In this document: positions 1-64,000 of the stretch, in pieces
Numbering within the stretch: position 1 is the stretch's first letter
Layout: every line of letters starts with the position of its first letter
NCBI GenBank assembly: GCA_052108535.1
Contig: JBQDZM010000003.1
Coordinates: forward strand, 614-64,613
Reading direction: 5' to 3'
Origin: Galactobacter sp.
GTDB lineage: Bacteria > Actinomycetota > Actinomycetes > Actinomycetales > Micrococcaceae
DNA length: 64,000 nucleotides
The notes under the pieces: model-generated
What the model saw: only the letters and a program-made list of their open reading frames with translations
Told to the model about the DNA's origin: nothing
Databases searched by the model: none
Made by a program: the position numbers and the translations under genes

Positions 1-120
1 CGGCGTTGCCGCCAGCACTTCTGACCTGGGGTTTTGCGCGATTTCACTTGACGATAAGCTCTTATCCTCAAGTGCGCTGGCCTTATCGCCAAGGTCCAGA
101 ACAGTCGTCGAGGCGCTCAT
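1..120 (-). CDS. 5' part of an ORF running off the window (MSASTTVLDLGDKASALEDKSLSSSEIAQNPRSEVLAATP...); possibly a replication or other gene of the integrative element
   Basis: ATG at 120-118 overlaps the TGA of the xis-like ORF (ATGA coupling); frame is open to position 1. Product not identifiable from 40 codons. Confidence 0.5.
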   Translation of the reverse strand, partial: MSASTTVLDLGDKASALEDKSLSSSEIAQNPRSEVLAATP

Positions 121-392
121 GCGGCACCCCCGAGGATGACCGCGAGCTGCTCGCGCTGCTCGGTGGTCAGTCTGGGTGCGGCGTCAACGATCGCCTTGAC
201 CGCGGCGTCGACCTTGCCGGACGGACTCACCGGGCGGAGGAAGGCAACGGCCTCCTCCTCGGGGATCATGACCCGGCCGCCGACCTTGACGGCGCTGAGC
301 TTCCCGGTGCGGATGTGGTAGCGGAGGGTAGAAACAGGGGTGTCGAAGCGCTCGGATAGCGACTTCAAAGACAGGAGGGCCGGTGCGGCCAT
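117..392 (-). CDS. Excisionase-like helix-turn-helix DNA-binding protein
   Basis: LSLKSLSERFDTPVSTLRYHIRTGKLSAVKVGGRVMI is an HTH_17/Xis-like pattern; the tail LTTEQREQLAVILGG is typical of actinobacterial phage/AICE small proteins; GGAG RBS 7 nt upstream. Confidence 0.75.
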   Translation of the reverse strand: MAAPALLSLKSLSERFDTPVSTLRYHIRTGKLSAVKVGGRVMIPEEEAVAFLRPVSPSGKVDAAVKAIVDAAPRLTTEQREQLAVILGGAA

Positions 393-780
393 GATGGAAC
401 TCCAGACAGCTTGAACTGTCCGGAGAGGGGTGCTTTCCCGGCTTGCTGTCTGGGCGGCCTGCGTGTGCCGTGCTCTACTCGCTGGCGGCCGGAGCCACCA
501 TCGCTTTACGGGAGCGCTGACTCCCTACCCAGCCTCTAATCGCCGCCTGGCCTGCCACTCCAGGGCTTACGCGTTCTCTACGTGTCGGAGGATCTACCGG
601 CCGCTGACCGTTCGGAGCGCTACTCCGTGGTGCGAGATCGTAGCTCGCATCCACCCTCGGGGTTATCCCTTCCTGCAAGCCTCACGATCGCGACCTACAA
701 GAACTAACGCGATCCTATCAGGTCTTGTCAACTCTCGCCACCCCTCAGCCTGTCCGCACAGGCACCCCAGCGAACGTGAA

Positions 781-2274
781 CTAAATACGCCCTAGAGCGA
801 TATAGGTTGCCAGGTCCGTCATCACCAGATTCACGTGTACCCCCACACCAGCAGGCAACAGAAGGCCGAGAGTGGGGTCGTATTCCATCCCCTCGGGCAC
901 CCACACCCCACCGACTCCGTCCTGACCGGGGAGAAGGTGTTCGAAGAGGTCCCCAACCGCCTCCACATCCGCGAACCCCACAGTCGGGACACAAAGCTCC
1001 CCCGCAGTATCGACTTCTCCTGGGACGTCGGTCGGTGGGATGTGCTGGTCGGTTCTGCCGTCACCGGTGCCCCGCTGTTCGGGACTTTGCGCTTCAGCGT
1101 GGCCGGAGTCGTGGTCGTGGGTTTGTTCGTGGTCGTGGTCGGTGTGGGTTTGGGTGCAGGGGTTTCCGGGTTCGCCGCCGCAACCGACGTGATGGGTCTT
1201 TAGGAACTCGGCTGGGACGCTTTTGGTGGCGCGTGCCCAGCCGATGACCAGGGCCGTGAGCAGATCTGCCTTCAGTTGGTCCTGGGTGCGTTCGTCCCCA
1301 GCGACTCCGTCACCCTCACCACCGACAGTTCCGGCTGGTTTGCCGTGTCTCTTGGAGCGGGCATAGGCCGACAGGATCGCGTCCATGGCTTGCCCGGCGA
1401 CACCGGGGAGGAGGGCGTTGAGGTTCATCATCCCGTCAGGCCGGTACGTGAACCCCGCCCTCCGCTGGCTAGCGGCTTTACGCCGGCGTTCGGCCACCAA
1501 CTCAGGTTCCAGCTCAGCCACCACGTTGTCGAGACGTTTACGCAGTTCCCGCAGTCCGAGAGCCGGCAGATCCTCGGCCACGGCATCGTCGGCCTCCGCC
1601 CGACCTGCCGGAGTCAACAAGGTGGTTTGCTTGAACAGGATGAGGGCTTGTTCCTCGCTGACTTTGCCGTCCACCCACAACCGGAACGCCTGCGGGGCTT
1701 GGGCGGGGCACTCAATGGCTAAGTCCACTAACGCTCGCGCCTTAGAACCGTTGAGTTTACGCACCAGCCCGAGGTCTTTACCGATCTCTGCCGGGACGTT
1801 CCGCACCGAACGATCCGCGTCTTCATGCTCCTGGCACCGGACCTGAACGAGGTGGGCGGTAAGCAGGGCCTGCCTGGCCTCCAGCATCCTCTTCACTGTC
1901 TCCAACGCGTCCAGCCCAGCCAACGCCTCACTCTGGGACCAGTCAGCGAAGACCGCGGCATCCAACAACGCCACATGGCCCTTCAACTCCGCCAACACTG
2001 CTGGCGGACGCGCGGCCCCAATGCCAGAAGGAGTGGGTGACGGCGACGGACTCGCCTTGCCAGCGGCAGACCCAGCGGCTGCGGTCGGTGCGGCCGGCTT
2101 GGAGGGCGCTGGCCTCGATGCAGGCACTGCCTTTGATGTGGGCGTGTAGCCCTTCGCAGGTGATTCGCCGCGGGCGCGGCGTCTCTGCTGTTGGGCCTGG
2201 CGGTGCCTTGTGTTGGTCTTCTGGTCCCCTGAGGTGGTGTGTCCCCCTGAGCGGATCCCCCGATTCGCTTCCAT
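781..2274 (-). pseudogene. DUF222 (13E12 repeat family) protein, C-terminally truncated, HNH domain absent
   Basis: DUF222-type segments (LDALETVKRMLEARQA, GKVSEEQALIL, DGMMNLNALLP, DERTQDQLKADLL, GVHVNLVMTDL) followed by an abrupt 9-aa tail ATYIALGRI-stop. Confidence 0.7.
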
Positions 2275-2557
2275 GTACTGACTCTACTAGTACACAACAA
2301 TCATGTCTAGCAATCCGCGTAACTTCCAGAGGATTCACAGACAACCCGACCGCTAAACCGCAAACTGTGGACGACACGCCGATAAATGCACCCAATAACA
2401 ATCACTGGACGAGAAATGGCATTTCTCGGTGCGGTAACCGGATTCGGGCGAGGTCGTGCGGTGCGCTCCGGGGTCCCCGGCCAGCAGGATGGGAGGTGAT
2501 GATGCGTACGCCGGATGGAGCCAGGTGGGCATCCGAGCCGGTGGCGGCCGGCGGCGC

Positions 2558-2627
2558 AGCGGCAACCGCCCAGGGCCAAACAAAGAGCGGCAACCGCCCG
2601 AGGCCAAACAGAAACGGGTTGCCGCTC
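2558..2627. repeat. 28-bp tandem repeat (2 copies) with an 11-bp inverted arm forming a hairpin
   Basis: agcggcaaccgccc(ag/ga)ggccaaaca at 2558 and 2586; gagcggcaacc (2585-2595) pairs with ggttgccgctc (2617-2627). Confidence 0.8.
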
Positions 2628-2957
2628 GGGGTTAGCCAAGCGCAGCTCGGCAGGAGGTGCGGCGGAACATACGGCGCGCCATCTGACCGAGCTACCGATC
2701 ATTCCACCTGTCGCACAAGACCAGCCGCTCTCCGCCGGTCACCCAATGCCCACCGCTGATTGGGGAGGCCAGGTTGCCCCGGTGGAACGAACCGCAGCAA
2801 GAGCGTCCACGCTGCAGGAAAGGCAAGTTCCCGATTCACCTTTCGTCAAGCAAGAACACCATTAAACGCGGTTCACGCTAATGCACTTCTATTGTTCGAA
2901 AGTGAACTCCGTCAGCGCCAATTACGGAAGCACTCATGACAGAACCAGCTTAGGATT

Positions 2958-3800
2958 TCAGAGGAGCGTGATCTCCACCGTGGCGTCCATCTTGGACCCA
3001 CCGACGCCGTCGTAGACGCCTCGCACGGGAGGGACGTCGCGATAGTCGCGACCGTGTCCCACCATCACGTACCTCTCGCCGATCATGGCCGTGGTGGTCG
3101 GGTCGAAGCCCAACCAGCTTCCGGCGTAGTACTCGATCCAGGCATGCGCTTCGCCCTTCACGGTCACGCCGACTTCCGGAGCCGTGGACGGGTGTAGATA
3201 GCCGGAGACGTAGCGTGCCGGGATACCGACGGCCCTCAGGGCCCCAATCACCACGTGGGCCATATCCTGGCACACGCCCTTACCCTGATCCCAGACCTCC
3301 TCCGCCTTGGAATGCACAGTGGTGACACCCGGGACGTACTCGATGCGGGAGGCCACCTCCTTCGCGATCGCCAAGGCCGAGGAACCTACGTCGTGCCTGT
3401 CCAACAATCCAGAGGCCAGCTCCGCAACCTCGTCGGGGGCAGCCGTCAACGGGGTGCAGATCAGCGATTCCGCCAGGATCAGATCCAACCGGCTGCGTCG
3501 AGTCACCTCCTTCAGGGAGATGCGCTCGGCGTTCTGGTGGTCCGGACGGGTCACCACGACCGTGGAGTCAGCCCGGACCGAGAGACCGTCGTGTGGTTGC
3601 TGGATCTCGAACTCGTGGACACGCGTCCCGAAGCAATCCACGGACTCCCTCATGCGCACCGCCGGGTCCACGCTGACCCGATGCTGCAGCAGCATCTGCT
3701 CGCCGAACGCGTGTGGCGACACCCGGACCTCGTTGTAGGACGCCGCGATCTGGGATTCGTAGTCGAAATCGATGGTGTGAGTGATCCTCAATCGAGCCAT
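2958..3800 (-). CDS. Transglutaminase-like protein (Bact_transglu_N + transglutaminase core)
   Basis: Starts MARLRITHTIDFDY; catalytic triad motifs GVCQDMAH, HAW, GFDPT. ATG at 3800 preferred over the ORF-track start 3902. Confidence 0.92.
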   Translation of the reverse strand: MARLRITHTIDFDYESQIAASYNEVRVSPHAFGEQMLLQHRVSVDPAVRMRESVDCFGTRVHEFEIQQPHDGLSVRADSTVVVTRPDHQNAERISLKEVTRRSRLDLILAESLICTPLTAAPDEVAELASGLLDRHDVGSSALAIAKEVASRIEYVPGVTTVHSKAEEVWDQGKGVCQDMAHVVIGALRAVGIPARYVSGYLHPSTAPEVGVTVKGEAHAWIEYYAGSWLGFDPTTTAMIGERYVMVGHGRDYRDVPPVRGVYDGVGGSKMDATVEITLL

Positions 3801-4729
3801 GTGCTGCTCCCACTCCAGACGGGTTGGATGTAATCGGGAAAGTACGTGCGCCGAACGGCCTCGGTGGCGGCCACCACGGCATCCTGGAGCCTGTGCATCC
3901 ACCCTTGTAGGTCCTCTGCGATCTCCACCGCGGGAACATAGGCGAGGTCGCTCCTGGCCCGACCAAGCACCGCAATGGCTCCGCCGGGGACCAAGGTCCG
4001 CGACCGATCGGGTTCCAAAGCAACGAGCGATTCCATGGCCTGGTCCAGGCTGGCGAGCACCGAGCGGGGGAAGACCCTTCCTCGCACCAAGAACTCGGCG
4101 ACGGAGCGGTCCGAGATGACGCCGCGTTGGGCCCTCAGGAAGGACTCGTAGCCACCACAGGCACGCAGCACCTCCACCCAGTTGGGCGTGCGAGCATCCT
4201 TGGCAGGGACGCCACGGGAAGCGATCAGACGGCTGGTCATATCGGCACGTTCCAGTGCACGCCCCAAGGTCATGTACTGCCAGCCCTCGTCATGAATCAT
4301 GGAGGCGTCCGCAATCGACAGCGCCAACATGGATTGGTGACGCACCAAGACGAACACGCCGTGCTCGCGTCCCGGCCGCACCTGCTTGGGCAGTTTTGCT
4401 CGGTTGGTGTTCAGCGCCTCCCAAAACTCCGCGGAGATGACCTCACGAATCCTGCGGGCGTTCTCACGTGCAGCCTCAAAGCAGAAGGCCACCGAAGCGG
4501 GGTCGTTACGTTCGATCAGCAGCCGCTGGATCAATTCATCCCGCGTGATGGCGTCCGTCGGCTCAGGGCAGCCCAACACGGCCAGCAGGCCGCGACAGGT
4601 CAGGTCCTCGTCCGCCCACGGGTCGGTGACCAGGGAGGAGATGTTGACGTCAAGCATGCGCGCCGTTCCTTCGGCACGCTCCACGTAGCGCCCGATCCAG
4701 AACAGGCTCTCTGCGATGCGACTCAGCAT
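3788..4729 (-). CDS. Alpha-E domain protein (DUF403)
   Basis: MLSRIAESLFWIGRYVERAE N-terminus and internal GRALERAD (ER motifs); overlaps both neighbours. Confidence 0.92.
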   Translation of the reverse strand: MLSRIAESLFWIGRYVERAEGTARMLDVNISSLVTDPWADEDLTCRGLLAVLGCPEPTDAITRDELIQRLLIERNDPASVAFCFEAARENARRIREVISAEFWEALNTNRAKLPKQVRPGREHGVFVLVRHQSMLALSIADASMIHDEGWQYMTLGRALERADMTSRLIASRGVPAKDARTPNWVEVLRACGGYESFLRAQRGVISDRSVAEFLVRGRVFPRSVLASLDQAMESLVALEPDRSRTLVPGGAIAVLGRARSDLAYVPAVEIAEDLQGWMHRLQDAVVAATEAVRRTYFPDYIQPVWSGSSTWLD

Positions 4730-6534
4730 GAGCCACCTCCCTGCTGTTGCTGCTCCTGCTGTTGCTGCAGACCCCTGACCTCTTCACCGGCGGCACCCGC
4801 GTCAGCACCTGACACGTCGGGAGCCGGGAAACGCTCCGGTAGTTCCAGCGCATCCGGCACGTCCGGGACTTCCGGCGCATCAACCACCTCAGGAACCTCA
4901 GGAACCTCGACGGTATCCGGCGCCGGTTCGCTGGGACGCTTGCTATCTTCCGCGATGCAGAGATCCCCGCCCTGCACCACGATGTTCAGGGCCACGGTAT
5001 CCAGCCCCACCTCGGACGGCTCGGCGGACTCGGAGCGAGCCTCGAGCCCCAGGACGTTCGAGGATCGCACTCCGTCGATGACCCAGGTGTCCTTGGAACC
5101 GCCACCTTGGGATGAGTTCACCACGAGTTGCCCCTCTGGCAACGCCACACGCGTGAGACCGCCCGGCAGAACCTGGATGTTCCCGGAGTCGTTGACGGCG
5201 AAGGGGCGCAGGTCTGCGTGTCGTGGCCTGATTCCGCCGTCCACCAGGGTCGGCAACGTGGACAGCACCACCATGGGCTGAGCGATCCACCCGCGCGGGT
5301 CGGACCTCAGCTTCTTCGCCATGAGCTCACGTTCCCGAGAACTGGAATCCGGTCCGATGAGGATGCCCTTGCCGCCTGCACCGTCCACGGGCTTCACCAC
5401 GAGTTCGTCAAGCCGGTCCAGGACCTCCTCAAACGAATCCGGTTCCTCCAGCCGCCACGTCGGAACATTCTCGAGGATGGGCTCCTCGCCGAGGTAGTAC
5501 CGGATCAGATCGGGGATGTAGGTGTACATGAGCTTGTCATCCGCCATGCCATTACCCACGGCGTTGGCCAGTGTCACGTTGCCGGCCCTGGCCGCAGCGA
5601 ATAGGCCGGGAGTTCCCAGCACGGAGTCGGGGCGGAAGCTGACCGGGTCCAGGAACGCATCGTCCACTCGCCGGTAAATGACGTCCACCTGCTGCGCGCC
5701 CCGCGTGGTGCGCATGAACACGCGGCCGTCGCGGCAGTACAGGTCGGAGCCCTCCACGAGTTCCACGCCCATGAGTCGTGCAAGCAGGGTGTGTTCGTAG
5801 TAGGCCGAGTTGTAGACGCCCGGCGTCATGACCACCACGGTGGGGTCCTCCACGCCTTCCGGCGCGCTATTGCGCAGCGACTGCAGCAGCATCGAGGGAT
5901 AGTGATCCACGGGGCGTACGCGGGAGGACCTCATCATCTCCGGCAGCGTCTGCCCGATGGCCTCACGGTTGGAGATCACGTAGGAAACGCCAGAAGGAAT
6001 CCGGACGTTGTCCTCCAGCACCCGCATGGTTCCGTGTTCGTCCCGGATCAGGTCGATCCCGGACACGTGAATCCGCACGCCGTTGGCAGGGTGCACGCTG
6101 CGGGCCGGCCTGAAGTAGTCGGAGGACGAGGCGACCACGGTGGCGGGCAGGACGCCATCCTTGATGGCGCGTTCCTCCGTGTAGACGTCCTCCAGCAGGG
6201 CCTCGAGCGCCTTGACCCGCTGTTTCACGCCGGATTCGATGTGGTCCCATTCCGCCGCGTGAATGATGCGTGGCAGCGGGTCCAGCGGGAAGGCCCGTTC
6301 CTCTCCTGCGAAGTCGAAGGTCACTCCGGAGGAGAGGTAGTTGGTGGCCAGCGCATCCGCCCGGTTGCGCAGTTCGCCGTTGTCGATGACATTCAGCGCG
6401 CGGTGGACCTGCTGGTAGGGCGGTCTTGCGAGCGAACTCGACCCGGGATCCGAGAACATCTCATCCCAGGCGGGAACACCCGCCACCGAGCGCCGCGCTG
6501 GGACTTCGCCATAGCTTTCGAACAGATCCGACAT
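4723..6534 (-). CDS. Circularly permuted type 2 ATP-grasp peptide ligase (DUF404/407)
   Basis: VLEDNVRIPSGVSY, IYRRVDD, ANAVGNGMADDK, VVNSSQGGGSKDTWV; low-complexity Pro/Glu/Val and poly-Q tail. Confidence 0.93.
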   Translation of the reverse strand: MSDLFESYGEVPARRSVAGVPAWDEMFSDPGSSSLARPPYQQVHRALNVIDNGELRNRADALATNYLSSGVTFDFAGEERAFPLDPLPRIIHAAEWDHIESGVKQRVKALEALLEDVYTEERAIKDGVLPATVVASSSDYFRPARSVHPANGVRIHVSGIDLIRDEHGTMRVLEDNVRIPSGVSYVISNREAIGQTLPEMMRSSRVRPVDHYPSMLLQSLRNSAPEGVEDPTVVVMTPGVYNSAYYEHTLLARLMGVELVEGSDLYCRDGRVFMRTTRGAQQVDVIYRRVDDAFLDPVSFRPDSVLGTPGLFAAARAGNVTLANAVGNGMADDKLMYTYIPDLIRYYLGEEPILENVPTWRLEEPDSFEEVLDRLDELVVKPVDGAGGKGILIGPDSSSRERELMAKKLRSDPRGWIAQPMVVLSTLPTLVDGGIRPRHADLRPFAVNDSGNIQVLPGGLTRVALPEGQLVVNSSQGGGSKDTWVIDGVRSSNVLGLEARSESAEPSEVGLDTVALNIVVQGGDLCIAEDSKRPSEPAPDTVEVPEVPEVVDAPEVPDVPDALELPERFPAPDVSGADAGAAGEEVRGLQQQQEQQQQGGGSC

Positions 6535-6688
6535 GCCCCCTATTGAGCCACTTTCAGATTACGAACGTGATTCACGTCGCAACATGGGGTGTTTCCTGCG
6601 TCACAATTTCCAACCCGTTGCGCTGTGATTTGCATCACTCCTATACTCCCGCTGCGCCCACACATCCTCCGAGGCCACCCACAACGGG

Positions 6689-6734
6689 CGACGGCGGTGC
6701 TCGCCTCGCGCACGCGAGGCGAGCACCGCCGTCG
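6689..6734. terminator. 22-bp perfect inverted repeat downstream of the ABC ATPase (terminator or REP-like)
   Basis: cgacggcggtgctcgcctcgcg-ca-cgcgaggcgagcaccgccgtcg. Confidence 0.75.
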
Positions 6735-6766
6735 GACCTTGGGGAAGAAACCCCCGAAAGGGAACC

Positions 6767-7504
6767 TCAGAGCACCTTGGACAGGAAGTCCTGTGTGCGC
6801 TCCTTCTGCGGGTTGCCGAAGAGTTCCTCTGGCGTGTTGGTCTCGCAGACCACGCCATCGGCCAGGAAGACCACGCGATTGCAGACCTCGCGGGCGAAGC
6901 CCATCTCGTGGGTCACCAGCACCATGGTCATGCCGGATTGCGCCAGCTCACGGATCACCTGCAGCACTTCGCCGACCATCTCGGGGTCCAAGGCGGAGGT
7001 CGCCTCGTCGAAGAGCATGATCTTGGGTTCCATCGCCAGCGCACGGGCGATCGCGACGCGCTGCTTCTGGCCGCCGGAGAGCTGTGCCGGGCGGGCGTTG
7101 GCCTTCTCGGCCAGCCCCACGCGCTCCAACAACGCTTCCGCCTGCTTGCGAGCATCTGCCTTGGACTTCTTGCCTGTGTCGACAGGGGCCAGCATCACAT
7201 TCTCGATCACCGACATGTTCGGGAAGAGATTGAAGTGCTGGAACACCATGCCCACATGGCGGCGGACCTCATTGATGTTGACCTTCTGGTCCATGAGGTC
7301 GAAGCCGTCCACCACCACGGAACCCGACGTCGGGTCTTCCAACCGATTCAGGCAGCGCAGGATGGTGGACTTACCGGATCCGGAAGGACCGATCAGCGAG
7401 ATGACCTCGCCCTCGCTGACCGAGAGATCGATCCCCCTCAGCACGTGATTGTCACCGAAGGACTTGGTGAGGTCCTTGACCTCGATCACCGCATCACTCA
7501 TCAC
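6767..7504 (-). CDS. glnQ: Polar amino acid ABC transporter ATP-binding protein (GlnQ-like)
   Basis: GPSGSGKST Walker [16 protein letters not shown] signature, [14 protein letters not shown]. Confidence 0.9.
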
Positions 7505-9819
7505 TTGTTCACCTTCTTGTCCACGTAGTTGGCCAGCCAGGTCAGCAGGGTGATCACCACGAAGTAGATGAGGCCGACGATGATCAGCATCTCAGTGGTG
7601 CGGTAGTTGGACGCGTAGATCTGCTGTGCCTGGTACAGCAGTTCAGCGAAGCCGATGGTCAGCAACAAGGAGGAGTCCTTCAGCGTGATGACCAACTGGT
7701 TGATGATGGACGGGGTCGCGATCTTCACGGCCTGCGGGACCACCACGCGCTGCATGGAACGGCCCCAGCCCAGACCCAGGGACCTGGATGCCTCCATCTG
7801 CCCGGGATCCACCGACTGCAGTGCACCACGGATGATCTCCGTGAGGTAGGCGCCGGAGTTCAGGGCCAGGGTGGCGACACCGGCCCAGAAGATGTTGCCC
7901 GATGCACCCGTGATCTGCGGAAGACCGAAGTAGAACAGGAACGCCCACACCAGGATCGGGGTGCCACGGAAGATCGACACGTACGTCGTGGCGATACCGC
8001 GCAACCAGATGGACGGGGCGATCTTCATGAAGCCGAAGATCAGACCGAGAGCCAACGCGATCACGAAGGCCACCAGGGTGATCAGGACCGTATTTCCAAG
8101 GCCCTTGGCCAACGTGGGCCAGGAATCCGCGAGGAGCTGGAAGAAGTTGGACTTCTCGTTGCTGCCACCGCTTCCGGCCGAGCCGGAGTCGTCGTCGCCC
8201 AGGTAGGTGGCGAGGATCTTGTCGTACTCACCGGTGGACTTGAGGTTCTCCAAGCCAGCGTCGAACGCGGCCAACAGATCCGCGTTGTCGCCCTTCTTCA
8301 CGGCGAAGCCGTACTGGCCGCCCTCGATCTTCTCCGTCACGGCCTTCAGGCCGGAACCCTGCTCGATGCCGTAGGCCAGCACCGGGTAGTCGTCGAAGAT
8401 CGCCACGGCGGTGCCGTTCTTGACGGACTCAACAAGGTTGGTGGATTGATCCAATCCCTTGACCTTGAAGTCGTATTCCTTGGCGAGCTTCTTGGCCTCG
8501 GCCTCCGACTCGGTGCCCGTCTTCACGGCCACGGTCTCGCCCTTGAGGTCCTCGTAACCCTTGACGTCCTTGTTGGATTCCAGCACAGCCATTTGGACAC
8601 CGGAGTCGAAGTACGGATCGGAGAAATCGAAGGTCTGCTTGCGCTCATCCGTGATGGACATGCCGGCGATCACGCCGTCCGCCTGGCCCGAAGTCACGGC
8701 TGACACCGCGGCCTGGAAGCCCAGCGACTGAATGTTGACCTTGAACCCAACCTTGTCCGCGATCGCGTTCAGCAGGTCCATGTCGATACCGACCAGGTCA
8801 CCGTCCTTGCGGAACTCGAACGGAGCGAACGTGGTGTCCGTGGCGATGGTGAAGGTCTTACCCTTGACCGCTGCCGCCACATCCTCCGGGATCGGCACCT
8901 CCTCAACCGGGGCGTTGTCCGATGCTGCGTCTTCACCCAGGTACTTGGTGAGGATGTCGTCGTACTCGCCGGTCTCCTTGAGCTCGGCCAGGCCGTCGTT
9001 GAACGCGGTCAGAAGCGCGGCGTTGTCGCCCTTCTTCACGGCGAAGCCGTACTGACCTCCCTCGATCTTCTCCGTCACGGCCTTCAGGCCGGAACCCTGC
9101 TCGATGCCGTAGGCCAGCACCGGGTAGTCGTCAAAGACGGCCACGGCCGACTTGTTCTTGACGGATTCCACGAGGTTCGTGGACTGATCCAGGTTCTTGA
9201 CCGTGAAATCGTATTCCTTGGCGAGTTCCTTGGCCGCGGATTCGCCCTCCGTGCCGGCCTTCGCCACCACGGTCTTGCCCTTGAGGTCTTCGTAGCCCTT
9301 GATGTCGTTGTTGTCAGAGGCCACCGCCATCTGCACGCCGGAATCGAAGTAGGGCTCGGAGAAGTCGAAGGTCTGCTTGCGCTCATCCGTGATGGACATG
9401 CCAGCAATCACGCCATCAGCCTGGCCCGAGGTTACGGCGGAGACCGCAGCCTGGAAGCCCAGCGACTGGATGTTCACCTTGAAGCCCTGCTTCTTGGCGA
9501 TCGCGTTGATGATGTCCATGTCGATGCCCACGAGGTTGCCGCCCTCGCGGAACTCGAACGGCGCGAACGTGGTGTCCGTGGCGATGGTGAAGGTCTTACC
9601 TTTCACCGCCTCCTTGGCCTGCTGCGCCTTGATGCTGGAGACGTGCACGGAGGTGGACTTGTTGGTGGCGGCCGACGCTGTGCTTGCCGATACGGTGCTC
9701 GACGACGCCGGGGCCGCGGTCGCGGCCGTCGCCGGAACCGCGACGGCTCCTACGACGAAGACCGCCAGGACCGAGCCGAGCAAGGCCCGCAGTCCCCGCC
9801 TGCGTTGTGGTTGTTTCAC
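7501..9819 (-). CDS. Polar amino acid ABC transporter: signal peptide + two tandem substrate-binding domains + permease (GlnP-like fusion)
   Basis: [19 protein letters not shown] occurs twice; C-terminal permease with FRGTP and [17 protein letters not shown] (EAA motif). Confidence 0.93.
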
Positions 9820-9978
9820 TGATCTGTCCCGTTCCTCGTTTATCGGGTGCGTAGCCCCGTGGCCTGTAGGCCCGGGTCCGGACGGAACATCAGCGTTGCG
9901 CCTCGGCCGCCGGGTCCTGCGTCACGTGGGGCCGTGAATGGGACCACCTTAGCTTTCTTCCCTGACACACTGCCCATC

Positions 9979-10914
9979 ATGATCTATTCCTTGCTCAACG
10001 CCGCGGGAACTGTTGCCTATGCCGCGCTCGTCACGGTGGTGGCTGGAATGTTGCTGTGGTGGCTGACGCGGCGGCGGGTCGCCCCGGTCCACGCCTGGCC
10101 GCTGGGGCTGGCGCTGTGTTGGGGAGTCGAGCTGTGGCAGCTCACCGCTGTTCCGGCCAGGCCGTCCTCGGCCTGGATCGGCTTCCGGCTCACGCTTGGG
10201 ACAAGTTTCGACTGGTGGGATATGGCCTTCTACCCCGCCGGCGTGGGAGTCGCGGTGCTTGCCCTGCTGCTGGCCCGGCGGCTGACACCGGTACGGCGGG
10301 CGCGGCTGGCCCGACCCGGCGACATCGATGACAAGGACGCACCCACCGTTTTCCCTTGGGTTCCCGTGATCGGGCACATCCTCATCTCCATGGCTGCGCT
10401 GCCCTACCTTGCCGGGGCCGCGCGCTGGTTGTTTGATTTCGGGTGGCTCTTCTTCGGCTTCGTGGCGGTCGGTGCCTGTATGCATCTCGTCGTTTTGGTG
10501 TTGCTGATGGGTTCCCCGCGTCGTGCGGGGGCATGGGGCCGGGCCGCAGTGCTCGTGCTGCTGAACGCAGTCGTGCTATTGATTCTGTCCGGTCTCGGAT
10601 TCGTCCTGGCAGTGGGCGTTGAATACCTGCGCTTGTTTACCTTTTCCCCCGTCTTTTTCGTCGTAGAACTCCTGGTGCTCGGCGCCGTCGCGTTTGGCGC
10701 CAGATCCCTGATTCAGCGCCGTCCTGCCGTTTCGCATGCGGGACGGCGGGGACTGGCGATGAGCTCGCTGGTGTTGCCGCTGGTCGCCGTGATCGTCTGG
10801 GGCATGCTCGCAGCCCCTGTCCCGCAGCGGAACGTGAGCGGCTACGGCGACCCCGCGCCGTCGGACACTCCCGTCCTTCCCACGCTGGGACCGACCACCA
10901 CGCCACGGACGTAG
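9979..10914 (+). CDS. Membrane protein with an N-terminal DUF2809-like segment
   Basis: VELWQLT...LTLGTSFDWWDMAFY resembles DUF2809; several hydrophobic helices. Start uncertain (ORF track 9847). Confidence 0.6.
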   Translation: MIYSLLNAAGTVAYAALVTVVAGMLLWWLTRRRVAPVHAWPLGLALCWGVELWQLTAVPARPSSAWIGFRLTLGTSFDWWDMAFYPAGVGVAVLALLLARRLTPVRRARLARPGDIDDKDAPTVFPWVPVIGHILISMAALPYLAGAARWLFDFGWLFFGFVAVGACMHLVVLVLLMGSPRRAGAWGRAAVLVLLNAVVLLILSGLGFVLAVGVEYLRLFTFSPVFFVVELLVLGAVAFGARSLIQRRPAVSHAGRRGLAMSSLVLPLVAVIVWGMLAAPVPQRNVSGYGDPAPSDTPVLPTLGPTTTPRT

Positions 10915-11062
10915 ACCAATCCCTGACCATCCAGCTGAATGGCGACACCGCCGACGTCGAACTCAGGGCCACCGACAACAGCGACGGGACCCACCCCTTC
11001 GACCTGATCGACGGCGGCTATCTGGGTGTCACCACGTGGACGCCCGCGCCATAATGGGAACT

Positions 11063-13225
11063 ATGACCCTTCCCCCGGTTGCCCCCAAACGTCCCATCAC
11101 CACCACCCACCACGGGGTGACCCGCACCGACCCGTGGGAATGGCTGAGGGACAAGGACTCCGAGGAGGTTCTGGCGCACCTTCGTGCGGAGGACGCCTAC
11201 GCCGCGGCGATCACTGAAGACCAGCAGCCCTTGCGGGACGCGATCTTCGGCGAGATCAAGTCCCGCACCGTGGAGACCGACCTCTCCGTCCCCACCCGGG
11301 AACGCGGCTGGTGGTACTACGCGCGCACCGAGCAGGGAAAGCAATACCCCATCCATGCCCGCGTGGCTGCCCAGGACACCGGGGACGCGTCAGCGGACTG
11401 GACACCGCCCACGCTGGTGCCGGGCGAGCCTGTCCCCGGCGAACAGATCCTGCTGGATGGCAACGATGAGGCCGAGGGCAAGCCCTTCTTCTCCCTGGGC
11501 GGACTGAGCGTCTCCCTCGACGGACGCCTCATGGCTTACGCCGTGGACAACGCCGGCGACGAGCGTTTCACGCTGCGGATCCGCGACCTGGTGTCCGGGG
11601 CGGACTTGGACGACGTGATCGAGGGGACCTTCTACGACCCGGTCTTCACGCCGGACGGCACCCGCGTGGTCTACACGACGGTGGACGAGACCTGGCGTCC
11701 GGATCGCCTGCACGTTCACACTCTTGGCACGCCGGTGGAGCAGGACCAGGTGCTCTTCACCGAATCCGACGCCGGCCTGTGGCTGAGCGCGAGCACGTCC
11801 CCCGATGACCAGGACCTGATGATCAATGCGTCCAACGCCGAGTGGGGTGAGACCTGGATTTGGCCGGGGATGCGGGCCGGAACCGATCCGGTGAAGGTGG
11901 TCTCCCGCGAGCTGCGGACCCTGCACCAGGTGGTGTCCGTGGAGGTGGACGGCGAGCGCAAACTGCTGGTGCTGCACGATCTCGATGCACCGAACGGTCG
12001 GCTTTCGCTGGCTGCTGCGGGCGGCGGCGATCCGACGGGTTGGGTTTCCGTGATCGGACGGTCGGAGGAGACCAAGCTGGACGGCATCACGGCGAATGCG
12101 ACGCACGCTTTCGTCGCCGTGCGTGAGGACACCGTGCCGCGCGTATGGACCCTGCCCTTGACCGGGTTGGGCACCGCGTCGCAGGCGCCGGTAACGGCGC
12201 CCTTGGCAGGGGATCCAAGGCCCGACGTCGGGGCCGCCGGAGCGTCCGCCGGTTCCGTCCCGCTGAGCGTGGGCCTGGTCTCCGCGCCCTTCGAGTCGCC
12301 GAACGTGCGGCTGTCCCGGGCAGGGGACCTGCTGCCCACGGAGATCCACGAGGTGGTGCTGGCCACCGGTGAAGACCGGCTGCTGAAGCAGACCCCCGTG
12401 CGTGACGTGGACTTGAGCCGCTACCGGGTGACGCGGGAATGGGCCACAGCAACGGACGGGACCCAGATCCCCCTGACCGTGATGCGCAGGGCGGACGTGG
12501 AGGCTAACGGAACCGCGCCGCTGGTGGTGTACGGGTACGGCTCCTACGAGGCCAGCATGGATCCCGGCTTCGGTGTCCCCCGGTTGTCCCTGTTGGATCG
12601 TGGCGTGGTCTTCGCCGTGGCCCACATCAGGGGCGGCGGTGAGCGCGGGCGGAACTGGTACCTGGACGGCAAGAAGCTGAAGAAGAAGAACACGTTCACC
12701 GACTTCGTGGATGCCACTCGCTGGCTGCTCGACGCCGGCTGGGGCGATCCCGCACGCGTGGCCGCCATGGGCGGTTCCGCTGGCGGATTGCTGATGGGTG
12801 CCGTGGCCAATCTGGCGCCGGAACTCTACAAGGCGATCCTGGCGCAGGTCCCGTTCGTGGACGCCCTGACCTCCATCCTGGACCCGGACCTTCCCCTGTC
12901 CGCGTTGGAATGGGAGGAGTGGGGCAATCCCATCGAAGACGCCGAGGTGTTCGAGTACATGCGCTCCTACTCCCCCTATGAGAACGTCACGGCTCGGAAC
13001 TACCCGCTGATCGCCGCCCGGACCTCCCTGAACGACACCAGGGTGCTCTACGTTGAACCGGCCAAATGGGTACAGGCGCTGCGTGAGCAGACCACGTCCG
13101 CGAATCCGGTGGTGATGACCATCGAGATGGAGGGCGGCCACGGCGGAGCGTCGGGCCGCTACGAGGGCTGGAAGGACCGGGCCTGGGACTACGCCTGGTT
13201 GCTCTCGGCACTCGGTGCCGCCTGA
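11063..13225 (+). CDS. ptrB: Oligopeptidase B (protease II, S9A)
   Basis: DPWEWLRD N-terminus, GGSAGGLL catalytic Ser, SLNDTRV Asp, GGHGG His; CATAAT -10 hexamer 7 nt before ATG 11063. Confidence 0.93.
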   Translation: MTLPPVAPKRPITTTHHGVTRTDPWEWLRDKDSEEVLAHLRAEDAYAAAITEDQQPLRDAIFGEIKSRTVETDLSVPTRERGWWYYARTEQGKQYPIHARVAAQDTGDASADWTPPTLVPGEPVPGEQILLDGNDEAEGKPFFSLGGLSVSLDGRLMAYAVDNAGDERFTLRIRDLVSGADLDDVIEGTFYDPVFTPDGTRVVYTTVDETWRPDRLHVHTLGTPVEQDQVLFTESDAGLWLSASTSPDDQDLMINASNAEWGETWIWPGMRAGTDPVKVVSRELRTLHQVVSVEVDGERKLLVLHDLDAPNGRLSLAAAGGGDPTGWVSVIGRSEETKLDGITANATHAFVAVREDTVPRVWTLPLTGLGTASQAPVTAPLAGDPRPDVGAAGASAGSVPLSVGLVSAPFESPNVRLSRAGDLLPTEIHEVVLATGEDRLLKQTPVRDVDLSRYRVTREWATATDGTQIPLTVMRRADVEANGTAPLVVYGYGSYEASMDPGFGVPRLSLLDRGVVFAVAHIRGGGERGRNWYLDGKKLKKKNTFTDFVDATRWLLDAGWGDPARVAAMGGSAGGLLMGAVANLAPELYKAILAQVPFVDALTSILDPDLPLSALEWEEWGNPIEDAEVFEYMRSYSPYENVTARNYPLIAARTSLNDTRVLYVEPAKWVQALREQTTSANPVVMTIEMEGGHGGASGRYEGWKDRAWDYAWLLSALGAA

Positions 13226-13353
13226 GTTCCCCACCGCCGGTAGACTGGTCTGTTGGTTCGGGACCTTCCTGAGCTTCATTTGATCTGCCACGCAAGCACG
13301 CCCGCACTGTCCCCACGTTGACGGGCTGCTGATGAAGAGGGTGCACCACCAGC

Positions 13354-14208
13354 TTGAACGACCTGATCCAGAACATCACCGGGTTCGCGGCCGGAGACTT
13401 CCGCGCCACAGCGCAGCTGCTGACCTTGGCCTCGTTCCTGCTCATCAGTGTGGGACTCGTCTTCCTGGCCCGTCGCAACGACCTGGGCTGGTGGGTCGTC
13501 ATGCTCGGGTACTTCGCCGGTCCCATCGCGCTGTCCCTGTATCCGGGGCAGTCGGACCTGTGGACCTTGCTCGGCGCGTTCCCGCTCTTCGCCTGTGCCG
13601 CCGTGGGCATGTTCGGTTTCAGTCGTTCGGAGTTGGCTGGGCGCTTCACCAGGCGCGTGCAGGATCAACGCTTCTCCGTGGTCGCCGTCATCGCGCTGCT
13701 GGTCCTCGCTTTCGTCCTGGCCCTGCTGCAATTCGGTCAGCTGCTGACCTCACCCAAGCTCCTCTTCTCCGAGAACATGCTCGTGTGGTGGCTCAATAAC
13801 GCCTTCACCGCTCTCATCGCCGCCGGCTTCGTGGGGATCGGCTTCGGGGGGCGCTGGGCCTGGTTCTTCCCCGCCCTCGGCGCCACGGGGCTGGCCGTCT
13901 ACACGGCCACGCACCCGGCAGAACGGCCGGACGTCGGACTGTTCGTCTACCTCTTCGCCTACGTCGTGGTGCTGCTCACGTCGCTCTACGGCTTCTTTGC
14001 CTGGCGTACCCCAGTTCCCGCCGCGGCGTCCGTTCCCACCACGGAGTCCGACGACGACGAGTCCGCGATTCCCGCTGATGACGCGGCCTCGGCCGCGGCC
14101 CTCGACGCGCCCCAGGAGGGTGATGGTGGCGCGGAGGCCGCGCCGTCGGGCATAGAACACGACGCAGGCACCGGCGTCACAGAAGCCCCATCCAACGGAA
14201 CGAACTGA
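13354..14208 (+). CDS. Multi-pass membrane protein with weak PnuC-like resemblance and an acidic tail
   Basis: About 7 hydrophobic segments; LVFLARRNDLGWWVVMLG resembles the PnuC first repeat; TTG start. Confidence 0.55.
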   Translation: MNDLIQNITGFAAGDFRATAQLLTLASFLLISVGLVFLARRNDLGWWVVMLGYFAGPIALSLYPGQSDLWTLLGAFPLFACAAVGMFGFSRSELAGRFTRRVQDQRFSVVAVIALLVLAFVLALLQFGQLLTSPKLLFSENMLVWWLNNAFTALIAAGFVGIGFGGRWAWFFPALGATGLAVYTATHPAERPDVGLFVYLFAYVVVLLTSLYGFFAWRTPVPAAASVPTTESDDDESAIPADDAASAAALDAPQEGDGGAEAAPSGIEHDAGTGVTEAPSNGTN

Positions 14209-14316
14209 GTTCAGCGGACCTCCACCGGTTACCGTGGTGCACACCGTCCCATGCCTGCAGCCGCACGACCGGCGCGCGGGACGGCACCACTGGAACCGCA
14301 TTCCTTCGGAGGAACA

Positions 14317-15993
14317 ATGACGTCCCTTGACAGCGCCAACACGCCGCAGAAGTCGGCAGCCGAGTCCCGCTCAGCCGGACACCTGATCGTCGATTCCCTG
14401 GTGGCCCACGGCGTCGAGCGCGCCTACGTGGTCCCCGGCGAGAGCTACCTGGACGTCCTCGACGGCCTGCACAACTCCTCGGTGGAGACCGTGGTCTGCC
14501 GCCACGAGGGCGGCGCCGCCTACATGGCCGAGGCCGAAGGCAAGCTCAACCAGCTCCCCGGTATCGCCATGGTCACCCGCGGTCCCGGCGCCGCGAACGC
14601 CCACGTCGGCCTGCACACCGCCTGGCAGGACTCCACCCCCATGGTCCTGTTCGTGGGCCTCATCCCCTTTGAACACCGCGACCGCGAAGCCTTCCAGGAG
14701 TTCGAACCCAAGGCCTGGTTCGAGTCAGGCGCCAAGCGCGTCATGGTCCTGGACCACCCCGAACGAGCCTCCGAGATCGTCGCAGAGGCCATGTTCGCCG
14801 CCATGTCCGGCCGCCCCGGCCCCGTGGTCATCGGCCTGCCAGAAGATGTGCTGCGCGAGCAGGTCCACGCGCCCATCCACCCCGTCATCCCCGTGGCCAC
14901 CGGCGGCATGACCGTCACCGACTGGAAGTCCCTGAAGGCCGCGCTGGAGGAAGCGGAGCGCCCGCTGTTCGTCTTTGGCGGCAACGACTGGTCAACCGAA
15001 GGCGCAGAAACCTTCACCCGCTGGCTCGAGGAACACCACATCGCCGCCGCCGCCGAATGGCGTTGCGAGGGCCTGGTCCCGTTCTCCTCACCGTCCTACG
15101 TTGGGCCCATCGGCTACGGACGCCCCAAGCCCACATACGACCTGCTAGAGGAGACCGACCTCATGGTCTTCGTCGGCACCGTCCCCGGCGACGTCATCAC
15201 CAACGGCTTCGACATCCGCCAGAACTGGGACCAAAAGAACTTCATCGTCACCATGGACCCGTCCCTGCGCGGACGCTCCGGCCCCGTAACCCACCAGATC
15301 GTGTCCAAGCCCGACACCTTCGTCCGCGACCTGATCCTGATGGACCTTCCCGTGAAGCCGGAATGGACCGCGTTCACCGAACGGATGCGGGCCGAGCAGG
15401 AGGCCTTCGCCGCGCCCCAGGAGGCCCGGACGGACAACGGGCCGGCCACCATGGACGCCATGATGGCCCACCTGGTTGGCTCCTTGCCCGCCGACTCGAT
15501 GGTCACCTTCGGCGCCGGCGAGCACACCAACTGGGCCCACCGCTACTTCCCCACCGAGTTCTACGGATCCATGGTCTCCACCCGCAACGGATCCATGGGG
15601 TACTCCGTGCCCTCCGGCGTCGCGGCCTCCCTGAACCACCCAGAGCGATTGGTCGTGACGGTGGCAGGCGACGGCGAGTTCCTCATGAACGGCCAAGAGC
15701 TCGCCACCGCGGCCCAGTACGGCGCCACTCCCCTGGTCATCGTGATGGACAACCAGGAGTACGGCACCATCCGTACCCACCAAGAGCGCTCCTACCCCGA
15801 CCGCATCTCAGGCACGCAGTTGAAGAACCCCGACTTCGCGCTCATGGCCCAGGCCTTTGGCGGTTACGGCGTCCGCGTCGAGACGAATGACCAGATCGCC
15901 GACGCCTTGGCTGAATCGCTGCGGGTCATCCGTGAGGAGGGACGCTTCGCGCTGATCCACCTCGTGGTGCAGCAGCGCGCCAAGGCGTACTGA
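14317..15993 (+). CDS. Thiamine-diphosphate-dependent enzyme, acetolactate synthase large-subunit family
   Basis: VPGESYL, CRHEGGAAYMAEA, TRGPGAAN, GDGEFLMNGQELATA...DNQEYG ThDP motif; GGAGG RBS before ATG 14317. Confidence 0.9.
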   Translation: MTSLDSANTPQKSAAESRSAGHLIVDSLVAHGVERAYVVPGESYLDVLDGLHNSSVETVVCRHEGGAAYMAEAEGKLNQLPGIAMVTRGPGAANAHVGLHTAWQDSTPMVLFVGLIPFEHRDREAFQEFEPKAWFESGAKRVMVLDHPERASEIVAEAMFAAMSGRPGPVVIGLPEDVLREQVHAPIHPVIPVATGGMTVTDWKSLKAALEEAERPLFVFGGNDWSTEGAETFTRWLEEHHIAAAAEWRCEGLVPFSSPSYVGPIGYGRPKPTYDLLEETDLMVFVGTVPGDVITNGFDIRQNWDQKNFIVTMDPSLRGRSGPVTHQIVSKPDTFVRDLILMDLPVKPEWTAFTERMRAEQEAFAAPQEARTDNGPATMDAMMAHLVGSLPADSMVTFGAGEHTNWAHRYFPTEFYGSMVSTRNGSMGYSVPSGVAASLNHPERLVVTVAGDGEFLMNGQELATAAQYGATPLVIVMDNQEYGTIRTHQERSYPDRISGTQLKNPDFALMAQAFGGYGVRVETNDQIADALAESLRVIREEGRFALIHLVVQQRAKAY

Positions 15994-16008
15994 GCTTCTT
16001 CGGTTCAC

Positions 16009-16110
16009 GTTTCTGCCCCCGTTCTCGGATTTTCCCCCGTTCTCGTTTCTGCCCTCGTTTTCGGATTTGCATCGCCGCCTCGGCGCCGCAGATCCGAAAA
16101 CGGGGGCAGA
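16009..16110. repeat. Degenerate 18/36-bp tandem repeat with an inverted copy (REP-like)
   Basis: gtttctgcccccgttctcggattt at 16009 and gtttctgccctcgttttcggattt at 16045; inverted copy atccgaaaacgggggcaga at 16092-16110. Confidence 0.7.
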
Positions 16111-16235
16111 TCCAGTTGTGCGGCACCTCAAAGTGCCACGCGAACACGGCGGGAGGAAGTGGCAGGTGAAACAATGGCGTGGTGCCCGCTCATCAGATCG
16201 GGCCCCAAACACACCAGCAGGAGGAAGACCACACC

Positions 16236-17015
16236 GTGATCGAGTTGAAGTCAGCAGCAGAGGTCGAGGCCATGCGCCCCGCGGGTGCTTTCGTGGCGTC
16301 CGTCTTGACGGCACTGAAAGCTAAAGCCGACGTCGGTGTGAACTTGCTGGAACTCGACCGGCTGGCCGCAACCATGATTCGCGAGGCCGGCGCACAGTCC
16401 TGCTACGTGGACTACGCGCCTTCCTTCGGTTCCGGGCCGTTCGGGTACTCCCTGTGCACCTCCGTGAATGACGCCGTGCTGCACGGCAAGCCCCACTCCT
16501 ACGTGCTGAAGGCCGGCGACGTGCTCAGCGTGGACTTCGCCGCTTCCCTGCACGGTTGGGTCGCGGATTCGGCGCTGTCCGTGGTGGTTGGCTCACCCGA
16601 CGGCTCCGCGAACCCGGAGGGCCAGCGGGTCATCGACGCCACGGAGCAAGCGTTGGAGGCCGGGATCTCCGAGGCCCGCGTCGGGAACAAGATCGGCGAT
16701 ATCTCCCACGCCATCGGTGAGGTGGGCCGATCGCTCGGTTTCAAGATCAACACTCAGTTCGGCGGCCACGGCGTGGGCCACACCATGCACGAGGAACCGC
16801 ACATCGCCAACGACGGCAAGGCCCGCCGCGGCTACAAGCTGGTCCCGGGCATGGTCTTCGCGATCGAGCCCTGGTTCATGGCAGGCACGGACAAGCTGCG
16901 CACCGGCGAGGACGGCTGGACGCTGCTCTCCGCCGACGGTTCGATCACCGCCCATTCCGAACACACGGTGGCCATCACCGAGGACGGTCCGCTGATCCTC
17001 ACCGCTCGTTCCTGA
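16236..17015 (+). CDS. map: Methionine aminopeptidase type I
   Basis: CTSVNDAVLHG, D...D metal ligands, GHGVGHTMHEEP, AIEPW, AHSEHTVAIT; AGGAGG RBS, GTG at 16236. Confidence 0.93.
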   Translation: MIELKSAAEVEAMRPAGAFVASVLTALKAKADVGVNLLELDRLAATMIREAGAQSCYVDYAPSFGSGPFGYSLCTSVNDAVLHGKPHSYVLKAGDVLSVDFAASLHGWVADSALSVVVGSPDGSANPEGQRVIDATEQALEAGISEARVGNKIGDISHAIGEVGRSLGFKINTQFGGHGVGHTMHEEPHIANDGKARRGYKLVPGMVFAIEPWFMAGTDKLRTGEDGWTLLSADGSITAHSEHTVAITEDGPLILTARS

Positions 17016-17136
17016 CATATCCCGAGGTTTCTTATGCCCGACGGCACCCCTCACCATCCGCTCGAATCTGACCTGCCGCGGGCCGTCGGGGCTTCGAGCC
17101 ATCGGGCCGCCCCGGACCGTCGAACATTCCCTTCCC

Positions 17137-17234
17137 CCTCCGTTAGACAATCAAGCGGTGTTTTGGACAGGTTTCTGTCCAACGGCCGTTGGACGAAAAC
17201 CTGTCCAAACGAGCGCTCAAATGTCTAACGGAGG
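17137..17234. repeat. 98-bp imperfect palindromic element, copy 1
   Basis: Outer arms cctccgttagaca/tgtctaacggagg, inner arms tttggacaggttt/aaacctgtccaaa, perfect 18-bp centre gtccaacggccgttggac. Confidence 0.92.
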
Positions 17235-17268
17235 TTGAAGGGGAGTTGGGAGTTGGGGATCGGCAGGC

Positions 17269-17337
17269 TCAGAGGGCGGCGAGGACCGACTTGTGGCGGT
17301 CCAGCTCGTCAGCAGTGAGAGTGGCCATGCGCGCCCG
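17269..17337 (-). pseudogene. Relic 3' end (22 codons) of a DapA-family gene, diverged copy of 18100-18168
   Basis: Encodes RARMATLTADELDRHKSVLAAL-TGA versus RAPMATLTADELDRLKSVLAAL-TAA in the intact gene. Confidence 0.88.
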
Positions 17338-17817
17338 CCCATCTGGTCGGAGCGAGCCTCCAGGAGAGCCGATCGCTGGAGCGTGAGCTTCGCCGTGCGG
17401 CGCGTCGACGCCTCCGAGGAGGCGTGGTGGGAGGCCCCCGTCGTGGGTCGACAGGACCTATTGACGCATGAGTTCCCGCTGCTGCGCTCCGCGGGCACCG
17501 CCTCGTGGCTCACCATGTCCCAGCAGGGTCAAGGCCTGGGCGCGGAGATGCGCCAGGCCGTGGTGCTGTGGGCCCTGGACCACCTCGGCGCAACGGAGAT
17601 CGCCTCCGGCGCCTACGACTGGAACGCGAAGTCGCTCGGAACCTCCCGTTCAGTGGGCTACATCGACAACGGCACCCGCCGGGTCACCGTCGACGGCCGG
17701 CCCGAGGTGGAGCGCTTGGTCCGCCTCACTCGTGAAACCCACCGTCGCCCGTCCTGGTCGCTAACGGTGCAGGGGGACATGGTCGCCATCCGCGCGGAAC
17801 TCGGAATCCCCTCGTAG
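17338..17817 (+). pseudogene. 5'-truncated RimJ/RimL-type GNAT acetyltransferase (Rv0802c-like)
   Basis: WSERASRRADRWSVSFAV...GTASWLTMSQQGQGLGAEMRQAVVLWALDHLGA...WNAKSLGTSRSVGY; the N-terminal region is replaced by the antisense of the dapA relic. Confidence 0.7.
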
Positions 17818-17930
17818 TCCTTCACCGCCGTATCCACCGGTGCCGGCCTGGAACGTGTCGCAGTACTCCGGATCGTCTCGGTGGAGCGCGGGCGGCGATA
17901 GCCGCCCCGGACCGTCGGGCATTCCCCTCC

Positions 17931-18028
17931 CCTCCGTTAGACAATCAAGCGGTGTTTCGGACAGGTTTTTGTCCAACGGCCGTTGGACGAAAACCTGTCC
18001 AAACGAGCGCTCAAATGTCTAACGGAGG
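17931..18028. repeat. 98-bp imperfect palindromic element, copy 2 (direct repeat of 17137-17234)
   Basis: Same arms and centre, offset 794 bp, only a few substitutions; the upstream gccgccccggaccgtcg is also shared. Confidence 0.92.
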
Positions 18029-18099
18029 TTGAAGGGGCGGAAGGGTGAAGGGTGTGGGAGATGAGGAATGGGGGATGGGGAATAGGGTGGGCGGCGGGG

Positions 18100-18978
18100 T
18101 TAGAGGGCGGCGAGGACCGACTTGAGGCGATCCAGCTCATCTGCAGTGAGAGTGGCCATGGGCGCCCGCGGCACACCGACCTCCAGCCCCTGCAAGCCCA
18201 GGCCAGCCTTGACCGCGGGGATGAACGGCAGCGTGATCAAGGCGTCGATCACCGGGTACAACGCGTCCCAGGCCTGCCGGGCACCGGCCAGGTCCCCCGC
18301 CTTGACCTGAGAAACCACGTCCACGATCTCATTGGGCACCACGTTCCCGGTACCGGCCATGACGCCTGCGGCACCTTCCACCAGGGCGGAGTAGAGGTAC
18401 GGATCCCAACCGATGAACGTGCCGATCACGTCGGAGTGGTGGTGGATCAGCTGCAGGGCCTGTTCCCAGTTGGCCGAAGAATCCTTGATGTAGCGAACGT
18501 TCTCGTGACGCTCCGCCAGTCCCCGGACGGTGTCGGGATCAAGGTTCACGCCGGTGGCTCCGGGGATGTTGTACAGCATCACATCCGCGCTCACGGCGCT
18601 GGCCACGGCGTCGAGGTAGGCCACTGTCTCGTCCAAGGTCATGGGTTCGTAGTACGGCGTGACGAGCATGAGCACGTCCGCTCCGGCGGCCTCTGCGGCT
18701 TTGGACAGGCGAATGGCCTCCGCTGTGGAGGTCGCTCCGGTCTGGGCGATCACGGGGACACGACCGGCCGCCGCAGCGACAACGGTGGAGACCACGGCCT
18801 CACGCTCCGTGGAGGTCAGAGCACCGACCTCGCCAGTGGAGCCGCAGGCCACCACACCGTCCACACCGGCGGCGATGGAACGTTCCACCACCGCGGCCAA
18901 GGTTTCATGGTCCACACTCCCATCAGCGGAGAACGGGGTGACCAGGGCGGTGAGAACACCGGATAGCTGCTGTGACAT
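18100..18978 (-). CDS. Dihydrodipicolinate synthase (DapA/NAL) family aldolase
   Basis: ALVTPF, CGSTGE, TPYY, LYNIPGATG, YIKDSS Schiff-base Lys. Confidence 0.9.
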   Translation of the reverse strand: MSQQLSGVLTALVTPFSADGSVDHETLAAVVERSIAAGVDGVVACGSTGEVGALTSTEREAVVSTVVAAAAGRVPVIAQTGATSTAEAIRLSKAAEAAGADVLMLVTPYYEPMTLDETVAYLDAVASAVSADVMLYNIPGATGVNLDPDTVRGLAERHENVRYIKDSSANWEQALQLIHHHSDVIGTFIGWDPYLYSALVEGAAGVMAGTGNVVPNEIVDVVSQVKAGDLAGARQAWDALYPVIDALITLPFIPAVKAGLGLQGLEVGVPRAPMATLTADELDRLKSVLAAL

Positions 18979-19044
18979 CGAAGGATGATCCTGTCTGTGA
19001 AGTGGAACGAGAAACGTGGAAGATGAAGGAGTCTGAACGCGGGG

Positions 19045-20451
19045 TCAGCCGACCACGGCCAGGTGAGCGGTGTCAGCGACGGGCGGAGCCAGCGGCCTGC
19101 GTTGACGATGTGTCGCCACGATGCTGGCAACGCGCTGGGCCGCCTCGAAGCCGGACGTGACCGCTGACTCCGTGTAGAGCGTGCCGAGAAAATCGCCGGC
19201 CAGGAAGACTCTTCCCGAACCCCGAGTCAGGGTAGGCTGCAGCTTGGCCCGACCAGGGAAGCAGTAAGGCGAGGCGACGGCCCAACGTTTGGTGTGTGCC
19301 TCCACCACGGAATCCGCGAAACCGTGGCCCAGGATGGCATCGAGATCCCGGAGATGAATGTCCTTCACTTCGTCGTCATGTTTGTCCAGCAGCGCCGCCC
19401 CGAGCCCTGCTGGGGAGAACGTCATCATCGATCCGCCCGGTTTCCGAGTGGTCTCCGCACCGCGGATGATGGAGGCCTGATTCAGCGCGATCGCGAACGA
19501 CGATTTAGGAGCGGCGATGGCGTAGAGGTCGTCCCACGGCCGGGGGCCGGTCTCGTTCGTCAGGAATGCGGTGGAGACGTGCGGGCCATACTTCACCTGC
19601 GCCAGCGCCTCCCGCAGATCGTCGGGCAGGTTCACACCCACCCGCCGGGTGACGTCTGCCGTCGTCGCCATCACCACGGTGCGCGCGTCTTCTTCGCGCT
19701 GCACACCTGACTCCGTCCAGCGGACCGTGACGTGATCACTATGCTCGACGACCTCACCCACCACCGCGCCCAATCTCACCTTGTCGCCCAAGGCGACAGC
19801 AAGGGATTCCGTGAGGGTGGACGGCCCGCCGACGATACCGCGGTTGAGGCCTTGCCCCATGCCGAGTACCAGTGAGAAGTACCCGATGCCGGCGCCTGCC
19901 GAGATCTGGTCCATGTTGCCTGCCGACCGGGTGACTGTGGTCCGGAACAGGGCGGCCGCGTCCTCCGGCAGGTCGCCGATGAAGTCCTGGAAGGTGCGGT
20001 CATTGGCGAAGTCGTAGATGCGCTGCTGACGTTTGGCGCCGGATTCACCCGGACGCACGCGAACCACCTCAACGTACCGGGCCACCTGCGTCAACAGCTT
20101 GGCGCCCGTGCGCACGGCGGCGGTCTTGGCCTTCATCGACATGGGGATGCGGAAAGGATAAGTGGCGATGTGACCTTGTTTGATGAAGGCCCCATTCATG
20201 GCCATACCCTGCAGCGAGCCGGGGATGTCGACCGCCTCGACGCCGATCTCGCCGAGCAGCTTGTCGGTGGCAGAACCGGGTCCGGAGAAGACGTGGCCGC
20301 CCCAGTTGAGCCAGTAGTCGCCCCTGCGTTCCGACGAGAGCCGACCGCCCACCCTGGTGGATGCCTCCAGCACCAGGGTGTCCCAGTGTCGCAATCTCCA
20401 ACCGGCCGAGAGCCCCGCCAATCCGGCGCCCACCACGATCATGTCGCGCAT
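19045..20451 (-). CDS. Flavin monoamine oxidase family FAD-dependent oxidoreductase
   Basis: VVGAGLAGLSA dinucleotide-binding fold, LEASTRVGGR, C-terminal VFLAGDFLGTLYTESAVTSG. Confidence 0.85.
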   Translation of the reverse strand: MRDMIVVGAGLAGLSAGWRLRHWDTLVLEASTRVGGRLSSERRGDYWLNWGGHVFSGPGSATDKLLGEIGVEAVDIPGSLQGMAMNGAFIKQGHIATYPFRIPMSMKAKTAAVRTGAKLLTQVARYVEVVRVRPGESGAKRQQRIYDFANDRTFQDFIGDLPEDAAALFRTTVTRSAGNMDQISAGAGIGYFSLVLGMGQGLNRGIVGGPSTLTESLAVALGDKVRLGAVVGEVVEHSDHVTVRWTESGVQREEDARTVVMATTADVTRRVGVNLPDDLREALAQVKYGPHVSTAFLTNETGPRPWDDLYAIAAPKSSFAIALNQASIIRGAETTRKPGGSMMTFSPAGLGAALLDKHDDEVKDIHLRDLDAILGHGFADSVVEAHTKRWAVASPYCFPGRAKLQPTLTRGSGRVFLAGDFLGTLYTESAVTSGFEAAQRVASIVATHRQRRPLAPPVADTAHLAVVG

Positions 20452-20510
20452 GATCTCCTCCTCACGTCACGTCGATGTTTGACCGGTGTGAAGAGGGCGG
20501 TTCGGGGCCC

Positions 20511-20550
20511 GTGATCACACTCGGTGAGATGACTCTAAAATGTGATCACA
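20511..20550. promoter_or_regulatory. Two GTGATCAC palindromes upstream of the oxidase-aldolase operon (candidate GntR operator)
   Basis: gtgatcac at 20511-20518 and tgtgatcaca at 20541-20550; near-copy atgtgatctcat at 21423-21434 in the gntR/ALDH divergent promoter. Confidence 0.5.
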
Positions 20551-20575
20551 GATGCGACAAGAGGTGGATCGGAAT

Positions 20576-21370
20576 TTATTCTCGGCGCCCCTCGCCCGAA
20601 ACATCCGGCCCTCCCGAAGGGCCCTGAATGTCCGCCTCCGAACGGGGAGAGACAAGTCCAAGACGCACCCGCCTGGTCGCCGCCGCGAGCGAGTCCTGGG
20701 TGGCCTGCCTGGCGGCCGCGGCATCGCCCCGTCGTGCCGCATCCAGGAGTTGCCTCTGGTAGTCCAAAAGCGGCACATATCCCACCGGAATCCCCGGGAT
20801 TTCAACGGCTGAGAGGCTCTCCTGCACCTCGAGCTCATACTCCACACCCAAGAGTTTGTAGGGCCTACACCGATGCCACAGCGTGTGGATCATCTCCATC
20901 ATCACCTCGTTGCCTGCGGCCTGATAGACGGTCTCGAGGAAGCCTTCGTCATGACGTACGTAGGCGGCGGCATCGAAAGCCTCCAAGGCCGCGGACATAG
21001 CCGCCAGCTCCCTATCCAAACGATCCAGGTCCGCCTCAGTGAGGGACGCTATCCCGATCACAGTTGCATCGGTCTCCAACAAGGTGCGCACAGCATAGAG
21101 ATCTAGGAGTTCGCGATCGTTAAACCCCTTGACCACAGCTCCCCGGTACGGTTCAGACGTCGCGAGGCCCTGTTCCTCCAACCGTCTGATGGCCTGTCTC
21201 ACCGGCATGGTGGAGATGCCCAACTCCCCCGCCAAATCGCGGATCCTGAGGCGGTAACCCACCGGAAACTCTCCGGTCACGACGGCCCGATGTAAGGCTT
21301 CGAAGGCGCGTTCGCCCGCCAATGGTCCAGGTTCCAAGGGTGTCAACGCCATGGTGAACATCCTAGACAC
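20576..21370 (-). CDS. GntR family (FCD domain) transcriptional regulator
   Basis: GEFPVGYRLRIRDLAGELGISTMPVRQAIRRLEEQGL wHTH; LYAVRTLLE and HDEGFLETVYQAAGNEVM FCD features. Confidence 0.9.
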   Translation of the reverse strand: MSRMFTMALTPLEPGPLAGERAFEALHRAVVTGEFPVGYRLRIRDLAGELGISTMPVRQAIRRLEEQGLATSEPYRGAVVKGFNDRELLDLYAVRTLLETDATVIGIASLTEADLDRLDRELAAMSAALEAFDAAAYVRHDEGFLETVYQAAGNEVMMEMIHTLWHRCRPYKLLGVEYELEVQESLSAVEIPGIPVGYVPLLDYQRQLLDAARRGDAAAARQATQDSLAAATRRVRLGLVSPRSEADIQGPSGGPDVSGEGRRE

Positions 21371-21500
21371 AGGTCAGTTTTTACCTGCCGGGTATGGACA
21401 GGGATAGGACTCCGATGGTGAGATGTGATCTCATCCAAAGAAAGTGATGCGGCCCACTCGGCACAGCCGATCACCCTCCCTGACACGAAGGAACATCCCC

Positions 21501-23003
21501 ATGGCCCAGAATCCGACCGTGACCGTGCTCCGCCCAGACAACGCCGCCGAATCGGTGCTGCCTGAGTTGCCTCCGCTGCGGCATTACGTTGGTGGGGCTT
21601 TCGTCGACTCCAGTGGTGCCTCCACGTTGGGTTTGGTGGATCCGTCGACCGGTGAGGAGTTCGCCCAGGTTCCGCAGGGGTCCGTTGCCGACGTGGATGC
21701 CGCTGTCGCGGCCGCGGTGAGTGCCCGACGTGGCTGGGGACGCACCACTCCGGGGGATCGTTCAGCAGCCTTACTGAAGATCGCTGACCTGATCGAGACC
21801 AACGCCGAGACGCTGAAAGCCTTGGAGTCCCTGGACACCGGCAAACCGTTGGCGACCTCAGATGATGACGTGGTCGGCGCCGCTGACTGCTTCCGATTCT
21901 CCGCCGGCGCCGCCCGCGCCTACACCGAGCTGGGGTCCGGGGAGTACTACCCCGGACACACCTCCGTCGTAGTACGAGAGCCGATCGGCGTGATCGGGGC
22001 CGTGGTCCCCTGGAACTACCCGCTCCTGATGGGCGTCTGGAAGATCGCACCGATCCTGGCCGCAGGCAACACCCTGGTCATCAAGCCCTCCGAACAAACC
22101 CCACTGTCCCTGTTGAAACTGATGGAGCTGATCCACGAGGCCGATGTCCTACCCGCCGGTGTGCTCAACGTGGTCTTAGGTGAGGGACCCGTGGTCGGCG
22201 AACGCCTCGCCAACCACCCGCAGGTGGACATGGTCGCGTTGACCGGTTCCGTGCGGGCCGGGTCCTCCGTCGCCGCCTCCGCCTCCGCCACGGTGAAGCG
22301 AGTCCACCTGGAATTGGGCGGTAAAGCCCCGCTGGTGATCCTGCCCGACGCCGACCTCGCCGAGGCCGCCGAGTTGATTCGTAACGCAGGGTTCTACAAC
22401 ACAGGTCAGGAATGCGGTGCAGGCACCCGCGTGCTGGTCCACGAGTCCGTGGCTGACGAGTTCACCAAGCTGCTCAAGGCCCAGGTGGAGACGTTCGTGC
22501 TCGGTGACCACCGCGCCGGTGAATCCGTGGAACTAGGCCCGCTGATCACCGAAGCCCAATACCAAAGGGTCACCGAATTCGTTGAGCGCGCCATCACTGC
22601 CGGAGCCACCCCCGTGGTCGGTGGGCAAGCATCAGACGGGGCCGGGTTCTTCTACGAACCCACCATCCTCACCAACGTGGCCGCGGACTCAGAAGCCGCG
22701 CACGAGGAGATCTTCGGTCCCGTCGTCACCATCGAAACCTTCACCACCACCGAAGAAGCCATTCAGCGCGCCAACGACGTGAAATACGGCCTCGCCGCGT
22801 CCGTGTGGACCTCCAACGCGAAAGCCGCCATGGAACTGCCCCTGCAACTGGACTTCGGCACCGTGTGGGTCAACACCCACCTCGTCCTCGCCAACGAAGT
22901 CCCCTGGGGCGGATTCAAGGGCTCCGGCTACGGCCGCGACCTCTCCATCTACGCCCTCCAGGACTACTCCCGCACCAAACACATCCAACACAACCACGCC
23001 TGA
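21501..23003 (+). CDS. NAD-dependent aldehyde dehydrogenase, aminobutyraldehyde dehydrogenase-like
   Basis: PWNYP, IKPSEQTP, LTGS, LELGGKAP, NTGQECGAG catalytic Cys, EEIFGPV, GGFKGSGYGRD. Confidence 0.92.
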   Translation: MAQNPTVTVLRPDNAAESVLPELPPLRHYVGGAFVDSSGASTLGLVDPSTGEEFAQVPQGSVADVDAAVAAAVSARRGWGRTTPGDRSAALLKIADLIETNAETLKALESLDTGKPLATSDDDVVGAADCFRFSAGAARAYTELGSGEYYPGHTSVVVREPIGVIGAVVPWNYPLLMGVWKIAPILAAGNTLVIKPSEQTPLSLLKLMELIHEADVLPAGVLNVVLGEGPVVGERLANHPQVDMVALTGSVRAGSSVAASASATVKRVHLELGGKAPLVILPDADLAEAAELIRNAGFYNTGQECGAGTRVLVHESVADEFTKLLKAQVETFVLGDHRAGESVELGPLITEAQYQRVTEFVERAITAGATPVVGGQASDGAGFFYEPTILTNVAADSEAAHEEIFGPVVTIETFTTTEEAIQRANDVKYGLAASVWTSNAKAAMELPLQLDFGTVWVNTHLVLANEVPWGGFKGSGYGRDLSIYALQDYSRTKHIQHNHA

Positions 23004-23062
23004 ACCCCATCACCTCCGAGTAAAGGTCCAAGCACGTGTTGTCCTCAGCCGCCCACGGCAAA

Positions 23063-24331
23063 TCAGCCTTGGCGCTCCGCGCGTTCCATCAGGCGGCCCG
23101 CAAGGGCCAGCCTGTCGCGCGCGGCCTGAAGCAGATCGTCGTGCCCTTCCCCGGGCATGCCTGCGATCAGGGTGAGGACCACCGCGGCGGAACGCACCCA
23201 AAGGCCACGCGGGTCGCCACCGTGGCGAGCCACGTCGGCCACCAGCGCGGGGGTGATCCAGCGCAGCAGCTTGGGAACATCGAGATAGCGGTGATCCAGG
23301 GACGGGAGGACGGCCAGGTGGGCCACGAGGCAAGCCAGGTCATCCACCCGATACCCCGGCCCCACCCCGTCCAGATCCAGGAGTCCCGAGATGTGGGAAT
23401 CATGGACAAAGATGTTGGCTTCGTAGAGGTCTCCGTGAGTCGGGACCAACGCTCCCGGATGAAAGGTCGCCAGACCCCAACGGATGCGCTGCAACAGCAA
23501 GTCGATCTCCGGGACCAAACCCGGGAACGCCGATCGCGCCGCCAGCGCATGATCCTCGATCCGGTCGCTCCAAGAATCCTTGCGCTCCAGGTTCAGGCAT
23601 TCCGCGGGCAGCCGGTCAAGAACGGAGATGAGATCCGCGGTACTCACGGGATGCATCTCCTGCGCGGCCAGCGCGGAGGCGAGGGAATGCCCCTCCGCGA
23701 CGTCGAGAGCGATAGTCCCCTCTCGCACCACGTCGGAGGGATCCGAGGCGTCGTTCGGCAATCTCAGTCTCGGCACCGGCAGCCCGGCGTTCGTGAGCAT
23801 GAGATGTCGCTGAGCCAGGTCCTCCGCGCGAGAGTGGAGCACTTTGAGGAAGAAGGCGGCCCGCGGCTGTGCCTGGTCGAGGTCGGCCACCAGCACTGCC
23901 CGCCGCAACGGGCGGTAGGCGCGCGTCCGTACCTGCGCGACGGTGCGGCCGTGCCCCCAGCGTGCCTGCACCTGCAGGGGATCCACGGCTGCGGCCAGTC
24001 CGGGCAGCCGTGGGTCGTAAGGATGCGGCCAAAGTGCCACCGTGCCGCCCGGGCCTTGGGCGAAGCGCGGCTCACATCCGGCCGGCGCTGCGGTCAGCGT
24101 CGCTGGATCAAGGGTTTCGGTGGTCAACCCGATGATCATGGGTTCGGTGGTGTCCGGCGCAGAGACCTGCAACAGCGCGGACACTCCGGCGCCCGGACGA
24201 TGCTGCACGGTCACGGCGTGCACCCCAGGAAAGCTGCCGTGCTGCCCCAGTGCGTCGGCCACCCAGGGGGACAGATCGGCGGAGGAGAGCCATGCGATCT
24301 GCGAGGCCGGGTCCCAGTTGGTCTGTGTCAC
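23063..24331 (-). CDS. APH/choline-kinase-like phosphotransferase
   Basis: FFLKV, THGDLYEANI (Brenner motif), LLDLD. Confidence 0.8.
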   Translation of the reverse strand: MTQTNWDPASQIAWLSSADLSPWVADALGQHGSFPGVHAVTVQHRPGAGVSALLQVSAPDTTEPMIIGLTTETLDPATLTAAPAGCEPRFAQGPGGTVALWPHPYDPRLPGLAAAVDPLQVQARWGHGRTVAQVRTRAYRPLRRAVLVADLDQAQPRAAFFLKVLHSRAEDLAQRHLMLTNAGLPVPRLRLPNDASDPSDVVREGTIALDVAEGHSLASALAAQEMHPVSTADLISVLDRLPAECLNLERKDSWSDRIEDHALAARSAFPGLVPEIDLLLQRIRWGLATFHPGALVPTHGDLYEANIFVHDSHISGLLDLDGVGPGYRVDDLACLVAHLAVLPSLDHRYLDVPKLLRWITPALVADVARHGGDPRGLWVRSAAVVLTLIAGMPGEGHDDLLQAARDRLALAGRLMERAERQG

Positions 24332-24462
24332 GCAGTACTACCTCCTTGTTCCAGTCAGCCTCTCACGAAGTTCGGCGCGCCGTCCGCGGTTTGGTATCGC
24401 TCTGGCGTGTCACCGGTATGCTGTAAGTCACACGCCAAGCGGTGTGACGCAGCTCTCAATTT

Positions 24463-24489
24463 GTCACGAACTTGTGACGATTACATAAC
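24463..24489. promoter_or_regulatory. 11-bp-period direct repeat GTCAC-n6-GTGAC-n6-ATAAC upstream of opuA (OmpR-family MtrA/GlnR-type box)
   Basis: gtcac-gaactt-gtgac-gattac-ataac in the AT-rich divergent promoter. Confidence 0.35.
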
Positions 24490-24736
24490 GTTTAAAACCA
24501 GCCTTCCAAAGGCCCAAGATCTACAGCAGAATAGGCGACACGCCGCTGACATATCAGTTGTTGTTCAAACAGATCCGAGTCCCTCAAGTGGACAGAACCC
24601 GAGATCCACACAACAGTGAAAGGGACACCCACCACATAACGGGTCACGAAAATCGAACTCGAAACGGTGTGAGGCGCACCAGGCAACACAGCCGGAGACA
24701 CCCACACATCATCAACGAAAGGACGGATACCGTACC

Positions 24737-26131
24737 GTGGCACAACCCAGCACCACGACGGCTCCTCCAGCCGCGTCAGGCACACACGACACGGCCCTGA
24801 GCGTTCAGGGCGTCTACAAGATCTTTGGCCCCAAACCCGGGGAAGCCCTCAAACAACTCCGAGCGGGACGTACCCGCGAGGACGTAGCAAAGCTCGGCAC
24901 GGCGGCCGTCATCGACGCCAGCTTCGACGTTGCTCGTGGCGAAATCTTTGTGGTCATGGGGCTGTCCGGTTCCGGAAAGTCCACGCTGATCCGTACCCTC
25001 AACGGCCTGTGGGACGTGACGGCCGGTTCGGTACTGATCGGCGGCGTTGACCTGGCCAAGGCCAGCAAGCACCAGCTGCGAGACGTGCGCGCCACGAAGA
25101 TCTCCATGGTCTTCCAGCACTTTGCACTCCTCCCCCACCGCACCAACCTCGAGAACGCGGCGTACCCCCTGGAAATTCAGGGCGTCCCCAAGGAAGAGCG
25201 CCAGAAGAAGGCCCGCGAGGCACTCGCTCTGGTGGGCTTGGGCGACTGGATCAACCACTACCCATCGGAGCTCTCCGGCGGTATGCAGCAGCGTGTGGGC
25301 CTGGCCCGTGCACTCGCAGCAGACACCGACATCCTGCTGATGGATGAGGCCTTCTCCGCACTGGATCCTCTGATCCGCCGCGAGATGCAGGATCAGCTCC
25401 TGGTGCTCCAGCGTCAGCTCGGCAAGACCATCGTCTTCATTACTCACGACCTGGATGAAGCCATGCGCTTGGGCGACCGAATCGCCATCATGCGCAACGG
25501 CGAAGTGGTGCAGATCGGGACCGGCGAGGAGATCCTCTCCAACCCGGCCACCGAATACGTCACCAAGTTCATCGCTGACGTGGACAAGGCCAAGGTCATC
25601 ACGGCCGGTGCCGTGGCCAGTCAGGTGATCGGTGAGATTCCAACCACCGCTGGTCCCAAGCAGGCTCGGGTCTCCATGGCCAAGAACCAGCTCTCCGCCG
25701 CCTACGTCCTGGACCGCGACCGTCGCCTGGTGGGCTACGTGGTGGATGACGAGGTCATCGAGGCGGAGCGCCGCGGTGCAGCCTCGTTGGAGGGCCTGAT
25801 CCACTCCGAAGCCTATGTGGTCACCGAGGACACCATCCTCTCCGACATCCTGGCTCCGGCCGCAGAATCTCGCCTGCCGCTGGCGGTCGTCGACTCCAAG
25901 GGTCACCTCGTGGGCGTCATCCCCAGGGCCGTGCTGCTTTCCGCCATGGTTCCTGCCGAGGCCCCGAAGACCGGTCCCATCAACCTGCCCACCGGAGCCA
26001 TCCCGATCGTTCCGCAGCTACAGGACGATGCCAAGGTCGAGGGGTCAGCCCAACACCGCGCAGACACACCGGTTGACGGGGGTCTCGACTCCGAAGCAGC
26101 TACCACCGAGACGGAAGGGGACCAGAAGTGA
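24737..26131 (+). CDS. opuAA: Glycine betaine/proline ABC transporter ATP-binding protein with CBS domains
   Basis: GLSGSGKST, LSGGMQQRVGLARAL, MDEAFSALDPLIR, C-terminal CBS pair. Confidence 0.92.
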   Translation: MAQPSTTTAPPAASGTHDTALSVQGVYKIFGPKPGEALKQLRAGRTREDVAKLGTAAVIDASFDVARGEIFVVMGLSGSGKSTLIRTLNGLWDVTAGSVLIGGVDLAKASKHQLRDVRATKISMVFQHFALLPHRTNLENAAYPLEIQGVPKEERQKKAREALALVGLGDWINHYPSELSGGMQQRVGLARALAADTDILLMDEAFSALDPLIRREMQDQLLVLQRQLGKTIVFITHDLDEAMRLGDRIAIMRNGEVVQIGTGEEILSNPATEYVTKFIADVDKAKVITAGAVASQVIGEIPTTAGPKQARVSMAKNQLSAAYVLDRDRRLVGYVVDDEVIEAERRGAASLEGLIHSEAYVVTEDTILSDILAPAAESRLPLAVVDSKGHLVGVIPRAVLLSAMVPAEAPKTGPINLPTGAIPIVPQLQDDAKVEGSAQHRADTPVDGGLDSEAATTETEGDQK

Positions 26132-26985
26132 ACGATCCCAGCAATCTCCCCCAGATTCCGCTCTCCGAGTGGGTTGATGAGGCCGCAGACTGGGTGCAGT
26201 CCGCCTGGGAGCCCTTCTTCAACTTCATCAACACGGTCATGGAGGGCGCCTACAACACCGTTGACGCCGCCTTCGTTGCAATTCCCTGGTTCGTGATGGT
26301 CCTGATCATCACCGCCGTTGCTTGGCTCGCCAAGAAGTGGATCCTGGCGATCGGCACGTTGATCGGCCAAGTGATCATCGTCTTCCTGGGATATTGGGAA
26401 GACGCCATGCACACGCTTGCGTTGGTCCTCGTGGCCACCATCATCGCGTTGGTGGTCGCGATCCCCGTCGGCATCTGGGCTGCGAAGTCCAACCGCGTCT
26501 CTGCCGTGGTCCGGCCCATCCTCGACTTCTTGCAGACCATGCCGGCCTTCGTTTACCTGATCCCGATGGTCATGTTCCTGGCAACGGGTGTGGTCCCCGG
26601 TATCGTCGCGACGATCTTCTTCTCGCTTGCTCCGGGCGTGAGAATGACCGAACTCGGAATCCGCCAAGTCGATTCCGAAGTGGTGGAGGCCGGTCAGGCC
26701 TTCGGTGCTTCCCCAGGTCGCATCCTGCGCCAGATCCAGCTCCCCCTGGCCATGCCGACCATCATGGCCGGCGTCAACCAGGTCATCATGCTGGCCCTGT
26801 CGATGGTGGTCATCGCCGGCATGGTGGGCGGCGAGGGCCTGGGCCAGGTCGTGGTCAGCGCAGTGCAGAACGTGCGCATCGGCCAAGGTGTCTCGGCCGG
26901 CCTCTGCGTGGTCATCCTGGCCATCATCCTGGACCGCATCACCGGTGGCTTCGGCTCGCGCCAGAAGCTCAAGAAGCGTCAGTAA
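26128..26985 (+). CDS. opuAB: Glycine betaine/proline ABC transporter permease
   Basis: RPILDFLQTMPAFVYLIP, EAGQAFGAS, GVNQVIMLALSMVVIA. Confidence 0.92.
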   Translation: MNDPSNLPQIPLSEWVDEAADWVQSAWEPFFNFINTVMEGAYNTVDAAFVAIPWFVMVLIITAVAWLAKKWILAIGTLIGQVIIVFLGYWEDAMHTLALVLVATIIALVVAIPVGIWAAKSNRVSAVVRPILDFLQTMPAFVYLIPMVMFLATGVVPGIVATIFFSLAPGVRMTELGIRQVDSEVVEAGQAFGASPGRILRQIQLPLAMPTIMAGVNQVIMLALSMVVIAGMVGGEGLGQVVVSAVQNVRIGQGVSAGLCVVILAIILDRITGGFGSRQKLKKRQ

Positions 26986-27090
26986 CTCCCAATCCCAACC
27001 CCTGAGACCCGGCACGGGCTCGTTGAGCCCTTGCCAAGCTAATCGGCGGTCTCCCCGAAAGACCGGGGAGGCCACATGGAAGGAAGCAAC

Positions 27091-27981
27091 ATGAGCACCA
27101 CTCGCAACGTGAAGCGCGCAGCCATCGGCGGCATGATGGTCGCAGCCCTCGCCCTGACCGCCTGTGGCGGTAGTTCCTCCGGCGGCGAAGCCGACAACGG
27201 TGACAAGAAGAAGATCACCATCGGCCTGGTGGACGGCTGGGCCGAAGGCGTGGCCGTCACCAACCTCTGGACGTCCGTCCTCGAGGACGCAGGCTACGAC
27301 GTGAAGGTCCAGAAGGCAGACGTCGGCGTGATCTACACCGGCCTGTCCAAGGGCGATATCGACGTGTACCTGGACGCTTGGCTCCCCGTGACCCACAAGG
27401 AGTACGTGGACAAGTACCAGGACAACTACGTGGAGCTGGGCACCTGGTACAAGGAAGGTGTCAACGCCCTCACGGTGAACGCCGATTCCCCCGCCCAGTC
27501 CATCGAGGATCTGAAGACCATGGGCAAGGAGTACGGCAACAAGCTCGTGGGCATCGAGGCCGGTTCCGGCCTCAACAAGCTCACCGAGGGCGCCATCAAG
27601 GAATACGGTCTGGACAACCTGGACTACGTGACCTCGTCCTCGCCGGCCATGCTCTCCGAGCTGGACGGTGCCATCAAGAAGGGGAACAACATTGCGGTGA
27701 CCCTGTGGCACCCGCACTGGGCGTACTCCAAGTACGAGTTGCGTGACCTTGAGGATCCCAAGGGCGCCATGGGTGATCCGGAGGAGATGCGGATCTTGGG
27801 TCACAAGGACTTCGAGGACGACTTCCCGGCCCTGTCCGCGCAGCTGAAGGACTTCAAGTTGGACGAGGACCAGATCAACGGCATGTTGGACAACATGAAT
27901 GCCACCGACGATGAGAAGGGCGTCGAGGACTGGATCAAGGACAACAAGGACTTCGTGGACGGCCTTGAGCCCAAGAAGTGA
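27091..27981 (+). CDS. opuAC: Glycine betaine ABC transporter substrate-binding lipoprotein
   Basis: Lipobox LTACG, GWAEG, DAWLPVTH, GIEAGSG, LWHPHW. Confidence 0.9.
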   Translation: MSTTRNVKRAAIGGMMVAALALTACGGSSSGGEADNGDKKKITIGLVDGWAEGVAVTNLWTSVLEDAGYDVKVQKADVGVIYTGLSKGDIDVYLDAWLPVTHKEYVDKYQDNYVELGTWYKEGVNALTVNADSPAQSIEDLKTMGKEYGNKLVGIEAGSGLNKLTEGAIKEYGLDNLDYVTSSSPAMLSELDGAIKKGNNIAVTLWHPHWAYSKYELRDLEDPKGAMGDPEEMRILGHKDFEDDFPALSAQLKDFKLDEDQINGMLDNMNATDDEKGVEDWIKDNKDFVDGLEPKK

Positions 27982-28038
27982 CCGACTGATCCTGACGTGA
28001 TCAGCTGATCCGCCGGGGCCATTGCCCCGAAGGATTCC

Positions 28039-28088
28039 AAGGCCCGACGGCGGTGGGCACCATGTGGTGCCCACCGCCGTCGGGCCTT
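28039..28088. terminator. 24-bp perfect inverted repeat between convergent genes (bidirectional terminator or REP-like)
   Basis: aaggcccgacggcggtgggcacca-tg-tggtgcccaccgccgtcgggcctt. Confidence 0.8.
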
Positions 28089-28100
28089 GTGTTGTCTGAG

Positions 28101-29795
28101 CTAGACGGCTGCCGCTTCCGGAGCTGGGTCAGGTTCCACCAGCTCCCAGGTCCGGGTGACTCCGACGTCGGTCAGGAAGTCGGCGTCGTGGCTGACCAGG
28201 ATCAGGGCGCCGCCGAAACCCTTCAGGGCGGAGGCCAGCGCCTGGACCGAATCCAGGTCCAGGTCGTTGGTGGGTTCATCCAAGACCAGCAGCTGTGGAG
28301 CAGGAGTCGCTGCGAGCACGCGGGCCAGGTCGACCCGGAACCGTTCCCCTCCGGAGAGCGAGCCGTAGGACTGATGGACCCGTTCTCCGCGCAAGGCGAG
28401 CCGGGCCAACACCTCACGTGCGTGCCCCGCGGTCAGATCGGGAACGCGGGCCAGGAGATTCTCCAACGCGGAGCGGTCCGGGTTTAGTTCCTCCCCCGCG
28501 GTGGATCCGGTGCGTTGCGACAGGACTCCGAGCGGCACCCGGGCGTCGCAGAGCATCAGGTCCAGCAGCGTGGATTTGCCTGCGCCGTTGCTTCCGCGCA
28601 GTGCAATGCGCTCGGGTCCCCTCACGGTCAGGGGCGCGCCGATCGGGAGCGGAACGCCGTCGTCGGCCACGAGGCGGCCGGTGATCAGTTCCGGCACCGC
28701 CGTGGACAGCACCACGGTTGCTGCGCTGACTCGGGTGCCGGGGAGGTCCACGTCGATGGTGGTGAGTTCCTTGAGCGCGTCCAGCGCGGCTTCCACCTCA
28801 GACGCGGCTGACTCCACCCGCGCGTTGCGGGTGGCCCTGGCGTCGGCGACGTTCGCGGCGGCCTTTTTCTTGAGGGTGTTGGCCAAGATCTTGGGCGCGT
28901 TCTCGGCTGCTTTCCTCCCTTGGGCAGCGCTCCGTGTCGCCCGGGCCTGTTCGGCCTCGCGGGCCTGTTTCTCCTGGCGTAGGTCTGACTGGGCGCGGGT
29001 CAGTCGCCGCTGCGCGTTGGCCTGCCGGTCTGCCAGAACGCGTTCCCGAGCCTCCCAGCCCCCAAAGGTTTCAGAGACGACCCCTTCCGGTCTGCCGCGC
29101 CGGACGCGGGCGGGTTTCAGCTCCACCAGGTGCTCCGCCGCGCGGAGCAAGGCACGGTCGTGAGTGACCACGATGACCGACCCCGGCCAGTCAGTGAGCG
29201 ACTCCACCAGCCTGGCGCGGGCTCCGGCATCCAGGTTGTTGCTCGGCTCGTCCAGCAGCGTCAGTTCCGGACTGCGTCTGCGCAGGCCAACCAGAGCCAC
29301 CAACATGGCTTCGCCTCCGGAGAGGCTGGATACTGCCCGACGCAGCGTGGCCGGCTCAGCCGGCAAGGACACCGGTCCGTGGGCGGCCAGGTCCGCGCAG
29401 GCGGAATCCTCCACATCCCATTGATCCCCGATGGTCTCCAGGAGTTCGGTGACGCGATCCGGTTCCGGTGCCGGGTCGGTAGCGCTCAGTTCGTCTATGG
29501 CGGTCAGGACGGGACTGATCCCGAGCAGATCGGCCACCGTTGTGTCAGCCTGCAAGGTGAGATCCTGCGGCAAAACTGCCGGGGGCGAGGGAACGCTGAT
29601 ATGGCCGGTTGTGGGTGTCAGTTGCCCCGCGATCAAGCGTAGGAGCACGGATTTCCCGAGCCCGTTGGGGCCCATTAACACGGTAAATCCTGAGGGGAAG
29701 GTCAGGGATAGGCCGTCGAAGACGGGGGTTCCGTCGTCGAAGGAGAACGTCAGGTGGTCGATGACCGCGGTGGGCGCAGCTGTTGTCTTGGGCAT
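28101..29795 (-). CDS. ABC-F family ATPase (ribosome-associated; ARE-like architecture)
   Basis: Two NBDs (GPNGLGKS/LSGGE/LLDEPSN and GSNGAGKS/LSGGERFR/LDEPTN), long helical Arg/Ala/Lys-rich linker, no TM segments. Confidence 0.9.
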   Translation of the reverse strand: MPKTTAAPTAVIDHLTFSFDDGTPVFDGLSLTFPSGFTVLMGPNGLGKSVLLRLIAGQLTPTTGHISVPSPPAVLPQDLTLQADTTVADLLGISPVLTAIDELSATDPAPEPDRVTELLETIGDQWDVEDSACADLAAHGPVSLPAEPATLRRAVSSLSGGEAMLVALVGLRRRSPELTLLDEPSNNLDAGARARLVESLTDWPGSVIVVTHDRALLRAAEHLVELKPARVRRGRPEGVVSETFGGWEARERVLADRQANAQRRLTRAQSDLRQEKQAREAEQARATRSAAQGRKAAENAPKILANTLKKKAAANVADARATRNARVESAASEVEAALDALKELTTIDVDLPGTRVSAATVVLSTAVPELITGRLVADDGVPLPIGAPLTVRGPERIALRGSNGAGKSTLLDLMLCDARVPLGVLSQRTGSTAGEELNPDRSALENLLARVPDLTAGHAREVLARLALRGERVHQSYGSLSGGERFRVDLARVLAATPAPQLLVLDEPTNDLDLDSVQALASALKGFGGALILVSHDADFLTDVGVTRTWELVEPDPAPEAAAV

Positions 29796-29894
29796 GAGGG
29801 CACTCCTCGGTATAGGTCTTTCGACACCGAGCGGGCGGCATGCCTCACCTCGGTGTGATTCACACGAGGACAGTGCGCACTTGGGGTTCCCTCC
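29796..29894 (-). promoter_or_regulatory. Translational attenuator with mutually exclusive hairpins
   Basis: mRNA segments cctcgtgtg / cacaccgagg / ctcggtgtc-GAAA-gac / accgaggag (SD) can pair 1:2 plus 3:4, or 2:3. Confidence 0.6.
29860..29880 (-). CDS. Putative leader peptide MRTVLV upstream of the ABC-F gene
   Basis: GTG CGC ACT GTC CTC GTG TGA preceded by GGAGGG 8 nt upstream. Confidence 0.6.
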   Translation of the reverse strand: MRTVLV

Positions 29895-29954
29895 GCAGAC
29901 AACAGGACGGGGACTAAGTTACACGGGGGACCAGGGCCGCGTCAGCGGCGCTGG

Positions 29955-30566
29955 TCACCGGACCACGACGTCGTCCCCCAAGCGGAAGCGGAGCATGGAG
30001 CGCACCTGCGGCCATTCGTCGGCCGTAATGGAATAGACGCAGGTATCCCGCAGGGAGCCGTCCCGAGTGTAGGAATGTTTGCGCAGCACACCGTCCGGCT
30101 TGGCTCCCAGCCGCTCGATGGCACGCCGCGACTGCACGTTCACCCAGGCCGTACGCAGTTCCACTGCGGCGCAGCCCAAGGTCTCGAAGGCATGCGTGAG
30201 CAGCAACAGCTTGGAGTCGGCGTTGGTGCCGGTGCCGTGGACAGAGGCGGAATTCCAGGTGGAACCGATCTCCACCCGTGGGATGTCAGCCACGATGTTC
30301 ATGTACGAGGTCATGCCGATGACTCGCTCGTCGGCCAGACGTCGGGTGACAAGCGGGATCATGCTGCCCGCACCCTGCAGCGCGAGCCTCCGGTCGATCT
30401 CGGCGGCCATGCCCTCAGGCGTGGGGATGGTGGTGTACCAGAGCTTCCACAGTTCACCATCGCGAACGGCGTCGCAGAGTTCGTTGTGATGGTCGGCGGT
30501 GAGCGGTTCCAGCCGGACCAGTCGTCCAGTCAGCGTGATGGGGTCGGAGGTGAGGGGAAGGGGCAT
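29955..30566 (-). CDS. RimJ/RimL-type GNAT N-acetyltransferase
   Basis: LVRLEPL, VEIGSTW, KLLLLTHAFE, NVQSRRAIERLGAKPDGVLR, GSLRDTCVYSI. Confidence 0.9.
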   Translation of the reverse strand: MPLPLTSDPITLTGRLVRLEPLTADHHNELCDAVRDGELWKLWYTTIPTPEGMAAEIDRRLALQGAGSMIPLVTRRLADERVIGMTSYMNIVADIPRVEIGSTWNSASVHGTGTNADSKLLLLTHAFETLGCAAVELRTAWVNVQSRRAIERLGAKPDGVLRKHSYTRDGSLRDTCVYSITADEWPQVRSMLRFRLGDDVVVR

Positions 30567-30590
30567 GGTGCCGATCTTACCTTCGTCGGG

Positions 30591-30635
30591 GTTTGGACGT
30601 TTGGGTGTCCAAACGACCGCTCGAATGTCTAACGG
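30591..30635. repeat. Partial third copy of the 98-bp palindromic element (right arm)
   Basis: gtccaaacgaccgctcgaatgtctaacgg matches 27 of 29 nt of the right arm; small gtttggac/gtccaaac hairpin. Confidence 0.8.
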
Positions 30636-30802
30636 CCGTTAAGAGGGAGGGGCGGGCGGGGGTGCGGGGGTGAGACGTCGGGGGGTGCGGGCGGGTGGTC
30701 GGTCGGGAGGGGCCACGAGTCGGAGCGAACTAGGATGGTGCCCATGTCACACAGGATCATCGCGGACGCACCACAGCGGAGCACCTGGGTCGTGTTGCCC
30801 GC

Positions 30803-31507
30803 ATGATCGGCACGTTCTCTGCAGCGACCCTGATCCTGCTGGCCTTGGCCGTGTGTGGAGCGGTGGCCGACTGGGTCGTCGTCGCCGTGCACGGCAAGAA
30901 CCGCGCCAAGGTCCGCTGGCTGACCAAGGGGCTGGCCCCAACCCTGTTGATCCTGGCGTTGGCCCTTCACGTGGTGGAGCGACCCAAACCATCGTGGGCC
31001 GTCACGGTCGCCACGTTCGCGCTGTGTCTGTGCCTGTTGGGCGATTACCTGCTGCTGGATTCCAAACGCTTCATCCCGGGCATGATCGCTTTCGGGACTG
31101 CACATCTGGTGCTGATCCTGGCGTTCTTCGTTGACCAGGATTGGGACGCGTGGGCGGACGACCGCACCTTGTTCTCCGGGCGCATTATTGCGGTGGTGGT
31201 GATCCTCGTGGCCGCTTCCCTGCCCGGACGAAGAATCCTCAGTGCGGCTGTGCGGCGCGGGCACGGGTTCGTGGTGATCATCTACATGGTCGCGATCACC
31301 GCCATGACCTTCATTGCCGGGATGCACACTCCAGCTCCCTACGGTTGGTTCGCCTTTATTGGTGCTCTCCTCTTCTATGCCTCGGATGCCGTGTTGGGGT
31401 GGCGGCTCTTCGTGAAGGGCGCTCCGGCCGGGCATGGGGACCTGGCCGTGATGATCCCGTACCACCTGGCGCTCGGATTCATCGGCACGTGGGCGTTGTT
31501 GGTCTAA
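30803..31507 (+). CDS. Lysoplasmalogenase / YhhN family membrane protein
   Basis: LTKGL, LGDYLLL, FIPGMIAFGTAHL, GALLFYASDAVL, MIPYHLA. Confidence 0.88.
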   Translation: MIGTFSAATLILLALAVCGAVADWVVVAVHGKNRAKVRWLTKGLAPTLLILALALHVVERPKPSWAVTVATFALCLCLLGDYLLLDSKRFIPGMIAFGTAHLVLILAFFVDQDWDAWADDRTLFSGRIIAVVVILVAASLPGRRILSAAVRRGHGFVVIIYMVAITAMTFIAGMHTPAPYGWFAFIGALLFYASDAVLGWRLFVKGAPAGHGDLAVMIPYHLALGFIGTWALLV

Positions 31508-31549
31508 CGCAGACCCCAACGCCAACGCTTCGCCACTAGACTGAGCCGC

Positions 31550-32509
31550 GTGAGCACCGCCCAGAATCAGTTGCCCCAGTCCGTTTCAGACACCTTCGAT
31601 CCCACCCGTTGGCGGGTGGTTGAGGGTTTCGATTTCGAGGACGTCACCTATCACCGGCAGGTGGAGCGCGACGCGGCGGGTGCCGTGATCCGCGATCTTC
31701 CCACGGTGCGCATCGCGTTCGACCGCCCCGAGGTGCGTAACGCCTTCCGGCCTGGCACCGTGGACGAGCTCTACCGCGCTCTGGACCACGCACGGATGAC
31801 CTCCAACGTCGCTACCGTGTTGCTCACCGGTAACGGCCCCTCCCCCAAGGACGGCGGCTACGCCTTCTGCTCTGGTGGCGACCAACGGATCCGTGGCCGC
31901 GACGGGTATCACTACGCTGACGGTGAGACTGCGGAGAGCATCGATCCCGCACGGGCTGGGCGTCTGCACATCCTCGAGGTGCAGCGCCTGATCAGGACCA
32001 TGCCGAAGGTGGTGATCGCCGTGGTCAACGGTTGGGCGGCCGGCGGCGGCCACTCACTGCATGTTGTCTCTGACCTGACCATCGCCTCCAAGCAGCACGG
32101 AAAGTTCAAGCAGACCGATGCCACGGTGGGGTCCTTCGACGCCGGTTACGGTTCGGCGTACCTGGCCCGGCAGACGGGGCAGAAGAAGGCCCGCGAGATC
32201 TTCTTCCTGGCACGTGAGTATTCCGCTGACGACATGGTCGCGGCTGGCGCGGTCAACGAGTCGGTTGACCACGAGCGCTTGGAAGAGGTGGCGTTAGAGT
32301 ATGCGGCGGACATCGCTCGGCAGTCGCCTCAGGCCATCCGCATGCTCAAGTTTGCTTTCAACGCCGTGGATGACGGGATGATGGGCCAGCAGGTCTTTGC
32401 GGGTGAGGCCACCCGCCTGGCGTACATGACGGACGAGGCGGTGGAGGGTCGCGATGCCTTCCTTCAGAAACGCGACCCCGACTGGTCCTCGTACCCCTAC
32501 TATTTCTGA
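31550..32509 (+). CDS. menB: 1,4-dihydroxy-2-naphthoyl-CoA synthase
   Basis: RPEVRNAFRP, FCSGGDQRIRG, GGGHSLHVV, GSFDAGYGS, EAVEGRDAFLQKR. Confidence 0.96.
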   Translation: MSTAQNQLPQSVSDTFDPTRWRVVEGFDFEDVTYHRQVERDAAGAVIRDLPTVRIAFDRPEVRNAFRPGTVDELYRALDHARMTSNVATVLLTGNGPSPKDGGYAFCSGGDQRIRGRDGYHYADGETAESIDPARAGRLHILEVQRLIRTMPKVVIAVVNGWAAGGGHSLHVVSDLTIASKQHGKFKQTDATVGSFDAGYGSAYLARQTGQKKAREIFFLAREYSADDMVAAGAVNESVDHERLEEVALEYAADIARQSPQAIRMLKFAFNAVDDGMMGQQVFAGEATRLAYMTDEAVEGRDAFLQKRDPDWSSYPYYF

Positions 32510-32521
32510 TCCGCAGGTCAC

Positions 32522-33748
32522 GTGGTGAGTTCAACGGACGTCCTTTCCCTGCCCGACGACGCCTCCCGCGCCTTCGCCGTCCGCGTCACCGCGCTGGCGC
32601 GGTCGTTGCGTACGACCCAGGGCCGAACAGCGACGGGCGGCACGCAGGCCGTCGAGGTGTTGGAAGGCCCGTCCCATGGCACATTCGAGCTGACGACTCC
32701 CACGGACGCTCCCCCGGGAACCGCGGCGGTGATCCGCACGTCTGGCTCCACCGGGATGCCCAAGCGCACGGCACTGTCGGCCGCCGCGCTGGCCGCTTCC
32801 GCCGCCTCCACCCGTGAGCACTTGGGCGGCGATGGCCACTGGCTCCTGGCCTTGCCCCTGCACTATGTGGCAGGTCTGGCCGTGGTCTCCCGAGCCCTGC
32901 TCGGGACGGTGAACGGGGCCCCTGCTCGGTTGGCGACGTTGGACCTGACCCGCAGTTTCACGCCGGAGCAGTTCGTGCGGGCCACCGACATCCTGCGCTC
33001 GGCGGTGGGTTCCGGAGAACGGTTGTACACCTCGTTGGTCCCCACGCAATTGACGCGCTTGCTGGATTCCGAATACGGCATACAAGCGCTCAGGGAGTAC
33101 TCGGCGATCTTGGTGGGCGGGGGCCGCACCCCAGAACCGACCCGCATGGCCGCGGCTCAAGCACAGCTTCCGGTGGTTTACACCTACGGTTCTGCAGAGA
33201 CCTGCGGCGGCTGCGTCTACAACGGGGTCGCCCTGCCCGGCGTCTCCGTCACCGCGGTGGACGGGCGCCTGCGTCTGGGCGGTGACATGGTGGCCTCCGG
33301 GTACCTCGGCGATCCCGACCGCACGCGCGAGCATTTCGTTATAGACCAGGACGGAACTCGTTTCTACATCACCGACGACCTCGGCACCGTGGTTGACGGT
33401 GTGGTCTCCGTATCCGGACGAACCGACGACGTCATCAACACCGGAGGGGTGAAGGTCTCCGCTCAAGCGGTGCAGCAGGTGGTCGAATGCGTGGACGGCG
33501 TCGGCGCGGTGCTCATCGTGGGCGTTCCTGACCCCGTTTGGGGCCAGAAGGTGGCGATGGGCTGGGAGCCGGCACCAGGCGTCGGGCATGAGGAATACCA
33601 GGCCGTGGAACAGGCGGCATTGGCCGCGGCCAGGGCCGCCCACGGCGGTCCCGGCACGCCGCGCACGGTGCGGCGCTACGCGTCGCTGCCCCGGTTGGGG
33701 AACGGCAAACCGGACCGCGTCACCATCGCCAAGGACCTCGCTGGCTGA
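32522..33748 (+). CDS. menE: o-succinylbenzoate-CoA ligase
   Basis: TSGSTGMPK AMP-binding motif, LPLHYVAG, TYGSAETCGG, GRTDDVINTGGVKV, GKPDR; sits between menB and menA. Confidence 0.9.
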   Translation: MVSSTDVLSLPDDASRAFAVRVTALARSLRTTQGRTATGGTQAVEVLEGPSHGTFELTTPTDAPPGTAAVIRTSGSTGMPKRTALSAAALAASAASTREHLGGDGHWLLALPLHYVAGLAVVSRALLGTVNGAPARLATLDLTRSFTPEQFVRATDILRSAVGSGERLYTSLVPTQLTRLLDSEYGIQALREYSAILVGGGRTPEPTRMAAAQAQLPVVYTYGSAETCGGCVYNGVALPGVSVTAVDGRLRLGGDMVASGYLGDPDRTREHFVIDQDGTRFYITDDLGTVVDGVVSVSGRTDDVINTGGVKVSAQAVQQVVECVDGVGAVLIVGVPDPVWGQKVAMGWEPAPGVGHEEYQAVEQAALAAARAAHGGPGTPRTVRRYASLPRLGNGKPDRVTIAKDLAG

Positions 33749-33832
33749 GATCCACGCCACCGCTGCGACCGCGACGGGGGCCACCGGTGGGATACTGGTG
33801 AGGTTGTCTTCCCAGTTCAAGGAGTGAGGCCA

Positions 33833-34729
33833 GTGGCCACCCCGTCCCAATGGATCGCCGGAGCGCGCCTGCGTACGCTGCCCATGGCCATCGCGCCCGT
33901 CATCGTTGGCACCGCGGCCGCTGTTGCGGAAACCGGAGCTTTCCACTGGATCCGCGCCATCCTGGCGCTGCTGGTGTCCCTGGCCCTGCAGGTGGGCGTC
34001 AACTACGCCAACGACTACTCGGACGGCGTCCGCGGCACCGACGAGGACCGCGTGGGTCCGCTGCGCCTGACCGGTTCCGGAGCGGCCAAGGCGGGCCACG
34101 TGAAGGCCGCGGCCTTCCTGAGTTTCGGCGTCGCCGCACTGTTCGGGCTGGCCCTGGTCTGGGCGTCCGAGACCTGGTGGCTCATCGCCGTTGGCGTGGT
34201 GTGCGTGCTCGCGGCCTGGTGGTACACCGGCGGAAAGCACCCCTACGGATACATGGGCCTTGGCGAGGTCTTCGTGTTCGTGTTCTTCGGGCTCGTCGCC
34301 ACCCTCGGCAGCACGTACACGCAGGTGCTGACGCTGAACTCTGCCGCGTGGACGGGGGCCATTGCCGTGGGACTGATCGCCACAGCCCTGCTCATGGCCA
34401 ACAACATCCGCGACATCCCCACCGACCGTGAGGTCGGGAAGAACACCCTCGCCGTGCGACTCGGCGAGTCCCTGTCACGGACTTTCTACGCGCTGATGGT
34501 GATCGTGGCCGCTCTCATGCCGATCTTCGCCGTTGGCTCCAACTACTGGCTGCTGCTGAGCCTCCTCACGCTGGCCGTGGGCATCCGTCCCATCCGCACC
34601 GTGATGACCGCACGGACCTCGCCTGAACTGATCCCGGTCCTGAAACAGACCGGCATCCTCTCCCTGGTGTTCGCCGTGCTCTTCGCTGCGGCCTGTGTCC
34701 TGGGACGGTTGTTCGGCCCGCTGGGCTGA
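33833..34729 (+). CDS. menA: 1,4-dihydroxy-2-naphthoate polyprenyltransferase
   Basis: GARLRTLP, QVGVNYANDYSDGVRGTD, YTGGKHPYGY, ANNIRDIPTD; AAGGAG RBS. Confidence 0.95.
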   Translation: MATPSQWIAGARLRTLPMAIAPVIVGTAAAVAETGAFHWIRAILALLVSLALQVGVNYANDYSDGVRGTDEDRVGPLRLTGSGAAKAGHVKAAAFLSFGVAALFGLALVWASETWWLIAVGVVCVLAAWWYTGGKHPYGYMGLGEVFVFVFFGLVATLGSTYTQVLTLNSAAWTGAIAVGLIATALLMANNIRDIPTDREVGKNTLAVRLGESLSRTFYALMVIVAALMPIFAVGSNYWLLLSLLTLAVGIRPIRTVMTARTSPELIPVLKQTGILSLVFAVLFAAACVLGRLFGPLG

Positions 34730-34747
34730 TCTGCCCAAGGAGGAGGC

Positions 34748-35113
34748 TCAGGCCTCGTCGTCGGCCGGGTTCTGGTCTCGGGTAGGACGACGGTCGTCAT
34801 TGCCCAGTCCGACGTCGCGTCGTTGCTGGTCCTGAACAGCGTCCTCGATGGCGGCCTCCTCGTCGGCTCGGGTCGCCTTGACGGGCTTGTCCGCACGCCT
34901 GCGGGCGACCCGTTCCTCGACGGATTCCGCGGCCTCTCGCCTGACCTTGTCGAAGAAGAGGTAACCGACGGCGAAGGCGACCACGGCGCCCACCACGATC
35001 GAGAGGGCGGCACCCAGCCATCCCCAACGGTCCCAGCCGAAGATGAACCAGACGGCCAGGGCAACGCCTACGAAGATGACGGTACGCAGCAGGGTATAGA
35101 GAAAAACCTTCAC
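34748..35113 (-). CDS. DUF4229 domain membrane protein
   Basis: FLYTLLR N-terminus, two TM helices, EDA tail; usual neighbour of menA. Confidence 0.8.
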   Translation of the reverse strand: MKVFLYTLLRTVIFVGVALAVWFIFGWDRWGWLGAALSIVVGAVVAFAVGYLFFDKVRREAAESVEERVARRRADKPVKATRADEEAAIEDAVQDQQRRDVGLGNDDRRPTRDQNPADDEA

Positions 35114-35225
35114 CGTCCCAGTCTAGTTTCGCAATCGTTGCGTCGCGGACCACTCGGCGCTCGCGTGCCTGCAGCGTATCTAGGCTCTCACCAAGTGCAC
35201 AGGTGAATCCCCGTAGACTGGACGC

Positions 35226-35633
35226 ATGCGTTGGTTGTTGATGGGTGCCGTAGTTGCGTTCGCCTTTGTGGTGTACACGTTGTTCCACTGCATCATGACG
35301 CCTGCAGCCAAGGTCCGCTCCCTGCCCAAGGGTGTGTGGATCCTCGCCATCATCGTGCTGCCGGTGATCGGCGCCGCTCTTTGGTACTGGCTCGGAATGC
35401 CCAAGGCCACGGCTGGGCCCGCAGCCCCGCGCAGGGGTATGGGGCCCGACGACGACGCAGAATTCCTGCGTCAGCTCAACATCCGCCGTCAGCAGCAGAA
35501 GCGTGCCGAGGAACTCGCGGCCCGCGAGGCGGAACTCAAGCGGCGTGAGTCGGAGTTCAAACGCGGCGATCAGGCCACGGGCGAGAAAACCGACGACGAC
35601 GCGGCATCCGGCAAGGACGAGTCGGGAGCCTGA
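35226..35633 (+). CDS. PLDc N-terminal domain small membrane protein
   Basis: YTLFHC...VRSLPKGVWILAIIVLPVIGAALWY...GPDDDAEFL. Confidence 0.85.
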   Translation: MRWLLMGAVVAFAFVVYTLFHCIMTPAAKVRSLPKGVWILAIIVLPVIGAALWYWLGMPKATAGPAAPRRGMGPDDDAEFLRQLNIRRQQQKRAEELAAREAELKRRESEFKRGDQATGEKTDDDAASGKDESGA

Positions 35634-35704
35634 GCGCTCCCACGGTTTTCTCCCACAGTCCGCTTCCACGGCGGCGGTGCGCCGTCAGCGGTAGTTGCTT
35701 ACCT

Positions 35705-36193
35705 TCAGCGGTAGCGGGCGTAGCGGCTGTGTCGCTTCAAGAACAGCGCGAGCGCGGCCACGATCGCCGCTATGGGGCCGTCGAAGGAGATGAAGACCTG
35801 GGCGGAGAGCAGGAACGCGACCAGGTCGAGGTCGAACCCTCCGATCTGCACGGACCAGCCGATGATCCCGGCTACGAGATATCCCACCACGATCCACAAC
35901 ACACCCCACGCCCGCAGGAGCGGGTCTTTGGCCCCGCGCGCCACCACGATGAGGCCCACGAGGAACGCCGTAACCTGCAGCCACCAGACCCAGTTGCCCC
36001 AGAATATGGAGGCCACGAAACCGTCATCGGGGCCGTTCCCGGACAGCGCGTAGATGGCCAGCGCCGGCAACGGCGCCAGGACGATCAGGGACACGGTGGC
36101 GAGAAGCGAACGCGTCGACACTTGCTGCCACGAGGTCAGCTCGAACGTGGACCGGTCACTGGTCTCATCGGGACTCTCGATGCTATGGGTCAT
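35705..36193 (-). CDS. Hypothetical membrane protein (about 4 TM)
   Basis: 162-aa ORF with four hydrophobic segments and a GGAGGG-like RBS. Confidence 0.65.
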   Translation of the reverse strand: MTHSIESPDETSDRSTFELTSWQQVSTRSLLATVSLIVLAPLPALAIYALSGNGPDDGFVASIFWGNWVWWLQVTAFLVGLIVVARGAKDPLLRAWGVLWIVVGYLVAGIIGWSVQIGGFDLDLVAFLLSAQVFISFDGPIAAIVAALALFLKRHSRYARYR

Positions 36194-36224
36194 GGGCGCT
36201 TCCCCTCCTCATGTGGGCAGGAGA

Positions 36225-37874
36225 TCACCCCAGGACGCGGGTGACCAGCTCCTGAGCTTCCTTCTGCACCTGTTCCAGGTGCTCCGGGCCACGGAAGGAC
36301 TCGGCGTAGACCTTCATGACATCCTCGGTTCCGGAGGGGCGCGCGGCGAACCAGGCGTTCTCGGTCTGGACCTTGAGGCCACCGATGGGGGCCCCATTGC
36401 CGGGGGCCTCGGTGAGGATGGCAGTGATGGGGTCACCGGCGAGCTCGGTAGCGGAGACGTCTGACGCGGCGAGTGCGGACAGCTTCGCCTTCTGTTCCGG
36501 CGTGGCCGGGGCGTCCACGCGGGCGTAGGCGGGCTCCCCGAATCGCTCCAGCAGCGCTGCGTAGCGCTGGGACGGCGACTGTCCCGTGACCGCCTGAATT
36601 TCGGCGGCGAGCAGGCACAGCAGAATGCCGTCCTTGTCGGTGGACCACGTGGTCCCGTCGAAGCGCTGGAATGACGCGCCCGCGCTCTCCTCGCCCCCAA
36701 AAACGATGTCACCGGAGCTCAGGCCCGGCACAAACCACTTGAAACCGACCGGGACCTCAAGCATGGTGCGGCCGTGCGAGGCGATCACGCGGTCGATGAG
36801 CGCGGAGGAGACCAGGGTCTTACCGATGGCGGCCTGCGGGTCCCAGTCGGGGCGGTGCTGCAGCAGGTAGTCGATCGCCACTGCGAGGTAGGCGTTCGGG
36901 GTGAGACGTCCCCCGTCACGCGTCACGATCCCGTGCCGGTCCGCGTCTGCGTCGTTGCCCACCAGCAGATCGAACTGGTCTTGGTACGGCGCCACCGTGG
37001 ACATGACGTTGGGGGAAGAGGGATCCATGCGGATCTTCCCGTCCCAGTCCAGGTTCATGAACGCCCACTGGGGATCCACGCCGGGGCCCAGGACCGTGAG
37101 GTCCAGCTCGAACCGATCGCGGATCGCTGCCCAATAGGCTACCGAGGCGCCTCCGAGCGGATGGGCGCCGATGCGTACCCCTGCCTTGCGGATCGCGTCG
37201 AGATCGATCACCGCGCTCAGGGTATCCACGTATTCACCGAGGTAGTCGTAGCTGCCCACGGGCTCGCCACCCACCCCGTCGGCGTCCACGCGAGGGATGG
37301 AATCCACGCCGGCTGCCAGCAGTTCGTTGGCGCGGTCCGCGATCCAGCCTGTGGCATCGGAGCCGGCGGGCCCGCCGTGCGGGGGGTTGTACTTGAAGCC
37401 GCCGTCGCGGGGCGGGTTGTGGCTGGGGGTGACGACGATGCCGTCTGCCCTCTCCGGATCATCCAGGGCACGGTCGCGGTTGTACGTGAGGATCGCGTGG
37501 CTCACGGCCGGCGTGGGAACGAAGGCGGCGTCACCCTCCCCCGAGTTCACGAGCACCTTCACGCCCGCGGCGGCGAGCACCTCACGCGCTGTGCGTTCGG
37601 CCGGGGCGGAGAGAGCGTGGGTGTCGGAACCGATGAACAGCGGCCCCCGGATACCCTGATCCTTGCGGTACTCGGCGATGGCCGCGCTGATGGCGACGAT
37701 ATGTGCCTCATTGAAGGAGCCGCTCAGCGAGGACCCCCTGTGCCCTGACGTTCCGAAGACGACGCTCTGCGCCGGATCGCCCGGATCAGGAACCACGTCT
37801 GTGTAAGCAAGCAGCAACGCTTCAACATCGATGAGGTCTGCTGCGGTGGCCGGCTGTCCTGCTCGTGCATTCAT
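36225..37874 (-). CDS. pgm: Phosphoglucomutase (alpha-D-glucose-1,6-bisphosphate dependent)
   Basis: FGTSGHRG, TPSHNPP, NDADADRHG, GGEESAGASF, FAARPSGTE. Confidence 0.96.
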   Translation of the reverse strand: MNARAGQPATAADLIDVEALLLAYTDVVPDPGDPAQSVVFGTSGHRGSSLSGSFNEAHIVAISAAIAEYRKDQGIRGPLFIGSDTHALSAPAERTAREVLAAAGVKVLVNSGEGDAAFVPTPAVSHAILTYNRDRALDDPERADGIVVTPSHNPPRDGGFKYNPPHGGPAGSDATGWIADRANELLAAGVDSIPRVDADGVGGEPVGSYDYLGEYVDTLSAVIDLDAIRKAGVRIGAHPLGGASVAYWAAIRDRFELDLTVLGPGVDPQWAFMNLDWDGKIRMDPSSPNVMSTVAPYQDQFDLLVGNDADADRHGIVTRDGGRLTPNAYLAVAIDYLLQHRPDWDPQAAIGKTLVSSALIDRVIASHGRTMLEVPVGFKWFVPGLSSGDIVFGGEESAGASFQRFDGTTWSTDKDGILLCLLAAEIQAVTGQSPSQRYAALLERFGEPAYARVDAPATPEQKAKLSALAASDVSATELAGDPITAILTEAPGNGAPIGGLKVQTENAWFAARPSGTEDVMKVYAESFRGPEHLEQVQKEAQELVTRVLG

Positions 37875-38018
37875 GGCGACAGTCTCCCACAGACTTTTCC
37901 GATCGCCACCCGTAGCGGCGGCGCGGTTTTCTCAGTCGCAACGGCGGCACTGACAACTACCCCCAACAGGCCTATGAGTGCTCCCATGGGACCAAACGGA
38001 GGAAGCCGGTGAGAGGAC

Positions 38019-38551
38019 ATGCCGACGTCGACGACTCATAGTCGAGAAAAGCACGTCGTCGAGGGGCGCAGACTCAGCCTGGCGGAGCTTCTAGAGCAGG
38101 CCTCCCATACCGATGGTGGCCAGGAGAGTTCGAACCCGGCACAGACCGACCTGCGTCACAGCGCCGCCGACAACGCAGCAACCGTCCGGGCCCTACTGGC
38201 CCAGGGCGACGGCCTCTACGAGGGCTGGAGGTTCGGCATTCTCCAGACAGTGGACGACTACACCTCCTCGGTCAAACGAGGCGGAGTCGCCCTAGGGCAC
38301 GAGTCTTTAGCGACGAGCCAGAGCCGACGGGCTCCGGCGAACTTGATGCTGCGTTTGCAGCTTTGGCCGACTATCTCGCTCACCGCGACGGCTGGCGTAC
38401 GCCGAGCTGGGCAATGACAACTACTCGCCGCACGCATGACTGGTTCCCCGGTGTACCCGAGTCTTGGCGAACTGAGGCTCTCCGGGATAGTCCTGAAGCT
38501 TTCCGCAGTCGGGGGATCTGGATTACCAACAGATCCCTGGCCCGGGCGTGA
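38019..38551 (+). pseudogene. Frameshifted partner (antitoxin-like) gene of a DUF6036-type nucleotidyltransferase pair
   Basis: A -1 shift at the GGG at 38295-38297 joins ...RGGVALG to ARVFSDEPEPTGSGELDAAFAALADYLA...SPEAFRSRGIWITNRSLARA; GTGA overlap with the next gene. Confidence 0.7.
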
Positions 38552-39102
38552 CCGACGGATCTAGCAAGCGGCGCTCAGCACCACGACTCCAGGCCTTGTT
38601 TCAAGATTTGTCAGACCGGCTGGCGTTCGAAGGCCAAAACGCTCACCTGTTCATCGTCGGTGGTGCCGCCATGGCCCTCGAGTACGACCAGCAACGCACG
38701 ACCCGCGATATTGACGCGATTTTCGTCCCCACGGACGTCATGCGCAGGCTAGCAACAGACGTTGCTGTTGCCCGCGGTCTTGAACCTGACTGGATCAACG
38801 ACACGGCCAAGGGTTCAAGCCCGGCCGCGATACTGAATCTCGAGTTGTCTTCGAATCGCCATCCCCGGTCGTGGATGTCCCCTCTCCGGAGTACCTCCTA
38901 GCCATGAAGCTGCTTGCCTCTCGTGACGAAAGAGATCAAGCAGATGCCGCGTTGCTGTTCAACCTGGTCGGCTATACCTCAGCAGATGAGGCACGAGCAT
39001 TGTTGGAGCGGTCATGCCTGTCTTCGATGCTCCCCCGGTGCCTGGTACGTCGTCCAGGAAGTCGCGGACATCGCAGCTACCCAACGTCGGCAGGAACGCT
39101 AA
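38548..39102 (+). pseudogene. Frameshifted DUF6036/AbiEii-like nucleotidyltransferase (toxin-like)
   Basis: IVGGAAM...RTTRDIDA (GG...DxD NTase motif), WINDTAKG, then a -1 shift at about 38814 to FKPGRD...PSPEYLLAMKLLASRDERDQAD; probable second shift near 39032-39036. Confidence 0.75.
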
Positions 39103-39308
39103 TTTCAAGGACTGTAGCCCGGCTGTTCACCGGCTTGCTAATGCCCAGCGAAGGCACGTCACTGCACACTCAAAGTTCATAAGTCTCCGGCCAGACGCCC
39201 CAAGTCCGGCAAGCACGCCTGCAGAAGGTAGCTGGCCGAGACGGCCAGCGCGATCTCTCGGCGGAAAACATGCATGTAACAGGGAACTATACAAACCTGC
39301 ACAACCGC

Positions 39309-40625
39309 TTAGTGCAACTTTGATACCCAATCGCGATTCTGCCGATCCCCATCTATACGCTGGCGAAGCTCCTCAGCACTAATGCCCAATTTTAGACCAA
39401 ACCAAGTTCTTATAACTAGAACAGTCATACTCCAACAATTAAGAATATCCACTTCAGGCGGCAACTCTCTATTGGCATGTTTTATGCTATTGTAAATATG
39501 TGCGACACGCTCACGCCACCCGACCAAGCGCTCGGGTATTACATCGGACACTTCCGCCCACACCCTCTCGACCCTTGAGGGTAGTGGCTTGAGATTTGCT
39601 TTAGATTTACTTAATCCGTCGTCCATAAACAGCGAGAGCCCAAGAGCCTCTAGAGCTATTCCGGCTTCAAGCATCAACGCCTCAGGGGTAACCTGTTTGA
39701 AAGATCTAGAAGTTACCAAAGGACGTATCGTACGTTGGTATTTACTATGCAATTTCAACCATGATTCGATGCCAGCCATTTCCAAGTCTTCGAATCTATA
39801 GATGTGTGGGTGTTTATTAACATTAGGAACGTCGATTGGATCACCCTGGATCGGGACGGAAAGCCAGGCTTTTGCCAACGGTTTCCCGCCTACCGAACGG
39901 ATCGGTTCTTTTTCTCGCTGAACACGGATTGCGTTCGTTTCTACCGGAACCCACCGGGAGAGCATCAGAAGGTTTCTAAGCGCATCATGGACCACCATAT
40001 GCTCGTCAAAGGGCTTTGGCTCTACACACTCTGTGCGAACAAAGACGCGGGTCTTAAAGCTCATTTCAAGGCCATTTCCTGGACTCTCACAAGTCGTAAG
40101 CAGTTTTACAGAAAAATCGCCGACCGATAGCACCTCCTCCGGCACGTCGCGTGTTTCGAGTGAAATACTGCTTCCGCGTCCCGCCCCTCCGAAAGTATCT
40201 ATTTTCTCCCAGGAACGACGCCCCAGCCAATCAGCTAAACCGGAAATTTCAGTTTCAAGACCATTTATAAGTTGCCCCTCAATAGTATATTGAGACCCTT
40301 CTATGGCCATATCTGCAACGATAGTGGCATTTCCTGGTCCACCAATATTTCGATGGTAGTTTGCAGTCCGGCAGCCGCCAAGCGACAGAGACAGATGGGA
40401 ATTTCGGAAAACCATACTTTCCGGAGGCCCCTGAGGATCGTCTACCTCGTCTAGTGTCTTCCAATGTCCAAACCAACGAGCTTGAGCCTCTTCTTCATTT
40501 TGCCACTCAACGTGCACCCGAATATCTGTGCCATTATTTTCAACAACAACTCCGCGGCAAATTATATCGTTAGAGTCGTCATACAGGCTTCCGAGTTGCC
40601 ATTCTCCGGGACCAATTGTTTTCAT
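39309..40625 (-). CDS. ApeA-like HEPN domain protein (N-terminal beta-rich domain + C-terminal HEPN), putative anti-phage RNase
   Basis: INGLETEISGLADWLG segment as in ApeA N-terminal domains; helical C-terminus with ALEAL and RVAHIYNSIKHAN (HEPN-like Nx3H); visibly AT-richer than the host. Confidence 0.65.
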   Translation of the reverse strand: MKTIGPGEWQLGSLYDDSNDIICRGVVVENNGTDIRVHVEWQNEEEAQARWFGHWKTLDEVDDPQGPPESMVFRNSHLSLSLGGCRTANYHRNIGGPGNATIVADMAIEGSQYTIEGQLINGLETEISGLADWLGRRSWEKIDTFGGAGRGSSISLETRDVPEEVLSVGDFSVKLLTTCESPGNGLEMSFKTRVFVRTECVEPKPFDEHMVVHDALRNLLMLSRWVPVETNAIRVQREKEPIRSVGGKPLAKAWLSVPIQGDPIDVPNVNKHPHIYRFEDLEMAGIESWLKLHSKYQRTIRPLVTSRSFKQVTPEALMLEAGIALEALGLSLFMDDGLSKSKANLKPLPSRVERVWAEVSDVIPERLVGWRERVAHIYNSIKHANRELPPEVDILNCWSMTVLVIRTWFGLKLGISAEELRQRIDGDRQNRDWVSKLH

Positions 40626-43600
40626 CCGTTAGCTCCCAGCAACACCAGCTCCGGCAGTTCGTTCACGATCTGTTGCGTTTCCAGGGACAGGGCCACCACG
40701 CGGCCGATCAGGTCGATGATGTAGCGCGGTTGATTGTGCTCGCGAGACCAATCGTTCGGGTCGTTCACGATGCCGGATGCCTTGTCCGTCTTCACTCGGT
40801 ACCGCTCTACGATCCAGTCCAGCGCAGACCGCGAGCCCAGCATGTACTCCTGCGCCGACTCCGGGATGCCGGAGAGGGTCACCCAGCGGTTGTACTTGAG
40901 CTGGGTCTTGTCCCATGCGCCCGACTTCCCCGCATACTTCATCTTCTCCACGCGGAAACGCTCGAACTCATCCTCCGGCGCCCCCGGCAACACGGCCTCG
41001 GTCAGCGGGTACGGTTCCAGGGACTCGTAGCCGATGTGCAGCTCCGACAGCCGCCGGCCCGCCGCCACGAACGCCTCAAAGCGGTCGCGGCCCTCCACCA
41101 TCGGGATCCGCGGCAACTGCTTCTTCAGATCCGACGCATACCGCTCCCGATACTCCGGGCTGTGCAAGAGACCGTAGACGTAGAAGAACACGTCATCCTT
41201 GGTCACCTGTTCACCGTATTTCGCGCGGTACTGGGCCTGCGCCCAGTCGGTGATGTTGTCGACGCGCTGCGGACCACCTTCTTCAGTGCCCGACGCCGCG
41301 AACAGCGTCTCGCCGTCGTCCTGACTTCCCGGGACGTCGGTGTAGGAGTAGCGGGCGAAGAACTGGCCACCGCTACCGGCTCCGGTCACGTGCAAATCTG
41401 GGATCGCGTTCGTCATCAGGACGCTGAACGGAACCGCTGAGCCAGAGCCGACGTTGTAGAACCCGAAGTTCTCGGCCGCCGCTGTTGGGAACAACTCGTT
41501 CAGCCGGTACACCATGTCATTTGCCCGACGATCAAAATAGACCTGCTGCTTCTGGAACGGACGATAGACCGATTCGCGGAAACCTGACGGCACGATGGCG
41601 TACTTCGTCCCACGAGCAATTTGTTTGAAGTCGTCCCGGTTCCAGCTGATCTTGGTGGCGTCGTAGTTCACGAAGGACTTTGGATCGCCAGTAGACCCGG
41701 TGGCAGCGAAGCGATCGACCTCCGAGTTGTAGAACTCGACCATGCTCCGGACATTGTCTTGGAGGCCGGGTGAAGACGAGTTGTAGGCCCAGGCGTCTCG
41801 GTTAGTCTTCAGTCCGCCTGACTGGATCTCGAAGATCGTCTTCATGTTCTTCTTGTCCTTGTCCGCGATGGGTGGGTAGGACTCGTAGTTGGGGTCTCGC
41901 TGGTTGATCCAGTCGCCGGCCTCGTTTGGGGTGATGGTCTCCCAGTCCAGATTGTCCAGCGTTGAGTCGCCGACCAGTGCCAGCTTGGTGTCTCGGTCCA
42001 GGTAGTCGCCGATGTCCTTGTAGTGCAGCACCGACTGCTCGACATTGCCGGGGCGCTTGACCAGCAGCAGAATCGCCACCGTGGCTCGGGAACCGGCGCC
42101 GAAGATCTGTCCGCCTTCCATGTGCGCTTGAACGCCGGACGTTCGGGTGTTCCCCCGCAGGTTGTGGACATAGATCTCGTGGAACTCGTCGGTCAGCGTC
42201 TTGCGCAGCCCGTCCGCCGTGTTGCCGTCGATGTAGCCGCCATTGGAGACGTAGCAGACCACGCCGCCATGCTCTGATCCGAGCACGCGGTTCGACGCCC
42301 AGCGGATGGCACGGATGTAGGAGTCGTAGAGCGAGTTCTTGTTGGTCGCCGTGGTCCGGTCGGCATAGGTGGACCGGATGGACTCGTCCAGGGTGGGGTA
42401 CTTCAGGTTCGCGTTGTTGTCGTTCCCCGAGGTCTGCCCCACGGAGTAGGGCGGGTTGCCGATGATCACGCGGATGTCGAGGGCGTTCTGCTCCACCACG
42501 CGGTCGTTGTTGTTCGTGAAGACGCGTTCGTCCAGGACGTCCCCGTCCTCGGTCATCTGGAAGGTGTCGGTGAGGACGATGCCCTCGAACGGGGCATAGC
42601 CCACCTCGGTTGGCCCCGCGTTGTCGGGCGTGGCTCTTTCACCTGCGGCCTTCACCTGGATTCCGTGGAAGGTGGCCTCGATGTTGATCGCGGCGATGTA
42701 GTACGCCATGAGCAGGATCTCGTTGGCGTGCAGCTCCGAGGCGTACTTGCGGGCCAGGTCATCGGGTTTGATGAGGCCGGATTGCAGCAGGCGCGTGATG
42801 AATGTGCCGGTCCCGGTGAAAGGATCCAGCACATGCACACCCTCATCGGAGATGCTCGCATTGAAGTGTTCCTTCAGAGCGTCATCGACCGCACGGAGGA
42901 TGAAATCCACCACCGGCAGCGGCGTATAGACAATGCCCAACGACTCCGCCGTCTTGGGGAAGGCCAGCTTGAAGAAACGCTCATAGAGTTCCGTGATGAT
43001 CTTCTGCTTGCCGGCGGCATCCTCTATGCCCTCGGCCCGAACCCGCACGGAGCGGTAGAACTCCTCCAGCGAGGCCGTCTCCGAATCCAGGTTGTAGGAA
43101 TCCAGCACCGTGAGCATGGAGTCCATGACCTGGGAGACCGGGTTGTGCTGGGAGAACTGGTAGTCCTCAAAGAGGGCATCGAACACCGGCTTGGTGATCA
43201 GGTGCTGCACCAGCATGTCCACGGCATCCGCTGTTGAGATGCCCTCGTTCAGGTTGGCCCGCAGGCCCTCCAAGAAGCCCTCAAACTCCTGGGCAGGGCG
43301 CGGGTCGGTGCCGGTGAGAATGGTCTTGATGCGGGTGACCTGGCGGTCAGCGATGTCCTTGACGTCGGACGCCCAGTCTTCCCAGTAGCGGCGGTCGCCC
43401 ACCTTCTTCACCATCCGGGCGAAGATCGCGTCCTCCCAGTCCTTGGCCCTGGCCATGCTGAACAATGCCTCGGTCTGCTGGTTGTTCATGGTGTTCGGGT
43501 CGGAGTCGGGGTCCTGGCCCGAGCCGACCCCGATCACGTCGATGCGGGTATTGGCTTGGCTGTCAACGTCGATCTTGTTGATCATCGCCTCGAAGCGGTC

Positions 43601-45598
43601 GTCGTGCGCGCGAAGCGCCTGCAGCACGTCCCAGACGACCTTGTACTTCTTGTTATCGTTCAGCGCGGTCTCCGGATCCTGGGACGCAGGGACCGCGATC
43701 GGCAGGATGATGTAGCCGTATTCCTTATTAGTGGTGGCCGACTTCCGCATCACCCGACCCACCGCCTGCACCACATCCACCTGCGAGTTCCGCGGATTCA
43801 GGAACAGCACGGCATCCAGGCTCGGAACGTCCACACCCTCGGTGAGGCACTTCGCGTTGGTCAGAATCCGGCAGGTGTTCTGACCAGCCTGCTCCTGCAA
43901 CCAACTCAGCTTCTTACCGCGCTGAGCCACCGAGAACGTGCCATCCACATGCTCGGCCTCCAGCCTCAGCGCACTCGCGGGAGGCTCCTCAGCCAACGTC
44001 TCGGCGGAAGCCGACTCCGCGTCGTCGCGCACCATGTTTTCCTTGGCAACCGGGCCGAGCTCACCAGCATTGGCGAGCAGCTCGCGGCCAACGCGCTCAA
44101 ATTGCTGAGCAAGGGCCTTGGACTCCTTGATGTTGCGGGCAAAGGCAACCGCACGATGCATGGGTGCCGTGTCAGTGACGGAGAGACGCTGGCCATTCAT
44201 GCCGCGCTTGGAAAGGCCGTTCCAGCACCCCACGATCCGCGCGACATCATCCAGGTTCATCTCCCCGCCCTCGCTGAGCAGGTCCTGGAAAGAGGTGGCC
44301 ACGGATTCCTCGTCCACGGCGAGGATGAGCACCTTGTAATCGGCGAGGTGGCCCTCCTCCACCGCCTTGCCGAAGCCCAGGTGATGGAACTCGGGACCGT
44401 AGATCTCCTCGCTGTCCATGGAGGCCAGGACCACGCCAGACTGATCCGCCTTCGCTTTGGAATCCTCGCCGAAGATCCGCGGAGTCGCGGTCATGTAGAG
44501 CCGCTTGGCCGCGCGCAAGTAGGTGTCATCGTGGACGCGTACGAAGTTCGAATCATCCGTACCAGGGACCTTGGCCCCCGTAGTCCGATGGGCCTCATCG
44601 CACACGACCAGATCGAAGGCCGGCAACGGGTGCGTGGGATCCTGCTGAGCCTGGTGGATCACCTCGATCGACTGATACGTCGAGAAGACGACGTTCAGCG
44701 ACTTCTTCTCCCCTGGTTGGGCAACGTGACCCTCGTTGGCCTGGCGGAAACGCTGAGCTAGTTTCTCTGCGTCCGTGGTTGCTGGGAATCCGAGTTCGTG
44801 GGCTCGCATGTCCTCGTTTGTGGTCCGTCGTCCCACTGACGTGTCCGAACAAACCGCGAAGGCACGGATCCGGGACTCAGACTGTGCTGTCCATTCGTTC
44901 AGAGTCTGCTGCAGCAGCGCGATGGAAGGGACCAGGAACAGGACGGTGCCGCCATCCCGGACTTCCTCCTCCACGAGGCGAAGCGAGGTGAAGGTCTTGC
45001 CCGTGCCGCAGGCCATGATCAGCTTGCCCCGATCATGCAAGCTGAACCCCTTTTTGACAGCGTCGATGGCTGTACGTTGGTACGGGCGCGGGCGCTTGTT
45101 CTGGGCCTTGGCCAGGTCATCCGGCTTGTCGAAGTCGAACAGGGACCAGTCGATGGATGAGTTCTCGAAGCCTTCCAGGCCGAAGAGCTGGGTCGGCTTG
45201 GACTGGGCCTCGAGTGACGACTTCAGATTCGGAGAGATGCCGCCTGCCGTGTGGACAATCAGCCCCTGAGAGAAGTCCTTGGTACCCAATTGGGTGAAGA
45301 ACGAATCGACGGCAGACTTCTGCAGCGGGCGGGACGGATCATAGAACTTCGCCTGGATGGCCGTGAGCTCACCGGTCACCCGATCCTGTGCCACCAGGTC
45401 AACACCCGTGTCTCTGCCCGAGCGGCCTGGCCACTCATCCCAGAGCCAGACGTTGGAGAACTCTTCAGCATACTTCGGGTCCAGGAGCAGGAAGCGCTTG
45501 AGCATCCGCTCGAACTTGGTCCCCTTGTCCCGTTCACTTCGATTTGATTCATCGAAGTAGAGACGGTCGAAAACTTCGGCGAAGGTCTGAGTGCTCAC
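40622..45598 (-). CDS. Type ISP single-polypeptide restriction-modification enzyme (LlaGI/LlaBIII-like)
   Basis: Mrr-like nuclease DTGVDLV...IQAK, SF2 helicase MACGTGKT and DEAH, MTase motifs VLDPFTGTGTF and IGNPPY, C-terminal TRD. TAGTCT -10 hexamer 6 nt before GTG 45598 (ORF-track start 45604). Confidence 0.93.
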   Translation of the reverse strand: MSTQTFAEVFDRLYFDESNRSERDKGTKFERMLKRFLLLDPKYAEEFSNVWLWDEWPGRSGRDTGVDLVAQDRVTGELTAIQAKFYDPSRPLQKSAVDSFFTQLGTKDFSQGLIVHTAGGISPNLKSSLEAQSKPTQLFGLEGFENSSIDWSLFDFDKPDDLAKAQNKRPRPYQRTAIDAVKKGFSLHDRGKLIMACGTGKTFTSLRLVEEEVRDGGTVLFLVPSIALLQQTLNEWTAQSESRIRAFAVCSDTSVGRRTTNEDMRAHELGFPATTDAEKLAQRFRQANEGHVAQPGEKKSLNVVFSTYQSIEVIHQAQQDPTHPLPAFDLVVCDEAHRTTGAKVPGTDDSNFVRVHDDTYLRAAKRLYMTATPRIFGEDSKAKADQSGVVLASMDSEEIYGPEFHHLGFGKAVEEGHLADYKVLILAVDEESVATSFQDLLSEGGEMNLDDVARIVGCWNGLSKRGMNGQRLSVTDTAPMHRAVAFARNIKESKALAQQFERVGRELLANAGELGPVAKENMVRDDAESASAETLAEEPPASALRLEAEHVDGTFSVAQRGKKLSWLQEQAGQNTCRILTNAKCLTEGVDVPSLDAVLFLNPRNSQVDVVQAVGRVMRKSATTNKEYGYIILPIAVPASQDPETALNDNKKYKVVWDVLQALRAHDDRFEAMINKIDVDSQANTRIDVIGVGSGQDPDSDPNTMNNQQTEALFSMARAKDWEDAIFARMVKKVGDRRYWEDWASDVKDIADRQVTRIKTILTGTDPRPAQEFEGFLEGLRANLNEGISTADAVDMLVQHLITKPVFDALFEDYQFSQHNPVSQVMDSMLTVLDSYNLDSETASLEEFYRSVRVRAEGIEDAAGKQKIITELYERFFKLAFPKTAESLGIVYTPLPVVDFILRAVDDALKEHFNASISDEGVHVLDPFTGTGTFITRLLQSGLIKPDDLARKYASELHANEILLMAYYIAAINIEATFHGIQVKAAGERATPDNAGPTEVGYAPFEGIVLTDTFQMTEDGDVLDERVFTNNNDRVVEQNALDIRVIIGNPPYSVGQTSGNDNNANLKYPTLDESIRSTYADRTTATNKNSLYDSYIRAIRWASNRVLGSEHGGVVCYVSNGGYIDGNTADGLRKTLTDEFHEIYVHNLRGNTRTSGVQAHMEGGQIFGAGSRATVAILLLVKRPGNVEQSVLHYKDIGDYLDRDTKLALVGDSTLDNLDWETITPNEAGDWINQRDPNYESYPPIADKDKKNMKTIFEIQSGGLKTNRDAWAYNSSSPGLQDNVRSMVEFYNSEVDRFAATGSTGDPKSFVNYDATKISWNRDDFKQIARGTKYAIVPSGFRESVYRPFQKQQVYFDRRANDMVYRLNELFPTAAAENFGFYNVGSGSAVPFSVLMTNAIPDLHVTGAGSGGQFFARYSYTDVPGSQDDGETLFAASGTEEGGPQRVDNITDWAQAQYRAKYGEQVTKDDVFFYVYGLLHSPEYRERYASDLKKQLPRIPMVEGRDRFEAFVAAGRRLSELHIGYESLEPYPLTEAVLPGAPEDEFERFRVEKMKYAGKSGAWDKTQLKYNRWVTLSGIPESAQEYMLGSRSALDWIVERYRVKTDKASGIVNDPNDWSREHNQPRYIIDLIGRVVALSLETQQIVNELPELVLLGANG

Positions 45599-45699
45599 AT
45601 TCACAGACTAGTCGTGCTCTGCGCCGGCCGACCAATGCAACTCTCTCTCAAACGGCGCACTTGGTCGCGCTCGAAGCCGGATTACGCAGAACCCAACAT

Positions 45700-46251
45700 T
45701 TATGGAATATAGGCCCACACATCGCACTCCGGGTCATCCTCGTGATCCCAGAGCCTGACGAAACCATGCCGACCGAGAAGGCCTTGGCTCGGGGTGTTCG
45801 CCTTCCGTATGTGAGCCCACACGGGAACCGGTGAGTCGCCCTCATGCATGCCGGTGCTGTAGCGAGAGTCCAACTCTGCGGCCATACTCAACCCCTGCAT
45901 GACGGCAGCGTCTCCGCACCCCTTACCCCGGTGGCCCACGGAAACAGCAAGACAGACAATGAGAAGCTGACCGACGACTTCACCTGTCTCGGGAATCGTG
46001 CCCCGCTGCACCTCCAGCTCAACGTATGAAACAAGCTCCCTGCCCTCGTACCCGAGCTGAATGGTTCGGTCATAGTTGTTACCGCGTGGTGTAACACCCC
46101 GGATGTGGTTCTGCACGGACAGCTCATGCGGGTACTTGTGGGGCGGTCGACCACGTCCGAGTTCATACCCGGGTGGTTTCGGAGGATCTGCACAAGTGAA
46201 GCCAGCCAGATCGCGGATGTGCTCCCTGCTCAGTTCATGCCAAGTGAGCAC
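45700..46251 (-). CDS. GNAT-fold protein, putative toxin
   Basis: N-terminal LAGFTCAD resembles the FDCG motif of GNAT toxins; LAVSVGHRGKGCG acetyl-CoA motif A; N..S..L..RHGF motif B. Confidence 0.7.
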   Translation of the reverse strand: MLTWHELSREHIRDLAGFTCADPPKPPGYELGRGRPPHKYPHELSVQNHIRGVTPRGNNYDRTIQLGYEGRELVSYVELEVQRGTIPETGEVVGQLLIVCLAVSVGHRGKGCGDAAVMQGLSMAAELDSRYSTGMHEGDSPVPVWAHIRKANTPSQGLLGRHGFVRLWDHEDDPECDVWAYIP

Positions 46252-46447
46252 GGCTCAGTGCGCGAATATACTCTGTAGCCCGAACGACCTGAGCATTCGT
46301 CATCGTGGCGTCGATGGTCTCGAACTTTCTGAGAGCGGCCTTGTGCTCATCCTCGGTGAAACCATATCCATCGTCGTCCAACCGAGAGACGACCGTGGAC
46401 TGGTCAGCGATAGCTCTGCGTGCCTGTGCTGTCGTCGTCATGTTCAC
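46235..46447 (-). CDS. 70-aa hypothetical protein, putative antitoxin
   Basis: Own RBS (GGAAGGGG); overlaps the GNAT start by 17 nt; acidic core LDDDGYGFTEDEH and helical C-terminus. Confidence 0.6.
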   Translation of the reverse strand: MNMTTTAQARRAIADQSTVVSRLDDDGYGFTEDEHKAALRKFETIDATMTNAQVVRATEYIRALSRAHLA

Positions 46448-46613
46448 GCCCCTTCCACGGACTGCAACTGCTGGACACCGCTTACCCTAGCCTGCATCTG
46501 CTGGAGGCGCGAGATGTAAGCAGCAAGAATCACGCCCTATGGAGCTCCAGTCAAGCGAAGGCCCAAACGGGCATTTTCTCGCCTGCGTTCCGCTAGATTC
46601 CGCGGCAGTAGCC

Positions 46614-47699
46614 CTACACCCCGGCGTAGGAGTGGAAGCCCGGGAAGATGATGTTCACTGCCGTGAAGTTGAAGACCACGCAGCCAAAACCGATGATGCT
46701 CAGCCAGGCCGAGGGCACCCCGGTCCAGCCGCGGGTGGCTCGGGCGTGGAGGTAGCCGGCGTAAACCACCCAGATGATGAAGGTCCAGACTTCCTTGACA
46801 TCCCAGCCCCAGTAGCGGCCCCATGCGGCCTCGGCCCAGATGGCGCCGAGGATCAGGGTGGCGGTCCACATCACGAACGCGATCGCGTTGACGCGGTAGG
46901 ACATGTTCTCCAGGGACACGGCGGAGGGCACCATCCGCATCCAGGGCAGCTTGTCCTTTTTGCCTGCGGCCAGGCCGCGCAGCCGGTAGGTCTGCACCAG
47001 TTGCAGCACAGAGAGCGCGAAACTGATCGCGAACATCGCGGAACCGAGCACGGCGATGGAGACGTGAATGATCAACCACGGCGACTGCAGCGCGGGGATG
47101 AGCGGCTGCACGGGCGTGGGGAAGCCCATGGTCGCGGCGCACATCATGATCACCACGAGCCCGGCGATGAACATGCCCATGAACCGGAAATCCTTGAAGA
47201 TCAAGGACACCAGGTACACCACGGCGACCACGAGCGCACCGGTGGTGAGGAACTCGTACATATTGCCCCATGGCACCCGACCCGCCGAGATGGACCGGGT
47301 GACGACGGCGGCCAGGTGCACCGCAGCCGCGAGGACGAACAGCGCAATGGAGATCCGTGCGGTGTTCCGGCGCGGTGCCCGGGAGTCGTAGCTCATGTCG
47401 TCGTCCACGAGCTGGCCATCCACCGAAGCGTTGCGATGCGTGGTGCGTTCGCTAATGCCTAGCGACGCGGCGCCCTTGGCAGGGCGCGTCGCCTGCCCGA
47501 CTCCGACGAGTTCCTTGGCCTCCTCGGCCTTCAGCGACGCCTCGAGCTCGGTCACGGTCCGGGAGGAACGGATGAGGTCCACTGTGTAGGCGATGAACGC
47601 CGCCGCGTAGGCGATGCAGGCGAGCAACATCAGCAGCTCGGACCAGCGGCCCAGCTCCAGGTTGATCTCGGTGGCCTTGTAGGCCAGGACGATACCCAT
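46614..47699 (-). CDS. ccsB: Cytochrome c biogenesis protein CcsB/ResC
   Basis: RVPWGNMYEF, LQSPWLIIHV, WWD motif WAEAAWGRYWGWDVKE. Confidence 0.95.
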   Translation of the reverse strand: MGIVLAYKATEINLELGRWSELLMLLACIAYAAAFIAYTVDLIRSSRTVTELEASLKAEEAKELVGVGQATRPAKGAASLGISERTTHRNASVDGQLVDDDMSYDSRAPRRNTARISIALFVLAAAVHLAAVVTRSISAGRVPWGNMYEFLTTGALVVAVVYLVSLIFKDFRFMGMFIAGLVVIMMCAATMGFPTPVQPLIPALQSPWLIIHVSIAVLGSAMFAISFALSVLQLVQTYRLRGLAAGKKDKLPWMRMVPSAVSLENMSYRVNAIAFVMWTATLILGAIWAEAAWGRYWGWDVKEVWTFIIWVVYAGYLHARATRGWTGVPSAWLSIIGFGCVVFNFTAVNIIFPGFHSYAGV

Positions 47700-47716
47700 G
47701 GTGGTGTTGCTTCCTC

Positions 47717-49441
47717 TCAGTCGCGCAGCGAGCGCTGCACTCCGTGGACCGTGGAGACGACCTCGACCCCGGTCAGACCCGGGAATTCCTTGGTCAAAGC
47801 GTCCCGCAGAGCCTGGGCCTCAACGGCCAGACGGGGATCCTCACCTCTGGCCAACAGACCGACTTCGATGATACGCCCGGACTCTGCCGCGGCGGGTGTG
47901 AGTTTGACCCATACCCGCCGCCTGGGGACGAACAGGCTGGTGACCAGGCCGAGGACGGCCAGGCCCGCGAAGATCCCGACCCAACCCTTGGCCGGATCGT
48001 GACGGACCTCGATACCGATAAACCGGTCCACGCCAACGAATTCGATGGAGCCCTTCCCGTCCGGAAGTTCGTACTTCTTGGCCTCCCCCTCACGACCCAA
48101 CGTGATCCCACCGGCCTCAAGCTCGCGATTGTTGAGTTCCTTGAGCTTGGAGGTGTTCAGCACGTAGACGTTCTGCGGTTTGCCATCATCCAGACCCAGA
48201 TCGCCATAGTAGGAATTGAGGTTCAAGGTCGGCAGCAGCGCATCGGGGTCAGCGGAGTAGGCCACCCCCTGCGCATTCACCGCCGTGGTGGGCAAGAAGA
48301 AACCCTGGAAGGCGAGCTGGTCCGGCTTGGCGTCCGGAACCTTCACGACGCTCAAGGACGTGTTCATGGAGTCCTGCGACTGGGAAACCACGGACTCGTC
48401 GAAGACGACATTGCCCTCACCGTCGGTGATCTTCACGTGCGGCGCATAGCCGTTGCCGAGCAGGTACACGTCGGTGCCGTTGACGCGCAGCGGGTGATTG
48501 GGACGAATCGTCGCCTTACGCCACTTAGCGCCGGGCTTGTCCTTGACCAGTACGTCCGCGCTGAAGGCCACGGGCGTTCCGTACTTGCCGTCCGTTCGTT
48601 CCTGGCGGTTGTACTGCACGTGGAACTTCTCCAGTTTGACGGAGAACGGCGTCAGCGACTCGGCATCGGTGCGGTGCCCGGGCGAGAACTGGTCGTAGTC
48701 GATCAGTGTGTTGGTAAAGCCCTGCCCCTCTACGAGCGCGCGCTGCCCGGAGTAACCGAACAGGCCGCCCAGCGCCACTGAGGCCAGCACACCGATTAGG
48801 GAGTAATGGAAGAGGAGATTGCCCCACTCGCGTGCGTAGCCACGCTCGCCTGCGACGGAGGCCCCCACGCGGGCCTCGGGCTCGCGAACCTGGACGCGAT
48901 AGCGTCGCTTCTTCAGGATCCGAGCGATCCGTGCCTGGACGTCCTCGTCGGACCCCGCATCGTTTGGCAACACAAGGCGCGACGACTCCGGGAGTCGCGT
49001 GAAACGCGCCGGCGTCCGGGCCGGAGGCCGCCTGGAGGCGGACATGTGCTGTTTGGTGCGCGGCAGCACGCAGCCGATGAGGGAGATGAACAACAGGATG
49101 TAGATCGCGGAGAACCACACCGAGGTGAACACGTCGAAGAACTGCAGCTTGTCCAGCAGCGGTCCCCAGAACGCGTTGTCGCTGATGTAGCGGACCACCT
49201 GCTCAGGGCTCTGGTCGCGCTGCGGGAACAGGGAACCCGGCACGGCGGCCACCGCAACCAGCAACAGCAGGAAGAGTGCGGTGCGCATGGTGGTCAACTG
49301 CGTCCAGGCCCAGCGCAGCATGCCCCAGAACCCCAGCGCGGGGACGGCGACGTCCGCGTTCTTGCTGGTCTTCTTGCTGCTCTTCACTGCTTCCTCCTTC
49401 CCGTGGTTCTTCGGTGTTTCTGCTGCGTTCTTCTCACTCAC
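47717..49441 (-). CDS. resB: Cytochrome c biogenesis protein ResB/Ccs1
   Basis: LTTMRTALFLL, PGSLFPQR, DVFTSVWFSAIY, GNLLFHYSL, VPRRRVWV; GTGA overlap with ccdA. Confidence 0.93.
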   Translation of the reverse strand: MSEKNAAETPKNHGKEEAVKSSKKTSKNADVAVPALGFWGMLRWAWTQLTTMRTALFLLLLVAVAAVPGSLFPQRDQSPEQVVRYISDNAFWGPLLDKLQFFDVFTSVWFSAIYILLFISLIGCVLPRTKQHMSASRRPPARTPARFTRLPESSRLVLPNDAGSDEDVQARIARILKKRRYRVQVREPEARVGASVAGERGYAREWGNLLFHYSLIGVLASVALGGLFGYSGQRALVEGQGFTNTLIDYDQFSPGHRTDAESLTPFSVKLEKFHVQYNRQERTDGKYGTPVAFSADVLVKDKPGAKWRKATIRPNHPLRVNGTDVYLLGNGYAPHVKITDGEGNVVFDESVVSQSQDSMNTSLSVVKVPDAKPDQLAFQGFFLPTTAVNAQGVAYSADPDALLPTLNLNSYYGDLGLDDGKPQNVYVLNTSKLKELNNRELEAGGITLGREGEAKKYELPDGKGSIEFVGVDRFIGIEVRHDPAKGWVGIFAGLAVLGLVTSLFVPRRRVWVKLTPAAAESGRIIEVGLLARGEDPRLAVEAQALRDALTKEFPGLTGVEVVSTVHGVQRSLRD

Positions 49442-50199
49442 AGTGGCAGCACCACCGAGTTCTGGAACCAGCCCTGCAGCGCGTTCATCCAACGTCCCCA
49501 CAACCCCGTGGCCATGAGCAGGCCAAGGAGGATCAGCACGGAACCGCCGATCCGCATGACGGCGAGTTGGTGCCGACGGAAGAAGGCCAGCGCCTTGGTG
49601 GCCTTACCGAAGGCCAGCGCCACGAGTAGGAAGGGGATGCCCAGTCCCAGGCAGTACACCAGCGCGAGCAACGCTCCGCGGCTCGCGTCCGCGCCGGAAC
49701 CCCAGGCCAGCGCCAGTACGGCAGAAAGTGTGGGGCCCATGCAAGGAGCCCAGCCCAGTCCGAAGGTCAGCCCGAGGACCGGGGCGGCCCAGATCCCAGC
49801 AGGAGGTTTGGAGTGGATGCGGGCCTCGCGTTGCAGGAAGCGGAAGCCTCCCATGAACACCACGCCCATGACGATGATCACCACACCGAGGATCTGCAGC
49901 ACCCAGGGGTAGCGGTCGGCCTGCAACGAAGCACCGATCTGCGCAAAGATCACCCCGGCCAGCACGAAGACCGCGGAGAAACCGAGGATGAAAAGTCCGA
50001 CGCCGGCGAGCATGCGTCCGCGCTTGCGTTCGGCCAGGTCCGCCCCGGCCAGTCCGGTCACGTACCCCAGGTATCCGGGCACCAGGGGCAGCACGCAGGG
50101 CGAGAGGAATGAGAGCAGTCCAGCCAGGACCGCGATGGGAATGGCCAGCAGCAGCGGTCCGGAGAGCACCGCCTCCGCACCGAAATTGGCGGCGATCAC
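49438..50199 (-). CDS. ccdA: Cytochrome c biogenesis disulfide transporter CcdA
   Basis: SFLSPCVLPLVPGY and GWAPCMGPTL cysteine motifs. Confidence 0.95.
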   Translation of the reverse strand: MIAANFGAEAVLSGPLLLAIPIAVLAGLLSFLSPCVLPLVPGYLGYVTGLAGADLAERKRGRMLAGVGLFILGFSAVFVLAGVIFAQIGASLQADRYPWVLQILGVVIIVMGVVFMGGFRFLQREARIHSKPPAGIWAAPVLGLTFGLGWAPCMGPTLSAVLALAWGSGADASRGALLALVYCLGLGIPFLLVALAFGKATKALAFFRRHQLAVMRIGGSVLILLGLLMATGLWGRWMNALQGWFQNSVVLPL

Positions 50200-50816
50200 T
50201 TCGAGTCTGATCCGCCGGGCAGTGCCGACTTAATGAGGCTGCGCAGCGTGGATTCCTCCGTGGCACCCAGGACGCGGGCCGTGATCCGACGATCCTGGTC
50301 CAGCACCAGCGTGGTGGGCACCGCCTGCGGGGGTACGTACTTGGTCAGGGCCAGCAGCACTCCCCCGTCCACGTCCCGGATGGAGGGGTATTCCAGTTCG
50401 AAGGTCCGGTCGAACGCCTGGGCTGCGGCCTTCTCGTCGCGCACATTCACGCCGATGAACTGCACGTCCTGGTCCCTGAACTCCTCGCTCAGTTTCTTCA
50501 GGGTGGGGGCCTCGGTGCGGCACGGTGCACACGCTGCGTACCAGAAGTTCAGCACGGTGGCCTTGGCGGTCCACGTCGAGGCGTCCACGGTTTCGCCGTC
50601 AAAGGTTTCCGCGGTGAATTCCACGGGTTTGGACCGGGAGTCACCCGTGTACTCCTGAACGGTGCCGTCCCCGGCGATGTACCCCTTGCCGTCTCCCTTG
50701 CGTGCCTGCTGCGCAAGATCGGATTCTTTGCTGGAACACGCGGCCAAGGACAGGGCGAGCCCGGCCAGGCCAGCGGTTCCCAGCAATTGACGACGGCTGA
50801 CGTCGTGCTTCTTCAC
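50196..50816 (-). CDS. resA: TlpA/ResA thiol-disulfide oxidoreductase lipoprotein
   Basis: Lipobox LAACS, NFWYAACAPCRTE, VPTTLVLD. Confidence 0.9.
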   Translation of the reverse strand: MKKHDVSRRQLLGTAGLAGLALSLAACSSKESDLAQQARKGDGKGYIAGDGTVQEYTGDSRSKPVEFTAETFDGETVDASTWTAKATVLNFWYAACAPCRTEAPTLKKLSEEFRDQDVQFIGVNVRDEKAAAQAFDRTFELEYPSIRDVDGGVLLALTKYVPPQAVPTTLVLDQDRRITARVLGATEESTLRSLIKSALPGGSDSK

Positions 50817-50819
50817 GAC

Positions 50820-51479
50820 TCAGGCCCCCGGGATGTTGATGGTGCCGACCAGCAGCTCCGCTGCCGGTTCCGTGTAGTCGAGTCCCACGAACTCCCCGTC
50901 CTCGAAGTGCAGCGAGGTCACGGAAGCCAGCGTGCATTCGCGACGCCCCGCGTTCAGGCCCAACGAGCGTCCTTCTGAGGCCAGGCGGGTAACCCAGATG
51001 GGCAGTTGGTGAGACACGATGACGATCTCGTCCGCCTCGCCCTGAGCCAGCACCTCGTCGCGGTGGTGCACCACGGCACCAGCCATGCGCTGGACCTGGT
51101 CGGCGTAGGGCTCACCCCAACTGGGGCGCAGGGGATTGCGCAGGAGCGGCCAGCGGCGCGGATCGCGAAGCCGCTTGGCGACCTTGTTGAGCCCCTGCAG
51201 TTTTGAAGCGGCCTCGATGACGCGTGGTTCCACCACGGGTTCCAGGCCGAGATCCTCGGAGATGGGTTCCGAGGTCTGCCGGGCACGCAGTAGCGGTGAG
51301 GTCACGAGTCGGCCCACGGCCGCGCCGTCGGCCCGGCGCTGCGCAAACCAATCGGCCGTCATGCGGGCCATGTCGTGGCCGCGCTCGGAGAGACCGAAAT
51401 TGGGCAGGCGACCGTAGAGCACGCCGTTGGGGTTGTGAACCTCCCCATGACGCACAAGGTGCACTATCGAGGCAGACAT
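50820..51479 (-). CDS. Histidine phosphatase (phosphoglycerate mutase) family protein
   Basis: HLVRHGE, SPLLRARQT, VSHQLPIW. Confidence 0.9.
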   Translation of the reverse strand: MSASIVHLVRHGEVHNPNGVLYGRLPNFGLSERGHDMARMTADWFAQRRADGAAVGRLVTSPLLRARQTSEPISEDLGLEPVVEPRVIEAASKLQGLNKVAKRLRDPRRWPLLRNPLRPSWGEPYADQVQRMAGAVVHHRDEVLAQGEADEIVIVSHQLPIWVTRLASEGRSLGLNAGRRECTLASVTSLHFEDGEFVGLDYTEPAAELLVGTINIPGA

Positions 51480-51712
51480 GGACCCCATTGTCTCAAAGCG
51501 GGCGTGCTTCCGAGAAACCAGAAGCCATGTTCGGGCTGTGAGATACCCGTGATTGTGGACCTGGATGGTCACACCCCTTTCGGCTCCGCTACGCAGCTAC
51601 CAAACTGAGTGAGGCATGACACTAGACATATTTGAAGGTTCATGCTTATAGTTGATGCATCAACCAACGCGGCACCGACCGTGACGACCTCGAAGAGATA
51701 GGACGTACTCGA

Positions 51713-52246
51713 ATGAGCTCCCCCGCAGAACTGAACGGCAACTGGAACCTCGACGCTGCCCACGCAAACATCGGCTTCACGATCCGCCACGCTGGCGTGT
51801 CCAAGGTTCACGGCACCTTCACCGACTTCTCCGGCCAGGCCGCCTCCACCGATGGCGCCGTCTCCGCAGAGGTCGAGATCAAGACCGCCTCCATCAACAC
51901 CCGCAACGAGGGCCGCGACGGGCACCTGCAGTCCGCCGACTTCTTCGACGCCGAGCAGTTCCCCACCATCACCTTCAAGACCACCGCAGTCGAGATCGAC
52001 GGCGAAGACGCCACCGTCACCGGCGACCTCACCATCAAGGGCATCACCAAGTCGGTGGAGCTCAAGGGTGAGTTCAACGGCACCGCCACCGATCCCTTCG
52101 GCGCCCACCGCACCGGCTTCTCCCTGGAAGGCAGCATCAAGCGCGCCGACTACGACCTGACCTGGAACGCCGCCCTGGAGACCGGCGGATTCATGCTGGG
52201 CGACAAGGTGAAGCTGAACATCGAGGCCGAGTTCGTCAAGGCCTGA
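51713..52246 (+). CDS. YceI family protein
   Basis: HANIGFTIRH, SINTRNEGRDGHL, FPTITF, GDLTIKGITK. Confidence 0.93.
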   Translation: MSSPAELNGNWNLDAAHANIGFTIRHAGVSKVHGTFTDFSGQAASTDGAVSAEVEIKTASINTRNEGRDGHLQSADFFDAEQFPTITFKTTAVEIDGEDATVTGDLTIKGITKSVELKGEFNGTATDPFGAHRTGFSLEGSIKRADYDLTWNAALETGGFMLGDKVKLNIEAEFVKA

Positions 52247-52408
52247 TCTCAGAACCTTCCACTGCGACCCACCTCGGTTGCAGGTCCCGATGGGGCCCGG
52301 CCACTCGTGTTCGAGCGGCCGGGTCCCCTCGTCGTTGTGCCCAGCCCGGTCGATGTGGCGCGCGACCCGTCGACGTTGCGCCCAGCGAGACTCGATAGGC
52401 TTAGGTCC

Positions 52409-53182
52409 ATGACGTCTGACGGCAATGGTTACGGAACTGGTCCCGACGAGACCCCGCGCTACGGTGTCCGCACCCCGGGTGGCACGCCCCATCCCCAGGG
52501 TCCGAACGCCCAGGGTCCCAGCAACCAGGGCCCGAACAACCCGGGCCCGTCCTCGCCGCAGCAGGCAGGTTGGGACACGCCCAGACAGAACGAAACGTTT
52601 GGCCCGTATGTCCCCGACAACCCTCCGGCAGCGGGAGGGTGGACCCAACCCGGCTACGGGCCCAACTACGGTCAGGGCTTCGGGCCGGGGTTCGCGCCGC
52701 AGGTGCCAGCTCGTCGGCCCGGGCAGGTGACCGCTGCGTCGATCATCCTGTGGATCGCCGCCGGCCTCTACACGCTGCTCATGGTCTCTGGCATGGGCAT
52801 GCTCGCCGGAAGCGACATCAAGGCCACGCTGTTGGACTACACGGACACGCTGCCAGCCGATCAGGCCAGCCTGTACCGCGAGCAGTTCGAGAGCATCGAC
52901 AACTCGATGCTCTCCTCTGCGGTCTACTTCCTGATCGTTATGGTTGTGGCCGTCGGCATTCTGGCCGCCGTGGCCGCATGGCGTACCTGGAAGGGCTCCA
53001 ACGCCTGGAGGATCGCCGGAACCGTGTGCGGCGGTGCCATGGCGGCCTACCAGCTGTTCACGATCCTGATGGCTCCTGCGGCCGGATTCCCCGGACTCGC
53101 CGTGTGCATCGTGGTGATCGTGCTCTGGTTCTCGAAGCCCGCTACTGCGTGGTTCAGGGCCCAGGCGGCACGCCGGCCCTGA
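52409..53182 (+). CDS. Membrane protein with a Pro/Gly/Gln-rich N-terminus
   Basis: Low-complexity N-terminus, RPGQVTAAS, 4 TM helices; TAGGCT -10 hexamer before ATG 52409. Confidence 0.75.
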   Translation: MTSDGNGYGTGPDETPRYGVRTPGGTPHPQGPNAQGPSNQGPNNPGPSSPQQAGWDTPRQNETFGPYVPDNPPAAGGWTQPGYGPNYGQGFGPGFAPQVPARRPGQVTAASIILWIAAGLYTLLMVSGMGMLAGSDIKATLLDYTDTLPADQASLYREQFESIDNSMLSSAVYFLIVMVVAVGILAAVAAWRTWKGSNAWRIAGTVCGGAMAAYQLFTILMAPAAGFPGLAVCIVVIVLWFSKPATAWFRAQAARRP

Positions 53183-53191
53183 GGAAGCCCC

Positions 53192-53981
53192 GTGCCTTTT
53201 CGTCTCAACGATTACGTCCAGATCACCGACGCCACCAGCCAGAGCCCAGTCATCATCCACGCACCACATGGAGGCACGCTGCTTCCGCCCGGTGTGCGCG
53301 AGCAGTTCACCATCGGATCGCACGAACTTGAGGCCGAACACCACGAACTCGTGGACCACGCCACCGATACCATCGCACGGCAGGCGCTGTCCCAGGCAAA
53401 GGCCTCCGCGGTCATCAATCGCCTTTCCCGGCTCGTGGTGGACGTCGAACGATTCGACGATCCCAGCGAGGAGAAGAATGCCGTTGGGATGGGCGTCCTC
53501 TACACGCACGGGTCCCGGAGGCAGCGCCTCCGCGACCTTCCCGCGGACGTCTCTGACCTGAAACGGTTCTTTGTTGACTACTCGGAGGCCGTCACGCACC
53601 TCGTGGAACGCGCGCTCGCGGTGCACGGACGTGCCGTGGTGCTTGATGTGCATTCGTATCCGAGTCAGCCGCAACTTCATGAGCTGCACACCGATGAACC
53701 GCCCCCCACCCTTGTGCGTCGGGTTCGAGACCTTCCACTGCACCCCCGAACTGCGTGAATTGGTGGGGCGGTCCTTCGCCGCGTTCAGGCAGGGCGACAA
53801 TCAGACCTTCCACGGCGCCTACGTGCCGCTGAAGTAATACCTCGCTGAGCCACGGGTGCAGTCTGTGATGCTGGAAATTCGGCGCGATCAGTACATGGAC
53901 GAATCCCGAACTGTGATCGACCCGGCACGCGTGTCGCAACTGGGTGCCTGCCTCAGCGACTTGGTGAGGAAGGTGCAATAG
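53192..53981 (+). pseudogene. N-formylglutamate amidohydrolase family pseudogene
   Basis: HAPHGG, SRLVVDVER, LDVHSYP; +1 shift in the C run at 53702-53707, in-frame TAA at 53835-53837, then SVMLEIRRDQY to TAG at 53981. Confidence 0.85.
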
Positions 53982-54020
53982 CCGGACATGGCCTAGCGGC
54001 TGTCCCCCTAATGACTGCCT

Positions 54021-54662
54021 CTAGTGCGGCACCGGCCCGGAGCGGTGCGCCAGGAGCGAGAGTTCGCTGGCGAGATCCACCCGCCGCAACGACACCCCGT
54101 CTGGCACGCGCAAGGCCACGGGCGAGAACGAGAGGATGCTGCGCACGTTGGCTCCAACCAGCCGGTCGAGAACCTCCTGTGCGGCGGCACCGGGAACGGT
54201 CAGGACCGCCATGTTGACCTTCTGGCGCTGAATCACCGGTTCTAGGGACCCCATTCCCTCCACCGTGAGGCCGGCGACGTCGCTGCCCACCACGTTGAGC
54301 GACTTGTCGAAGATCGCCACCACAGGGTAGCCGCGCCGCTGGAAGCCCGAGTACCCGGCCAAGGCCGTTCCGAGGTGGCCAGCTCCCACGATGGCAACGC
54401 GCCACTGCTGATCCAACCCGAGGGCCGACTCCAGGGCCGGCACCAGATCCCCCACCGCATACCCGATCCCCGCGCGCCCGGTGACCCGCAGCAGGTTCAG
54501 ATCCTTGCGGAGGGTGGCGGGTGTGGTCCCCGCCGATTGCGCCAAGCGCTGCGACGACACCGTGGCATGTCCGGCCATGCTGCCGGAGGTCAGTGCGCGC
54601 AGGTAGTAGGACAGCCTGCGCATCACCGGATCGGGGATCTGCTCCTTGGTGGGCCCGTTCAT
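54021..54662 (-). CDS. rex: Redox-sensing transcriptional repressor Rex
   Basis: RRLSYYLR, LRKDL, GYAV, VGAGHLGTAL. Confidence 0.93.
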   Translation of the reverse strand: MNGPTKEQIPDPVMRRLSYYLRALTSGSMAGHATVSSQRLAQSAGTTPATLRKDLNLLRVTGRAGIGYAVGDLVPALESALGLDQQWRVAIVGAGHLGTALAGYSGFQRRGYPVVAIFDKSLNVVGSDVAGLTVEGMGSLEPVIQRQKVNMAVLTVPGAAAQEVLDRLVGANVRSILSFSPVALRVPDGVSLRRVDLASELSLLAHRSGPVPH

Positions 54663-54913
54663 GCACTCAACAGTCTGGTCAGGCGCTTGGGGTCGATGCG
54701 CCAGAAGTCCCGCTGCACGCCGTCCACCATGAGCACGGGAATCTCCACCGCATAGGTTTCCAGCAAGTCCGGGTCACCCGCCGCGTCCACGTCCTCCCAG
54801 GCGAGGCCCAACTGGGCGGTCACGGTTTCCACCACGGAGCGGGCGTCGTCGCAAAGATGGCATCCAGGCTTGGTGATGAGTTGGACGCGTGGGCTGGAAG
54901 CGGGCTGAGGCAC
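54659..54913 (-). CDS. Glutaredoxin-like protein (DUF836)
   Basis: TKPGCHLCDDA, EIPVLMVDG, FWRID. Confidence 0.9.
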   Translation of the reverse strand: MPQPASSPRVQLITKPGCHLCDDARSVVETVTAQLGLAWEDVDAAGDPDLLETYAVEIPVLMVDGVQRDFWRIDPKRLTRLLSA

Positions 54914-54933
54914 AGACTCATTCTATAAGCGGT

Positions 54934-54978
54934 AAAGAACGAGGGGCCGGAATCATCTGTGACGATTCCGGCCCCTCG
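54934..54978 (-). terminator. Intrinsic terminator of the bS22 gene
   Basis: cgaggggccggaatc/gattccggcccctcg 15-bp stem followed by UUCUUU on the minus strand. Confidence 0.85.
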
Positions 54979-54985
54979 TGAGCAC

Positions 54986-55084
54986 TCACTTCTTGTTGCG
55001 GCGCTGGTGACGCGTCTTGCGCAGCAACTTGCGGTGCTTCTTCTTGGCCATACGCTTGCGGCGCTTCTTGATGACGGAACCCAT
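54986..55084 (-). CDS. 30S ribosomal protein bS22 (AURKAIP1/COX24 domain); below the ORF-track length cutoff
   Basis: [32 protein letters not shown]; AGGAGG RBS. Confidence 0.95.
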
Positions 55085-55254
55085 GGGTCCTCCTGCTGTT
55101 ATCTCGTGGACTTGTCGTCTTGTGACACCCAGGGACCCCGGATACCGGAGCGCGCGCGGGCGAAGATCGTTTTCATCCTACCTGCATGCCCGGTGCGCTG
55201 TCGCATCGGGGTGAGGTGGGTCTCCTGGCTCCAGGTGTTTTCCTGAAGTACCAG

Positions 55255-55479
55255 TCAGTCGGTGCCGGTGCCGCGGAACTGGGCCGGGTCGATCTGCGCG
55301 GAACCCAAGTAGGCCTCCACTGCGTTTTCCGGGACCCGGTAGGAGCGGCCGAACTGCACTGCGGGGAGTTCGCCGGAGTGCACCAACCGGTACACGGTCA
55401 TCTTGGACACGCGCATCACGTCTGCGACCTCTGCAACGGTCATGAAACGGGCGTTCGCGAAGTGTCGGGGATCCGGCAT
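55255..55479 (-). CDS. Conserved actinobacterial HTH DNA-binding protein (Rv0500A-like)
   Basis: FMTVAEVADVMRVSKMTVYRLVHSGELPAVQFGRSYRVPE; conserved position next to bS22. Confidence 0.92.
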   Translation of the reverse strand: MPDPRHFANARFMTVAEVADVMRVSKMTVYRLVHSGELPAVQFGRSYRVPENAVEAYLGSAQIDPAQFRGTGTD

Positions 55480-55612
55480 CGGATGGTCCTCCGTGTCGTT
55501 AAGCGGCTTGGGCAGTCCTGGTGAGTCTACGTGAAACCTGTGACTGGAGTGTAGTCATGCGGCCGGTGTGTTGCGTGTTACTGGACCATGCTCGTTTGAT
55601 TGGCCCAGGGCG

Positions 55613-56098
55613 CTACTTACCTCGGCGTCCCCGCCGCTGCTTGTTCTGCTTGGCGAAGCGATCGAAGAACTCTTGCGCTCGCTCCAGCCCTTGTTCCACC
55701 GTCCGCCCCACGGTGTTGTGGGCGCGTTTGCCCTGCGCGTCCTCGGTTTCTATGTCCGACGAGTGCAGTTCCACCGCCGTCGTCGGCTCGCCATCCGTGG
55801 TGCCGACCGCGTCGGCGCCCGCGGCGCCTTCCTGGGCTGGCAACAGTTGCGCCACGAAATCCTCGACCTCGCGCAGCGGCTCAGGATTGAGCGCATAGAT
55901 GCGCCGTTGCCCCTGGACGCGCGTGTGTGCCAGCCCCGCATCCCTGAGCACCTTGAGGTGTTTGGACACGGTGGGTTGGCTGACCCCGACGGCATCCACG
56001 AGATCTCCCACGCTACGTTCCTCAGCAACGAGGTTTAGCAGGAGAGCACGACGGGTGGGGTCGGAGAGGACGGAAAACAGATCGGTGGCCACTCGCAC
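55613..56098 (-). CDS. ArsR/SmtB family transcriptional regulator
   Basis: LSDPTRRALL, SQPTVSKHLKVLRDAGL, GQRRIYAL. Confidence 0.9.
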   Translation of the reverse strand: MRVATDLFSVLSDPTRRALLLNLVAEERSVGDLVDAVGVSQPTVSKHLKVLRDAGLAHTRVQGQRRIYALNPEPLREVEDFVAQLLPAQEGAAGADAVGTTDGEPTTAVELHSSDIETEDAQGKRAHNTVGRTVEQGLERAQEFFDRFAKQNKQRRGRRGK

Positions 56099-56144
56099 AT
56101 CGTAGCGAGCCGCACCGTCTCGACGTGGGATGTTAGAACAAGCG

Positions 56145-57344
56145 TCAGTCGAACCAGGGATCCAGGCCGAAGGCCGGGAAAAGCTCCTTGCGGGTGGCCA
56201 TGATGGCGCGATCCACCGGATCGCCGGGGTCGTAGCCGACCTCCCACGAGCGCCACCAGAGATCCACGTCGTCGCCCATTTTCTCCGGGGCGTCCACGCC
56301 GTAGCGTTCCTTGACCCACTCCCGGAACGGGGGCGGGACGGGGGTGGAGAGCTGCAGTGGCTTGCCTGAGGCGATCGCCACCAGGTGAGACCAGGCCCGC
56401 GGCACCGTGTGAATGATGTCGTATCCGCCGCCGCCGGTGGCGATCCAGCGGCCCTCGGTCAGGTCGTGCGCCAGGTCCGCGACCGCGAGCGCCGACTGCC
56501 GCATTCCGTCCACGGAGAGCCTGAGGTTGGTCTGCTCGTCACGTGAGTGGCCGTCGGACCCGTGCTGGGAGACGATCACCTCGGGTTCAAAGGCTCGAGC
56601 CATCTGCGGGACCACCGCATGGAAGGCCCTGAGCCAGCCGCCGTCCTGCAACCCGGCTGGCAGCGCCACGTTGACGGCGGACATCGGGGCGCCCTCTCCG
56701 CCGGTCTCTGCGGCGAAGCCGGTTCCGGGGAACAACGTCCGCCCGGATTCATGCAGGGAGATGGTCATGACCCGGGGGTCGTCCCAGAAGATGGATTGGG
56801 TCCCGTCGCCGTGGTGGGCGTCGAGATCCAGATACAGGACACGGGCCACGCCTTCGTCCAGCAGCCGCGCGATGGCGCCAGCCGCGTCGTTGTAAATACA
56901 GAAGCCGCTGGCCCGGTTCCGCGAAGCATGATGCATGCCGCCACCGAAGTTCACGGCCGGACGCCCCTTGTCCTCTAACACGGACTCCGCAGCGACGAGG
57001 GAGCCCCCGAACAGCCTCGCGCTGGATTCATGCAGGGCGGGGAAGATGGGGTCGTCCTCGGTTCCCAGGCCAAAGGAAACATCCGGTTCCCCGTCCGGTC
57101 CAGAGGCGTCACGAACGGCCTGAACGTAGGCCGCGGAATGAACCGTGCGCAGCTGGTCATCATCGGCCACATAGGGGTGCAGCACCCGGCCGCGACCGTC
57201 GCCGAGCACGTCCAGATCTCGCAGCAAACGCGCGGTCAGAGCCAGCCGGACCGGGTCCATCGGATGACGTTCACCGAAGCGATATGCGGCCATGGTCTCG
57301 TCATAGACCAGATCCACACCGGGGAATGAGGTGTTGGAGATCAC
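56145..57344 (-). CDS. acuC: Acetoin utilization protein AcuC (HDAC-family deacetylase)
   Basis: GGMHHA, GFCIYND, LDLDAHHGDG, QHGSDGH, GGGGY. Confidence 0.92.
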   Translation of the reverse strand: MISNTSFPGVDLVYDETMAAYRFGERHPMDPVRLALTARLLRDLDVLGDGRGRVLHPYVADDDQLRTVHSAAYVQAVRDASGPDGEPDVSFGLGTEDDPIFPALHESSARLFGGSLVAAESVLEDKGRPAVNFGGGMHHASRNRASGFCIYNDAAGAIARLLDEGVARVLYLDLDAHHGDGTQSIFWDDPRVMTISLHESGRTLFPGTGFAAETGGEGAPMSAVNVALPAGLQDGGWLRAFHAVVPQMARAFEPEVIVSQHGSDGHSRDEQTNLRLSVDGMRQSALAVADLAHDLTEGRWIATGGGGYDIIHTVPRAWSHLVAIASGKPLQLSTPVPPPFREWVKERYGVDAPEKMGDDVDLWWRSWEVGYDPGDPVDRAIMATRKELFPAFGLDPWFD

Positions 57345-57427
57345 GAGAACAGGCTAGCCCACACCTGAGGCAGTGGTTGAATGGGCGCTGTCCGTGACAG
57401 CGAAACGATCGAGGAACCCTGAACAGC

Positions 57428-58849
57428 ATGGCCGCAGGCCCCACCCCAGACGGGGACGCACGCGAGAACGTGGCCCGTCGCCTCTTCTACGGTGCTCGCG
57501 ACCTCGTGGATCGGTTGGCCGCCAGTTCTCCCGCCAGGCTGGCCATCGGCGTGTTCATGGCCTTCATCCTCGTGGTGACGATTCTGTTGAGCCTCCCGGC
57601 GGCTTCGGCCAACGGAGAGGTGACCCCCTTCGTCGACGCATTCTTCACTGCGGTCTCTGCCGTCTGTGTGACCGGCCTGACCGTGGTGTCCACAGCGACC
57701 CACTGGACCTTATTTGGCCAGATCGTGATCCTGGTGGCGATCTTTGTGGGTGGCCTCGGCATCCTCACGCTGGCCTCGATCCTCTCCCTCGCTGTGTCCA
57801 AACGACTGGGGGTCCGAGGAAAACTCCTGGCCCAGCAATCCCTGAACGTGTCCTCCTCCGGTCGGTTGGGTGAGGTCGGCTCGCTGCTGCGGATCGTGAT
57901 CACGACCTCGGTCATCATCCAATTGCTGCTCACCGTCTGGTTGAGCACCCGATTCTGGAGTTACGGGGAGAGCCTGGGCAGGGGCGCCTGGCACGGGGTC
58001 TTCTACGCCGTGTCCGCCTACAACAATGCCGGTTTCACCCCACATTCCAACGGGCTGGTGCCCTACGAGGCGGACGCCTGGCTGCTAACCCCTCTGATGC
58101 TCGGTGTCTTCCTGGGTTCGATGGGCTTCCCCGTGGTGATGGTGTTGCTGCACCAGCGGCACCGGATCAGCAAATGGAATCTACACACCAAGCTCACCCT
58201 GACCGTCTCCCTTACCCTGGTCTTCCTCGGCAGTGCCGCGTGGGGGGCCTCCGAGTGGGGCAACGACGACACCATCGGACGGATGGGCTTCTGGGACAAG
58301 ATCCTCCACACCCTCTTTGCCTCCGTCATGACTCGTTCCGGCGGATTCAACCTGGTGGAGCAATCCCAGATGCATCCGGCCAGCCTGGTCATCACGGACG
58401 CGCTGATGTTCGTGGGAGGCGGCTCGGCCTCCACGGCAGGAGGCATCAAGGTCACCACCCTCGCCGTGCTGATCGTGGCGATCCTCGCAGAGGCCCGCGG
58501 AACCACTCAGGTGCAGGTCTACGGAAGACGGATCGTCGAGTCCACGCTCAGGGTCGCGATCGCCGTGACCGGGCTGGGTGCCACCCTGGTGATGGTGGGA
58601 ACCATCGCCCTGCTCGTCGTGGATCCAACGGCCAGATTCGATCACGCCCTCTTCGAGTGCATCTCAGCGTTCGCGACCGTTGGACTGTCCACCGGCCTGA
58701 CGGAAACCCTGCCCCACGCTGGCAAGATCGTCCTCGCAGCCCTGATGTTCTTAGGCAGGATCGGTACGATCACCTTCGCGACGGCGCTGTCCTTGCGGCA
58801 CACCCGCCAGCTTTATCACTACCCGGAAGAGAGGCCCATCATTGGCTGA
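57428..58849 (+). CDS. trkH: TrkH/KtrB potassium uptake membrane subunit
   Basis: SAVCVTGL, NNAGF, TRSGGFN, STAGGIK, SAFATVGLS pore-loop motifs. Confidence 0.93.
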   Translation: MAAGPTPDGDARENVARRLFYGARDLVDRLAASSPARLAIGVFMAFILVVTILLSLPAASANGEVTPFVDAFFTAVSAVCVTGLTVVSTATHWTLFGQIVILVAIFVGGLGILTLASILSLAVSKRLGVRGKLLAQQSLNVSSSGRLGEVGSLLRIVITTSVIIQLLLTVWLSTRFWSYGESLGRGAWHGVFYAVSAYNNAGFTPHSNGLVPYEADAWLLTPLMLGVFLGSMGFPVVMVLLHQRHRISKWNLHTKLTLTVSLTLVFLGSAAWGASEWGNDDTIGRMGFWDKILHTLFASVMTRSGGFNLVEQSQMHPASLVITDALMFVGGGSASTAGGIKVTTLAVLIVAILAEARGTTQVQVYGRRIVESTLRVAIAVTGLGATLVMVGTIALLVVDPTARFDHALFECISAFATVGLSTGLTETLPHAGKIVLAALMFLGRIGTITFATALSLRHTRQLYHYPEERPIIG

Positions 58850-59513
58850 ACGACATGGCGACCACAACGCCCCCGTCCTCATCGTGGGGCTGGGACGCTT
58901 TGGCTCTTCGGTGGCCCAGCAGCTGGTCCAGCAGGGCAGGGAAGTGCTCGCGATCGAGCGCAACCCGGAATTGGTTCAGGTCTTTGCCGACTCCTTGACC
59001 CACGTCGTGGAGGCGGACGCCACCAACTTGGAAGCCCTTCGTCAGCTGGGTGCCCAGGAATTCTCTTCAGCAGTGGTCGGGGTGGGCACCTCCGTGGAGG
59101 CGTCCGTGCTGATCACCGTGAATCTGGTGGATCTGGGCATCGAACACGTCTGGGCCAAGGCGATCACTCCCGCACACGGCAAGATCCTCTCCAGGATCGG
59201 CGCGAACCACGTCATCTACCCGGAGGCGGACGCCGGCGTGCGGACCGCCCATCTGGTGGGCGGACGCATGCTGGATTTCATCGAGTTCGACGACGGCTTC
59301 GCGATCGTGAAGATGTACCCGCCCAAGGAAACCCAAGGCTTCAGCCTCGCGGAGTCCCGCGTCAGGGAGAAGTACGGGGTCACCGTGGTGGGCGTGAAGT
59401 CACCTGGTGAGGACTTCACCTACGCCCAGCCGGACACCGTGGTGTCCCAGCGTGACGTCCTGATCGTCGCGGGCCACGTGGAGCTATTGGAACGCTTCGC
59501 GGCTAGGCCCTGA
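58842..59513 (+). CDS. trkA: TrkA/KtrA potassium uptake NAD-binding subunit
   Basis: VGLGRFG, RCK-N and RCK-C domains. Confidence 0.93.
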   Translation: MAERHGDHNAPVLIVGLGRFGSSVAQQLVQQGREVLAIERNPELVQVFADSLTHVVEADATNLEALRQLGAQEFSSAVVGVGTSVEASVLITVNLVDLGIEHVWAKAITPAHGKILSRIGANHVIYPEADAGVRTAHLVGGRMLDFIEFDDGFAIVKMYPPKETQGFSLAESRVREKYGVTVVGVKSPGEDFTYAQPDTVVSQRDVLIVAGHVELLERFAARP

Positions 59514-59559
59514 CTCTGGGAAAGACTGGGCCCACTGACAGATCAGACCCAGTGACGGA

Positions 59560-60390
59560 TCAGGAGTAGTCCTTCGCCATCTGCAGCGAGCGCTCCACGG
59601 CGTTCTTCTCGCCCTCGGCGATGGCTTCCCTGACTCCACGCTGATCGAACGTGAGGATGGCCTGCTCCGTGGTGCCCTTAGGGCTCGTGACCGCCTTGCG
59701 GAACGCGGCCGGGTCAGCGTCCGGCGTATCCAGCATCAGACCAGCACCGGCCAACGTGGCGGCCGCCAGCTGCCGTGCCAGATCCTTGTCCAGGCCGAGC
59801 GCCACGCCGCCGTCTGCCATGGCCTCTGCCAGGTAGAACGCGTAGGCGGGGCCAGAGCCGGACACCGCGGAGACCACGTCGATCTGGTGCTCCTGAACCT
59901 CATACACCTTGCCGGATCCGGCAAACACGGCGCGCGCCGCGTCCACCGCAGCGTCGTCGGCGTGGGTGCCGCGGGCCAGCGCCACGACGCCCTTGCCCAC
60001 CTGCAACGGTGTGTTGGGCATGGAGCGAAGCACAGGCTGGCCCTCCCCCAGGCTCGCTTCCAACGTGGCCAGCGTGATCGCAGCGGCCACAGAGACCACC
60101 ACGGTTCCTGGCCTCAGCGCCGAGGAGATCTCCTGGCCCAGCTCCGCAATGGCGTACGGCTTCACACCGAGCAGCACGACGTCGGATTCCGAGGCCGCCC
60201 ACGTGTTCGCGTCCGGGTGTTCCTCCGCGCTACGGACCGGCACGCCGGTCTCAGTGGCCAGGGCGGCGGCGCTGGCCGCCGACTTAGTGGTGGCTCGAAC
60301 GGCGTCGGCCGGGTGTCCGGCGGCCAGCAGGCCGCGCAAGATGGCTCCGTTCATGTTGCCGGAACCGAGGAAGGCAATGGTGGCAGTCAT
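59560..60390 (-). CDS. proC: Pyrroline-5-carboxylate reductase
   Basis: FLGSGNMN, LGVKP, RSMPNTP, SGSGPAY, VTSPKGTT. Confidence 0.95.
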   Translation of the reverse strand: MTATIAFLGSGNMNGAILRGLLAAGHPADAVRATTKSAASAAALATETGVPVRSAEEHPDANTWAASESDVVLLGVKPYAIAELGQEISSALRPGTVVVSVAAAITLATLEASLGEGQPVLRSMPNTPLQVGKGVVALARGTHADDAAVDAARAVFAGSGKVYEVQEHQIDVVSAVSGSGPAYAFYLAEAMADGGVALGLDKDLARQLAAATLAGAGLMLDTPDADPAAFRKAVTSPKGTTEQAILTFDQRGVREAIAEGEKNAVERSLQMAKDYS

Positions 60391-60484
60391 ACACTCCATC
60401 CAACCTCGAGGCACCGGCGGACTTCAAGCGCGGGTTGCCTGCGTGTCATCCCGCCAGGTCATCCCGCCAGGCGTGCAGAGGCGC

Positions 60485-61303
60485 TCAGCGGGCCAGATGC
60501 CGACGGGCGAATTCCAGCGTCTCCCCCAGCACGCGTTCTACCCCGCCAGGGGTTTTGCGGTATTTGCGCGTGGTCACTTCCACCGTCACGGAGCCATTCC
60601 AGCCGGAACCGGCCAGATACTGCAGGCTCTCCGCCACCGGTTGCGTTCCGTGCCCCGGCTGGAGATGCTGATCCGTGCCGTTGTCATCACCATCGCAGAG
60701 ATGAACGTGGGTGAGCCGATCCCCCAGCGCCCTGACGGCGGCCAGGGAATCCACCCGGTCGATCGCGGCATGCGAGAAGTCCCACGTGACGTAGCGATAA
60801 TCCATCAGCTGCGGATCCCAGTGCGGCACGTACATCTGGGCCGCCTTGGTTCTGGCCCGCCACGGATACATATTCTCGATGGCGATCTTGACGCCGTAGT
60901 ACTCGTTGGCGCGGCGAACACCGTCCTCGAAACCGGAGGAGTACTTCCCCTGCCAACGGAAGGGCGGGTGCACCACCACCACGTGGGCACCTACGGCCTG
61001 AGCCAGCTGGGCGGAGCGCTGGATCTTGGTCCACACGCTTCCCCAGACCTGCTGGGTCAGCAGCAACGTGGGCGCATGGATGGCGGTGACCGGCATCCCG
61101 AAGCGCTGCTGGAAACCGTAGAGGGAGTCCTGCTCCTGGGTCAGGCTGTTGCCCGTGACCATGACTTCCACACCGTCGTAGCCCAAGTCGGACGCCAGCG
61201 CGAAGGCGTGATCGGGGCCAAGCGGGAAGGCACAAGACGTGGACAGCGAGACCCCGATGGGTTGCGGCTGCGGTTCGTTGCTCGGCAGGTTCAAGGCGTT
61301 CAT
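60485..61303 (-). CDS. Sugar phosphate isomerase/epimerase (AP endonuclease 2 TIM-barrel) family protein
   Basis: LGYDGVEVM, HAPTLL, AIENMYPW, DFSHA, HVHLCDG. Confidence 0.88.
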   Translation of the reverse strand: MNALNLPSNEPQPQPIGVSLSTSCAFPLGPDHAFALASDLGYDGVEVMVTGNSLTQEQDSLYGFQQRFGMPVTAIHAPTLLLTQQVWGSVWTKIQRSAQLAQAVGAHVVVVHPPFRWQGKYSSGFEDGVRRANEYYGVKIAIENMYPWRARTKAAQMYVPHWDPQLMDYRYVTWDFSHAAIDRVDSLAAVRALGDRLTHVHLCDGDDNGTDQHLQPGHGTQPVAESLQYLAGSGWNGSVTVEVTTRKYRKTPGGVERVLGETLEFARRHLAR

Positions 61304-62319
61304 GCCACAGCTCCTGGAAGTCCGGTGAGGTCACGGGAGAGCGTATCCACCGTTCCCACACCAACGTAGTCGTCGGTGACCCCGCTTCCCTGGCGCAGCA
61401 GCCGGTCGAAGCGGTGCAGGATGACGCCCTCACGCAGCGCCCAGGGGCAGATGTGCACTTGCTCGATCTCCAATTTTTCCATGGCGGTCTCCGCCCCGAT
61501 GGCTCCTGCAAGCAACTGCGGCGCACGGATCTCCGAGACACCGGGCAGTCCTGCACGGTCCTCGAAACTCAACGCTTCCAGCCTGCGCGACCACAACCGC
61601 AGATCCTCCAGCCGGAGGATGCGTTCCACGTAGGGTCCCTTGCCCGACGGCGCGGCTCCCGCCACGCGCGCCAGTGACCGGAAGGTCTTCGACGTGGCGG
61701 CGACCATATCCGCGCTGTGTTCGGCCTGCAGCTGTTTCACGGCCGGATCCAGGATCTCCGCAACGTAGTCGCGGACCTCCCCCACGGCTGCCGGCTTGGG
61801 CGGATTTCCGGGCAGTTTGTCCTTGGTCAGGCGTGCAGCGCCCAACGGCACGGACACGGCGACCGCCGGGAACTCGTCCCGCCCGGTGGCCATCTCGAAG
61901 GAACCGCCGCCGATGTCCAGCACGGCCAGATCCCGGGTGTCCCAGCCGAACCAGCGGCGAACGGCGAAGTAGGTCAGTGAGGCCTCCTGCTGGCCGGAGA
62001 GTTCCTCCAGACCCACACCTGTGGTGGTTTCCACCTCCCGGATGATGTCCTCACCGTTGGTGGCGCCACGCAGCGCGGAGGTACAAAACGCCAGAAGGTC
62101 CTGAACGTCGTGACGGTGAGCAAACGCCACCGCTTCCCTGACGAACCTGAGCAGTTCCCTGCGCCCGCGGGCGTTGACCGCGCCGGATTCATCCAGGAAG
62201 CGCACCAGGGACAACGGCCGCTTGTGGGAAGCGAAGGCCACCGGGCGAGCCCCGGGGTAGGCCTCCACCAGCAGCAAGTGCACGGTATTGGAACCGATGT
62301 CCAGCACTCCGAGCCGCAT
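61300..62319 (-). CDS. ppx: Ppx/GppA phosphatase family protein
   Basis: LDIGSNTVHL, CTSALR, EASLTY, DIGGGSFE, WALREGVI. Confidence 0.92.
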   Translation of the reverse strand: MRLGVLDIGSNTVHLLLVEAYPGARPVAFASHKRPLSLVRFLDESGAVNARGRRELLRFVREAVAFAHRHDVQDLLAFCTSALRGATNGEDIIREVETTTGVGLEELSGQQEASLTYFAVRRWFGWDTRDLAVLDIGGGSFEMATGRDEFPAVAVSVPLGAARLTKDKLPGNPPKPAAVGEVRDYVAEILDPAVKQLQAEHSADMVAATSKTFRSLARVAGAAPSGKGPYVERILRLEDLRLWSRRLEALSFEDRAGLPGVSEIRAPQLLAGAIGAETAMEKLEIEQVHICPWALREGVILHRFDRLLRQGSGVTDDYVGVGTVDTLSRDLTGLPGAVA

Positions 62320-62333
62320 GATTCCCCCTAGCC

Positions 62334-64000
62334 CTACTTCTTCTTCGCGGCGGGTTTCTTGGCCGCAGGCTTGCGAGCGCGGCTCGCCGCCGGCTTCTTG
62401 GCAGGCGCCTTGGCGCGCTTCTCCGCGAGCAGTTCCACGGCGCGTTCCTTGGTCAGCTGTTCCACCTCGGTGCCACGGGGCACCGTGATGTTGGTGGTGC
62501 CATCCGTGATGTAGGGGCCAAAACGCCCGTCCTTCACGACGATGGGTTTGCCGGAGGTGGGATCCTCACCGAATTCCGCCAACGGCGGCTTCGCGGCGCC
62601 ACGCCCGCGCTGCTTGGGCTGCGCGTATACGGCCCTGGCCTGGTCCTCGGTGGTGGTGAACAGTTCCTCCTCCGACCCCAGCGAACGATATTCCGTGCCC
62701 TTCTTCAGGTACGGACCAAAGCGACCGTTAGCCGCGGTGATCTCCGCGCCGTCCACGTCCGTGCCCACCACGCGGGGCAGGGACATGAGCTTCAGCGCCT
62801 CCTCGAAGGTGACCGTGTTGGGATCCATGCCCTTGAACAGGCTGGCCGTCTTGGGTTTGACCTTGGCCGGCTTCTTCTTGGGCTTGGGTTTGCCGTTCTT
62901 GTAATACTCGGTCGGCAGGGAATCGAGATAGGCCTGCAATTCCTCCTCGGTCAGCTCCGGGACCACTTCCGTGACGTAGGGGCCGTACCGGCCGTCCTTG
63001 GCCACAACGGTGTACCCGGTCTCCGGGTGGACCCCGAGCTCGCGGTCGCCGGGAACGGAGGCGTCCATGAGCTCCCTGGCCTTGGCGGCGGTGAGCTCGT
63101 CCGGGGCCAGGTCCTCTGGCACATTGGCGCGCTTTGGCGTGGTGCCCTCCGGTGCGTCCTTCGGGAGAGCTTCCTCCAGGTAGGGACCGAACTTGCCAAC
63201 CCGCAGGGTGATGTCCTCAGCCACCGGGATGGAGTTGATGGCACGCGCGTCGATCTCCCCGAGATCGTCCACGGTGTCCTTCAGACCCTCGAAGCCGTCG
63301 TCGCCGAAGTAGAAATGCTGCAGCCAGGCGTCCCTAGAACGGTTGCCGCGGGCGATCTCGTCGAGGTCGTCCTCCATCCGGGCCGTGAACTCGTAGTCCA
63401 CGTACCGGGAGAAGTGTTCCTCGAGCAGACGGACCACGGAGAAGGCGATCCAAGACGGGACCAGTGCGCCGCCGCGTTTAGTGACGTAGCCGCGGTCCAT
63501 GATCGTGGAGATCGTGGGCGCAAAGGTGGAGGGACGGCCGATCTCGCGCTTTTCCAGTTCCGCCACGATGGACGCCTCGGTGTACCGGGCAGGCGGGGTG
63601 GTCTCGTGGCCGGCTGCGGTGAGTTCCGTCGCGGTCAGCGCTGAGCCTTCCACCAGCTGCGGGAGTCGGCGCTGCTCCTCGGAGTCGGCCCGCTTCCCGG
63701 CGTCCGTCCCTTCCTCGTAGGCGGCCATGAAGCCACGGAAGGTGATGACGGTGCCTGAAGCGGAGAACTCGGCCACACGGTCGTCGGCCGCCGTGCCCTC
63801 CAATTTGACGGTGGCGGTGGAACCGACGGCATCGGCCATCTGCGAGGCCACGGTGCGCTTCCAGATCAGTTCATACAGCTTGAACTCATCCGCCGAGAGC
63901 TGCGGTAACACGGCCTGGGGCGTGCGGAACGCGTCGCCTGCCGGGCGGATGGCCTCGTGGGCCTCCTGCGCGGAATCGTTCTTGGCCTTGTAGCGGCGCG
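62334..64000 (-). CDS. topA: DNA topoisomerase I, 3' part (gene begins beyond the window)
   Basis: AQEAHEAIRP, LYELIWKRTVASQM, EIGRPST, actinobacterial C-terminal GRFGPY repeats and Lys-rich tail; frame open to the window edge. Confidence 0.97.
   Translation of the reverse strand, partial: RRYKAKNDSAQEAHEAIRPAGDAFRTPQAVLPQLSADEFKLYELIWKRTVASQMADAVGSTATVKLEGTAADDRVAEFSASGTVITFRGFMAAYEEGTDAGKRADSEEQRRLPQLVEGSALTATELTAAGHETTPPARYTEASIVAELEKREIGRPSTFAPTISTIMDRGYVTKRGGALVPSWIAFSVVRLLEEHFSRYVDYEFTARMEDDLDEIARGNRSRDAWLQHFYFGDDGFEGLKDTVDDLGEIDARAINSIPVAEDITLRVGKFGPYLEEALPKDAPEGTTPKRANVPEDLAPDELTAAKARELMDASVPGDRELGVHPETGYTVVAKDGRYGPYVTEVVPELTEEELQAYLDSLPTEYYKNGKPKPKKKPAKVKPKTASLFKGMDPNTVTFEEALKLMSLPRVVGTDVDGAEITAANGRFGPYLKKGTEYRSLGSEEELFTTTEDQARAVYAQPKQRGRGAAKPPLAEFGEDPTSGKPIVVKDGRFGPYITDGTTNITVPRGTEVEQLTKERAVELLAEKRAKAPAKKPAASRARKPAAKKPAAKKK

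Follow-up and report, generated by a model that had tools for sequence, protein, structure and literature searches.

A mobile GNAT acetyltransferase gene pair with toxin–antitoxin-like anatomy in Galactobacter and other Actinomycetota

To our knowledge, all the GNAT toxins characterised so far belong to one clade; their antitoxins are of the DUF1778 (or DUF4065) type, and the toxins acetylate charged tRNA and so stop translation. The GNAT need not be the harmful half of such a pair. In TopAI(YjhX)–YjhQ of E. coli the GNAT gene comes second, after that of a small protein, and the GNAT is the antitoxin; in type VII systems the toxin is modified by an enzyme. A GNAT toxin may exchange one antitoxin family for another, as in the clade paired with DUF4065 (PanA), and outside the DUF1778 ‘true TA clade’ there are GNATs in toxin–antitoxin-like bicistrons whose divergent short upstream ORFs have no predictable DNA-binding domain and an unresolved function (Bikmetov et al. 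2022, PMC9177977). GNAT–Xre modules have been predicted, together with antitoxin-type proteins that join COG2856 (M78) to Xre (Makarova et al. 2009, PMC2701414). In TacT, Y140 in alpha4 is the catalytic or orienting tyrosine, and the Y140F change abolishes toxicity (PMC4942678).

We analysed a GNAT gene pair in a 64,000-nt stretch of DNA from Galactobacter sp. (contig JBQDZM010000003.1), referred to here as the window. The features of the locus, listed in the direction of transcription, are as follows.

46484..46489, minus strand: possible −10 element TAGGGT (TANNNT type), predicted only, about 43 nt upstream of the partner ATG
46449..46456, minus strand: Shine–Dalgarno sequence GGAAGGGG, 7 nt before the partner ATG at 46441
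46235..46441, minus strand: partner gene, 68 aa from the ATG at 46441 (70 aa if translation starts at the GTG at 46447)
46235..46251, minus strand: 17-nt overlap of the partner end with the GNAT start, a candidate site of translational coupling
45700..46251, minus strand: GNAT acetyltransferase gene, 183 aa, GTG start
45605..45699, minus strand: spacer of 95 nt between the GNAT stop and the start of the restriction-modification (RM) gene
40622..45604, minus strand: Type ISP/IIG RM gene, 1660 aa, downstream context outside the cassette

The pair has much in common with the GNAT/DUF1778 systems (TacAT, AtaRT, KacAT, ItaRT and GmvAT). As in these, a small gene comes first and overlaps the gene of a GNAT of about 170–180 aa, the genes are mobile and carried on integrated elements, and the enzyme has the GNAT fold and an Ac-CoA P-loop. 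Its N-terminal F-x-C aligns in hhalign with the F-x-C-G of the toxins, and solved toxins are among its best structural matches (TM 0.56–0.64). It also differs from them: the partner is not a DUF1778/RHH protein, the family has no tyrosine at the position of TacT Y140, a conserved alpha1–alpha2 loop of about 20 residues (HPxPWELEVQS) is found in the window family and not in TacT-type toxins, and the profile similarity of the family to the DUF1778-linked toxins is no higher than to RimI. The pair fits the description of a divergent short ORF followed by a GNAT given for the bicistrons outside the true clade, but the short ORFs of its family are mostly related to one another, share a motif and also occur as a C-terminal module (compare PMC9177977). 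One lineage of the family has a fused XRE-HTH and Peptidase_M78 partner, as in the predicted GNAT–Xre and M78–Xre proteins, whereas the window partner has neither domain and this GNAT clade was not what defined the 2009 set (PMC2701414).

Both ORFs lie where the initial annotation had placed them (46235–46447 and 45700–46251 on the minus strand) and overlap by 17 nt, and the 95 bp it gave between the GNAT and the RM gene correspond exactly to the spacer 45605–45699. Its length of 70 aa for the partner holds for the ORF read from the GTG, but the ATG at 46441 is more likely the true start, giving 68 aa, because GGAAGGGG lies 7 nt upstream and is conserved in two orthologues (GGAAGGAG in a prophage, L006, and GGAGGAG in Galactobacter valiniphilus, L023), and because a 100%-identical database protein of 68 aa begins there. 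It had been left open whether the small ORF is a translated gene. The orthologues retain the overlap at 72% (prophage) and 46% (G. valiniphilus) identity, again as 17 nt (5866–5882 in L006), and dN/dS in the two comparisons is 0.19 and about 0.10; the small ORF is therefore a real, selected gene and not a chance frame.

The control elements are less well defined. The putative −10 sequence TAGGGT aligns with TATGGT of the prophage. A scan for sigma-70 consensus promoters around the pair gave no match, and no inverted repeats were found around it, including the region upstream of the partner. A strong GC hairpin followed by a T-run stands after the GNAT in both the prophage and G. valiniphilus but is missing at the window locus, where a terminator scan and an inverted-repeat search of 45605–45699 found nothing. 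With no terminator detected in the spacer, transcription may run on into the RM gene.

The partner had been described as lacking any recognisable DUF1778 or RHH pattern, and this view is upheld. It has no PF08681 (DUF1778) match at E≤10, hhalign of the partner profiles against eight DUF1778 antitoxins gives P=0.24–0.35, and the AF2 model, a low-confidence one (pLDDT 62), is all-helical with three helices and no N-terminal strand. PF08681 was not found anywhere in the genome to which the window belongs, but was found in 24 of the 151 Actinomycetota genomes sampled. The partner matches nothing in Pfam or NCBIfam even at E≤10, neither protein matches PADLOC-DB v2 at E≤1, and PHROGs and NCBIfam have no family for either. 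Pfam, NCBIfam and the AF2 model gave no HTH, RHH or AbrB signal for the window partner; with no DNA-binding domain predicted, classic autoregulation is not evident.

The second protein has a confident AF2 model (pLDDT 86, pTM 0.81) whose order of elements, beta1-alpha1-alpha2-beta2-4-alpha3-beta5-alpha4-beta6, is that of the GNAT fold, and Foldseek returned 508 PDB GNAT matches at E≤1e-3. The Pfam model Acetyltransf_1 (PF00583) gives E=0.005 and 17.5 bits, under its cut-off of 20.7. The two motifs first noticed in the sequence, FTCAD and AVSVGHRGKGCG, are both present, at residues 18–22 and 102–113, and the Ac-CoA motif R108-G-K-G111-C-G113 is intact. By its modelled fold and this motif, the window protein is a GNAT superfamily acetyltransferase. 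It is probably active, since its model is confident and it keeps R108, G111 and G113, and since 56 of 86 family members have the Ac-CoA motif in canonical form ([RQ]xxGx[GA]). Two insertions had also been proposed. One of them, STGMHEGDSP, is indeed specific to the window clade, but the other, PPKPPGYELGRGRPPHKYP, is a family-wide conserved alpha1–alpha2 loop and contains the near-invariant P23 and H38. The signature of the GNAT clade is FxC[TA]xP...HP[RK]PWEL[ED]VQSxIR, with FTCADP...HKYPHELSVQNHIR as its window form, and C20 and N152 are invariant in 86 of 86 members.

Structural and profile comparisons relate this GNAT both to the toxins and to other acetyltransferases. The best TM-scores among the 50 Foldseek matches listed are those of TacT1 (0.64/0.76) and AtaT2 (0.64/0.71), GmvT ranks fourth, and ItaT, KacT and AtaT are among the top 50; the top E-values belong to the protein N-terminal acetyltransferases Ard1 and Naa60. 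In hhalign the family profile matches a set of ten DUF1778-linked GNATs with E=1.3e-10 over 127 columns, with FxC aligned to FxCG, and scores 5.6e-13 against RimI and 1.2e-9 against Acetyltransf_3. In a PDB profile search the best match is 3owc, an uncharacterised GNAT, and KacT comes only at about the 26th place. The column of TacT Y140 is filled mainly by F (41), L (18) and C (12) among the 86 members and by L159 in the window protein, and hhalign aligns the FY of the DUF1778-linked toxins with L-[FLC] of the family. As the tyrosine is absent and the profile scores to RimI and to the DUF1778-linked toxins are similar, the window GNAT is, judged from its sequence, not specifically TacT-like. 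The pI was uninformative as a discriminator of tRNA-binding toxins.

The closeness of the family to RimI as much as to the toxins, the N-terminal acetyltransferases at the head of the Foldseek E-values, the uncharacterised 3owc as best profile match and the missing TacT tyrosine all favour a non-toxic reading of the pair. It would then be a prophage moron that encodes an acetyltransferase of two components, with the small protein as an accessory subunit, a specificity factor or a dedicated substrate. What it modifies would be a small molecule or a protein, of host or phage origin, in the service of lysogenic conversion or superinfection exclusion. A window partner without a DNA-binding domain suits this reading too, and other physiological functions have been left open for GNATs outside the ‘true TA clade’ (PMC9177977). 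We nevertheless think it unlikely, for reasons that come from the genetics of the family and from the neighbourhood of the window pair: the slot that the pair occupies holds a ParE toxin–antitoxin pair in a congener, and the evidence of partner replacement and of gene loss, given below, points the same way.

Some family members show weak similarities in NCBIfam and the PDB to ArsN, phosphinothricin and EctA-type GNATs, as might be expected if the GNAT were a resistance or detoxification enzyme, acting on an antibiotic, a toxic amino-acid analogue or a polyamine, with the small protein as its regulator. This was the first proposal for GNAT–RHH and GNAT–Xre pairs (Makarova et al.), but it was later overturned for the GNAT–RHH pairs (PMC4942678, PMC9177977). 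The weak matches span the generic Ac-CoA core only, and a prophage site next to an integrase, a tight gene overlap and loss of function restricted to the GNAT are atypical of resistance genes. We regard a role in resistance as highly improbable.

Judged from the sequences recovered, the GNAT clade is rare and unnamed. An exhaustive HMMER search, counting full-length matches, found 304 clusters among 1.84 billion representatives, and went far deeper than a word-indexed search of proteins, in which the 86-sequence profile and each of the two proteins gave only 1–9 matches. For the metagenome scan an alignment of 20 closer sequences served as the query. Among 185,579 species genomes scanned for the pattern, G. 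valiniphilus alone matched, and 400 Actinomycetota genomes searched with a profile gave no further member with the GNAT clade signature. One match of 1964 aa (P0081), a eukaryotic repeat protein, was rejected as a false positive.

A co-directional partner stands upstream of the GNAT at all 12 distinct locus types examined and ends between 14 nt before and 23 nt inside the GNAT start. The initial annotation had suggested a new toxin–antitoxin-like pairing, and in its anatomy the pair is that: it is mobile and conserved as a pair across the whole GNAT clade. The family exists, its GNAT and partner travel together, and it moves. Partners are unannotated in 11 of the 12 locus types, and the remaining one is the XRE-HTH and Peptidase_M78 fusion, a classic kind of antitoxin or regulator, which in its one lineage overlaps its GNAT by 4 nt. 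A partner exchanged for an XRE–M78 protein fits antitoxin swapping better than it fits the obligate subunit of a non-toxic enzyme. Partners of eight of the 12 locus types share DG[LF][TS]xxE[RH] and, after it, a helix whose C-terminus is basic, either in proteins of 58–88 aa or at the C-terminus of proteins of 176–297 aa, an arrangement that matches what would be expected of a modular neutralising domain. No PDB relative was found for the long partner of 297 aa. In the window partner the motif has the divergent form GFTEDEH, and the basic C-terminal helix is also there. In hhalign the window-clade partner matches the DGLTxxER partners with P=0.002–0.005, and an HMM of the partners made without the window clade gave the window partner a non-significant score, so that homology between them is only suggestive at the sequence level.

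Most partners are very basic, with a pI of 9.5–11.8, the small forms have no DNA-binding domain, and the window pair has the same order of small gene and GNAT gene as yjhX–yjhQ. These properties would suit a reversed polarity, with the small basic protein as the toxin and the GNAT as the antitoxin, as in TopAI(YjhX)–YjhQ or the type VII systems. We consider this very unlikely. The motif is also the C-terminal module of large proteins, one lineage has an XRE–M78 regulator in place of the small protein, and the Pfam matches of the partners at E≤1 are at chance level, with no known toxin family among them. Unlike in TopAI(YjhX)–YjhQ, the GNAT knock-outs with an intact partner found in the family argue for the opposite polarity.

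These knock-outs are natural. In the XRE–M78 lineage the loci are near-identical, and four different, independent knock-outs have struck the 555-nt GNAT gene (W11stop, replacement of the invariant Cys by Tyr, and frameshifts of −1 and +1), each in at least two assemblies. The partner gene, at 1110 nt double the length, has none; a rough binomial estimate based on the gene lengths puts P at about 0.01. In a second lineage the GNAT is disrupted and its 194-aa partner is intact. The XRE–M78 GNAT is a distant member (about 21–30% identity) with a different partner and lies outside the window clade. In that lineage the loss of the GNAT alone fits a toxic GNAT, as read from these alleles, although it could alternatively be the decay of a merely dispensable gene. 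Were the small protein the toxin, alleles with an inactive GNAT and an intact partner, which occur in several assemblies, should be lethal or be followed by quick loss of the partner. Repeated loss of the GNAT beside an intact partner would likewise be unexpected if the enzyme were beneficial and its partner useless alone, as the moron reading supposes.

The pair moves as a unit. In blastn, the window resembles the prophage only at 45701–46479, that is over the two genes, and the similarity ends at 46479. Because the shared DNA is limited to the two genes, the pair is a discrete, autonomous mobile cassette. Identity is 72–75% to the prophage pair and 46–60% to that of G. valiniphilus, with order and 17-nt overlap unchanged. 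The prophage copy, which has its own terminator, is flanked by the integrase on one side and the lysis cassette on the other, and was seen on 220 contigs, as well as on an IMG/VR contig; the G. valiniphilus pair is about 2 kb from an integrase, and a Flexivirga pair lies inside an element that also carries primase, WhiB and excisionase-type genes. Carriage on viral contigs was seen only in the window sub-clade: tblastn of phage collections with the window GNAT and a central family member returned nothing, nor did IMG/VR searched with the family core motif. No direct repeats flanking the island were found.

The explanation we favour, with moderate confidence, is that the pair is a self-contained, horizontally mobile, type II toxin–antitoxin-like cassette of an undescribed family. 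The 68-aa partner would be translated first, and the 17-nt overlap would couple translation of the GNAT to it. The partner would bind the GNAT and hold it inactive, with its G[LF]TxxE[RH] segment and the basic helix at its C-terminus as the probable contacts. If the partner were lost or titrated, free GNAT would use acetyl-CoA to acetylate an essential target and growth would arrest. Proteolysis, the shut-off of host expression in phage infection or loss of the element could each act as the trigger. By analogy with TacT and AtaT, aminoacyl-tRNA is a candidate target. The conserved alpha1–alpha2 loop, with its invariant Cys, near-invariant His and PWELEVQ, and the absence of the TacT tyrosine suggest instead a different acceptor site and possibly a protein target. 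As the cassette is, in relatives, cargo of prophages or integrative elements, lying by the integrase, its roles are most likely element addiction, phage exclusion or both.

A more specific version of this picture is possible but doubtful. The family would be a new one of GNAT toxins with an essential target other than aminoacyl-tRNA (a protein or another molecule), an acceptor site formed by Cys20, His38 and the PWELEVQ helix, and a modular neutralising domain of about 50 residues (DG[LF]TxxER and the basic helix) that stands alone or is grafted on varied N-terminal domains, the whole serving as a prophage addiction or exclusion module of Actinobacteria.

What the family offers is a second, independent GNAT clade with its own partner family and its own acceptor loop, without the canonical catalytic tyrosine, which rides prophages and integrative elements of Actinomycetota. 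If the GNAT is toxic, acetyltransferase toxins would have a wider chemistry or a wider range of targets than is now known, and the antitoxin repertoire would gain a new neutralising domain; if it is not, the pair is an ordinary unannotated moron. The pair is a candidate for prophage-encoded defence or addiction in the Micrococcaceae, where few systems have been characterised.

The initial annotation went further and saw in the pair a possible third layer of the island formed with the adjacent restriction gene. The 1660-aa RM product matches the Type IIG/Type I RE-MTase models of PADLOC (REase_MTase_IIG, E=0). The idea of a third layer is not supported. At the other loci examined no RM gene lies beside the pair as far as the sequence reaches (the G. 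valiniphilus contig ends 362 nt downstream of the GNAT), and the prophage pair has its own terminator. In the congener G003 a 77%-identical RM gene occurs without the GNAT pair, and the corresponding slot upstream of it is taken by a ParE/antitoxin pair. Nothing at these loci points to a functional coupling of the cassette to the RM gene. The ParE/antitoxin pair of the congener indicates that the site accepts toxin–antitoxin cassettes, and the window cassette has landed beside the restriction gene in a hot spot for defence and toxin–antitoxin genes.

The minus strand of the window carries two overlapping genes directly upstream of a restriction-modification (RM) gene, as the initial annotation had described:

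46235-46447, minus strand: partner ORF, 70 aa when read from a GTG
45700-46251, minus strand: GNAT ORF, 183 aa, GTG start
40622-45604, minus strand: RM gene, 1660 aa, matching PADLOC Type IIG/Type I restriction-methyltransferase models at E=0

The two ORFs overlap by 17 nt, the spacer from the GNAT ORF to the RM gene is 95 nt, and an ApeA_NTD1 protein comes after the RM gene. The motifs named in that annotation are all found in the GNAT. The 70-aa length it gave the partner holds for the ORF read from the GTG, but translation most likely starts at the ATG at 46441 (68 aa), because GGAAGGGG, found 7 nt upstream, is kept in orthologues, and because a 100%-identical database protein begins there.

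Conservation indicates that the small gene is real and that the pair is one unit. In Galactobacter valiniphilus the GNAT is 60% identical to that of the window and follows a 67-aa ORF with 46% identity to the partner, while on 220 metagenomic contigs a 75% identical GNAT follows a 67-aa ORF with 72% identity and the same 17-nt overlap. Comparing the window with these relatives gave dN/dS values of 0.19 and ~0.10 for the small gene. The blastn match between the loci is confined to 45701-46479, that is, both genes and ~30 nt upstream. The metagenomic copies lie between the tyrosine integrase and lysis cassette of a prophage, one prophage-type contig with the pair is present in IMG/VR, and in G. 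valiniphilus an integrase lies ~2 kb upstream. A non-toxic two-component acetyltransferase carried as a moron is a possible, though rather unlikely, reading of such a pair. A related pair in Flexivirga endophytica (BMZJ01000001.1, 4767-12290), with a 65-aa partner and a 23-nt overlap, sits inside a small integrated element that also encodes D5_N/DnaB-type primase-helicase, WhiB and MerR/HTH_17 excisionase-like proteins.

Pfam gave the window GNAT only a generic, sub-threshold GNAT match, and NCBIfam, PADLOC and PHROGs gave it none. When 1.84 billion cluster representatives were searched exhaustively with HMMER, 304 proteins matched at E<=1e-3, and 79 passed E<=1e-10; almost all are 160-200 aa long and aligned end to end. 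They have in common the N-terminal signature W..A...DR..L..FxC[TA]xP ... HP[RK]PWEL[ED]VQSxIR. In an alignment of 86 family sequences C20 and N152 are invariant, W4, F18, P23, H38, Q47, S155, G163, F164 and W179 are at least 90% conserved, and 56 carry the canonical Ac-CoA motif. Named members, from Flexivirga and Microbacterium, are annotated merely as hypothetical or N-acetyltransferase-domain proteins. The clade is rare: 400 sampled Actinomycetota genomes held no further signature-bearing member, and a pattern scan of 185,579 species genomes found one clade member only.

The AlphaFold2 model of the window GNAT is confident and has a GNAT fold (pLDDT 86, pTM 0.81), with the conserved segment 18-40 forming the alpha1-alpha2 loop at lower confidence. 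Against the PDB, Foldseek matched it to hundreds of GNATs with similar E-values, led by Ard1/Naa N-terminal acetyltransferases. The top 50 include the solved GNAT toxins GmvT (rank 4), TacT1 (TM 0.64/0.76), ItaT, KacT, AtaT and AtaT2 (TM 0.64/0.71, rmsd 3.8), whose TM-scores are among the highest there and whose rmsd values are among the lowest. Among viral models the best match by far comes from Arthrobacter phage Isolde, which infects the same bacterial family, and is a 174-aa uncharacterised protein (BFVD A0A3G3M4S5; E=2.3e-10, TM 0.73/0.77, 19% identity). A tblastn search of the phage collection with the window GNAT gave no match.

TacT acetylates aminoacyl-tRNA, and its toxicity requires Y140 (PMC4942678). 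We compared the GNAT family profile by hhalign with ten Actinomycetota GNATs encoded directly downstream of DUF1778 genes, with RimI and Acetyltransf_3 as controls. The match to the DUF1778-linked proteins (E=1.3e-10, 127 columns) lies between those to RimI (E=5.6e-13) and Acetyltransf_3 (E=1.2e-9), so no specific kinship with these toxins is apparent. Where they carry an FxCG motif, the aligned position in the present family has FxC. The position aligned to Y140 is F, L or C, and L159 in the window. As no specific kinship is apparent and this tyrosine is replaced, we do not place the window GNAT in the TacT family.

The initial annotation had seen no RHH/DUF1778 pattern in the partner, and this view held. 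Neither Pfam nor NCBIfam gave a family even at E<=10, hhalign against DUF1778 antitoxins gave P=0.24-0.35, and the model (three helices, pLDDT 62) lacks the N-terminal strand. PF08681 was absent from this genome's search results. The 12 locus types examined were the window type, L012, L032, L034, L035, L037, L039, L040, L043, L059, L060/61 and the L041 type. All have a co-directional partner gene whose end falls somewhere from 14 nt upstream of the GNAT start to 23 nt past it. In eight of the partners DG[LF][TS]xxE[RH] is followed, after a short spacer, by a helix with a basic tail at the end, either in 58-88-aa proteins or at the C-terminus of proteins of 176-297 aa:

L035, 257-1150: long partner
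L037, 427-1182: long partner
L034, 3474-4004: long partner
L043, 3051-3635: long partner

These long partners have a homologous N-terminal domain in common (two of them compared: 30% identity, E=2e-23), for which neither a Pfam family nor a relative in the PDB was found; the DGLTxxER module is thus joined here to a domain not described before. In the window clade the motif takes a divergent form, DGYGFTEDEH; the homology of this partner to the others is plausible, not proven, given its position, register and hhalign P=0.002-0.005. In one lineage, the L041 type, the partner is instead a 369-aa XRE-HTH and Peptidase_M78 protein overlapping the GNAT by 4 nt.

This XRE-M78 lineage (L041-L058), near-identical metagenome loci from many assemblies, allowed alleles to be compared. 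Four distinct inactivating changes occur in its 555-nt GNAT, every one of them found in two or more assemblies:

W11stop
invariant Cys to Tyr (G-to-A)
1-nt deletion
1-nt insertion

The 1110-nt partner has 0-3 substitutions and is full length in every locus; on gene length alone, the chance of all four events falling in the GNAT is ~0.01. In a second lineage the GNAT is internally disrupted and the 194-aa partner intact. Such a bias is what a costly or toxic GNAT would be expected to leave. It argues against the reversed polarity, in which the small protein would be the toxin and the GNAT its antitoxin, and which we consider improbable. As the knock-outs are in distant members, they extend to the window pair by homology only. 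The lineage is also a natural allelic series usable for a toxicity test.

The first predictions of GNAT-RHH and GNAT-Xre pairs date from 2009 (PMC2701414). In 2022 Bikmetov et al. (PMC9177977) placed the DUF1778-linked toxins in a single 'true TA clade' with one sub-clade linked to DUF4065, and described outside it toxin-antitoxin-like GNAT bicistrons of open function, with short upstream ORFs devoid of DNA-binding domains. The family described here belongs in that category, to which it adds that the short upstream ORFs form a family. The pairing of a GNAT with a small partner is confirmed, and we lean towards a new, mobile, prophage-borne variant of the GNAT toxin-antitoxin module; that the GNAT is a resistance enzyme seems very improbable.

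The suggestion that the pair forms a third layer of an RM-HEPN island found no support in the comparison. No RM gene was seen beside the pair at the other loci examined, although the G. valiniphilus contig ends 362 nt past the GNAT, which hides that side from view. In a congener, G003, the RM gene is 77% identical and the GNAT pair absent; directly upstream of this homologous Type ISP gene, at 5881-6431 (minus strand; L013, G003:C42), are a ParE toxin (E=1.6e-4) and an 'Unstab_antitox' antitoxin (E=5e-10). The slot thus looks like a landing site for toxin-antitoxin cassettes, different ones apparently occupying it beside the same RM gene, and co-location is the best explanation for the pair and the RM gene being neighbours in the window. 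The prophage and G. valiniphilus copies have a strong GC hairpin and T-run after the pair. This is absent from the window, where no terminator was detected between the pair and the RM gene, so transcription may read through into the latter.

G+C across ~38.4-46.5 kb is 0.48-0.63, against 0.65-0.70 in most of the flanks, and the region is bordered by a phosphoglucomutase gene and ccsB/resB cytochrome c biogenesis genes. It has no tRNA gene, no integrase among the ORFs examined and no flanking direct repeats that we could see. At its left end, 38363-39182 (plus strand) encodes a DUF6036/AbiEii-type nucleotidyltransferase. A 117-aa ORF (38548-38901) matches no more than the N-terminal third of the models, and the next ORF (38871-39182) overlaps it in a different frame; the probable reading is an AbiEii-like toxin gene that has been frameshifted or truncated.
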